This document shows positions 1 through 40,488 of a DNA stretch of 40,488 nucleotides, piece by piece; positions within the stretch are counted from its first letter, which is position 1; each line of letters begins with the position of its first letter. The translations under genes and the position numbers were made by a program. The stretch lies in the NCBI GenBank assembly GCA_035526605.1, contig DATLCA010000340.1:1-40488 (forward strand), written 5' to 3'. This DNA comes from Pyrinomonadaceae bacterium. GTDB taxonomy: Bacteria > Acidobacteriota > Blastocatellia > Pyrinomonadales > Pyrinomonadaceae. The notes below the pieces were generated by a model. That model searched no databases, was not told where the DNA came from, and was given only the letters and a program-made list of their open reading frames with translations.

Positions 1-399
1 GCCTGGATGGTCATCGCCATCCCGTTAATGATCGTCGCGGCCGAGCGTTGGGGAAGCGACGGAGTTGCTGCGGCCAGACTAACGGCGACACTTATCACCA
101 TTCCCATCATCGCGTATAGCGAGCGGCGGTTTCTGGGAAATGTTCTTTGGAGATTCTGGCTCGCCGTCGGAGCCCGGATCCTAGTCGCGGCGGCCGCGAT
201 GGCCCTCGTAGAGCGGACATTATTGAGCCTCTTGGGCGAGTCTTACCTGTCTCTTTTCGCGGCCGGGAGCGCCGGGGCGCTGGTGTTCGCGATAGCAATT
301 TTGTTGACGCGGCTTTTGACGCCCGAAGAGCGAGAGATCGTGAGCAGAAATCTCGATGTAAGAAAGCAGTTCCGCAGAACCCAGAAGGCGGCCGGGTAA
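1..399 (+). CDS. C-terminal fragment of a polytopic membrane protein, probably a polysaccharide flippase (Wzx/MOP-type). The 5' end lies outside the window.
   Basis: The frame is open from base 1. The translation is almost entirely hydrophobic helices with a short basic cytoplasmic tail. It sits at the head of a polysaccharide gene cluster. Confidence 0.5.
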   Translation, partial: AWMVIAIPLMIVAAERWGSDGVAAARLTATLITIPIIAYSERRFLGNVLWRFWLAVGARILVAAAAMALVERTLLSLLGESYLSLFAAGSAGALVFAIAILLTRLLTPEEREIVSRNLDVRKQFRRTQKAAG

Positions 400-419
400 A
401 TCAAACGCGAAATCAGGAA

Positions 420-1094
420 ATGGAAACTAAACTCGGACTCGTTCAGCGGCTCGAATTTATTAAATCACTCTGCAGGGACAGGAGTGTTCTTCATCTCGGC
501 TGTACGAACTGGCCTTACACGCAGGATGCGATCGAGGCGGGCACGCTTCTTCATAAAGATCTCGCGGAGGTGGCGAGCGAGTTGACGGGCTTTGATTTCG
601 ACCAGGAAGGAATTGATATTCTTTCGTCGAGAGGGTTCGACAAGCTCTTCCGCGCCGATCTGGAAAAGCTCGAGGACGTCGGGCTTAACGGAACGTTCGA
701 CGTGATCGTGGCCGGCGAGATGATCGAGCACCTGAATAACCCGGGCTTGTTCCTCGAAGGAATCAAGCGGTTCATGCATCGCGAAACGCTGCTCGTAATC
801 ACGACGATAAACGCGTACTCCGGAATGCGATTCTTCGTGTATGGGCTGCGCGGGCGTGGCGGGGACCGCGAGCCGGTTCACCCTGATCATGTCGCCTATT
901 ATTCTTATTCGACTCTGAAGCTGTTGTTGGAGCGTTTCGGTTTCCAGCTCGCGGACTTCCAATTCTACGACATCGGCAGCGAGCATCGTCCGCACAATGG
1001 GAAGTTGCGTAATTTTGTGAACGACGTCTGTGTGAAGATCGCCCCGCAATGGGCCGACGGTGTGATCGCGGTCTGCAAGCTTCCGGTCGAATAA
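420..1094 (+). CDS. Class I SAM-dependent methyltransferase
   Basis: ATG at 420 is in frame within track ORF 147..1094. Motif I-like VLHLGC, plus FDVIVAGEMIEHL (post-I/II). The upstream part of the track ORF overlaps the flippase gene and is arginine-rich junk. Confidence 0.75.
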   Translation: METKLGLVQRLEFIKSLCRDRSVLHLGCTNWPYTQDAIEAGTLLHKDLAEVASELTGFDFDQEGIDILSSRGFDKLFRADLEKLEDVGLNGTFDVIVAGEMIEHLNNPGLFLEGIKRFMHRETLLVITTINAYSGMRFFVYGLRGRGGDREPVHPDHVAYYSYSTLKLLLERFGFQLADFQFYDIGSEHRPHNGKLRNFVNDVCVKIAPQWADGVIAVCKLPVE

Positions 1095-1104
1095 AACAAT
1101 TCAG

Positions 1105-2697
1105 CTACCCCAGAGCGGCGGGAGTTCTGAGCGCCGTCCTCCGCGCAAATAGATTCACAAAAGCCAGACTTAGCGCCAGGACAAACAGAAGCCTTAGAAC
1201 CGATGGAAATATCGTCGCGTAAAAGGATTCAAAAGAAACGATCGTCATCAACGAGAAGTATGCGACCTTTTTCCATAGGGCGGGGTTCGGTGTGTCGATC
1301 AACGCGGCATAAATAAATCGAAGATATATTCCCAGAATGAGCATTCCCAGGGGCACGCCGATCGGGCCGAAATTGCGTAGCAGATCGCCGAACGGCGAGA
1401 TCGCGAACGAGTTTTCCCCGAAGTTGAAATAAAGGTCGCTGTACGCGCGCGGATCGGATGTCGGCGGCTTTTCCTTCCAGATGAACCGCGGAATAAAGGA
1501 CGTATAAAGATCGTTCAGAATGTTGTTCTCGAGCCCGTAGCTCGCTTCGTAAGGAGCAAGCTGCTCATAGTTGGCGACGACGACCGCCACCGAGCTCAGA
1601 TTTTCAACTCGGGCCGCGAGGGCCGAAGCGGACTGCTCGACGATCAGCATCGGGTCGGCGACCGAGAGGTATTCGACCGTGACCAGAACTTGGCCAAAAT
1701 AATCTCCGGCGCCGATGCGTTCCTCCGATCCCTTTACATTCCGGAAAGTGGTTCCGTAGATGACCCCTATGATAACGGCGAGCAGGCCGACCACGGCGAA
1801 AAGAGCCGCAACGCGGAGCTTTAATTTGCGCCCGGAGGCGACGAACGCGTAGGCGATGGGAAGGAGACCCAAAATTAAGCTGCCACGGGATCCCACCACC
1901 GCCATCCTCAACGGGAGGAAAACGATCAGGATCCCAATGATCAGGTAGAACACGAGGTTGCGCTGCTTGGCGCTGAAAACGGCGAGCCAAAGTAAAACCG
2001 TGCCTTCGGCAAGCACCGACATGATGAAAAACAGGAGGCCGTCAAAAATGTTGACCTCGATGTTTCGCTGGAAGCCCAATAGGCCCTGAAGGAACCCGAG
2101 TATGTTGAAGGCCACTCCGAAGATGAGCAGCAAAACTCCCGGCAGCCAAATCTGCTCCGGCTTCCAATTCCATTTCGGGAGCCTCGGCTCGACAACATCG
2201 GAGAGCCGTTTTCCGACCGGCAGGAAAAACCCGAAAGTAAGACTGAGAAACCCGACCGCGATGTAAATCAGGGTCAGCGGAAGGTTGTATTGCGGGTCGT
2301 CGATGAACGACATGAAGAACGGATCGACCCAACCAAACGCGATTATCACTCCCCCGAGAACGAAAGCCGGAAAAACGTACGACCAGGCCGCGTAAACGAG
2401 CGGGTGAAAAAGATCAAACTTTCCGATGTAGAGAAGATAGACGCTCGGCGCAAGGACGCAAGCTCCGGCCAGAAAGGTCCACGGCAGCAAATAGAAACCG
2501 TGCATCTCACTGCTGAGATCGTTGTCGATCCAGATAAAGCTCGCGACCGCGACAATAACCACCGCCCAAATAATCGCGATGGGAACGATGAAGTTACCGC
2601 GCAAACGGCTCGGCTGTGGAATTTTATACGAGAATTGCGTTGCCATTATTTTGTCGGCCGAGACCCTACCCCTGTGTTCGCTTTCACCTATGAGCAC
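1105..2697 (-). CDS. Polytopic membrane protein, putative O-antigen/EPS repeat-unit polymerase (Wzy-like)
   Basis: 530-aa ORF with more than 10 predicted TM helices and no soluble domain. It is the only reverse-strand gene in the cluster. An alternative start exists at the ATG at 2646. Confidence 0.5.
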   Translation of the reverse strand: MLIGESEHRGRVSADKIMATQFSYKIPQPSRLRGNFIVPIAIIWAVVIVAVASFIWIDNDLSSEMHGFYLLPWTFLAGACVLAPSVYLLYIGKFDLFHPLVYAAWSYVFPAFVLGGVIIAFGWVDPFFMSFIDDPQYNLPLTLIYIAVGFLSLTFGFFLPVGKRLSDVVEPRLPKWNWKPEQIWLPGVLLLIFGVAFNILGFLQGLLGFQRNIEVNIFDGLLFFIMSVLAEGTVLLWLAVFSAKQRNLVFYLIIGILIVFLPLRMAVVGSRGSLILGLLPIAYAFVASGRKLKLRVAALFAVVGLLAVIIGVIYGTTFRNVKGSEERIGAGDYFGQVLVTVEYLSVADPMLIVEQSASALAARVENLSSVAVVVANYEQLAPYEASYGLENNILNDLYTSFIPRFIWKEKPPTSDPRAYSDLYFNFGENSFAISPFGDLLRNFGPIGVPLGMLILGIYLRFIYAALIDTPNPALWKKVAYFSLMTIVSFESFYATIFPSVLRLLFVLALSLAFVNLFARRTALRTPAALG

Positions 2698-2982
2698 CGG
2701 GTGGCCCGCGGGTGACGGAGCCCGCCTGATCCTTTGGGATGTATCCGATCACGGAACGAGCGAGGTGAAATCTGGATCGCGTCCGTCGCTTTAACCATTC
2801 CGCTAACAACCTCGGCCCGTTAATCCCGGTGCGGAATTAGTATATTATAGTTCTCGTATCTGAATCGAAGCCTCCTCGCAGAATAGCTCCCAAAGCGGTT
2901 CCGGTCTGTACGGTTTTTTATCTTTTTCGGTTAGGCTTAGACTTGTTGATTCGCTGACGAGATTCCGGGATCAACTTCCAAT

Positions 2983-3993
2983 ATGGAAACTGTGGTTTTC
3001 ACTAACGGGTGCTTCGACCTACTGCATCCGGGTCATATCGATTTGCTCACGCGGGCAAAGGGTCTCGGTACGCGACTCGTCGTCGGCATAAACAGCGACG
3101 CGTCGGTTCGGAAGATAAAAGGACCGGACCGCCCGTTTACGAGCGAGAAGGAACGCACCGACATTCTGTCGGCGATCTCCGTCGTCGATGAGGTAATCGT
3201 CTTCGACGAGCAAACCCCTGAGCGGCTTATCAAGGAACTCAAGCCGGACGTGTTGGTGAAGGGTGGCGATTGGAAGCCCGAAGAGATCATCGGCTCCGAG
3301 TTCGTGATAGGGCGCGGCGGCAAAGTTGTTTCGCTGCCTTTTCTGGACGGCTACTCTTCGAGCAGACTCGTCGAAAAGATTCGTCAGACCAACGGAAAAG
3401 GTGCCTCGAGCACGGCGGAAACAACCGGCATCGCGCAGCGTTCGCTCTCGCAGCATCTGGAAACATTTAACTCACTGATTCGGGATTGCGGAACCCAGAT
3501 TGACGAATGCGCGAACATAATCGTCGACACCGTAAAGCGCGGCAAGAAGATTTTGATATGCGGAAACGGTGGCAGCGCCGCGGATGCTCAGCATATCGCC
3601 GCGGAGTTTGTCGGCCGATACGAAACGGAACGACGCGCACTGCCGGCGATCGCCCTCACGACCGACACCTCCGCACTTACCGCGCTTGCCAACGATTACG
3701 ATTTCGAACGCATTTTTTCGAGGCAGGTCGACGCGCTGGCGGCGGAGGGAGATTGCCTGATCGGCATCAGCACCAGCGGCAACTCCCCGAACGTGATCGC
3801 GGCCGTCATGGCGGCTCGGCGCAAGGGCTGCCGCATTATCGGGATGACCGGTGCGAAAGGAAAAAAGTTGGCGGCTCTGTGCGACGCGGCTTTGATGGTG
3901 CCCGCCGAACGCACCGCGCGGATACAGGAAGCACACATCACTGTCGCGCACATCTGGTGCGAGATCGTGGACGAGACCATTTCTCAGGAATAG
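2983..3993 (+). CDS. hldC/gmhA: Bifunctional D-beta-D-heptose-1-phosphate adenylyltransferase (HldC / RfaE domain II) fused to a phosphoheptose isomerase (GmhA, SIS domain)
   Basis: The N-terminus has the cytidylyltransferase signature FTNGCFDLLHPGHIDLL. The C-terminal half has the SIS/GmhA motifs ILICGNGGSAADAQHIAAEF and GISTSGNSPNV. Confidence 0.85.
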   Translation: METVVFTNGCFDLLHPGHIDLLTRAKGLGTRLVVGINSDASVRKIKGPDRPFTSEKERTDILSAISVVDEVIVFDEQTPERLIKELKPDVLVKGGDWKPEEIIGSEFVIGRGGKVVSLPFLDGYSSSRLVEKIRQTNGKGASSTAETTGIAQRSLSQHLETFNSLIRDCGTQIDECANIIVDTVKRGKKILICGNGGSAADAQHIAAEFVGRYETERRALPAIALTTDTSALTALANDYDFERIFSRQVDALAAEGDCLIGISTSGNSPNVIAAVMAARRKGCRIIGMTGAKGKKLAALCDAALMVPAERTARIQEAHITVAHIWCEIVDETISQE

Positions 3994-4013
3994 AAACTCC
4001 CGAAGCCCTCTAG

Positions 4014-4973
4014 ATGCAAATTCTCGAAAAGTTTTCCAAGCTGAACATTCTTGTTATCGGCGACGTCATCCTTGATCGTTATTGGTGGGGAGACGTTTCG
4101 CGTATCTCACCGGAAGCTCCCGTACCGGTCATTCGACTCAAAAACACCAGCCTCGCCGCGGGCGGCGCGGCGAACGTCGCTGCCAATATTGCCGGGCTAG
4201 GGGCGACGCCCATCCTTGTCGGCATCGTCGGCGACGACGACGGCGCACAGCAGTTTCCAACCGTGCTGGAAAGCGCGGGCGTATCCTCAGATCATCTTGT
4301 CCGGGACAGGGCGCGGCCGACCACCGTCAAAACCCGCGTCATCGCGCACAGCCAACATGTAGTCCGCGTGGACCAGGAACATGCTGATGGAATTTCCGCC
4401 GAGACCGAAGAGTCGATCGTCGAAAAGCTCCGTTCCGAAATCGTTCGGGCGGACGCGATCGCGGTTTCGGACTACGCAAAGGGAATGCTAACCAGCCGCG
4501 TCTTGAAGGATCTTTTCCGGATCGCTGCCGAGAACGGCAAACCCGTGCTTGTCGATCCAAAGGGCAAAGACTATTCGAAATACAAGGGGGCTGCGCTTCT
4601 CACGCCTAATCGCCGCGAAGCCGCCGAGGCGTGCAACTTCGAAGATCACGGCGACGTCGTAAATCGCGCGGGTACAAAACTGATGAGCGATCTGGGCCTC
4701 GAAGCCTTGCTGGTTACCGAGGGCGAAGAAGGCATGACCTTGTTTCGAAAATCGCAGTCGTCGATCCGTATGGCGGCGGAGGCTCGGCAGGTGTACGACG
4801 TCACCGGAGCGGGCGACACCGTCATTGCGACGTTCGCGGTCGCGATTGGGGCCGGTGCCGACGTCGAACAGGCCGCTAGGCTGGCAAATGTCGCCGCCGG
4901 ACTTGTCGTCGAACAGGTCGGAACCACCGCCGTCACATTAGCCGGGCTCAAAGCCGCGCTCGGGAAAGAATAG
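4014..4973 (+). CDS. hldA: D-glycero-beta-D-manno-heptose-7-phosphate kinase (RfaE domain I, PfkB family)
   Basis: ILVIGDVILDRYWWGDVSRISPEAPVPV, GGAANVAANIAGLGA, and the C-terminal PfkB motif DVTGAGDTVIA. Confidence 0.85.
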   Translation: MQILEKFSKLNILVIGDVILDRYWWGDVSRISPEAPVPVIRLKNTSLAAGGAANVAANIAGLGATPILVGIVGDDDGAQQFPTVLESAGVSSDHLVRDRARPTTVKTRVIAHSQHVVRVDQEHADGISAETEESIVEKLRSEIVRADAIAVSDYAKGMLTSRVLKDLFRIAAENGKPVLVDPKGKDYSKYKGAALLTPNRREAAEACNFEDHGDVVNRAGTKLMSDLGLEALLVTEGEEGMTLFRKSQSSIRMAAEARQVYDVTGAGDTVIATFAVAIGAGADVEQAARLANVAAGLVVEQVGTTAVTLAGLKAALGKE

Positions 4974-4980
4974 CTCGACC

Positions 4981-6078
4981 TTGGATCTCAAACGCATATT
5001 GGTTTTTCGGACGGGGCATCTGGGCGACACGCTTGTCGCCGTGCCCGCGTTCTGGGCGCTCCGGCACGCTTATCCGGATTCTACGATTTCCTATCTCTCG
5101 AGCGCCGACGCCGCGAATCCGCAATATGTCTCCGCCCGTGACGTCCTTCCGGAAAAGGGGATGTTCGACGACTGGATCAGCTACCCGAATCTTTCTTCCG
5201 GCTTCGCCGATATCTTCTTGCTTTTGGGACTGGCGCTAAAGATCCGCAGGAAGCGCTTCGACGCGGTCTTCTACATGATGACGCGGTACCGGACCGCCCG
5301 GCAGATTCAACGTGACAAACTGTTCTTCAAACTCGCGGGCATCCGAAATATCGTCGGCGCGGAGTTCGTTCGCAAACACAATCTCCCGCTGGAAATTCCC
5401 AAACCGGTTCCGACGATCGAAAAAGAAGGAACGTTTCTTTTGCGGCTTCTGCGGGAAAAGGGAATCGTCGATCGCACACGCGAATTTCATCCGGACCTCG
5501 CACTAACGCAGGAGGAGCGGTCGGCGGTGACTCAATGGATGGACTCCGCCGGGATCACGAAATATGCGGGCCCGCGTATAGCGGTTGGCCCGGGTAGCAA
5601 GTGGGATTCGAAGATATGGGACGAGGCTCGATACGCGGATGTCGTTGCCCGTTTGATCGCTTCGCACGATGTGGTCCCCGTAATTTTCGGCGGACCGGAA
5701 GATCGGGAGAAAGGCGAGCGCCTGATAGCTGTGTGGGGACGCGGTGCGAATGCCGCGGGCTCTTTGAGTGTAAGAAAGGCGGCCGCGGCGCTGAGTGAAT
5801 GCACTTTCTATCTCGGGAACGACACGGGCACAATGCATCTGGCGGCGTCCGTTGGAACCACGTGTGTTGCGATGTTTTCCGCCGTCGACTGGGCCGGCCG
5901 CTTTGAGCCGGTAGGAACGCAACATACGTTGTTTCGCCGCTCCGTAGAGTGCGAAGGATGCCATTCGCCGACGTGCCTGAATAAAGAATTTCGGAACAAG
6001 TGTCTCAAGCTGATAGCGGCCGACGACGTGTTTGAAGCCTGTGTATCGGTCCTCGAAAGTCAGCCGAATCCTGTTTGA
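4981..6078 (+). CDS. Glycosyltransferase family 9 (heptosyltransferase-like)
   Basis: TTG start. N-terminal ILVFRTGHLGDTLVAVPA, and GNDTGTMHLAASVG near the C-terminus, as is typical of GT9. It directly follows the heptose-activation genes. Confidence 0.8.
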   Translation: MDLKRILVFRTGHLGDTLVAVPAFWALRHAYPDSTISYLSSADAANPQYVSARDVLPEKGMFDDWISYPNLSSGFADIFLLLGLALKIRRKRFDAVFYMMTRYRTARQIQRDKLFFKLAGIRNIVGAEFVRKHNLPLEIPKPVPTIEKEGTFLLRLLREKGIVDRTREFHPDLALTQEERSAVTQWMDSAGITKYAGPRIAVGPGSKWDSKIWDEARYADVVARLIASHDVVPVIFGGPEDREKGERLIAVWGRGANAAGSLSVRKAAAALSECTFYLGNDTGTMHLAASVGTTCVAMFSAVDWAGRFEPVGTQHTLFRRSVECEGCHSPTCLNKEFRNKCLKLIAADDVFEACVSVLESQPNPV

Positions 6079-6109
6079 GTAATTGTTCGACTCGGACTTT
6101 TTTACTACT

Positions 6110-6988
6110 ATGCGAGTTCTTGTTTTTGGCGCCGGCGGAATGCTCGGACATAAATTGATCCAGATCCTGGGGCACGGCCACGACGTTTTCGGCACCCTCC
6201 GCGGCGAGTCCGCCGATTCGTTACCGGGCAGCATTTTCGACGGTGTGTCTTTGATCAGGGGCGTATCGGTCGAGGATCCCGGCTCGATCCGAAGAGCTAT
6301 AGTCGAAACCACTCCCGACGTCGTCGTAAATGCGATCGGCATTATCAAACAGCTTCCCGATTCGAAGAATGTCATCAACACCCTGACAGTGAATTCGATC
6401 TTCCCGCATCGCCTCGCCGAGCTCGGCGAAGAGTTTGGCTTTCGACTTATCACGATCAGTACCGACTGTGTTTTTTCGGGACTTCGCGGCAATTATTCGG
6501 AGGCGGACGTTCCTGACGCCTCCGATCTCTACGGCAAAAGTAAAAACCTGGGGGAGGCCGCAGGGCCGAACTGCCTGGCCTTGCGCACCTCCATCATCGG
6601 TCATGAGCTGGGGTCTGCACACAGTCTCGTCGACTGGTTCCTGTCCAACCGAAACGCAAGCGTAAAAGGCTTCGCCAATGCAATTTACAGCGGCTTTCCA
6701 ACGGTTGTCTTTGCCGCTATAATCGACAACTTGATTCGCAATCACCCACAACTCTCCGGGCTCTATCATGTGTCGAGCGACCCGATTAACAAGTACGACC
6801 TCCTCGGGCTTGTCAACGAAGCTTACGTGGCGAATGTTGCGATCGAGCGTGATGAGGAATTTAAAATAGACCGGAGCCTCGACTCGGCAAGATTTAGAAA
6901 TGAGACGGGGTTCGCGCCGCCCGGCTGGAAAGAAATGATCGGGTCGATGGCGGAAGACGCGAAGATCTACGGCGGATGGAAACAGTGA
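6110..6988 (+). CDS. RmlD-like SDR 4-reductase. In this context it is probably a UDP-2-acetamido-2,6-dideoxy-L-hexos-4-ulose reductase (WbvR-like).
   Basis: Rossmann motif VLVFGAGGMLG right after the ATG at 6110 (the track start at 6083 is TTG). YGKSK catalytic motif. About 290 aa with no cupin domain. Stands next to a CapE/FnlA-type dehydratase and a 2-epimerase. Confidence 0.7.
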   Translation: MRVLVFGAGGMLGHKLIQILGHGHDVFGTLRGESADSLPGSIFDGVSLIRGVSVEDPGSIRRAIVETTPDVVVNAIGIIKQLPDSKNVINTLTVNSIFPHRLAELGEEFGFRLITISTDCVFSGLRGNYSEADVPDASDLYGKSKNLGEAAGPNCLALRTSIIGHELGSAHSLVDWFLSNRNASVKGFANAIYSGFPTVVFAAIIDNLIRNHPQLSGLYHVSSDPINKYDLLGLVNEAYVANVAIERDEEFKIDRSLDSARFRNETGFAPPGWKEMIGSMAEDAKIYGGWKQ

Positions 6989-8037
6989 AACTATTAGAAG
7001 GAAAAAGAATTCTGGTGACCGGAGGGACCGGTTCGCTTGGGCAAACTCTTGTTCGTAGATTATTGACGGGTGAGCTCGGCCGCCCTGCAAAGATCACCGT
7101 CTATTCGCGCGACGAGGCTAAGCAGCACTACATGCGGCTGGATTACATGCATCGCAAGGCTGCGACCGACGACGTGATCTATCAAAATTCGCAAGACCTG
7201 CTCAGCTTTCGAATCGGCGATGTTCGTGACTACCCCGCCCTGACCGCCGCCCTGCGCGATGCCGACGTTGTTTTTCATGCGGCCGCGCTGAAGCAGGTGC
7301 CGTCGTGCGAATACTTTCCGTTCGAAGCGGTCCAGACAAACATCGGCGGAGCCGCGAACCTCGTTCGTGCCATTCGCGAGAACGGTCTCAACGTGGAAAA
7401 GGTGATCGGGATCTCGACCGACAAAGCCTGCAAGCCCATCAACGTGATGGGAATGACAAAGGCCCTGCAGGAACGCGTATTGATAGAGGCAAATCGCGAT
7501 TCAGAAAATACTAGCTTTGTGTGTGTGCGATACGGAAATGTCATCGCCTCGCGCGGATCGATCGTCCCGCTGTTCGTCGAACAAGTGCAGAAGGGAGATT
7601 CGGTCACGATAACGCTGCCGGAGATGACGCGTTTTCTGTTGAGCCTCGACCGAGCCGTTGATACGGTTTTCGAAGCGGTGACAAGAGGGAAGGCGGGCCA
7701 GACGTTTATACCGAAAGTTCCTGCGGCGAATATCGTGGATCTCGCAAAGGCGATCATGGGCGACAAAGAGCTCCCCATCAAGTACACCGGCATCAGGCCG
7801 GGCGAGAAGGTCCATGAGATCATGGTTTCCGAAGAGGAATGCTATCGCACCATCGATCAGGGAGATTACTACGTGATCCTTCCAGTCTTGCCGGAACTTC
7901 GCGACGGTGCAGATTTTGTCCAGGCGTTGGACAATGAGTACTCGTCACGCGACAACAACATTTCGATCAGCGAGCTGCGTGAGCTACTCGCATCGGCGAG
8001 CGATGAGATAAAGTTCTTCCTCGCGGCCGGGAAGTAA
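6976..8037 (+). CDS. UDP-N-acetylglucosamine 4,6-dehydratase/5-epimerase of the CapE/FnlA/WbjB/WbvB type
   Basis: ILVTGGTGSLG Rossmann motif. MGMTKA replaces the usual YxxxK (Met-type triad as I recall for CapE). Overlaps the upstream reductase gene by 13 nt. Confidence 0.8.
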   Translation: METVKLLEGKRILVTGGTGSLGQTLVRRLLTGELGRPAKITVYSRDEAKQHYMRLDYMHRKAATDDVIYQNSQDLLSFRIGDVRDYPALTAALRDADVVFHAAALKQVPSCEYFPFEAVQTNIGGAANLVRAIRENGLNVEKVIGISTDKACKPINVMGMTKALQERVLIEANRDSENTSFVCVRYGNVIASRGSIVPLFVEQVQKGDSVTITLPEMTRFLLSLDRAVDTVFEAVTRGKAGQTFIPKVPAANIVDLAKAIMGDKELPIKYTGIRPGEKVHEIMVSEEECYRTIDQGDYYVILPVLPELRDGADFVQALDNEYSSRDNNISISELRELLASASDEIKFFLAAGK

Positions 8038-8050
8038 GAAACATTTTTTT

Positions 8051-9151
8051 ATGAAGGTCATGACGATCTTCGGGACGCGTCCCGAAATAATCAGGCTCAG
8101 CCTGGTTATGAAAATATTGGAGCAGCACTGCGAACACGTCACCGTCCACACGGGACAGAATTACGACGAAAGCCTCAGCGACATTTTCATCCGGGATCTC
8201 GAAGTCAAGACGCCCGATATCCACCTCGGGATTCGGTCCAATAGTTTTGGCGAGCAGATCGGTCAAATATTAACTAAGACCGACGAGGCACTCGCGGACC
8301 ATAGACCCGACAAAGTTCTGATTCTAGGCGACACGAACAGCGCTCTGTCGGCGATCGCCGCTGCACGACGCGGGATTCCTGTCTTTCACATGGAAGCAGG
8401 AAACCGTTGCTACGACGATCGCGTCCCCGAAGAGGTGAACCGGCGGATCATCGATCACTCGAGCTCGATCCTGCTTCCGTACACGGAGCGCAGCAAAGAA
8501 AATTTGATCGCGGAAGGGATTGAGCGTGACCGGGTTTACGTGACCGGGAATCCTATCGGCGAAGTTCTCACCACGTTCGAGAACCAGATATCGACCAGCC
8601 AGATTTTAGAAAAGCTGGGTGCGAAACCATCCGAGTATTTTCTCGTCACTCTGCACCGGGCCGAGAACGTCGACCTGCCTGACCGGCTGAAGGATATTTT
8701 CTCCGCGTTTCAGCAGATCGCGGAGAGATTCGATAAGCCGGTATTTGTGAGCGTCCATCCGCGCACTCGCGAGAAGATGAAGAACTTCAACATTTGTCCT
8801 GACGCTCAACGCATCACGCTGCTTGAGCCGCTGGGCTTCTTCGATTTCGTTCATCTCGAAAAGAACGCGTTGGCCGTCATGAGCGACAGCGGCACCGTCC
8901 AGGAAGAATGTGCGATCTTCGGCGTTCCGAACGTGACCCTACGCGACGTAACGGAGCGGCCGGAAACGATCGAGTGCGGGAGTAATATTTTGAGCGGAGC
9001 GGATCCCGACACGATTGTGCGAACGGTGACCTTGGCCACCTCGCAGCCGGCGAAATGGTCTGCCCCGCGCGAGTACCTCGCCGCGAACGTCGCTCAGACT
9101 GTAAGCAACATCATCCTCGGGTACACCAATCTCAGAAAGCACGTATCCTGA
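8051..9151 (+). CDS. UDP-N-acetylglucosamine 2-epimerase family (non-hydrolysing; FnlC/WbvD/WecB-like)
   Basis: N-terminal MKVMTIFGTRPEIIRL, plus LGDTNS, HMEAGNR and SDSGTVQEE motifs. Confidence 0.85.
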   Translation: MKVMTIFGTRPEIIRLSLVMKILEQHCEHVTVHTGQNYDESLSDIFIRDLEVKTPDIHLGIRSNSFGEQIGQILTKTDEALADHRPDKVLILGDTNSALSAIAAARRGIPVFHMEAGNRCYDDRVPEEVNRRIIDHSSSILLPYTERSKENLIAEGIERDRVYVTGNPIGEVLTTFENQISTSQILEKLGAKPSEYFLVTLHRAENVDLPDRLKDIFSAFQQIAERFDKPVFVSVHPRTREKMKNFNICPDAQRITLLEPLGFFDFVHLEKNALAVMSDSGTVQEECAIFGVPNVTLRDVTERPETIECGSNILSGADPDTIVRTVTLATSQPAKWSAPREYLAANVAQTVSNIILGYTNLRKHVS

Positions 9152-9174
9152 CCAAACGGCTTGCCGGCCCCGAC

Positions 9175-10347
9175 ATGCAACGGAAGAAGATCATGGTTTT
9201 TTGTGATTACTACCTGCCCGGTTTTAAGAGCGGCGGGGGTATGTGGACCGTCGTAAACCTCGTCGACCGCTTTCACGATCGCTACGATTTTTATGTGGTC
9301 GCACGAAACCATGACGGGAAAGCGGACGTCGAGCCGTACAAAGAAGTGAAGACCGGAGAGTGGAACGCTGTCGGAGCGGCAAAGGTATTCTACCTGGATG
9401 CGAAACGCGTAAATGTCGGTTTCTTTAAGAGGCTTGTCGGAGAGATCAAGCCCGACATGTTTTTCCTGAATAGTGTTTTTAGCAAGCCCGCCATCACCTT
9501 GCTGAGAGCGAGAAAGAACGCGGAGCTTTCCGGCGTCCCCGTCATCCTGTCCCCGTGCGGGGAACTCTCGGGTGCGGCGCTCAAGCTGAAGGCCGCAAAG
9601 AAAAAATTATTCCTGAGTCTTGCGAACCTGACAGGGCTCCACCGGCATGTCATTTGGCGAGCCTCTTTTGAATCGGATGCGAAAGAAATAAAGGCCGCAA
9701 TTGGCGAGGATATTGAGGTCTTGTGTGCGCCGGACCTTCCGCCGAAATCGATAGTTCCGGATTTCGATATTTTGGATAAGCCCGCCAAGCGGAACGGCGC
9801 GGTGCGATTCATTTTTGTATCACGGATCGTGCGAAAAAAGAATCTACATTTTTTTCTCGAGCGCCTTTCCTCGTGCCGCACGGGTGAGATAACACTTGAT
9901 ATCGTGGGGCCGATCGAGGACGCGGACTATTGGCGTGAGTGCGAAGCGGCGCTGAAGACGCTACCGAAAAACGTCACGGTAAATGTCACGGGAGCTCTCC
10001 CGTACGGGGAAATATTGAAGCGGATGACGGCCGCACATTTCTTTGTGCTGCCGACCCTCAACGAGAATTTCGGCTATGTCTTGCTCGAGGCCTTGGCTTG
10101 CGGCGCGCCTTTGTTGATCAGCGACCGCACGGCGTGGAACGGGGTGGAAGCGAAAGGTTCGGGATGGCCGCTGCCGCTTGAAGATCCCGAGGGGTGGAGC
10201 GAGCTGATAATCAGATGTATCGAAATGGACGCTGAAGAATTTTCTCGAATGGCGAATGCGGCGCGCGAGCAGGCGGCGAATTGGCTTGCGGACGAATCTG
10301 TGGAGGCCGCCACGGCGAGCCTTTTGGAAAGGGCGATGGGCGGGTGA
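9175..10347 (+). CDS. Glycosyltransferase family 4
   Basis: ATG at 9175 is in frame inside track ORF 9055..10347. The C-terminal GT-B region has the E-x7-E-like NENFGYVLLEALACGAPLLISD. Confidence 0.75.
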   Translation: MQRKKIMVFCDYYLPGFKSGGGMWTVVNLVDRFHDRYDFYVVARNHDGKADVEPYKEVKTGEWNAVGAAKVFYLDAKRVNVGFFKRLVGEIKPDMFFLNSVFSKPAITLLRARKNAELSGVPVILSPCGELSGAALKLKAAKKKLFLSLANLTGLHRHVIWRASFESDAKEIKAAIGEDIEVLCAPDLPPKSIVPDFDILDKPAKRNGAVRFIFVSRIVRKKNLHFFLERLSSCRTGEITLDIVGPIEDADYWRECEAALKTLPKNVTVNVTGALPYGEILKRMTAAHFFVLPTLNENFGYVLLEALACGAPLLISDRTAWNGVEAKGSGWPLPLEDPEGWSELIIRCIEMDAEEFSRMANAAREQAANWLADESVEAATASLLERAMGG

Positions 10348-11573
10348 TGGCAAACGAACCTGAAGCTTTAAAACGCCGGCTATGGGTGGTCACGGAATTG
10401 TACTACCCGGAAGAAACATCGACGGGATATTATTTAACCCGGATCGCGGAAGGTCTCGCCGAAGATTTTGACGTGAAAGCTCTGTGCGGTCAGCCCACCT
10501 ACTCGGCCCGCGGTATTGTCGCCCCCAAACATGAGATCCATAACGGAGTAGAGATCTTTCGAGCATCGGGCACAACGCTCGACAAAAACGTCATCGTATT
10601 CAGGCTGGTGAATATGCTGACGCTAGGCCTCTCGGTCTTTCTCAAATCACTTCGAAATTTCCGTCAGGGCGACCGAGTATTGGTCGTCACGACTCCGCCG
10701 AGCATGCCGTTCGTCGTCGCACTTGCCGCGTTGGTGAAAGGCACCTCGTACACGCTGCTGATCCACGATAACTATCCCGAGATATTGATAGCCGTGGGAA
10801 AGTCGCGCCCCGGATCCCTTCTCGCGAAGATCATAGCGTTCTGCAACCGATGGCTCTACAAGTACGCGGCGAAGATCATTGTCGTCGGGCGGGATATGCA
10901 GGAGCTGCTCAGCCGGAAAACTGCCGGCCTCGATATCCCTATCGTTACGATCCCGAACTGGGCCGAGCTGGAATCGGTCGCGCCATCACCTCGAGATGAA
11001 AACGCGCTACTCGCGGAGCTTGGTTTATCGGACAAGTTCGTTTTTCTTTATGCGGGAAATCTGGGTCACCCGAATGATCTGGAAAGTATCGTCGAGTGTG
11101 CCGCCGCGCTCCGCGAAAGAAGCGACGTGCATTTTATTTTCTTGGGAACCGGCGTTAAGCGGAAGTGGCTCGAGTCGCGGGTTCGCGAGCTGGCATTGAA
11201 AAACGTTACCGTTCTTGACCCGCGCCCGAGGAGCGAACAGCGGGTGTTCCTGAACGCGTGCGACGTCGGGCTGGTGTCGCTGGTGAAGAACATGGTCGGT
11301 GTGTCCATGCCCAGCCGGACATACAACATTCTCGCCGCGGGGCGCCCGATCCTCGCCCTTACGGAAGAGGACTCGGAGCTGGCAAGAGTCGTTCGCGAAG
11401 ACCGGGTCGGATGGGTTACACCTCCCAACGATCCGACATCCCTAAGCCAAACGATCGCCGATATTCTTCGCACCCGTGAAGATCTGCCGGCTATGGGCGA
11501 AGCGGCGCGAACGTCCGCCGTCACCAAGTACTCGCTCGAAAAAGCACTCGACGAATATCGGAGAGTTTTATGA
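10347..11573 (+). CDS. Glycosyltransferase family 4 (WbuB-like, possible 6-deoxy-L-HexNAc transferase)
   Basis: ATG at 10347 shares a base with the upstream TGA (TGATG). N-terminal VVTELYYPEETSTGYY. Follows the FnlA-type sugar genes, as wbuB-type genes do in O-antigen loci. Confidence 0.7.
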   Translation: MANEPEALKRRLWVVTELYYPEETSTGYYLTRIAEGLAEDFDVKALCGQPTYSARGIVAPKHEIHNGVEIFRASGTTLDKNVIVFRLVNMLTLGLSVFLKSLRNFRQGDRVLVVTTPPSMPFVVALAALVKGTSYTLLIHDNYPEILIAVGKSRPGSLLAKIIAFCNRWLYKYAAKIIVVGRDMQELLSRKTAGLDIPIVTIPNWAELESVAPSPRDENALLAELGLSDKFVFLYAGNLGHPNDLESIVECAAALRERSDVHFIFLGTGVKRKWLESRVRELALKNVTVLDPRPRSEQRVFLNACDVGLVSLVKNMVGVSMPSRTYNILAAGRPILALTEEDSELARVVREDRVGWVTPPNDPTSLSQTIADILRTREDLPAMGEAARTSAVTKYSLEKALDEYRRVL

Positions 11574-12610
11574 TCGGGGTGGGGCTAACCACATCGACCT
11601 GTCTGTTCGCGGCTGCTTTTCTGGCCTCATCATTCGGCGTGGCGATTTTTATCCGCTGGAGCCGGCACCGAGGGCTTTTCGACATCCCGAACGAGCGGAG
11701 CTCGCATTCGACACCCACGCCTCGAGGCGGAGGGCTCGTAGTCGTTCTGGTGAGTCTAGCCGGCTATCTGATAGTTGGGTTCGCCCTCGGCATGCCTGTC
11801 TCATGGGGATACGTGGGTGGGTCTCTGCTCGTCGCGTTTGTCAGCTGGCTAGACGATCTGTACTCGCTGCCGTTTTGGAGCCGGCTCATCTTTCATGTTA
11901 TCGCGGCCGGAATCTTGATGTGCGACCTCGGCTATTGGACCGGTCTATATATTCCGTTCGTTTCCGGTGAAGCCGACGTAGGAAATACGGCCGGCGTCCT
12001 TTTAACTTTTGCGTGGGTTGTCTGGCTGTTGAATGCTTACAACTTCATGGATGGCATTGATGGCATTGCGGCGCTCCAGGCCGTGATCACCTGTATCGCG
12101 TGGGCGGTATTGGCGTTGATTCTGGATATACCGTCGATATTCTTGTTCTCCGGAATTCTCGCAAGCGCGTCCGCAGGATTTTTAGTTCACAATTGGCAGC
12201 CGGCGAAAGTCTTCATGGGTGATGTGGGGAGCGCCTTTCTCGGTTTCACGCTCGCGGCGATGCCGCTGCTTGCCCGGCCAGGTCGGGGGGCGAACGCCTC
12301 GATACTTCCAGCCTTGGGACTTCTGCTGGTGTGGTTTTTTATTTTTGACACGGTCTTCACTTTCTTCCGGAGACTGATCGCCGGACAGCGATTCTGGGAA
12401 GCTCATCGCCAGCATATTTATCAGAAGCTTGTGATTTCGGGCTGGGAGCACTCGCGTGTGGCACTTCTTTATGGGCTCATGTCGGCCGCGGCGTCCGCGA
12501 TCGCGCTGACGGCTTTTAGATTTTCGGGAATTTACCGGTACTTGGCCTTTTTATCCGTATTCGTTCTGACATCAGCGCTTGTGTACCTGGGAGCCCGAAA
12601 TAAACGTTGA
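11570..12610 (+). CDS. Undecaprenyl-phosphate HexNAc-1-phosphate transferase (MraY/WecA/WbpL family), the initiating transferase
   Basis: ATGA overlap with the upstream gene. Motifs LDDLYSL, NAYNFMDGIDGIA and VFMGDVGSAFLGF. Multiple TM helices. Confidence 0.85.
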   Translation: MIGVGLTTSTCLFAAAFLASSFGVAIFIRWSRHRGLFDIPNERSSHSTPTPRGGGLVVVLVSLAGYLIVGFALGMPVSWGYVGGSLLVAFVSWLDDLYSLPFWSRLIFHVIAAGILMCDLGYWTGLYIPFVSGEADVGNTAGVLLTFAWVVWLLNAYNFMDGIDGIAALQAVITCIAWAVLALILDIPSIFLFSGILASASAGFLVHNWQPAKVFMGDVGSAFLGFTLAAMPLLARPGRGANASILPALGLLLVWFFIFDTVFTFFRRLIAGQRFWEAHRQHIYQKLVISGWEHSRVALLYGLMSAAASAIALTAFRFSGIYRYLAFLSVFVLTSALVYLGARNKR

Positions 12611-12625
12611 CCTAAATAATTAAAA

Positions 12626-13522
12626 GTGTTAGCTTTGCAGGACACTAAGTTTGGAAGTGCGGTAGCAGACTGGTTGATGTCAGAGAAAAGTTTGGAGCAC
12701 ACACGCTCATTCGATAATGAAATCGTTTTCGAATCGTACGGGGTGCGGGTGAGGATCCAGACGACCAGCCCGGAGCTACTAGAAGACGCGGAGCGGACTG
12801 CGAGAAAAGCATTGCTCGATCGTCTTGAGATCCTTGAAAGTAAAGAGGCAGAACACACGTTCCGAATTTCGGCGGACGAGAACGAAACCATGTACCTATT
12901 TTTGAATGGTGAACAGGTTTCGTACGACAAATTCCACGCTCGGTTTTTTAAGTTCTTTAATGGGATTTTGCGCATAGTCGTCGCGGAACACGCTCGCGAT
13001 ACGGTCTTTATTCATGCCGGTGTCGTCGGGTGGCGAGGTAAAGCCATCGTCATTCCGGCAAATAGCTTTGAAGGGAAGACCACCCTCGTCGCTGAACTGG
13101 TAAGAAACGGTGCTGAGTATTATTCGGACGAGTACGCGGTTCTGGACCGACACGGGATGGTTCACCCATTCCCACGGGATCTATCCGTTCGGGACGACGA
13201 ATTCCGGGAGACCGACGTTCCCGTAGAGGCGTTGGGCGGAAAAACCGGCACCACCGCGCTACCGATCGGGGCGGTCCTGCTGACCCGCTACGAAGAAAAT
13301 GCGGGGTGGAATCCGGAACGGTTGACGGTCGGGCAAGGAATAATGGAGATCATTCCCCATACTATTCCCCGGATCTTTAACACAAAGTTTTCATTAAAAG
13401 TGTTGAACACAGCGGTAAGTGATGCAATAATACTGAAAAGCCCGCGAGGCGACGCGGGACAACTTGCAATTAAACTTTTGTCTTTTTTTGACAATTTTAT
13501 ATACTTGGCTAAAATTACCTAA
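12626..13522 (+). CDS. HPr-kinase-C-terminal-like P-loop kinase (HprK-related)
   Basis: FIHAGVVGWRGKAIVIPANSFEGKTTLVAELV resembles the HprK C-domain core plus Walker-A-like loop. The start is uncertain (GTG at 12626 or ATG at 12677), and neither has a clear SD. Confidence 0.6.
   Translation: MLALQDTKFGSAVADWLMSEKSLEHTRSFDNEIVFESYGVRVRIQTTSPELLEDAERTARKALLDRLEILESKEAEHTFRISADENETMYLFLNGEQVSYDKFHARFFKFFNGILRIVVAEHARDTVFIHAGVVGWRGKAIVIPANSFEGKTTLVAELVRNGAEYYSDEYAVLDRHGMVHPFPRDLSVRDDEFRETDVPVEALGGKTGTTALPIGAVLLTRYEENAGWNPERLTVGQGIMEIIPHTIPRIFNTKFSLKVLNTAVSDAIILKSPRGDAGQLAIKLLSFFDNFIYLAKIT
13488..13515 (+). promoter_or_regulatory. Sigma-70-like promoter inside the 3' end of the kinase gene, facing the PqqD-fusion gene
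   Basis: TTGACA (13488-13493), a 16-nt spacer, then TAAAAT (13510-13515). Followed by GGAGGAG at 13548-13554 and ATG at 13558. Confidence 0.4.
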
Positions 13523-13557
13523 CCCTATTACGGTTAGTTACTTGTTTGGAGGAGAAA

Positions 13558-14046
13558 ATGAACAACTCGCAGCGCCCCATTGCACGAAAAAGTGGACTCG
13601 TAGTCCAGGAGGTACCGGACGAAGTTCTGGTATACGATCTGGAAAGCAATAAAGCCCACTGTCTTAACCAGTCGGCCGCGATGATTTGGAAATCATGCGA
13701 CGGCAACAATTCGGTTTCGGAAATTGCGAAACTTGTGGAAAGCCAGGCCGGCGGCAAGGTTACCGAGGACTTCGTGTGGCTTGCGATCGACCAGCTTAGT
13801 GAGAACAATCTGCTTGAAAAGCCGGTGGCTTCCAGCTTTGAAGGAACATCGCGTCGCGAAGTCATCAAGAAGATCGGTCTTGCTTCAGTGGTAGCCGTTC
13901 CGGTTATCGCATCCCTCGTCGCTCCGCAAAGTGCTTTGGCTGCGGCGTCGTGTACATGCGTGAACCCGCCGTCGTGCAGCAACACTCCGAATTTGGGTTG
14001 CCCGAGCACGACTCGTTGCAACAGTTCTGGTTTGTGCGCTCCCTAA
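13558..14046 (+). CDS. PqqD-like (RRE) domain protein fused to an internal Tat-type signal-like segment and a Cys-rich C-terminal tail
   Basis: ATG at 13558 follows a strong SD (the track start at 13546 is TTG). Residues ~13-88 look PqqD-like (LVVQEVPDEVLVYDLESNKAHCLNQSAAMIW...). Then come TSRREVIKK, an 18-aa hydrophobic stretch and ALA/AA. The tail is CTCVNPPSCSNTPNLGCPSTTRCNSSGLCAP. Confidence 0.7.
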   Translation: MNNSQRPIARKSGLVVQEVPDEVLVYDLESNKAHCLNQSAAMIWKSCDGNNSVSEIAKLVESQAGGKVTEDFVWLAIDQLSENNLLEKPVASSFEGTSRREVIKKIGLASVVAVPVIASLVAPQSALAAASCTCVNPPSCSNTPNLGCPSTTRCNSSGLCAP

Positions 14047-14072
14047 ATAGCGACGCTCAATATAAGATCAAA

Positions 14073-14103
14073 GGCAGCAGATCATCCGGTCTGCTGCCTT
14101 TTT
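14073..14103 (+). terminator. Rho-independent terminator
   Basis: 9-bp perfect stem GGCAGCAGA / TCTGCTGCC (14073-14081 and 14090-14098), an 8-nt loop, then TTTTT (14099-14103). Confidence 0.7.
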
Positions 14104-14107
14104 GCGC

Positions 14108-14980
14108 ATGAGTCATCCACAAGAGATCACGGACGAATACAGGTTCTACCTTCTTAGAAAGCGATTAGCCGAGAATCTCATTCTGGGTGCGTTTCGCGGG
14201 TTTCGCCGGGAAGGCATCGAACCCATTTTAATAAAGGGCTGGGCGGCGGATCGGAACTATCCGGCGTCAAGGCCGCGTTTTTTCGGCGACATAGACCTTG
14301 CCGTCTCCGCCGCCGACTTCGACGCGGCGAGGAAACTAATAAGCTCCGGATCAACTATCGGCGGTGTTGACCTACATCGCGAATTAGAACATTTAGATAC
14401 ACTCGGTTGGGAAAGCCTGATCTCCAATTCCCAGGTCGTTAAGTTGGAGGGTGAGGACATTCGTATTCTTTGCGCCGAGGACCACCTCCGGGTTATGTGC
14501 GTCCACTGGCTTACCGATGGCGGTGAAAGACGCGAGCGGCTCTGGGATATATTCTACGCGGTACAAAATCGGCCGGCTGAATTCGACTGGTCAAAGTGTG
14601 TGGATGTGGTCAGTGAGACACGGCGGCAGTGGATCATTACGTCAATTGGGATCGCGCATAAATATTTAGACCTGGACCTTTCCGGTATACCCTTCGCGGA
14701 GGAGGCTCGAGACCTCCCGGTCTGGCTAACCCGATGCCTGGAGCGGGAATGGGCGAGAAACCTCGAGATCCGCCCTCTACATTCACAACTAAAATATCCT
14801 CTCGGTCTGTTGCGTCAGGTACGGAAGCGCATTCCGCCGAATCCAATCCAGGCCACAATCAATTGCGAGGGGGATTTTCGAAAACGGACGCGGGTCGGTT
14901 ATCAGATCCGGGATATGTTCAAGCGTATACTTCCAGGGATAAAGCGCATATCGAACACGATAGTGGAAAAACCTTCGTGA
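14108..14980 (+). CDS. Uncharacterised nucleotidyltransferase family protein (NTP_transf_5 / PF14907-like)
   Basis: ILIKGWAADRNYPASRPRFFGDIDLAVSAADFDAARKLI matches the family pattern (LKG...Y...R...DIDLLV). ATG at 14108 (the track TTG at 14102 lies in the terminator T-tract). No obvious SD. Confidence 0.6.
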   Translation: MSHPQEITDEYRFYLLRKRLAENLILGAFRGFRREGIEPILIKGWAADRNYPASRPRFFGDIDLAVSAADFDAARKLISSGSTIGGVDLHRELEHLDTLGWESLISNSQVVKLEGEDIRILCAEDHLRVMCVHWLTDGGERRERLWDIFYAVQNRPAEFDWSKCVDVVSETRRQWIITSIGIAHKYLDLDLSGIPFAEEARDLPVWLTRCLEREWARNLEIRPLHSQLKYPLGLLRQVRKRIPPNPIQATINCEGDFRKRTRVGYQIRDMFKRILPGIKRISNTIVEKPS

Positions 14981-15663
14981 AGAAAACAAACCGGTCCCGG
15001 AACGTCTTGGCTCTCGAGTCTGCTGTTGCCGGCGGAAGTGTCGCGCTGATCCGCGAGGAAAAGAAATTCGTCCTCAATCGTGAGGGCCCCGAGTGTTCAC
15101 GTGCCGAGAACCTGTTGTCGATAATCGCCGGGATTCTCAAGGAAGCCGAGCTCACCCTCCGAGATATAAACCTGATCGCGGTTTCGACCGGCCCTGGTAG
15201 TTACTCTGGCATTCGAATCGGACTTTCGACCGCGATGGGTCTTGGCGACGCCCTCGGCGTACGGTGCGTCGGGGTTTCCGTTCTTGACGCGATGGCCTGG
15301 GCCGCCCGCCTCGAGGGTTCTTTTATTGTCGCCGTCCCGGTTGGAAAAAATGACGTGGCATGGCAGATTTTTAGGACCGGCGGCCAGGGAGCTCCGCAGG
15401 GCGACTCGGACCCGGAGCTGTTGTCGAGCGCTTCTTTTATCGATCGGTTGAAGGGCCTTCCCGAGGTCAGCCTTTTCGGCCAGAGAGATTTGCTGGATCG
15501 CATCGGCGATCAAATTCCATTAACCACGCCTCGGGTGGACGCGGGACGCGGAATAGCAGAAATGGTGGGCCGCGAAGCTATGCGGCAGGGCGAAACCGAT
15601 AGTCCCTTGAGGCCGATCTATCTTCGCAACCGGGACTCAGATGTTCGTTCTGCGCGCTTCTAA
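14977..15663 (+). CDS. tsaB: tRNA threonylcarbamoyladenosine (t6A) biosynthesis protein TsaB
   Basis: VLALESAVAGGSVAL and the STGPGSYSGIRIGLSTAMGL motif. GTG at 14977 overlaps the upstream TGA (GTGA). TTG at 15007 is an alternative start. The rest of track ORF 14734.. is overlap junk. Confidence 0.8.
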   Translation: MKKTNRSRNVLALESAVAGGSVALIREEKKFVLNREGPECSRAENLLSIIAGILKEAELTLRDINLIAVSTGPGSYSGIRIGLSTAMGLGDALGVRCVGVSVLDAMAWAARLEGSFIVAVPVGKNDVAWQIFRTGGQGAPQGDSDPELLSSASFIDRLKGLPEVSLFGQRDLLDRIGDQIPLTTPRVDAGRGIAEMVGREAMRQGETDSPLRPIYLRNRDSDVRSARF

Positions 15664-16116
15664 GTGAACGAGTACAAAATTTCAAAAGCGGAAAGTAGCG
15701 ACCTTTCGGAGATAAAAAGGATCGAGACCGAGTGCGGCCTGAGCGCGTGGAGCATTGGTGCGTATACGGCCGAGCAGAAACACCCGGATGCGATAATGCT
15801 CAAAGCGTACATCGAAGACGGAACCATCGTCGGATTTCTCGCGGGCAGGGTCCCGGCCGGTGGCGAGGGAGAGATTCTAAATATCGGAACCGCGGTCCGG
15901 TTTCAACGGCGGGGCGTAGGATCGTTGCTGATCGAAGAGTTCCGTAGTATTTCGGCGCGAAGGCGGGTGTCCGCAATCTGGCTCGAAGTGCGCTCGGGCA
16001 ACGCGGCGGCGATCAAATTTTACGAATCGCATGGTTTTGTAAAGAAAGGCTTCCGACCGGCTTACTACTCGGACCCGACCGAAAATGCGGACTTGATGGC
16101 GTTGGCTTTGATCTAG
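15664..16116 (+). CDS. rimI: Ribosomal-protein-alanine N-acetyltransferase (GNAT)
   Basis: GNAT motif A RFQRRGVGSLLIEE. Classic tsaB-rimI adjacency. GTG start immediately after the tsaB stop. Confidence 0.8.
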   Translation: MNEYKISKAESSDLSEIKRIETECGLSAWSIGAYTAEQKHPDAIMLKAYIEDGTIVGFLAGRVPAGGEGEILNIGTAVRFQRRGVGSLLIEEFRSISARRRVSAIWLEVRSGNAAAIKFYESHGFVKKGFRPAYYSDPTENADLMALALI

Positions 16117-16251
16117 CTTAAAGCGCCAAATTACAAAGGTGCTTGAAAAGTGTGCCGGAATTGGTTTAACATCAGGCTTGAACCCCCGATAGGTACATTG
16201 GAACTGGATACCTGGGTTCAAAAAAATTGAAAAGTGAGGAACAACAACGCT

Positions 16252-16482
16252 ATGGACATGTCAACCCCTGATGTTGTGAGAGACGAGCTGATAAAGAGCA
16301 ATTCGGCGTTCCGCGATCTGGTTCATCAACATCAAAGCTATGAAAATCGGTTGAGCGAATTGGCCCACCTTACATTCCCCAGCGACGACGAGCAAGTCGA
16401 AGAGGTAACTCTCAAGAAAAAGAAATTACAAATAAAGGACGAGATCTATGCAATGATGCATGATTACTCGGTCTCGCACTAA
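16252..16482 (+). CDS. DUF465 (YdcH-like) small protein
   Basis: FRDLVHQHQSYENRLSEL ... LKKKKLQIKDEI is typical of DUF465. ATG at 16252 is preceded by GAGGA at 16236-16240. Confidence 0.7.
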   Translation: MDMSTPDVVRDELIKSNSAFRDLVHQHQSYENRLSELAHLTFPSDDEQVEEVTLKKKKLQIKDEIYAMMHDYSVSH

Positions 16483-16505
16483 TCTTTAAACTTTAACTTT
16501 TCCCT

Positions 16506-16530
16506 AAGACGGCGCCATGCGCCGTCTTTT
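16506..16530. terminator. Bidirectional intrinsic terminator between convergent genes
   Basis: 10-bp stem AAGACGGCGC / GCGCCGTCTT with loop CAT. T residues follow on the + strand and A residues precede. Confidence 0.65.
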
Positions 16531-17681
16531 CATTTGGCAGGGCATTTACCGCTGAAATATAAGAGGCCGCGAGGACCCGCAACAACGAAGCCTAGCGCAT
16601 CCGCCGTTCCCGCGAGCCGTAGCGAAACTTCGTCCCCGGTTTCGATTCGATTCAATATTTTTCCGTTCTTCAAATCAAGAGCGTAAATGCTGCCGGTACC
16701 GACGACAGAGACAACTGCCGTATGACCGAGGATGAGTGGCTTGTCGGCGGCCCGGCCGGAGAGACGACGCTTCCATTTCACGTTTCCGCCACGTGAGAGT
16801 TTGTAAACAAAATTATCGTGCGAAGCTATTAGATACTCGGACGCGTACAGCCGCGCCGAAGAGATCTGTGCTCCGTTCCGGAAACTCCATACTTTGTTTC
16901 CATCCGGTGAGACCGACATCACATTTCCTCGCTCGTCTCCCACTATCAGTCGGCCGGAGGGGTCAGTGATGACAGCTGTTGGCGGAAACTCGGATTTCAT
17001 AGCGACCCGCAACTCGCCCGTGGCGCCTGAGATGCTGACCACTTCGCGATTCTCGGTTCCCAATTCAATGCCGCTCTCGTGAAAGTGCGGTTCGGATATA
17101 ACCCCGGATGAAAGATCGATCTGCCACACAACCTTGCCGTCGACGCGGGTGAAAGCCGACATCGAACCGTCCGAGCCCGCCGCTACTACATTTCCCGCGA
17201 CACCACCCAGCCACAACGCGCCGGTGGATCTTGTAACGGTCTGCCACACTGTAATACCGGTTTGACGACTCAACGCACGAACGATCGTCTTCGGAGATGA
17301 ACCCGGAGCCTCAGACTGAGCACTCGTCACGAGAAAGATCAAATCGTCGACGACAAGCAAGTTCGAGATCACGACGCCGCCAACCTCGCTCGACCAGACG
17401 CTGGTCCCGGTTGCCAGGTCGAGGCCGTGCAGCTTGTTGTCATCATCCAAAAAATATACAGCCGACGCATCCGCGGCCGGGGCGACCGCGAGATTCGAAC
17501 TGACCGGTGACTCCCAACACTTACTGAAAACTTCCGGCTCTTGATAGTCAGATCCAAGCGCGGCCACGGGCGCCACGACGAACATCACCATCGAAATAAG
17601 GATGGCGAAAACCCCCGCCGGCGCCGATCGGTCTAAACTTTTGTGGGTCAATAGGTGAGACATCTTAGGCTCGAGCAACAC
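16530..17681 (-). CDS. Secreted PQQ-like repeat beta-propeller protein (BamB-like fold)
   Basis: N-terminal hydrophobic signal-like segment. Repeated motifs of the type LHGLDLATGTSVWS, GITVWQT, GKVVWQIDL and GNKVWSF. Confidence 0.65.
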   Translation of the reverse strand: MLLEPKMSHLLTHKSLDRSAPAGVFAILISMVMFVVAPVAALGSDYQEPEVFSKCWESPVSSNLAVAPAADASAVYFLDDDNKLHGLDLATGTSVWSSEVGGVVISNLLVVDDLIFLVTSAQSEAPGSSPKTIVRALSRQTGITVWQTVTRSTGALWLGGVAGNVVAAGSDGSMSAFTRVDGKVVWQIDLSSGVISEPHFHESGIELGTENREVVSISGATGELRVAMKSEFPPTAVITDPSGRLIVGDERGNVMSVSPDGNKVWSFRNGAQISSARLYASEYLIASHDNFVYKLSRGGNVKWKRRLSGRAADKPLILGHTAVVSVVGTGSIYALDLKNGKILNRIETGDEVSLRLAGTADALGFVVAGPRGLLYFSGKCPAK

Positions 17682-17717
17682 GTCAAGTTAAGCGAAGGAA
17701 GATTCTAGCATAGCAAC

Positions 17718-17747
17718 TTGACCGCTAATCAGTGATGAATGTAATAT
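17718..17747 (+). promoter_or_regulatory. Possible sigma-70-like promoter for ssb
   Basis: TTGACC (17718-17723), an 18-nt spacer, then TAATAT (17742-17747), about 45 nt upstream of the ssb ATG. Confidence 0.3.
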
Positions 17748-17790
17748 CCGGGAACGTTGCTACAAACTATGTAAAAGGAGACTCCTACCT

Positions 17791-18246
17791 ATGTCGTTTA
17801 ATAAAATCATCATTGTCGGAAACCTCGGTCGGGACCCCGAACTTCGCTACACTCCTCAGGGAGTTGCGGTGTGCAATTTCTCCCTCGCCACGAATGAAAA
17901 GAAGCGCGACAAGTCCGGCGAAATGCAGGACGTGACCACTTGGTTCCGCATCACACTGTGGCGCAACCAGGCAGAGAACGCCGCAAAGTATTTAACAAAG
18001 GGAAGTCCGGTTTATATCGAGGGGCGACTCGGGGTAGAAGAATGGACGGACCGCGATGGCAAAGGCCGCTACACACTGGAAGTGCAGGGAACGGAGATGC
18101 ATTTCATCAGCGCCGGCGCCCGTGGCGGGTCCGATGAGTACTCTGGTGACTCGTCCGCTCCTGCGGAATTCGCCGGCCCGGCGGACCGATCATCGGGAGC
18201 GGCCACGGCGCCGGCTCCGAGCGGTGACGACGACATTCCTTTTTGA
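17791..18246 (+). CDS. ssb: Single-stranded DNA-binding protein
   Basis: OB-fold N-terminus IIIVGNLGRDPELRYTPQG, a Gly/Ser/Ala-rich linker and the acidic tip DDDIPF. Confidence 0.95.
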   Translation: MSFNKIIIVGNLGRDPELRYTPQGVAVCNFSLATNEKKRDKSGEMQDVTTWFRITLWRNQAENAAKYLTKGSPVYIEGRLGVEEWTDRDGKGRYTLEVQGTEMHFISAGARGGSDEYSGDSSAPAEFAGPADRSSGAATAPAPSGDDDIPF

Positions 18247-18272
18247 GCTGCTGAGTGGGTTTAGAAGAAAAA

Positions 18273-18301
18273 GGCGGGCATTGATCGATGCCCGCCTTTT
18301 T
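18273..18301. terminator. Bidirectional intrinsic terminator (ssb / accA convergent)
   Basis: Stem GGCGGGCAT / ATGCCCGCC with a 6-nt loop, an A-tract before and a T-tract after. Confidence 0.75.
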
Positions 18302-18304
18302 CAA

Positions 18305-19171
18305 TTAAAGGGAAGAGCCGATCTTCCGGAATTTGTCGTAGCGGGATTTCACGAGCTCCGCCGGCGTCGATCTCAGAAGCTCTCTCAAGTTCCGTGAAAT
18401 GGCTTTTTTCAATTCGCCTGCGGTTTTCGCAAAAACTTTCTTGCCCTTCGTGTCGTCTTCGTCTTCACTCTCGATCTCCCACGCGACACTCTCGGGAACG
18501 ATCTCGTCTATCACGCCGAACTTCATCAGGTCCGTAGCCGTGAGCCGCAAGGCCGCGGCGGCCAGGTCGGCCTTGGCAGCATCTTTCCAAAGAATCGCCG
18601 CGCAGCCCTCCGGCGATATCACGGAATAGACCGCGTTCTCCATCATGAGTACGCGATCGCCGATCCCGATGGCCAGCGCGCCGCCTGAACCGCCTTCACC
18701 GAGGACGACCACGATGATCGGCACTTTCAACGCGGCCATCTCCCTTAGGTTGAACGCGATCGCCTCGGCTTGTCCACGTTCTTCGGCATCGATACCCGGG
18801 TACGCGCCCGGCGTATCGATGAATGAAATGATCGGCCGCCCGAATTTTTCCGCAAGCCTCATCAGCCGGATCGCCTTTCGATAACCTTCAGGCTTCGGCA
18901 TACCAAAGTTTCGATAACGTCTTTGGTTTGTGTCCCGGCCCTTCTGCTGACCGACGACCAGCACCTCAAACCCATCGAGCTTTGCGAAACCAGCGACGAG
19001 TGCCGGATCGTCGGCGTAACGCCGGTCGCCGTGCAACTCGACAAACTCCTCGAAAATTTCTGCGAAGAGATCAGTAGAGTACGGACGTTCCGGGTGCCTG
19101 GCGGTTTGAACACGTTCGATCGCGGTCTTCTCGATGTCTTTTGCCATAGGTGCTGCACTCATAATATCCAA
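18305..19171 (-). CDS. accA: Acetyl-CoA carboxylase carboxyltransferase subunit alpha
   Basis: [30 protein letters not shown] and [13 protein letters not shown]. The start is uncertain (19171 overlaps the dnaE end; the ATG at 19147 does not). Confidence 0.9.
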
Positions 19172-22100
19172 TTCACCTCACAGCCGCGATTCCGCAGCTG
19201 GGTTTCGAGATGAGTCGATCCCTGAATTCGAATAGGCTGTGAGTGAAGTTTGACCTTCACCTCATCTATAGCGACTTCGAGATAGACTTCGCATTTTCCG
19301 CTCGCGTTGTTGAGAATCGTGAGGAGATCATGAAGGTATTCGTCGTCAACTTGTTTTACTGGAAGGGTGATATCCACGGACTTCGCGTTTCCCGGCAGAG
19401 CTTCCTTGAGGGATCGGGCCTCGTTCATGATGATCGTGATGTCCTGCCCTTCCGCTGACTCGACGCGGCCTTCGATGATCAACAGCTCATCGTTTTTCAG
19501 AAGCGGGGAATATTTTCCGTAGGCTTCAGACCACGCCAAACATTTTACTCCACCGGATTCGTCCTCGAACCGGAACATACAGAAGCGGTTTCCTTTCTTG
19601 CTCTGCCGAACCTGGAACGATGACACTATTCCCGCAAGCACGATCGTTTCACCCGCACGCAGCTCACCATGATCGACAATGTTACTTATCCGCAGGCCCT
19701 TGACGATATCTTTATAGTTATCGAGCGGGTGAACCGATAAATAAAACCCGACCGCGGCTTTCTCCTGTGCCGATATTTCTGTCTGAGTCCACGCACGAAC
19801 GGTTGGAAGTGCCTCATCAAATACGTCGGTGGCGCTGTCGGTTCCGAAGAGCGCATTCTGTCCACGCTCGCGGTCACTCCATGCCTTCTGACTTACGGAC
19901 AGGGCAACGTCGATTCCCGCGAAAAGATTTGCACGCCACTGGCCCACCGTTGTACTTTCCGGAATCAGGGAATCGAAGGCCCCCGACGTGATCAGGCTTT
20001 CGAGGCCGCGCCGCCCGATCGCACCTTGGTCTATCCTCGAAACGAAATCGAAAAGCGAAGTGAATTTAATTTCCTGTCGTGCATCGACCACCGCTTTCAC
20101 GGTCGATGCTCCGATGCCTTTTATCGCACTGAGCCCGAACCGAACCGCTTCATCGGAAGGGGTGAACCCCTCATCACTTTCGTTAACGTCCGGGGGCAAA
20201 AGTCTTAGTCCCATGGACCTTAGCTCGGTCGAATATTTATAAACCTTCGCACTGTCGTCGGCTTCGTGCGAAAGAACCGCGGCATAAAAGTAAGCCGGGT
20301 AATGCGCCTTCAAGTATGCGGTCTGAAATGCGAGATACGCGTAGGCGATCGAGTGACTCCGGTTAAAACCGTAGTCCGCGAACTGCGCCATCAGCTTAAA
20401 TATAGATTCGGCTTTGTCTTTCGCGATCCCGTTCCCGACCGCTCCGGAAATAAACTTTTCTTCGTGGACCGCCATCTCCTCGCGCTTCTTTTTACCCATC
20501 GCCCGGCGCATCATGTCGGCTTCGCCCAGGCTGTATCCGGCAAGCTTTTGCGCCAGCTGCATGATCTGCTCCTGGTAAACCAGCACGCCGTAGGTGTTCT
20601 CGAGGATCTCCTTCATCTGCGGGATGAGATATCGGACCTGCTTCTCGCCACGGTGACGGGCAATGTAATCATCGATCATTCCGCCATCGATGGGACCCGG
20701 GCGATAGAGAGCATTGAGGGCGGAAAGATCTTCCAACTCTTTCGGCTTCAGCTTCCGGCAGATCTCCTGCATACCGCCGGATTCAAATTGAAACACGGCG
20801 TCCGTACGGCCGTCCCCGAAAAGCTGCATCGTCTTTTCGTCGTTGAGCGGGATCGTGCCCCAGTCGATTTCGATTCCCGTGCGGGCCTTTAGAGAAAGAA
20901 GACAATCGTTGATGACGGTCAGGGTCGTGAGCGCCAAGAAGTCCATCTTCAGCATTCCGACCTTTTCGAGATCGTTCATCGAATACTGACTGGTAAGTTC
21001 ATCCTTAGCTGACACTGCGACCGGCACGATTTCGTGAAGGGGCTTTGGCGAGATGACCACGCCGGCCGCATGGACGGACGAGTGCCGCGCGCAACCTTCC
21101 AACCTCAGAGCGAGTTCGACAAGATCCTTTACTTTCGGATCCGATCCAATCGCGGCCTTCAGTTCGGGGACCATCTCCGTCGCCTGCGAGATGCTAACGT
21201 TTCGACCACGGATCGGCGGTGGGATAAGCTTCGCTATTTTTTCAACGTCGCCGTACGGCATGTTGAGCGCGCGCCCGACGTCTTTGATTGCGGCCCGCGA
21301 CGCCATCGTTCCGAACGTTATGATCTGGCAAACCGATTCGCGCCCGTAAACCTTTGTTACGTGATTGATAACGTCGCCGCGGCCGCGAATGCAAAAATCG
21401 ATATCGATATCGGGCATCGATATGCGCTCCGGGTTCAGAAAGCGCTCGAACAGCAAGTCGTATTGAAGAGGATCGATATCCGTAATCCCCAGACAGTAGG
21501 CGACGAGAGAGCCGGCAGCGGATCCGCGTCCCGGGCCCACGGGAATATTATTTTCCTTCGCGTACTTGATGAAGTCCCAGGTGATCAAGAAGTAATCCTG
21601 AAAACCCATCTTGCGAATGACGCTGAACTCCCGCGTAATACGCGCCGAGTAATCCTCCATCGAATATCGGAGCGTCCCGGCCTCCCGCATCGGAAGAAAG
21701 ACTTTTTGTTTACGCTCCTCAAGGCCGGTGGATACGACCCATTCGAAATATTCGTCGCGCGAAAGATCGGTATCCGGGATTGGGTAGACCGGCAAAGTGA
21801 AGTTGTCGCCATCGGCCGCGATTTCGAGCTGACATTGTTCGGCGATCGAAAGAGTATTTGTCAGAGCCTCCGGAACTTCGCTGCCGAAGATCTCCCACAT
21901 CTCGTCCGATGAACGGAGATAATAATTTGAACTGGAAAAGGTATAACGGTCTTCGCTGAGCGTCCGCCCGTCTCCGATACAAAGGAGCACTTCGTGCGCA
22001 CGAGCATCGTCCTTATTAAGATAATGTGCGTCGTTGGCGGCGACGAGGGAGATGTCGCTCTTCCTTGCGAGGTCGATGAGGCTCCGGGTGAGGGAGCGGC

Positions 22101-22674
22101 TTTCGTCGGTGCCGTTGTCGGCGATCTCGATGTAAAAATCTTTCCCGAAAATGGATTTGTACTGTTCGGCTACTTCTCGTGCGCGCGATTCGTCCCCTTG
22201 GCGCAGAAAATGGGCGACCCCTCCGTTAGCTCCGGCAGATAGAGCGATGAGCCCGGCGCTCCGCTCGGCGAGTATTTCACTGTCGAGGCGAGGCTTGTGA
22301 AGGAGGCCTTCGGTGAACGCCTTCGACGACAAGTAAACAAGATTTTGGTAGCCTTCGTCATTCGTCGCGAGCAGAACAAGGTTGTAGTACGGTCGTTCCC
22401 CGGCGCGCACTGCGAGATCGCGATCGAAGCGGCTTCCCGAAGCAACGAAAGCTTCGTATCCGATGATCGGCCGGACCTTGGCCTCCTTCATTGTTTTGTA
22501 GAAGGAAACGGCCCCGTACATGTTTCCGTAGTCGGTCAGGCCGCACGCCTGCATCCCCAATTCGCCGAGTCGATTCGCGAGAGGCTTCAATTTGATTGTG
22601 CTTTGTAAAAGACTATAATCCGAGTGAAGATGAAGGTGGACGAAGTCTCTCGATTTGAAGTTTAGTTGATCCAT
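19159..22674 (-). CDS. dnaE: DNA polymerase III subunit alpha
   Basis: 1171 aa. PHP N-terminus [15 protein letters not shown], a polymerase core containing MPDIDIDF, and an OB-fold C-terminus. Confidence 0.97.
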
Positions 22675-22687
22675 TTCTGACTCGGTT

Positions 22688-24013
22688 ATGAAGAAAGTCT
22701 ATCTCGAAACCTTCGGCTGTCAAATGAATGTTTCCGATTCGGAAAGAGTCGCAACTTCACTCGCGGCGAAAGGTTTTGAGGTCACGCCGACCGAAGATTT
22801 CGCAGACATCATTCTCATAAATACGTGCTCGGTTCGAGAGAAGGCAGAGCAAAAACTTTACGCCAGGGTCGGGCGAGTCCGCAAGTCCCGTACGGTGATG
22901 CCGATGATTGGCGTGATGGGGTGCGTCGCCCAGCTCGAGGGCGAAACTCTGTTCGATAGGATCGAAGGTCTGGACTTCGTGATCGGGACAAAGGCCGTCG
23001 GCCGCGTCCCCGATGCGATCGAGAAAGTGTTTGACGGCGAGACCGGTGTGATGGATCTCGGTGATCGCGAACCGGGCTATGAATGGTCCGTCTCGGATGC
23101 CCAGCGTCACTCGCCGTACGTCGCGTTTGTTCCGATCATTGAAGGCTGCAACAAATTTTGTACATACTGCATCGTTCCGTTTTCGCGCGGGAGGGAAGTG
23201 AGCCTGCCGGCGTCATCGATCATTCGCAACATCCTCGAACTTCGCCGCGAAGGCGTAAAGGAAATTCATTTGATCGGGCAGAACGTGAACAGCTATCGCC
23301 CGACCACGGAATCCGGACTGGAAACATTTCCCGGCGCGACTCCGTTTTCGCGTCTGCTCCGCGCGGTCGCAGCGACGGGAATCGAACGTATAAAATTCAA
23401 CACTTCATTCCCGCGCGATTTTCATCCGGACATCATCGACGCGATCAATGAGAATGAAAATCTTTGCAACTGGGTGCATCTCCCGGTGCAGTCGGGAAGT
23501 GATCGGGTCCTGAAAAAGATGAAGCGGGGCCACACCATCGAAAGCTACTTCAGGAAGATCGACAAACTGAAAGAATCGAAGCGAGATGTCGCGCTCACGA
23601 CCGACATCATTGTCGGTTTCCCGGGGGAGACCGAATCGGACTTCGAAGAGACAAAGCGTGCGGTCGAATATTGCGGTTTCGATTCGGCTTATATTTTCAA
23701 ATACTCGCCGCGGCCCGGGACGCCGGCTTTCGAGATGGAAGATGACGTGACGCTCGGGGAAAAGAAGCTGCGCTTCATCGAGCTCGAGTCTGTTCAAAAG
23801 CGTACGCAGAACGCGCGTCTTCAGCGGTATATTGGTAAAACGGTGGAGGTGCTTGCGGAAAAAGTTTCGAGCCGAAGTGCCAACGATATTACCGGGCATT
23901 CGACTTGTCACAAGCTCGTGAATTTTCACGGACCGAGCGATTTAATCGGAAGCCTGGTTGATGTTAGAATTCGGGAAATAAAAGCGAACTCATTGTTCGG
24001 CGAAGTGTGTTGA
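22688..24013 (+). CDS. miaB: tRNA (i6A37) methylthiotransferase
   Basis: UPF0004 N-terminus YLETFGCQMN, radical-SAM CNKFCTYCIVP, and a TRAM C-terminus. Confidence 0.93.
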   Translation: MKKVYLETFGCQMNVSDSERVATSLAAKGFEVTPTEDFADIILINTCSVREKAEQKLYARVGRVRKSRTVMPMIGVMGCVAQLEGETLFDRIEGLDFVIGTKAVGRVPDAIEKVFDGETGVMDLGDREPGYEWSVSDAQRHSPYVAFVPIIEGCNKFCTYCIVPFSRGREVSLPASSIIRNILELRREGVKEIHLIGQNVNSYRPTTESGLETFPGATPFSRLLRAVAATGIERIKFNTSFPRDFHPDIIDAINENENLCNWVHLPVQSGSDRVLKKMKRGHTIESYFRKIDKLKESKRDVALTTDIIVGFPGETESDFEETKRAVEYCGFDSAYIFKYSPRPGTPAFEMEDDVTLGEKKLRFIELESVQKRTQNARLQRYIGKTVEVLAEKVSSRSANDITGHSTCHKLVNFHGPSDLIGSLVDVRIREIKANSLFGEVC

Positions 24014-24017
24014 GTAC

Positions 24018-24506
24018 GTGAGCGACGATAACAGTTTGATCGAAGTAAAAATCGGGGCCCTGATAATGGACCCAAACACCAACACACCGATCGTGGTGCT
24101 GAAAGGTGTCGAGTCTGAAACCGTGCTTCCGATTTGGGTCGGCGCTTTTGAGGCAAACGCGATCGCGCTCGAGATCGAAAAGATCGTGCCGCAACGCCCC
24201 ATGACCCACGACCTGCTCCGCAACGTCATCATCGAATGCGGCCTGGTTGCATCCCGTGTTATAGTGACTGATCTGCAGGAGAACACCTTTTACGCAGTCG
24301 TCGAGCTAAGGGATAATGAAGGCGAAATAGTTTCCATGGATGCTCGCCCGTCGGACGCGATAGCCCTCGCACTCAGGCTTGATTGTCCGATCTTTGTTAA
24401 GCAATCTGTGATCGACCTTTCTGCGTCTTCCAACCCGCTCGACGCGGAGCCCGAAAGTGGTGAACCGGTGGTTGGCGGCGAGGAGTGGCCGGACCTGATC
24501 GGATAA
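24018..24506 (+). CDS. Bifunctional nuclease (BFN/DUF151) family protein
   Basis: VVLKGVESETVLPIWVGAFEANAI ... RPMTHDLL ... DARPSDAIALALR is the typical DUF151 pattern. GTG start. Confidence 0.75.
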   Translation: MSDDNSLIEVKIGALIMDPNTNTPIVVLKGVESETVLPIWVGAFEANAIALEIEKIVPQRPMTHDLLRNVIIECGLVASRVIVTDLQENTFYAVVELRDNEGEIVSMDARPSDAIALALRLDCPIFVKQSVIDLSASSNPLDAEPESGEPVVGGEEWPDLIG

Positions 24507-24590
24507 GTTTGGAGTACGGGCTTTAGCCGGCCTCCGTTTTCTCTCAATTCGTTACCAATTCTGCCCGCTGAAGCGGGGACTCCGAACCGG

Positions 24591-25346
24591 ATGATAATCG
24601 TAATCGCGAACCAGAAAGGCGGCGTGGGTAAAACCACGACTGCCATCAACCTCGCAGCCGGCCTCGCAAGCCAGCGGAGGAAAGTACTTCTCATAGACCT
24701 TGATCCCCAAAGCAACAGCTCGCTGTCGTTCATCGATCCTGCACGGGTTAACGGCGGGGCGTACGAACTCTTCACCGAGCCCGACCGGCCGCTGGAAGAA
24801 TTGGTTTATGAAACGACCACCGAAGGCCTGTCGATCATTCCGTCGCGCATCAGTCTCGCCAAGCTCGAAGCAAAGCTGATCGGCGACTTCGATGCGGCGT
24901 TCAAGCTTCGTGATCGGATCGAATCGCTTAATGGGAAGTACGACATCGTAATCATCGACACGCCCCCGACCCTGGGCATACTTACTGTGAACGGGATGGT
25001 GGCCGCCCAGCATGTGATTATTCCGATACAGTCGTCGTACTTCGCGCTGGAGGGAACTGACGACCTTCTCGAAACGATCGAGAAGATAAAGTCGAGGCCA
25101 AACCCGGATCTGAATTTGCTCGGCGTGGTTGTAACCTTGTTTGACCGCAGGACGACGATATCCAAAGACGTAGAGGCGCACATCCGCAACGTGTTTGGCC
25201 GCAAGGCTTTCAAAACCGTTATATCCCGGAGCGTGCGGCTTGAAGAATCGCCAGCCCATAAGAAACCAATTTTCGATTATGCGCCGCGTTCGTCGGGTGC
25301 GATCGAATACGAGAGCCTTTCGAAGGAGGTGCTTAAACGTGTCTAA
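24591..25346 (+). CDS. parA: Chromosome-partitioning ATPase ParA/Soj
   Basis: Deviant Walker A NQKGGVGKTTTAINLA, plus IIDTPP. Confidence 0.92.
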   Translation: MIIVIANQKGGVGKTTTAINLAAGLASQRRKVLLIDLDPQSNSSLSFIDPARVNGGAYELFTEPDRPLEELVYETTTEGLSIIPSRISLAKLEAKLIGDFDAAFKLRDRIESLNGKYDIVIIDTPPTLGILTVNGMVAAQHVIIPIQSSYFALEGTDDLLETIEKIKSRPNPDLNLLGVVVTLFDRRTTISKDVEAHIRNVFGRKAFKTVISRSVRLEESPAHKKPIFDYAPRSSGAIEYESLSKEVLKRV

Positions 25347-26184
25347 AGCCGGATTACCGCTCGGGATTAAAATGCGTCATGACTCGCATTACGTCGAACA
25401 GATAGCCGCCAAGTCGCGCTCCGTTGGCCGAACCATTCCTATTACGTCCATCTTCCCGAACCCGGAACAACCGCGTACGGAATTTGGCGACCTGACCGAG
25501 TTGACCGATTCGATCAAAGAGATCGGCGTCCTAGAACCGCTCCTCGTCCATCCGACCGATGATGGACGATTCATGATCATCGCGGGAGAACGGCGGTGGC
25601 GTGCCTCGCAGCTCGCGGGTCTTACCGAGGTGCCATGCATCGAAATGGCGGTCGATGAGAAAGGCATTGCGGAGATCGCTCTGATCGAGAATCTCCAGCG
25701 GAAAGATCTCACGGTCTGGGAAGAAGCTGACGGACTCGCTTCGCTTAAAGAGAGATTTGGTTACACGCAGGACGAGATCGCGCAGAAAATCAGCAAGGGT
25801 CGCACGACTGTCACGGAGTTGCTAACGATATCGACGCTTCCAGATGCTATCCGTCAGCGGTGCCGCGACGGAAAGATTTCATCTAAAGCGATCCTGTTGG
25901 AAATAGCGCGCCAGTTTGATGATCAGGCGATGTCTGATTACCTCGACAACTTAGACCGGGGCGGCAGGAAGACTTCATCTAAGCCACCGGGTGTCAAAGA
26001 AAAAGCACGGCCGGAGCCTGCCGGAACTAACGGCGCCGCCAAGCCGGCGGCCATTTACCGGTTCGTGCCGGACGATTCCGGCTTCACACTGGAAATACGA
26101 TTCAGCGACGATCGGACTTTCACGAAACGCGATATCCTCGAGGCTTTGAAAAAGTCATTCGACAGCGTGAAGGAAGGTGAATAG
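25339..26184 (+). CDS. parB: Chromosome-partitioning protein ParB/Spo0J
   Basis: GTG at 25339 lies 8 nt after AGGAGG (25325-25330), in frame in track ORF 25195... Motifs NPEQPRTEF, LLVHP, IIAGERRWRA and ENLQRKDL. Confidence 0.9.
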   Translation: MSKAGLPLGIKMRHDSHYVEQIAAKSRSVGRTIPITSIFPNPEQPRTEFGDLTELTDSIKEIGVLEPLLVHPTDDGRFMIIAGERRWRASQLAGLTEVPCIEMAVDEKGIAEIALIENLQRKDLTVWEEADGLASLKERFGYTQDEIAQKISKGRTTVTELLTISTLPDAIRQRCRDGKISSKAILLEIARQFDDQAMSDYLDNLDRGGRKTSSKPPGVKEKARPEPAGTNGAAKPAAIYRFVPDDSGFTLEIRFSDDRTFTKRDILEALKKSFDSVKEGE

Positions 26185-26425
26185 CTTCTTCCTGCTTTCG
26201 GTGCATCTCGCCCCAGATTGGGGTTGTGCCAGGTAATCCCGGCGCGAAGGAGACAGGACACGCCCTGAGCTGGGGCGAAGAACGACCTAGAGGATCCTAG
26301 CCCATTGGACCGCTCCCTGACATAATCCTTATTATCGGACGCAGTGAGTATAATGAGAAGGCTCGTTTAAGCAGTCCCAGCCGCCATCCCTACTTCCTCA
26401 GCCCCGCCCCGAATACTCCATTGCT

Positions 26426-26454
26426 TTGACACACCACTGCTAAGCGGCTAGAAT
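26426..26454 (+). promoter_or_regulatory. Near-consensus sigma-70-like promoter for metK
   Basis: TTGACA (26426-26431), a 17-nt spacer, then TAGAAT (26449-26454), about 70 nt upstream of the metK start. Confidence 0.5.
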
Positions 26455-26523
26455 TACCGTTTTGTTATCTAGACCTATATCAAACTGTCCCGGTAGACAC
26501 TCATAAAGGAGTTAGACAAAGCA

Positions 26524-27681
26524 TTGAGTAACGGAAATTTTCTATTCACGTCCGAATCGGTCACCGAAGGCCACCCGGACAAGATCGCCGATAATATATC
26601 GGACGCGATTCTGGACGCGATCCTCGAACAGGATCCTACGGCTCGAGTCGCATGCGAGACTCTCGTGACAACCGGCTTAGCCGTGGTCGCTGGAGAAATC
26701 ACAACGTCCGCATCGGTAAACTATAAACAGATCATCCGCGACACGATCCACGAGATCGGCTACAACGACGCCTCGTACGGCTATGACGCCAACACCTGCA
26801 GCGTCGTCGACGCTATCGGTACGCAGTCGCCCGACATTGCTCAGGGCGTGGATACCGGCGGGGCCGGAGACCAAGGACTGATGTTTGGCTTTGCGTGTAA
26901 CGAAACACCGGAGCTTATGCCGATGCCCATCCAGATGGCACACAACCTTACGAGGAAGCTTTCCGAAGTTCGACGCGACGGCACGATCCCCTATCTGCGG
27001 CCGGACGGCAAGTCTCAGGTCTCCATCGAGTATCGCGACGGGCGACCGTTCCGGGTGGAAGCGGTGGTGATTTCCACCCAGACCGCGGACGTCGACATCG
27101 ACACTATACGAAAGGACGTGATGGAGCACGTCATTCAAACGACGATCCCGTCTGATCTTCTGGACGAAAACACGAAGTATCACATTAACCCCACGGGGCG
27201 CTTCGTCGTCGGCGGACCTATGGGCGACGCCGGTGTGACAGGGCGAAAGATTATCGTTGATACTTACGGCGGTTATGCGCCTCACGGCGGCGGTGCGTTT
27301 TCGGGCAAAGATCCCACCAAGGTTGATCGCTCCGCGGCTTATATGGCCCGCTACATCGCCAAGAACATTGTTGCCGCCGGCCTCGCCGAGAAATGTACCG
27401 TTCAGCTCGCATATGCGATCGGCGTGGCCGATCCCGTGTCGGTTTTGGTCGACACGCACGGCACCGGAAAAGTTGACGAGGATAAGCTCGCCGACGCGGT
27501 TCGCAAACACTTCGAACTAACACCCAAAGGCATTATAGAAATGCTTGACCTGCGACGCCCTATCTTTAAACAAACGGCTCGGTTCGGACATTTCGGCCGA
27601 ACGAACGACGAGTTCACTTGGGAGAAGACGGATAGAGCCGATGCTCTTCTGAATGCGCTAAGTAACGGCGCCGCGGGATAA
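26524..27681 (+). CDS. metK: S-adenosylmethionine synthase
   Basis: [38 protein letters not shown] and [19 protein letters not shown] start with AAGGAG at 26506-26511. Confidence 0.95.
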
Positions 27682-29034
<1,353 letters not shown>

Positions 29035-29057
29035 TAATTCCCTGGCAATTGGATAAG

Positions 29058-29092
29058 AGCCCCGCTGATCTGGATTCGGCGGGGCTTTTTTG
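29058..29092 (+). terminator. Rho-independent terminator after ahcY
   Basis: Stem AGCCCCGC / GCGGGGCT with a 13-nt loop, followed by TTTTTT. Confidence 0.7.
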
Positions 29093-29200
29093 CGCGACCT
29101 ACGCGGAATATGCACCAAAACAATGCGGATAATTATGGCATTTGATTTGCAAACTGAATCGCCGTATATCGAATCATCACTTTATTTGGGGGTAAATCGA

Positions 29201-29359
29201 ATGGCAGATGAAGACGGAGGCGGACCGGGAAACTTTGTATGGGCAATCGCTTTGATAATAATCGTGGCGATCATCGCCGCAGTGGTGATGTCCGGAGGAT
29301 TTCTGAGCAGGGGCGGCGATAAAAATATAGACGTCGAGATAAAAGCGCCGTCCAGATAG
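29201..29359 (+). CDS. Small single-pass membrane protein (52 aa), hypothetical
   Basis: An internal ATG of track ORF 29090.. is preceded by GGGGG. The product has an acidic N-terminus, one clear TM helix (FVWAIALIIIVAIIAAVVM) and a short tail. Confidence 0.4.
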   Translation: MADEDGGGPGNFVWAIALIIIVAIIAAVVMSGGFLSRGGDKNIDVEIKAPSR

Positions 29360-29386
29360 AGACAGAATTTCCACCTACACACAACC

Positions 29387-29419
29387 GGCGCCGGCTGATC
29401 ATGGTTCGGCGCCTTTATT
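29387..29419 (+). terminator. Possible terminator between convergent genes
   Basis: GGCGCCG / CGGCGCC stem with a 13-nt loop, followed by TTTATT. Confidence 0.35.
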
Positions 29420-29460
29420 GTCTATAAGTGGGTAAGCGCCGTAGCAATTATAAGACGGAA

Positions 29461-29859
29461 TTACGCGACAGGGCTGCTCCCGCCGCTGAGGAGTTTCTCG
29501 ACGGTTTCGGTAAACCGATCAATGTCTACCGATTTTACAAGGAACTCGTTCGCCCCGGAGGCCAGGACGTAGTCCTTGTCTTTTTGCTGCACTCCCATGG
29601 CTGAGAAAAACATAATCGGCTCTGTGATACCCCGTTCCCGCAGGCGGCGACACAGTTCTACGCCGTCCATTCCCGGCAGCCAGATATCCAAGATGTAAAG
29701 ATCAAACTTTTCCCTTCCGTTTAAGGCAAGGGCTTCAGCCGCGGTCTCGACAGCGGTTACCTGATAGTTTTGATTAGATTGTCGGAGTAGTGTGGCGATC
29801 ATCTCGCGGGAGTCGCGATTGTCTTCGACACAGAGAATACGCGCTTTTGCTTCAGACAT
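29461..29859 (-). CDS. Stand-alone response-regulator receiver (CheY-like) protein
   Basis: ILCVEDN ... LYILDIWLPGMDG ... FFSA ... KS layout. Start at the ATG at 29859 (MSEAKARIL). No output domain. Confidence 0.8.
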   Translation of the reverse strand: MSEAKARILCVEDNRDSREMIATLLRQSNQNYQVTAVETAAEALALNGREKFDLYILDIWLPGMDGVELCRRLRERGITEPIMFFSAMGVQQKDKDYVLASGANEFLVKSVDIDRFTETVEKLLSGGSSPVA

Positions 29860-29931
29860 AGAAAATACTGTGAGGAAAAAACGAACGGCCAAGTCAATTC
29901 TATATTCCCGATCGCGTTTTGTCTTTCTAAA

Positions 29932-32271
29932 TCACGTCCTAACTTTTGAAAGCAGAAAAATCCCTAGCATGGAAAAACCAATTAGGGGCGCCCAGACCGC
30001 AAATCCCGGAGGCAGGCTGCCGTTGAGACCGAACTGTTCGAAAGCGCTGGTGAGTCCCATAAACAACAACCAAAGTCCAACCGCGTAACCAACCGTAATA
30101 ACCTTCCCCTTCCTGCTCAGACTTAGTGCGAAGGGCGCCGTAAACAGTGCGATGACGAATGGGAGGAACAAGGTCGTGTACTTTTTCTCCAAAGCGATCC
30201 CTAAAGCCCGCTTCTCTACCTCGGCCTCGCTGTTCTCAAGTTGAGCGACGGTTTCCGAAACATTTAGGTGGCTGGGCTTCTTCCGCAGTTCAGCAAAAGG
30301 ATTCGCCGGCTCCACCACTTCCCCGTCAGGCGCCTCCGTCGTTGTAATTCCCTGCTCGGACAACACGCTTTTCTCAACCATGCCGTCGAACACAATCGCA
30401 CCATCGTGCCAATTAGCGAATTTCGAGCGGTATAGGGTTTGCAAATTCCCGCTATCCGCAAATTCATAAATTACCAAGTCTCTGACGGCGCAGACGGCTA
30501 CGCAACGTACCGCATACTGTTTGTCGTTATCAGACGCAACTACATTACTATTCCCAGTCGTGTTCCGATCCGTGTCAAACTGGAACGAGTAGATCCGCTT
30601 GTCGTTGGCAACCCAGAATCTTCCCGGCCGTTTCGCCGGATTTCCCCGGTTGCGGATCTGAGTCCTGAACTCGTCTTGATGTTGATTCGCCGCCGGGGCG
30701 ACCCGCTCCTGTATCAGCCAGTTTAGCGATCCGATAAGGATCATCAGCAACAGGCACGGAAGAAGCAACCGGTACACGCTCTGGCCGGCGGACGTCCACG
30801 TGACGATCTCATTTTGGCGCGACTTCAATACGTACGTCGTTAGGACCGCGACCATGGCCGCGGACGGCGCCAGCTGGATGTAAATGAATGGAACAAGATA
30901 AAAGAGATATCTGACGAGCAACGCTATCCCGCCATCAAACGTACCCGCAAATCTCCATAGTTCGAAGGCCGTAAAAATAATGAAGACCGCGGCGAGGAAG
31001 CAGAGCGTAAGAAAGTAAAACTTGATCAGGCTCACGACGAGATCGAAATCCCTGATTCCGGTCGTGACTCCGGTAAACGGATTCGGAACTCGGCGGCGAA
31101 AAGGTCGAAGATCCACCCACGACAAGGTTTCCCTCACCCGCGGCACTACCCGATTCCCGGCAGAAAGCCGGGCCGAAAAGTTGAACCAGAGAATTACAAA
31201 GAAACTCAAAATTATAGGGAAAAGGCTTCCCTCGAAAACCGAGATCTTTCCGGTACGGGCTAGTTGCTCCCCCAAAAAGGCAAGCAGGTAATACACGATC
31301 AGACAGCCGAGGGCGACGATCACTCCGAATCCTTTTCCGCGTCGACTGAATCGAAGTATCAACGCCGTGCCCAGTAAACAGAAAATAAGCGGCGTGACCG
31401 ATAGCACGATACGGCGTTGCCGGAGGATCTGGGCCTCGGTCCGTTCGGCCCCTTCCCTGCCGCTCGCATATTCCGAGAGCTCTGATAAACCGAGTTCTTC
31501 GGGAGCCAGCTCTGCGCTGCTAAGCTTCTGGATGAGGTCACCGCGCCTGGTCTGGATCGCAAATCGGATGTTGCCTATATTCTCCGATACAAATTTGTGC
31601 TGGCCCGGCGAGTTGTTGAAAGTTGTCTTGACCGCATTCTCGAGAACAAGCTCGGACAGCTCTTCCGACGAATCGATTCGTCCCTTACGCGACGTTATCA
31701 AGTTAACAGTCCCAGTTTTCTCATCCTCGTTGTGCACGAAGATGTTCTTCCACTGCCCAGCCGCAATGTCGCCGTCCCGCACATAAATCGTGTAACCCGC
31801 AACCTCGGTGTTAAAAACTCCGGGTTCGATCGGAGATTCAAGCTTGTAGATCGCGGTTTGGATCGCGACTTGGCGAACGATGCGGGCGGCGATCGGTACG
31901 CCGTACAAATTAATTATGAAAGCAAATATCGATAGAAGGATCCCGATAAACAGAATCGGTATCGTGATCTGGAGATTACCGACCCCGGACGCCCGAATGG
32001 CGACCAGCTCGCTATCGGTCTGCATTTTTGAAAGCCCGATGATCACCCCGACAAGGACGGCCATCGGGCACGTAAACGCGATCACGTTCGGAATCAGCGC
32101 TAGGGTAAGCTGAGAAACGAGAACGGTGGGAATGTTTGCGCTAAAGAAGATGTCGGCGAAACGAGCCGCCTGCTGGACAAAAAGAATTACGCTTAAAAGA
32201 AGCCACGAGAAAACAAAGTAAGGCAGTATCGCCCCGATAAGATACCGTGAAATCGTCAGGCTCAAACGCAT
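29932..32271 (-). CDS. Fused LptF-LptG-like LPS export permease (two tandem YjgP/YjgQ modules)
   Basis: 779 aa. Two successive modules each have 3 TM helices, a large periplasmic insert, then 3 TM helices. The first starts ISRYLIGAILPYF and the second starts around LIKFYFLTLCFLAAVFII. Confidence 0.75.
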   Translation of the reverse strand: MRLSLTISRYLIGAILPYFVFSWLLLSVILFVQQAARFADIFFSANIPTVLVSQLTLALIPNVIAFTCPMAVLVGVIIGLSKMQTDSELVAIRASGVGNLQITIPILFIGILLSIFAFIINLYGVPIAARIVRQVAIQTAIYKLESPIEPGVFNTEVAGYTIYVRDGDIAAGQWKNIFVHNEDEKTGTVNLITSRKGRIDSSEELSELVLENAVKTTFNNSPGQHKFVSENIGNIRFAIQTRRGDLIQKLSSAELAPEELGLSELSEYASGREGAERTEAQILRQRRIVLSVTPLIFCLLGTALILRFSRRGKGFGVIVALGCLIVYYLLAFLGEQLARTGKISVFEGSLFPIILSFFVILWFNFSARLSAGNRVVPRVRETLSWVDLRPFRRRVPNPFTGVTTGIRDFDLVVSLIKFYFLTLCFLAAVFIIFTAFELWRFAGTFDGGIALLVRYLFYLVPFIYIQLAPSAAMVAVLTTYVLKSRQNEIVTWTSAGQSVYRLLLPCLLLMILIGSLNWLIQERVAPAANQHQDEFRTQIRNRGNPAKRPGRFWVANDKRIYSFQFDTDRNTTGNSNVVASDNDKQYAVRCVAVCAVRDLVIYEFADSGNLQTLYRSKFANWHDGAIVFDGMVEKSVLSEQGITTTEAPDGEVVEPANPFAELRKKPSHLNVSETVAQLENSEAEVEKRALGIALEKKYTTLFLPFVIALFTAPFALSLSRKGKVITVGYAVGLWLLFMGLTSAFEQFGLNGSLPPGFAVWAPLIGFSMLGIFLLSKVRT

Positions 32272-32280
32272 GCTGTATTG

Positions 32281-33033
32281 CTATGAGTTTACCGCAAAGC
32301 TCTTTTCGCCGGCTAATTCCCTGCCGATAACGTTTGAAATGATGCGTCTCAGAATCTGAGATACATCGGTAAGAACGGTCGTTCTATCGGAGCCGTACTT
32401 CATGAATTCTTGCGGAGAGAGTTTCTGGGCACTGCGGAAAGCGTCTCGGTGAGCCCCGGAAACCGTCTGACTGCCGCGTGATCTACGGCAGGAATCGCAA
32501 AGGAGGTGAAAGTCCGCCTGCACGTCGGCCGATTCATTAGGACCGAATTCACGCTTGCAGGAATTGCACACATTCCAGTTCGGCAGGTAACCGCCGAGCC
32601 TTAAAAGCCAGGTCTCGAAATACATTCGGATCCCGGCAATATCCGGAGGTGTGCTGCAGCCGGAATCGATGCAGGCTTTGACCATCCGATACAGTGTTTC
32701 GTTCGGGTCGTGCGGCGGCACGAATGAGATAAGCAGATCTGCAATGTAAGAAAATGTCTGGAGGACCTCGGGCTCACTTGCACGGTCGAAGCAAGAACGC
32801 AGCAGATCGAGGTGCCGTATGCTGACCAGCTCGCGATCTTCCTTTTGAAAGTATTCCAAGCTGACGGTCGAGAACGGCTCGAGCATGCTGCCGAAACGGC
32901 TCTTCAGACGTTTCGCTCCTTTAGCGACGCCGCGCACGATACCCGACTCTCGAGTAAGAAATACTACGATGCGATCCGCCTCTGCCAAGTTAAAACTCTT
33001 GAGGACGAGACTTTCTGTTTCGACTACCGGCAT
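32281..33033 (-). CDS. recO: DNA repair protein RecO
   Basis: OB N-terminus ETESLVLKSFNLAEADRIVVFLTRESGIVRGVAKGAKR, and a Cys4 zinc motif CNSC...CDSC. Confidence 0.88.
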   Translation of the reverse strand: MPVVETESLVLKSFNLAEADRIVVFLTRESGIVRGVAKGAKRLKSRFGSMLEPFSTVSLEYFQKEDRELVSIRHLDLLRSCFDRASEPEVLQTFSYIADLLISFVPPHDPNETLYRMVKACIDSGCSTPPDIAGIRMYFETWLLRLGGYLPNWNVCNSCKREFGPNESADVQADFHLLCDSCRRSRGSQTVSGAHRDAFRSAQKLSPQEFMKYGSDRTTVLTDVSQILRRIISNVIGRELAGEKSFAVNS

Positions 33034-33039
33034 GGGGAT

Positions 33040-33207
33040 CTACGGAATGAAATACAGGATCCACGCGATCAGGAGGCTGATCCCGACAAATTGAAGGAAC
33101 GTTTTCGTCGCGTACCAGATCCTTTCCTTTGGTGCGCCCACGTGGATCGCACCGAACACCACTGATACGAACAAAGCGAAACCGACGAGGTAAAGAAAAT
33201 GGGTCAT
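33040..33207 (-). CDS. Small two-TM membrane protein (55 aa), hypothetical. It falls below the ORF-track length cutoff.
   Basis: Own translation: MTHFLYLVGFALFVSVVFGAIHVGAPKERIWYATKTFLQFVGISLLIAWILYFIP. The ATG overlaps the upstream stop (ATGA), and the ORF ends 6 nt before the recO ATG. Confidence 0.45.
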   Translation of the reverse strand: MTHFLYLVGFALFVSVVFGAIHVGAPKERIWYATKTFLQFVGISLLIAWILYFIP

Positions 33208-33584
33208 TTCTTCCTCCCCAAGTTGATATCGATCGCGTCGATCACCGCCAGATAATTTAACAATCCCGCGGTCTCGAGAAATCGTCCCCCGTACTCGAAG
33301 GTTGATCGTGCGGCCATATTTGGGGCGGGTTCGATAGAGGCGAAAAAACTAATAATGGCTCCGAGACCGTTTCCTAATTTAGCGAAGACGTTCAGTAAGA
33401 ATAAAAGCTGACCGTCTCTAAAATCGAAGCCCGGATAATATGCCCCGCCGCTCAGCAACGCAACGATAAACATTGCCCATATTGCCCCGCCGATAATTAG
33501 TCCGCGTTTGTAACGGCCCTGAACCAGGTGTCCAGCACCAGGAAAAAACCAGGAAATTATTCCTACTATGAAAGGATTGTCCAT
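33204..33584 (-). CDS. Integral membrane protein, function unknown
   Basis: 126 aa, with an N-terminal WFFPGAGHLVQGRYKRG motif followed by TM helices. Same strand and tight spacing with the downstream small ORF and recO. Confidence 0.6.
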   Translation of the reverse strand: MDNPFIVGIISWFFPGAGHLVQGRYKRGLIIGGAIWAMFIVALLSGGAYYPGFDFRDGQLLFLLNVFAKLGNGLGAIISFFASIEPAPNMAARSTFEYGGRFLETAGLLNYLAVIDAIDINLGRKK

Positions 33585-33762
33585 CTTTTATCTTTATCGG
33601 ACCAGATACTCAACCTTTAAAGTCTATTATTCAACGCCTAGACATCAGCGAAACTGTTCCCGGCTAACTGTTCATAAAAGGGAACCTCGGGGGTTTCGAG
33701 AAACTACTTAAACCAGGTTCATGCCTTTGCGGAGCGCAAGCGCCCGAACCGATTGGCGCCAG

Positions 33763-34545
33763 TTAGGATAGAACCTCCCGAACGCCGCCCATGGCTACAT
33801 CATGACCGCGTTTAAGAGATTCGGAACATCGAGAAACGAATATCTCGAAGATAGCACGACTGAGACTATCCGTTCTCCACGAGAGCTCCGGGTGCCATTG
33901 CAAACCCAGAACGAATCGATCATTTCGAACGTCTTGGATGCCCTCGACTACTCCGTCGTTTGCCCATGCTATCGCCCGTAAGTCGGCACCCGTTTGCCGA
34001 ATGGCTTGATGATGGTGAGAATTAACTTTCACTATTTCCTCGCCATCCTCGAGTTCGGAAATTCCCGAAAGCAAGCTCTCGCCATCGATCTTTATCTCAT
34101 GAGAATTTCGAGCGGCCGGCGGTCCCTGCTGATGCTTGATACAGTTTTCAACTTGAGCCTCAATGTCCTGTATCAAACTACCTCCGCGCGAGACATTCAG
34201 CACTTGGATACCGTAACAAATCGCGAGTAAAGGAATCCGTAATCTTTCGACCTCAGAGAGAACGAGCAAATCCGTCTCATCTTTCTCGGGTACTACGCGA
34301 CCCAGCTTCAGATGCGGATCTTCGTTGTAGTATGCGGGATCCACATCGCTGTCGCATCCCGGCAAGAGTACGCCATCGAGTTCCGACATTACCGAACGGA
34401 TGAACTCCGGCTCCGGGATCAGCGGAATGTGAACGGGAACACCGCCTGCCGCTTCGACCGCCTCGCTGTAATCACGCCCAAGGTAAAACCGCCGGGTCTC
34501 GAGCTCGAGCCGCATCGTCAAACCGATCTTTGGTCTATACGCCAT
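33763..34545 (-). CDS. Class I glutamine amidotransferase, peptidase C26 (gamma-glutamyl-GABA hydrolase-like)
   Basis: LLAICYGIQVLNV (nucleophile elbow Cys), NSHHHQAI and GLQWHPE. Confidence 0.85.
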   Translation of the reverse strand: MAYRPKIGLTMRLELETRRFYLGRDYSEAVEAAGGVPVHIPLIPEPEFIRSVMSELDGVLLPGCDSDVDPAYYNEDPHLKLGRVVPEKDETDLLVLSEVERLRIPLLAICYGIQVLNVSRGGSLIQDIEAQVENCIKHQQGPPAARNSHEIKIDGESLLSGISELEDGEEIVKVNSHHHQAIRQTGADLRAIAWANDGVVEGIQDVRNDRFVLGLQWHPELSWRTDSLSRAIFEIFVSRCSESLKRGHDVAMGGVREVLS

Positions 34546-34610
34546 AAACTCATTTATGTTCAGATAAATGGCGGTTCTATGTCAATTTGAGCATTTGAAA
34601 TGAAAGTCTT

Positions 34611-35174
34611 ATGATTGCCTCAATGCGTTCAAACTCGGCGGCTAACTCGATTCGATCCACAACTGTCCTTTTGGTGCAGCGCGACGGAGCTGTCGCAATG
34701 GCGGGCGACGGGCAGGTGACGCTGGGCGAGACCGTGATTAAGGGGAATGCCCGTAAAGTGCGCCGGCTCTCCAACGGAAATATCCTCGTCGGCTTCGCGG
34801 GTGCCACCGCCGACGCCTTCTCGTTGCTTTCACGGTTCGAGACAAAGCTGGACCAGTTTCAAGGCCAACTCGAGCGGGCTGCGATTGAACTGAGCAAAGA
34901 CTGGCGGACCGATAAGTACTTACGGCATCTTGAAGCACTGATCATAGTAGCGGACAAGAATGACGCATTCCTGATCTCCGGGAAAGGAGACGTCATCTCG
35001 TCAGACGAAGGATTGCTGTCGGTGGGATCGGGCAGCATGTTCGCACTGGCCGCCGCGAGGGCTCTCATCAAACACACCGGGCTTCACCCTCGCGAGATAG
35101 CGGCCGAGTCGCTGCGGATCGCGAGTGAGATCTGCATCTATACGAACGATGACATCGTCGTTGAGGAATTGTAA
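34611..35174 (+). CDS. hslV: ATP-dependent protease subunit HslV
   Basis: [33 protein letters not shown] and GSGS. It has an N-terminal extension before the catalytic Thr. Confidence 0.92.
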
Positions 35175-35180
35175 TTATCC

Positions 35181-36584
35181 ATGGCGATCTATCTCGGTGG
35201 GGAAACAAAAGAAATCGCGGGGAAGGCAAAGCTTGATGACCTGACGCCCCGTCAAATAGTCGAGGAGCTCGACAAGTACGTTGTCGGCCAGGCTGATGCG
35301 AAGCGCGCCGTCGCCGTCGCCTTGCGTAATCGCATCCGCCGTCAAAAGCTTCCCGCGGAAATCGCGCAAGACGTCCTACCGAAAAACATTTTGATGATCG
35401 GCTCGACAGGTGTTGGAAAAACCGAGATCGCCCGCCGCTTGGCGAGGATCGCGGATTCCCCGTTTATAAAGATCGAAGCTTCCAAATTCACCGAAGTCGG
35501 GTACGTCGGACGCGACGTTGAAAGCATGATACGGGAACTGACGGAAGTCGCGGTCGATATCACCAAACAAGCCGCCTACGAAGAGGTTCGGGCGCGGGCG
35601 GAGGAGAACGCGGAGGAATCGATACTGGACATTTTGCTGCCTCCGACCAGCCTGCATTATCAGACCCAATCGGATACTGATGAGAGTGCGGGTTCATCCG
35701 GTGCGAACCGGACGCGTGAGAAACTTCGTGAGCAACTCCGCCGTGGCGAGCTAGACGGCCGCCTGATAGAGCTTGATACCCAGGATCGAGGTAATGCGAC
35801 GATAGACTTCGTCGGCGGGCAGGGAATGGAGGAGATGGGCGTGAACCTCCGCGACATGTTCGGCAATTTATTTCCCAGCAAGACGGTCCGGCGGAAAATG
35901 AAAGTGTATGAGGCAGTCGTTTACCTGGTTCGCGAGGAACAGGAACGGCTCGCCGATATGGAACAGATCACCCGCACCGCGATTCAGAAAACCCAGGACT
36001 CTGGAATTATCTTCTTGGACGAGATCGACAAGATCGCCGGTAGGGAATCCGGGGGGAATCCTGACGTTTCCCGCGAAGGGGTCCAACGAGATCTCTTGCC
36101 TATCGTCGAAGGTACAAATGTGAACACCCGGTACGGGATGGTAAGCACCGAACACATACTATTCATCGCCGCCGGAGCCTTCCACGTCTCGAAACCGTCG
36201 GACCTAATACCTGAGCTTCAGGGCCGGTTTCCCATTCGGGTCGAACTTGAAGCTTTAACCATTGACGACCTTAAGCGAATTTTGGTGCAGCCCAAAAACT
36301 CGCTAATTAAGCAATATCAGGCTTTGCTTAACACCGAGGGAATCGAGCTCGAGTTTACCGAAGACGCGGTCACGCGGCTTGCGGAAATGACGGCGGAGAT
36401 CAACCGAAGTACTGAAAATATCGGGGCCCGACGCCTTCACACCCTTCTCGAAAAACTGCTCGAGGAAATTAGCTTCCTAGGCAGCGAGCTGGAAGTTAAG
36501 CACCAACGAATAGACGCCGCTTACGTCGATGCACGATTAAGCGGTCTGGTGCAGGATCAGAATTTGCGCCAGTACGTCTTATGA
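35181..36584 (+). CDS. hslU: ATP-dependent protease ATPase subunit HslU
   Basis: LTPRQIVEELDKYVVGQADAKRAVAVALRNR, Walker A GSTGVGKTEIARRLA, and IIFLDEIDKI. Confidence 0.95.
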   Translation: MAIYLGGETKEIAGKAKLDDLTPRQIVEELDKYVVGQADAKRAVAVALRNRIRRQKLPAEIAQDVLPKNILMIGSTGVGKTEIARRLARIADSPFIKIEASKFTEVGYVGRDVESMIRELTEVAVDITKQAAYEEVRARAEENAEESILDILLPPTSLHYQTQSDTDESAGSSGANRTREKLREQLRRGELDGRLIELDTQDRGNATIDFVGGQGMEEMGVNLRDMFGNLFPSKTVRRKMKVYEAVVYLVREEQERLADMEQITRTAIQKTQDSGIIFLDEIDKIAGRESGGNPDVSREGVQRDLLPIVEGTNVNTRYGMVSTEHILFIAAGAFHVSKPSDLIPELQGRFPIRVELEALTIDDLKRILVQPKNSLIKQYQALLNTEGIELEFTEDAVTRLAEMTAEINRSTENIGARRLHTLLEKLLEEISFLGSELEVKHQRIDAAYVDARLSGLVQDQNLRQYVL

Positions 36585-36593
36585 TTTAATCAG

Positions 36594-37721
36594 ATGCTGA
36601 ATTCCTCATTCGTCCCGAAACTTAACTTAAGCACTCGGGTTAAGCTCTACGCCACTAAAGCACCGTTAGCACTTATAGCAGTTGTATTGCTTACAGGTTT
36701 AAGCTGCGGTAAGCGGAAGCCGCCGCTGCCTCCGGTCGAGCGCGTCCTCCAGCGAGTCGAAATAACAGGATTTCAGCGCGGTAGTCAGGTGATCCTTTCC
36801 TGGACGATGCCGTCGAAGAACGCATCGCAAGGAAGTCTGCTTAACATATCCCGGGCCGACATATATCGACTGGCCGAGCCGCTCACGTCGCCCTCTAACA
36901 TTTCAGAAGAAGAGTTTGCGTCTCGCAGCACCCTTGTTGCGAGCCTCAACATCCGCGAGTCCGACTTCGGAGTCAAGAGTTTGAGCTATTCGGACGCGCT
37001 GCAGTTCGCCGGCCAACCGGCGCGGCTCCGATACGCAATCCGGTTTGTGAATGCCTCCGGGCAGAAAGCGGCTTTCTCTAATTTTCTGCTTCTCGAGCCG
37101 GCGGCGAGGATCGCGGGCGCCGCGAGTTCCCTGTCCGCGACCTTGACCCAGGAAGCGGTCGCCCTGGAATGGCGTGCACCAACTTCCAATGTCGACGGCT
37201 CAGCTCCCGTGAACCTGCTCGGGTACAACGTTTATCGCTCGAATTCGGAGGAAGTTCCGGGAAAACTCTTGAACAAGACGCCGGTCTCGGACACAAATTT
37301 CCGAGATGAATTCTTTGAATTCGATAAACCCCTGTTTTATTTCGTGCGGTCGGTGTCGGTCGGAACCGGGGGCGAACCGATCGAAAGCGGCGAGTCCAAC
37401 ATCCTTCGCCTCGCGCCGAAGGACACGTTCCCCCCGAGTCCGCCCGCGGCCATCACTCTCGCCGCGACACCGACAACGATCTCTATATTTTTCGCCACGA
37501 ATCCCGAAAAGGATGTGATCGGCTATCGGATCTACCGATCGACGGATGCGGATCTCGACAAGCAGAAATGGGAACTTCTCACACCCACGCCTCTAACGAC
37601 GAACACATTTCAGGATCTTAGGGTCGAGAGCGGAAAGACGTATTTCTATTACTTGACCGCGACCGACAAGGCCGGCAACATCAGCCAGCCAAGCGAGGTC
37701 GTCTCGGAAACGGTGCCGTAA
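36594..37721 (+). CDS. Lipoprotein with fibronectin type III-like domains
   Basis: Lipobox LTGLSC after a hydrophobic signal. Repeated GYNVYRS / GYRIYRS FN3-type motifs, plus YFYYLTATDKAGN. Confidence 0.65.
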   Translation: MLNSSFVPKLNLSTRVKLYATKAPLALIAVVLLTGLSCGKRKPPLPPVERVLQRVEITGFQRGSQVILSWTMPSKNASQGSLLNISRADIYRLAEPLTSPSNISEEEFASRSTLVASLNIRESDFGVKSLSYSDALQFAGQPARLRYAIRFVNASGQKAAFSNFLLLEPAARIAGAASSLSATLTQEAVALEWRAPTSNVDGSAPVNLLGYNVYRSNSEEVPGKLLNKTPVSDTNFRDEFFEFDKPLFYFVRSVSVGTGGEPIESGESNILRLAPKDTFPPSPPAAITLAATPTTISIFFATNPEKDVIGYRIYRSTDADLDKQKWELLTPTPLTTNTFQDLRVESGKTYFYYLTATDKAGNISQPSEVVSETVP

Positions 37722-37724
37722 TAA

Positions 37725-38357
37725 ATGAAAACAGACTTCGCAATTTCCCCTTCCAAGATCGTGTGTGTCGGACGAAACTACTCCGAGCACGCCAAAGAAC
37801 TCGGCAACGAAGTGCCCACGAGTCCCCTGCTTTTCTTGAAGGCGCCGTCGGCGATCATCGCGAGCGGCGACTCGATCGTGATTCCTGCACAGTCCAACCA
37901 AGTCGAGCACGAGGGGGAGCTTGCCGTCGTTATGGGACGGGATTGCAAAGATATTAACGATCAGGAAGATCCTCTCCAGTTCGTCGCCGGATATACCTGC
38001 CTCAACGACGTGACGGCGCGTGATATCCAACGCGCCGATGTTCAGTTTACAAGGGGGAAATCCTTCGACACTTTTTGTCCTATCGGCCCGCATATCGAAA
38101 CGGAGGTGGACGTTCGCGATCTGCGGGTCACGACAACGGTGAACGGAGTTGTTAAGCAGGACGGCCGGACCTCGCAGATGGTCTTCCCTGTCGACTTTCT
38201 GATCCGATACATTTCCCGGCAGATGACGCTTAAGGCCGGGGACGTGATCGCGACCGGCACTCCGTCGGGCGTTTCGAAACTAAATCCGGGTGACGTATGC
38301 GAAGTAACGGTCGAAGGTATCGGTACGTTGGTAAATTCAGTAGTCTCGGGCGGATGA
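37725..38357 (+). CDS. Fumarylacetoacetate hydrolase (FAH) family protein
   Basis: KIVCVGRNYSEHAKE, HEGELAVVMG, DVTARD, and GDVIATGTPSGV near the C-terminus. Confidence 0.85.
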   Translation: MKTDFAISPSKIVCVGRNYSEHAKELGNEVPTSPLLFLKAPSAIIASGDSIVIPAQSNQVEHEGELAVVMGRDCKDINDQEDPLQFVAGYTCLNDVTARDIQRADVQFTRGKSFDTFCPIGPHIETEVDVRDLRVTTTVNGVVKQDGRTSQMVFPVDFLIRYISRQMTLKAGDVIATGTPSGVSKLNPGDVCEVTVEGIGTLVNSVVSGG

Positions 38358-38402
38358 CCTTTTGTGTCGACCCGATGGTTGAACTAGAATAGGCAAACAG
38401 CT

Positions 38403-39053
38403 ATGAAATTTTTTATTGATACCGCGAATCTGGACGAGATCCGCGAAGCAAATGAGATGGGACTGATCGATGGAGTGACGACGAATCCGTCACTCATCGC
38501 GAAGGAGAAGGACGTCGATTTCAGAGAACATATCGCGAAGATCTGCGAGATGGTCAAAGGTGACGTGTCGGCCGAAGTGACTTCGCTCGATGTGGACGGC
38601 ATGCTCAAAGAAGGGCGCGAGTACGCGAAGATCGCACCGAACGTTGTCGTCAAATGCCCGCTCACTCTTGAAGGTTTGAAAGCCACCCGGACCTTGACCG
38701 ATGAAGGCACGGGAGTAAACGTGACGCTTTGTTTCTCGGCGGCTCAGGCGATTCTCGCGGCGAAGGCGGGTGCGAAATATATCTCGCCGTTTATCGGACG
38801 CCTGGACGATGTAGCCACGAACGGGATGCAGTTGATCTCGGACATCGTGCAGATCTACGGCAATTATGGGTGGGGCACGCAGGTCCTGGCCGCTTCGGTC
38901 CGCCATCCGATGCACATCGTCGAGTGCGCTCTCGTGGGTGCGGACGTTGCCACGGTTCCCTTCAAAGTGATCCAGCAACTGGTCAAGCATCCACTTACAG
39001 ACAAAGGATTGGAAGGCTTTATGGAGGACTGGAAAAAGAGCGGGCGCGGATAG
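38403..39053 (+). CDS. tal: Short-type transaldolase / fructose-6-phosphate aldolase
   Basis: [31 protein letters not shown], and the Schiff-base region VVVKCP. Confidence 0.92.
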
Positions 39054-39440
39054 TTAGCCGTCCCCTTTCAATAACGATCTCAAATCTCCCTGTCTTGCGG
39101 CCGCCTCGACGTCTTGTTGGAGAGCGGCCTGATATTTTGCCCTAAAATCTTCATCCTCATCCTGCATGGAAATCAGTTCCCGGAGCTTCTGTAAATGGAG
39201 CTCTACGGTCTCAGCCGCGTAGCCGTCCTTTTGGGCGAACACCTCGTCGATCTCCACTATTAGGGTCGAAAACTTGCGCAGCCACGCGAAGTCCGGGTCT
39301 TCCAACAACACATTCAAAAACTGCCCACTGGTCACCGTGCCGTTGATTCCTTCCCAGATGGCTCGTTCATGATCGAGCAGGTTCTTGTGAAGTTTAAGCA
39401 ATAAATTCCGTGCGTCCCTTAATCGTTCTGAATTTTCCAT
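39054..39440 (-). CDS. Hypothetical helical protein
   Basis: 128-aa ORF with normal composition. It is divergent from marR across a repeat-rich intergenic region. I recognise no family. Confidence 0.5.
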   Translation of the reverse strand: MENSERLRDARNLLLKLHKNLLDHERAIWEGINGTVTSGQFLNVLLEDPDFAWLRKFSTLIVEIDEVFAQKDGYAAETVELHLQKLRELISMQDEDEDFRAKYQAALQQDVEAAARQGDLRSLLKGDG

Positions 39441-39490
39441 ACATAAATCTTACTACACGCTTAAAACTATCATTGCCCTTCTCACCTTTC

Positions 39491-39578
39491 CTTATTAGCC
39501 GGCTAATGGTAGCTTATTAGATAGCTAATGATTACTTATTAGCTGGCAATCAAATTCTTAATAGCTAGGAAATATAAG
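39491..39578. repeat. Four phased 22-bp direct repeats, each carrying an ATTAG-N4-CTAAT-type inverted repeat. This is an operator-like array.
   Basis: Units start at 39491, 39513, 39535 and 39557. They read CTTATTAGCCGGCTAATGGTAG, CTTATTAGATAGCTAATGATTA, CTTATTAGCTGGCAATCAAATT and CTTAATAGCTAGGAAATATAAG. ATTAGCCGGCTAAT (39494-39507) is a perfect 14-bp palindrome. Confidence 0.7.
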
Positions 39579-39592
39579 CACTTAAGGTAGTT

Positions 39593-40003
39593 ATGCACTT
39601 CGAGGACTCGGTCGCCTTCATGTTATCCAAGGCGAGCATCATTCATAAGAACTCACTCCAGAAATATGCGAGCTCGGTCGGTCTCCACAGCGGGCAGGTG
39701 TTCGTGATGATGGAGCTCTGGAAAACCGACGGGCAGCGGCAGATCGACCTGGCGGCGCGGCTGAACCTTTCCCCGCCGACGGTGAACAAGATTTTGGGAG
39801 GGCTCCTCGAAAATGATTTTGTCACCCGGGCGCGATATGAAGACGACGCCAGATCGACGCGCATTTTCCTCACACCAAAAGGAGTCCAGGTCCGAGAAGC
39901 TCTCGAACAAGCCTGGGAAGAACTGGAGGAACAAACGCTGATGAGCCTCACAGATACCGAAGCTCTCATGCTGAAGCAGCTTCTCCAGAAGCTGTTCCGA
40001 TAG
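39593..40003 (+). CDS. MarR family transcriptional regulator
   Basis: Winged-HTH layout: GLHSGQVFVMMELWKTDGQRQIDLAARLNLSPPTVNKILGGLLENDFVTR ... DARSTRIFLTPKG. Confidence 0.85.
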   Translation: MHFEDSVAFMLSKASIIHKNSLQKYASSVGLHSGQVFVMMELWKTDGQRQIDLAARLNLSPPTVNKILGGLLENDFVTRARYEDDARSTRIFLTPKGVQVREALEQAWEELEEQTLMSLTDTEALMLKQLLQKLFR

Positions 40004-40065
40004 CTCGCACGTTCTTTCTCACTGGCACGGTCTTTCTCAAAGGTAAAGATCTTATTCGGTTTTCG

Positions 40066-40090
40066 TTCCGTGGCTTCCGTGTATTCCGTG
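40066..40090. repeat. Three TTCCGTG motifs at an exact 9-bp period
   Basis: TTCCGTG at 40066, 40075 and 40084. The nearby direct repeat GCACG(T/G)TCTTTCTCA occurs at 40007 and 40025. Confidence 0.6.
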
Positions 40091-40341
40091 GTTGTGGCAC
40101 GCACGGCAAGCAAACGGTGGTCGAAGTCCCTCTCGGATTTGAAAGGCCGCGCGTTTCGTATCTTCGCTCTGTTCGTGCGATTTCGCGTGGTTTCGTAGTT
40201 CAGGCTCCCGGCGCGATCTTGCCGGAACCACCAACCCAGACGAAATCACACGAAGAAAGCGAGGCAGAACAACAAGGAATCGCTACGCCTTTCGTCGAAA
40301 GGGGGTTAGAATAGCCGCGTAAAAGTGGGGCTCACCTTTGT

Positions 40342-40488
40342 ATGAAAATATTGTTTGCCACCGACGGGGCGAAACAAAGTGACGCGGCGATCGAAATGCT
40401 GCGACACTTCGCGTTGTCGGATGGCGACGAAATTCGGATAGTCAGTGTCGTCGACATGGCCGTGCCGATGGCGATAGACATTTACGGC
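40342..40488 (+). CDS. N-terminal fragment of a universal stress protein (UspA-like) family protein. It runs off the window.
   Basis: Own translation: MKILFATDGAKQSDAAIEMLRHFALSDGDEIRIVSVVDMAVPMAIDIYG, which resembles a typical Usp N-terminus (ILxATDGS...A). No stop within the window. Confidence 0.55.
   Translation, partial: MKILFATDGAKQSDAAIEMLRHFALSDGDEIRIVSVVDMAVPMAIDIYG

Follow-up and report, generated by a model that had tools for sequence, protein, structure and literature searches.

A conserved three-gene module of soil Acidobacteria that looks like an apparently undescribed route to modified secreted mini-peptides

RiPP recognition elements (RREs) are currently regarded as readers of leader peptides, either built into enzymes or acting as free-standing chaperones. 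NHLP/Nif11-type and borosin-like precursors consist of a long, conserved and folded N-terminal region and, after it, a short core that is hypervariable; a locus encodes several such paralogues. In Tat export, REMPs such as TorD, DmsD and NapD are cytoplasmic partners that bind the twin-arginine signal until maturation is complete. Closest to the locus described here are the lasso peptide systems paeninodin (PadeK) and pseudomycoidin (PsmK, PsmN), which place an HprK-family kinase, a nucleotidyltransferase and an RRE side by side. Pseudomycoidin acquires a phosphate on its C-terminal Ser through PsmK and then a hexose on that phosphate through PsmN (PMC6993621, PMC8498205); in PMC6993621, PsmN figures as an uncharacterised, putative NTP transferase.

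We identified a module of three comparable proteins within the window, which is the whole 40.5 kb stretch of DNA analysed. The initial annotation had proposed three consecutive same-strand genes; ORF calling bore this out (Table 1; the middle ORF spans 13546-14046), and all three peptide strings quoted there were found in the ORF translations. The kinase-like ORF is longest from GTG 12626, and the gene caller placed its start at ATG 12677, giving 281 aa. This ATG, together with ATG 13558 for the PqqD-fusion protein and ATG 14108 for the nucleotidyltransferase (NTase), is the likely true start.

Table 1. Coordinates of the features of the module and the evidence for each.
Feature	Position	Strand	Evidence
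HprK/PEPCK-fold P-loop protein (kinase-like)	12626..13522	+	TIGR04352 sub-threshold, predicted fold, invariant Walker A
Candidate sigma-70-like promoter, TTGACA-16 nt-TAAAAT	13488..13515	+	11/12 consensus match, within the 3'-terminal part of the kinase gene
PqqD-fusion residues 1-97, RRE (PqqD-like) domain and short linker	13558..13848	+	PF05402, AF2, fold matches
PqqD-fusion residues 98-128, SRREVIKK, hydrophobic IGLASVVAVPVIASLVAP and QSALA (AxA)	13849..13941	+	Invariant RR, patterns
PqqD-fusion residues 129-162 and stop, Cys-rich tail AASCTCVNPPSCSNTPNLGCPSTTRCNSSGLCAP (6 Cys), putative exported core	13942..14046	+	Framework conservation
Intrinsic-terminator-like hairpin AAAGGCAGCAGA...TCTGCTGCCTTT and T tract	14070..14105	+	-23.7 kcal/mol
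NTP_transf_5 (PF14907) nucleotidyltransferase-fold protein (NTase)	14102..14980	+	PF14907 score, DxD motif, linkage

The order GT–WecA–kinase–PqqD-fusion–NTP_transf_5–TsaB–RimI is kept across ~80 species genomes of Blastocatellia, a soil group that is abundant and poorly represented in culture. As to the earlier question of whether the three genes travel together, they form a real module: among related loci, the PqqD-fusion gene is preceded by the kinase-like gene in 75 of 76 and followed by the NTase gene in 66 of 67. The PqqD-fusion gene is the best conserved of its neighbourhood. The module forms part of the conserved Blastocatellia core genome and is syntenic, in contrast to the sporadic biosynthetic clusters of lasso peptides. 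The AT-richer stretches noted initially were confirmed, with a GC content of 0.47 (12501-13000) and 0.52-0.53 (13001-15000) against ~0.55 in the surroundings. The accessory insertion suggested on that basis is refuted by the embedding of the module in a gene order common to Blastocatellia, and the AT-rich patches are no evidence for it since they coincide with the intergenic spacer and a candidate promoter/5'UTR.

The trio was seen again in a second, unrelated gene context. In this second locus type the kinase gene is adjacent in just 11 of 45 loci and some copies of the PqqD-fusion gene stand without any enzyme nearby, and thus the kinase is not universally required in cis. The NTases of the two locus types share 35% identity, and the N-terminal domains of their kinases show no similarity. 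A Peptidase_C25 is present at type-2 loci rather than a transglutaminase-like B2 protease.

The kinase-like protein had initially been called HPr-kinase-C-like. No Pfam family matched it at E<=1, PF07475 (Hpr_kinase_C) included, and TIGR04352 (HprK_rel_A) reached 52.6 bits, well short of its cutoff of 200. Its AlphaFold (AF2) model (pLDDT 90) matched PEP carboxykinase in Foldseek at E 3e-6 and HprK/P (1kkl, 2qmh) at E 2e-4 with TMt 0.5-0.6. Across 35 homologues, the Walker-A residues S130, G133, K134 and T135 and the acidic pair D151/E152 do not vary; identity is 0.69 in the P-loop half and 0.49 in the more variable N-terminal domain. Going by the predicted fold, the Walker-A GK[ST] and the acidic pair, the protein can be placed in the HprK/P-PEPCK P-loop superfamily. 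The initial call therefore survives at the level of the predicted fold and a sub-threshold HMM, not as a PF07475 match. The NTP_transf_5 assignment is firmer, with 69 bits for PF14907 against a gathering score of 31.2 and a GDIDL (DxD) metal-binding motif; this PF14907 member can be likened to PsmN by the description of the latter only. The NTase stop overlaps the GTG start of tsaB (GTGA at 14977-14980), and the sequence thus indicates that the NTase is translationally coupled to this housekeeping gene.

The middle gene encodes a protein of 162 aa with three parts, namely an RRE fold, an internal Tat-type signal and a hypervariable six-Cys tail. The initial PqqD-like/RRE call holds, as PF05402 scored 30.4 bits, above its gathering score of 23.4, and the fold agrees: AF2 gives three strands and three helices (a winged-helix fold), and the best PDB matches are the lasso B1 RREs 5v1u/5v1v (TbiB1) and 6jx3 (TMt 0.76-0.78, rmsd 2.2-2.5 Å). 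The domain has a mean identity of 0.70 and a dN/dS of ~0.03, with its most conserved motifs, NKAHCLN and EDFVWLAI, in modelled strand 3 and helix 3. Its nearest folds are thus those of lasso B1 proteins, which in lasso systems are separate, whereas here the RRE is fused to the putative substrate. Conserved folded leader, short hypervariable core and precursor paralogues are shared with the NHLP/Nif11-type and borosin systems, from which the module differs in that the leader is the RRE itself and is joined by an export signal.

Between the RRE and the tail lies a twin-arginine segment that was missed earlier and that shifts the picture to an exported peptide. Like the Tat signals of REMP clients and the internal signals of actinobacterial Rieske proteins, it combines S-R-R-x-hydrophobic-hydrophobic-K with a moderate h-region and AxA; SRREVIK here corresponds to the Tat motif S/T-R-R-x-F-L-K. 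R99/R100, P115 and P123 (P-x7-P) are invariant in 139 diverse family members, and 255 of 266 members show the pattern of RR, hydrophobic stretch and small-x-small. The Tat model TIGR01409 scored 13.4 bits against a trusted cutoff of 16.7, and the formate_TAT model gave weak matches in 89 of the 139 members. The motif begins at residue 98, after a 97-residue folded domain, and not at the N-terminus. On sequence grounds, residues 98-128 look like an internal Tat-type signal peptide and are a putative export signal. Unlike in REMP-Tat systems, the signal is internal and the cargo comprises only ~30 residues; unlike a REMP, the domain that would bind the signal has an RRE fold and belongs to the same protein. 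AF2 models residues 117-121 of the hydrophobic stretch as a beta-strand (pLDDT ~79). DSSP calls a strand only given a partner strand, and the other multi-residue strands of the model lie only in the RRE sheet, so pairing with that sheet is implied by the model, in the way that leaders bind RREs.

The tail of the window protein has the framework CxC-x5-C-x7-C-x5-C-x5-C, including CP and CN (CxC-C-CP-CN-C), and this six-Cys framework is kept in 76 of 80 species. Its composition is rich in C/T/N/A/S/P/G, with charged and aromatic residues almost absent; the residue preceding Cys1 is nearly always S/T/N. The protein ends in CAP, and the C-termini of the 80 species are mostly CAP, CA, CV or CRP. 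Across the whole family (662 clusters at 50% identity, E<=1e-30), tails are hypervariable and range from 23 to 184 aa, and Cys counts are even in 249 of 255 members. A C-C-CC-C-C framework, which the window tail itself does not have, occurs in 104 of 255 relatives; one such tail gave weak matches to knottin Pfam families, and a large sub-family has the spacing C-x6-C-x6-CC-x3-C-x4-C. The relatives thus resemble knottin/ICK peptides (conotoxin O-superfamily, spider toxins, UPF0506), unlike the CxC-C-CP-CN-C tail of the window, which is bacterial and nearly uncharged. Non-Cys positions of the tail have an identity of only 0.39 and a dN/dS of ~0.37, compared with 0.745 and ~0.05 in the signal-like segment. 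Judged from the sequences, identities of 0.70, 0.745 and 0.39 for RRE, signal and tail form the leader/core pattern that is typical of precursor families. The proposal that the PqqD-like protein is its own substrate looks right on this basis, a hypervariable Cys-scaffold tail standing behind a highly conserved leader.

Copy number and expression signals are a further basis for it. We found two to three tandem copies of the PqqD-fusion gene before one NTase gene in loci L017, L044, L052, L060 and L074, and extra copies in L020, L033 and L037 on contigs too short to show them clearly. A promoter candidate, identified by consensus match only, lies ~70 nt upstream of the PqqD-fusion ATG, and matches of >=10/12 precede the gene in 44 of 80 related loci, often likewise at -70. 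The gene has a strong RBS (GGAGGAG, 6 nt before the ATG). The terminator-like hairpin begins 24 nt past its stop and finishes 3 nt ahead of the NTase ATG; an equivalent hairpin with a T tract follows the gene in at least 63 of 80 related loci, with stems that differ and stay paired. The presence of its own predicted promoter and terminator suggests high expression of this gene.

For two of the three functions, kinase and NTase, the lasso precedent given initially is borne out (PMC6993621, PMC8498205). It had also been claimed that class-defining RiPP enzymes are absent, and Pfam scans of 30 further ORFs across 147-36584 of the window agree, recovering only polysaccharide/LPS and housekeeping genes. 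These ORFs include neither a lasso cyclase nor a transglutaminase-like protease, YcaO, LanC or tailoring radical SAM; the sole radical-SAM protein is MiaB/RimO-like, and there is no SPASM enzyme. Likewise, no Asn-synthetase-like cyclase or B2 protease appears among the Pfam annotations flanking nine related loci (L082-L089). The module differs from paeninodin and pseudomycoidin in having no cyclase, B2 protease or ABC exporter. Its putative substrate also differs from a lasso precursor, which is short and ends in Ser, in being 162 aa long and in having a twin-arginine signal, a six-Cys tail and no C-terminal Ser.

A pair of HprK-like P-loop and PqqD-like proteins is also shared with HPr-rel-A (TIGR04352 and TIGR04353) and SynChlorMet (ScmC/ScmD), and the best NCBIfam matches of both the kinase-like and the PqqD-fusion protein are models of these systems, which are themselves uncharacterised. 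The HPr-rel-A membership suggested initially does not hold, as both equivalog cutoffs were widely missed (kinase 52.6 against 200 bits, PqqD partner 17.7 against 35 bits). SynChlorMet was rejected as well, with 12.2 against 125 for ScmC, 21.8 against 100 for ScmD and no radical SAM/SPASM partners. Judged by the models, which span 74 and 84 positions, the PqqD proteins of the two systems are small, with no space for a signal and a Cys-rich tail. We found no description of the module architecture in the literature searched or in NCBIfam, and no report of an RRE-precursor fusion in that literature.

We favour, at about even confidence, the reading that the middle gene encodes the precursor of an exported disulfide-rich peptide, with an RRE in cis and a Tat-type leader, which undergoes pseudomycoidin-like tailoring in the cytoplasm. 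The precursor would be overproduced under the control of its own promoter and terminator. In the cytoplasm, its RRE domain would serve as a docking site for the conserved PVIASLVAP segment and/or the two enzymes encoded next to it. The HprK-fold kinase may then phosphorylate a Ser/Thr of the precursor, and the PF14907 enzyme may add a sugar or nucleotide-derived group onto the phosphate, as PsmK and PsmN do on pseudomycoidin, which sets the precedent for a ribosomal peptide modified by an HprK-type kinase and an NTase (PMC6993621, PMC8498205). The RR signal would carry the C-terminal tail over the inner membrane, signal peptidase would cleave after AxA (A126-L-A128), and the tail of ~32-34 residues would fold with three disulfides, either in the periplasm or extracellularly. 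Several observations stand against this account. There is no invariant Ser/Thr in the tail across the species compared (some carry CPNLANCN for CPSTTNCN), and the C-terminal Ser that lasso kinases require is missing from the precursor. Adjacency of the second-type kinase is infrequent and enzyme-less copies exist, the Tat score is below its cutoff for a signal that is internal, and the tail is modelled at a pLDDT of only 55-64. A core-genome module with its NTase coupled to tsaB is also unlike most RiPP clusters.

Several of these points fit an exported peptide on which the kinase and NTase do not act as core-tailoring enzymes. They might instead modify the leader, at S119 or in the RRE, and gate export, or have as their substrate a glycan or lipid intermediate of the envelope that the neighbouring polysaccharide genes produce; we consider this unlikely. 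S119, within the hydrophobic stretch, is nearly invariant, in contrast to every Ser/Thr of the tail. The frequent lack of a kinase at second-type loci, the orphan copies and the coupling of the NTase to a housekeeping gene would also be accommodated, as would the polysaccharide genes (Glycos_transf_4, Wzy_C, Poly_export, Wzz) that adjoin both locus types, although for type 1 this adjacency may be inherited synteny only. Against it, the kinase N-terminal domain diverges like the tails, which fits recognition of a variable substrate, and the sole characterised pair of HprK-type kinase and NTase modifies a peptide core (PMC6993621).

The conservation of the hydrophobic segment (0.745, dN/dS 0.05) is far above that of ordinary signal peptides, and raises the rather unlikely alternative of a protein that stays uncleaved and bitopic in the inner membrane, its RRE-like domain facing the cytoplasm and a small Cys knob the periplasm, with a signal-anchor between them. 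Such a protein could be a sensor or scaffold through which the kinase and NTase respond to an envelope or redox cue, for instance to control polysaccharide synthesis. An N-in/C-out topology agrees with the positive-inside rule, and core-genome conservation beside envelope genes is in keeping with this role. However, the conserved small-x-small follows a helix-breaking Pro exactly at the expected signal peptidase I site. Tails that are hypervariable in length and framework, and in some cases composite, are unlike a sensor domain, and tandem multi-copy arrays and a dedicated, apparently strong promoter with a terminator, suggestive of high expression, also argue for the exported precursor.

A metallothionein-like tail that binds metal, is loaded in the cytoplasm and is exported folded via Tat seems highly improbable. 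The CxC motifs of the tail, its 18% Cys and its near lack of aromatic residues would suit metal binding, and Tat export is typical for cofactor-loaded proteins. Nevertheless, strict even Cys parity (249/255) and knottin-type C-C-CC-C-C frameworks indicate disulfides, and the RRE, kinase and NTase would be left without a role. An ordinary lasso tailoring set with its cyclase and protease elsewhere in the genome can practically be dismissed, for although the kinase and NTase families are those of paeninodin- and pseudomycoidin-type clusters and the RRE fold is nearest to lasso B1, both missing enzymes are absent from ORFs 147-36584 and from the L082-L089 flanks, there is no C-terminal Ser, and the fusion of an RRE to a signal peptide and a six-Cys tail does not qualify as a lasso precursor.

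In conclusion, the trio looks like an apparently undescribed route to modified secreted mini-peptides in soil Acidobacteria. An RRE fused to its substrate, in particular together with a Tat-type signal, would be a new guiding logic for peptide modification and would tie RiPP biosynthesis to protein export. The combination of RRE, RR motif and PVxxSxxAP segment provides a handle for genome mining, and the three genes are a tractable system for the function of PF14907 and of the "HprK-related" kinases, which are annotated widely without a known substrate. More speculatively, and with the chances weighing against it, the locus may represent a new class of ribosomal product, defined by a self-carried recognition element, an RRE-bound Tat signal and an exported, modified mini-peptide. 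If so, the RRE would bind its own twin-arginine signal as a beta-strand and serve as a built-in Tat "proofreading" chaperone, keeping the precursor cytoplasmic until it bears the phospho-sugar or phospho-nucleotide that the kinase and the PF14907 enzyme attach, and after Tat export signal peptidase would free a modified, disulfide-knotted mini-peptide, a "bacterial knottin". It would then be a fast-diversifying core-genome system of a very abundant soil lineage, perhaps tied to the envelope-glycan machinery. A large conserved family with a hypervariable, often knottin-like payload is what would be expected of molecules for competition, signalling or surface interaction.

We identified three consecutive genes on the forward strand of the window, encoding a kinase-like protein, a PqqD-fusion protein and a nucleotidyltransferase (NTase), where the initial annotation had placed a candidate peptide-modification system. 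Two of its family assignments were borne out by Pfam: the middle protein matches PF05402 (PqqD) over residues 26-67 of the 166-aa ORF (22-63 counted from ATG 13558) with 30.4 bits against a gathering score of 23.4, and the third matches PF14907 (NTP_transf_5) with 69 against 31.2. The third assignment, an HPr-kinase-like protein, stood in part. This protein has no Pfam match and its NCBIfam matches are sub-threshold only (HprK_rel_A at 52.6 bits against a cutoff of 200, also HprK_rel_B and ScmC), and a sequence search of its profile against the PDB gave chance matches only, to ribosomal protein P0/L10, so a fold search was needed. With the AlphaFold model (pLDDT 90, built on 35 homologues), Foldseek retrieved PEPCK (E 3e-6) and the HprK/P structures 1kkl and 2qmh (E 2e-4, TMt 0.5-0.6), and the Walker-A residues S130, G133, K134 and T135 are invariant among homologues, together with D151 and E152. 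On its predicted structure the protein belongs to the PEP-carboxykinase / HprK/P P-loop fold, and the term 'kinase' is right at superfamily level only. Many kinase homologues carry the precomputed Pfam tag PF27840, which is absent from the Pfam copy searched.

Positions of the trio and of associated features in the window and in related loci (L-numbers)
Feature	Locus	Position (nt)	Strand	Remarks
Kinase-like ORF	Window	12626-13522	+	Probable start ATG 12677, giving 281 aa, the same form as collection protein P0121
σ70-like promoter, TTGACA-16-TAAAAT	Window	13488-13515		Within the end of the kinase gene; 11/12 consensus match
PqqD-fusion ORF	Window	13546-14046	+	Likely start ATG 13558, preceded by GGAGGAG (read from the DNA)
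RRE domain	Window	13558-13848		Includes a short linker (residues 1-97)
Terminator-like 14-bp hairpin and T tract	Window	14070-14105		After the PqqD-fusion stop codon; -23.7 kcal/mol
NTP_transf_5 ORF	Window	14102-14980	+	Probable start ATG 14108
Small ORF after rimI	Window	16234-16482		82 aa
ORF beside polysaccharide genes	Window	1105-2697	-	530 aa
ORF with two LptF_LptG matches	Window	29932-32271	-	779 aa
Inserted ORF past precursor terminator	L015; L022; L027; L024	6808-9387; 7178-9097; 6874-8934; 6906-9566
Peptidase_C25	L082; L084; L086; L087	9855-12911; 9989-13102; 10834-13953; 1-1821 and 3217-7977
Lone family copy	L106	8001-8480		Between accD-like and cobO-like genes
Lone family copy	L140	8001-8480		Beside a Kelch/DUF4214 protein and a trypsin-TPR protein

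The PqqD-fusion protein joins an RRE (RiPP recognition element) domain to a twin-arginine signal-like segment and a Cys-rich tail. In its AlphaFold model (pLDDT 77, from a 139-sequence alignment), the RRE occupies residues 1 to ~90, with strands at 14-19, 22-27 and 32-36 and helices at 38-46, 53-64 and 70-82, and its top PDB fold matches are lasso B1 proteins, namely TbiB1 (5v1u/5v1v) and 6jx3 (TMt 0.76-0.78, rmsd 2.2-2.5 Å). The leader-binding groove of known RREs is formed by strand 3 and helix 3; here the best-conserved motifs are NKAHCLN on modelled strand 3 and EDFVWLAI on modelled helix 3. Two Cys of the RRE stand out across the 139 homologues, C47 (SCDG) without exception and C35 (AHCLN) almost so; typical PqqD or B1 proteins are not known to conserve such residues. 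Residues 98-128 (SRREVIKK-IGLASVVAVPVIASLVAP-QSALA) combine a twin-arginine motif with an h-region of moderate hydrophobicity, which contains a helix-breaking Pro, and with AxA after it; R99, R100, P115 and P123 are invariant in the 139 homologues, and TAT models match weakly (TIGR01409 13.4 against 16.7; formate_TAT in 89 of 139 members). Residues 117-121 (IASLV) are modelled as a beta-strand with locally higher confidence. Since a DSSP strand needs a partner and the RRE sheet is the sole candidate, the model, read here from the DSSP string alone, points to cis docking of this conserved signal segment on the RRE, in the manner of leaders on B1 proteins.

The tail (residues 129-162, AASCTCVNPPSCSNTPNLGCPSTTRCNSSGLCAP) is rich in C, T, N, A, S, P and G and almost devoid of charged and aromatic residues. 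Its six Cys are conserved (exactly six in 76 of 80 species), and the loops vary freely. Mean pairwise identity is 0.70 in the RRE, 0.745 in the signal-like segment and 0.39 at the non-Cys positions of the tail, with dN/dS of ~0.03, ~0.05 and ~0.37, respectively, which are rough values since dS is saturated.

We also found putative expression signals around this gene. Upstream promoter-like sequences with at least 10 of 12 consensus matches occur in 44 of the 80 loci, often as far from the gene as in the window, and at least 63 of the 80 have a comparable terminator, its stem sequences differing while pairing is kept. The NTase gene starts 3 nt past the T tract. At its other end, its stop codon shares bases with the GTG start of tsaB (GTGA, 14977-14980), thus coupling it translationally to the housekeeping t6A and RimI genes; rimI begins directly after the tsaB stop. 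Given its own promoter, the conserved terminator and the NTase start just beyond it, the PqqD-fusion gene appears to be expressed strongly and on its own, and transcription would extend to the NTase only by reading through the terminator. Precursor genes in peptide clusters are known to be arranged in this way. Four loci carry one large ORF of 640-890 aa (ending ...PLGTHDDQVDAVSLG...) just past this terminator, an insert that places 2-3 kb between precursor and NTase. As one large unrelated ORF it was ruled out as a shared extra tailoring enzyme; it resembles genes of mobile or phage type, and insertions may favour this site.

Searched exhaustively with a profile, 1.84 billion cluster representatives yielded 6906 matches with E<=1e-3, of which 4306 reach E<=1e-10 and 662 reach E<=1e-30. 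Nearly all of the best 150 align with the profile as far as the signal segment and past it. The arrangement of RR, hydrophobic stretch and small-x-small was found in 255 of 266 diverse members, with a median tail of 42 aa (range 23-184). Of 255 members, 249 have an even number of Cys (six in 140, eight in 39, up to 24), and 104 show a C-C-CC-C-C framework, one such tail weakly matching the knottin families UPF0506 (23.0 against 23.2), omega-atracotoxin and conotoxin O-superfamily. Even Cys parity is a signature of fully disulfide-paired extracytoplasmic domains, and it speaks in favour of export while making thioether or metal-cluster readings less likely. A lanthipeptide-like route of kinase, elimination and thioether was considered because the tail is rich in Ser, Thr and Cys; it is disfavoured by the even parity and the knottin frameworks, with no lyase or cyclase found. 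Two or three tandem precursors with different tails precede a single NTase in five loci (L017, L044, L052, L060 and L074), and tandem copies also occur on short contigs (L020, L033 and L037). In some family members, for example P0274 and P0369, two tail modules stand in series, a knottin-like one and then the window-type CxC...CPSTxNCN...CAP, which suggests modular shuffling of tails.

Upstream of the trio lies a polysaccharide/LPS-type locus, in which Pfam scans identified SIS/cytidylyltransferase, PfkB, GT9, RmlD-like, Polysacc_synt_2, UDP-GlcNAc 2-epimerase, two GT1 and WecA-like Glycos_transf_4 genes; one further ORF beside them has no Pfam match at E<=0.001. Downstream are tsaB, rimI, a DUF465-sized ORF and genes for a BamB-like propeller protein, ssb, accA and dnaE, and farther on a MiaB/RimO-like gene, parAB, metK, an AdoHcy hydrolase gene, lptFG, recO and hslVU. 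The position of the small ORF after rimI is conserved, L083, L088 and L089 having a 76-aa DUF465 protein in the same place, and the single ORF with two LptF_LptG matches appears to be a fused LptF-LptG permease. PADLOC gave no match to anti-phage defence systems, and no structured RNA, riboswitch or sRNA was matched by Rfam at E<=1 within 12000-15500.

Scanning one genome per GTDB species, we found relatives of the PqqD-fusion protein in 246 genomes. The best 80 of these are all Acidobacteriota of class Blastocatellia (Pyrinomonadaceae, 'Chloracidobacterium'), bar one contig (L062, JBDTZT010000214.1) that has Blastocatellia-typical synteny yet comes from a MAG assigned to Actinomycetota, probably through mis-binning. 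The order GT1-WecA-kinase-PqqD-fusion-NTase-TsaB-RimI-BamB-like-SSB is kept across the 80 best species loci. The trio does travel together, with the kinase-like gene upstream in 75 of the 76 loci with enough flank and the NTase downstream in 66 of 67 loci of this window-like synteny (type 1), and it also occurs in a second context. Median identity to the window across type-1 loci is 66% for the PqqD-fusion, 50% for the NTase, 45% for the kinase and 37% for TsaB, so that the PqqD-fusion ranks first in conservation among the neighbouring genes, level with SSB. The suggestion of an accessory insertion is ruled out by this conserved synteny, and the AT-rich patches and slightly lower GC of the module map onto the intergenic spacer and the promoter/5'UTR.

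In the second context (type 2), knottin-type members lie in a row of genes for Wzy_C, a TPR protein, a 206-aa protein, a second TPR protein, the kinase-like protein, the PqqD-fusion, NTP_transf_5 and Peptidase_C25, with Poly_export, Wzz and large surface proteins nearby. The type-2 kinase shares 50% identity with that of the window over the P-loop half only, its N-terminal domain being unrelated, and the NTases are 35% identical. Taxonomic look-up of the knottin-type members by cluster yielded a single name, Pyrinomonadaceae. In 80 metagenomic loci of type 2, sampled with a sub-family alignment, the NTase follows the precursor in 24 of 38 and C25 is present in 13 of 22, whereas the kinase is adjacent in only 11 of 45, being missing for many knottin-type members (for example in L124, L127, L130, L146 and L164). 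A few copies of the family stand by themselves among housekeeping genes, as in L106 and L140. Precursor and NTase are thus the tighter pair, and the kinase is either dispensable or supplied in trans. The Peptidase_C25 (gingipain-family, ~1030-1600 aa), regularly found after the pair, could be a processing protease or merely part of a surface-protein/EPS locus.

Lasso peptides are the only setting in which an HprK-type kinase has been characterised together with an otherwise uncharacterised NTase such as this one, a precedent named in the initial annotation and upheld by the literature: PadeK and PsmK act on the linear lasso precursor, phosphorylating its C-terminal Ser, and PsmN then adds one or two hexoses to the Ser phosphate (PMC6993621; PMC8498205). 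By analogy, the window trio may work like this phospho-glycosylation pair. The precursor would be phosphorylated in the cytoplasm and the phosphate extended, as PsmN does. The RR signal would then direct export, the chain would be cut behind AxA, and the tail would fold oxidatively. We give this model about an even chance. Against it, no Ser or Thr of the tail is invariant, the precursor lacks a C-terminal Ser, the kinase is frequently missing in type 2, and the RR signal is internal. Alternatively, the enzymes may gate export or act on glycans, which seems unlikely; envelope-polysaccharide genes adjoin both locus types, an adjacency that may or may not be functional. Somewhat less likely again is an uncleaved membrane sensor or scaffold. 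A metal-binding peptide is highly improbable, as the even Cys parity argues otherwise. A lasso set with a remote cyclase deserves next to no weight; no lasso cyclase, transglutaminase-like protease, YcaO, LanC or tailoring radical-SAM enzyme was found among the window ORFs scanned with Pfam, in agreement with the earlier claim that no class-defining RiPP enzyme is present, and a hidden lasso cluster is ruled out within those ORFs.

The uncharacterised HPr-rel-A and SynChlorMet kinase/PqqD pairs are distant relatives, and the window proteins fall outside both; the proposed link to the named HPr-rel-A system failed on the kinase-like protein's score, far below the HprK_rel_A cutoff. No model of NCBIfam 20.0 reaches its cutoff on the PqqD-fusion protein, one homologue of which is named 'PqqD family peptide modification chaperone' by PGAP. 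In the literature we found no account of an RRE fused to a precursor, nor of a comparable RiPP with a Tat signal, and searches combining PqqD with twin-arginine, knottin or Acidobacteria, or covering PF14907 and HprK-related kinases, returned no description of the architecture. We therefore rate RRE-guided peptide maturation as known and the combination of a cis RRE, an internal Tat-type signal and a disulfide-rich core as new. If the chemistry and the self-chaperoning are confirmed, the trio would amount to a new class.
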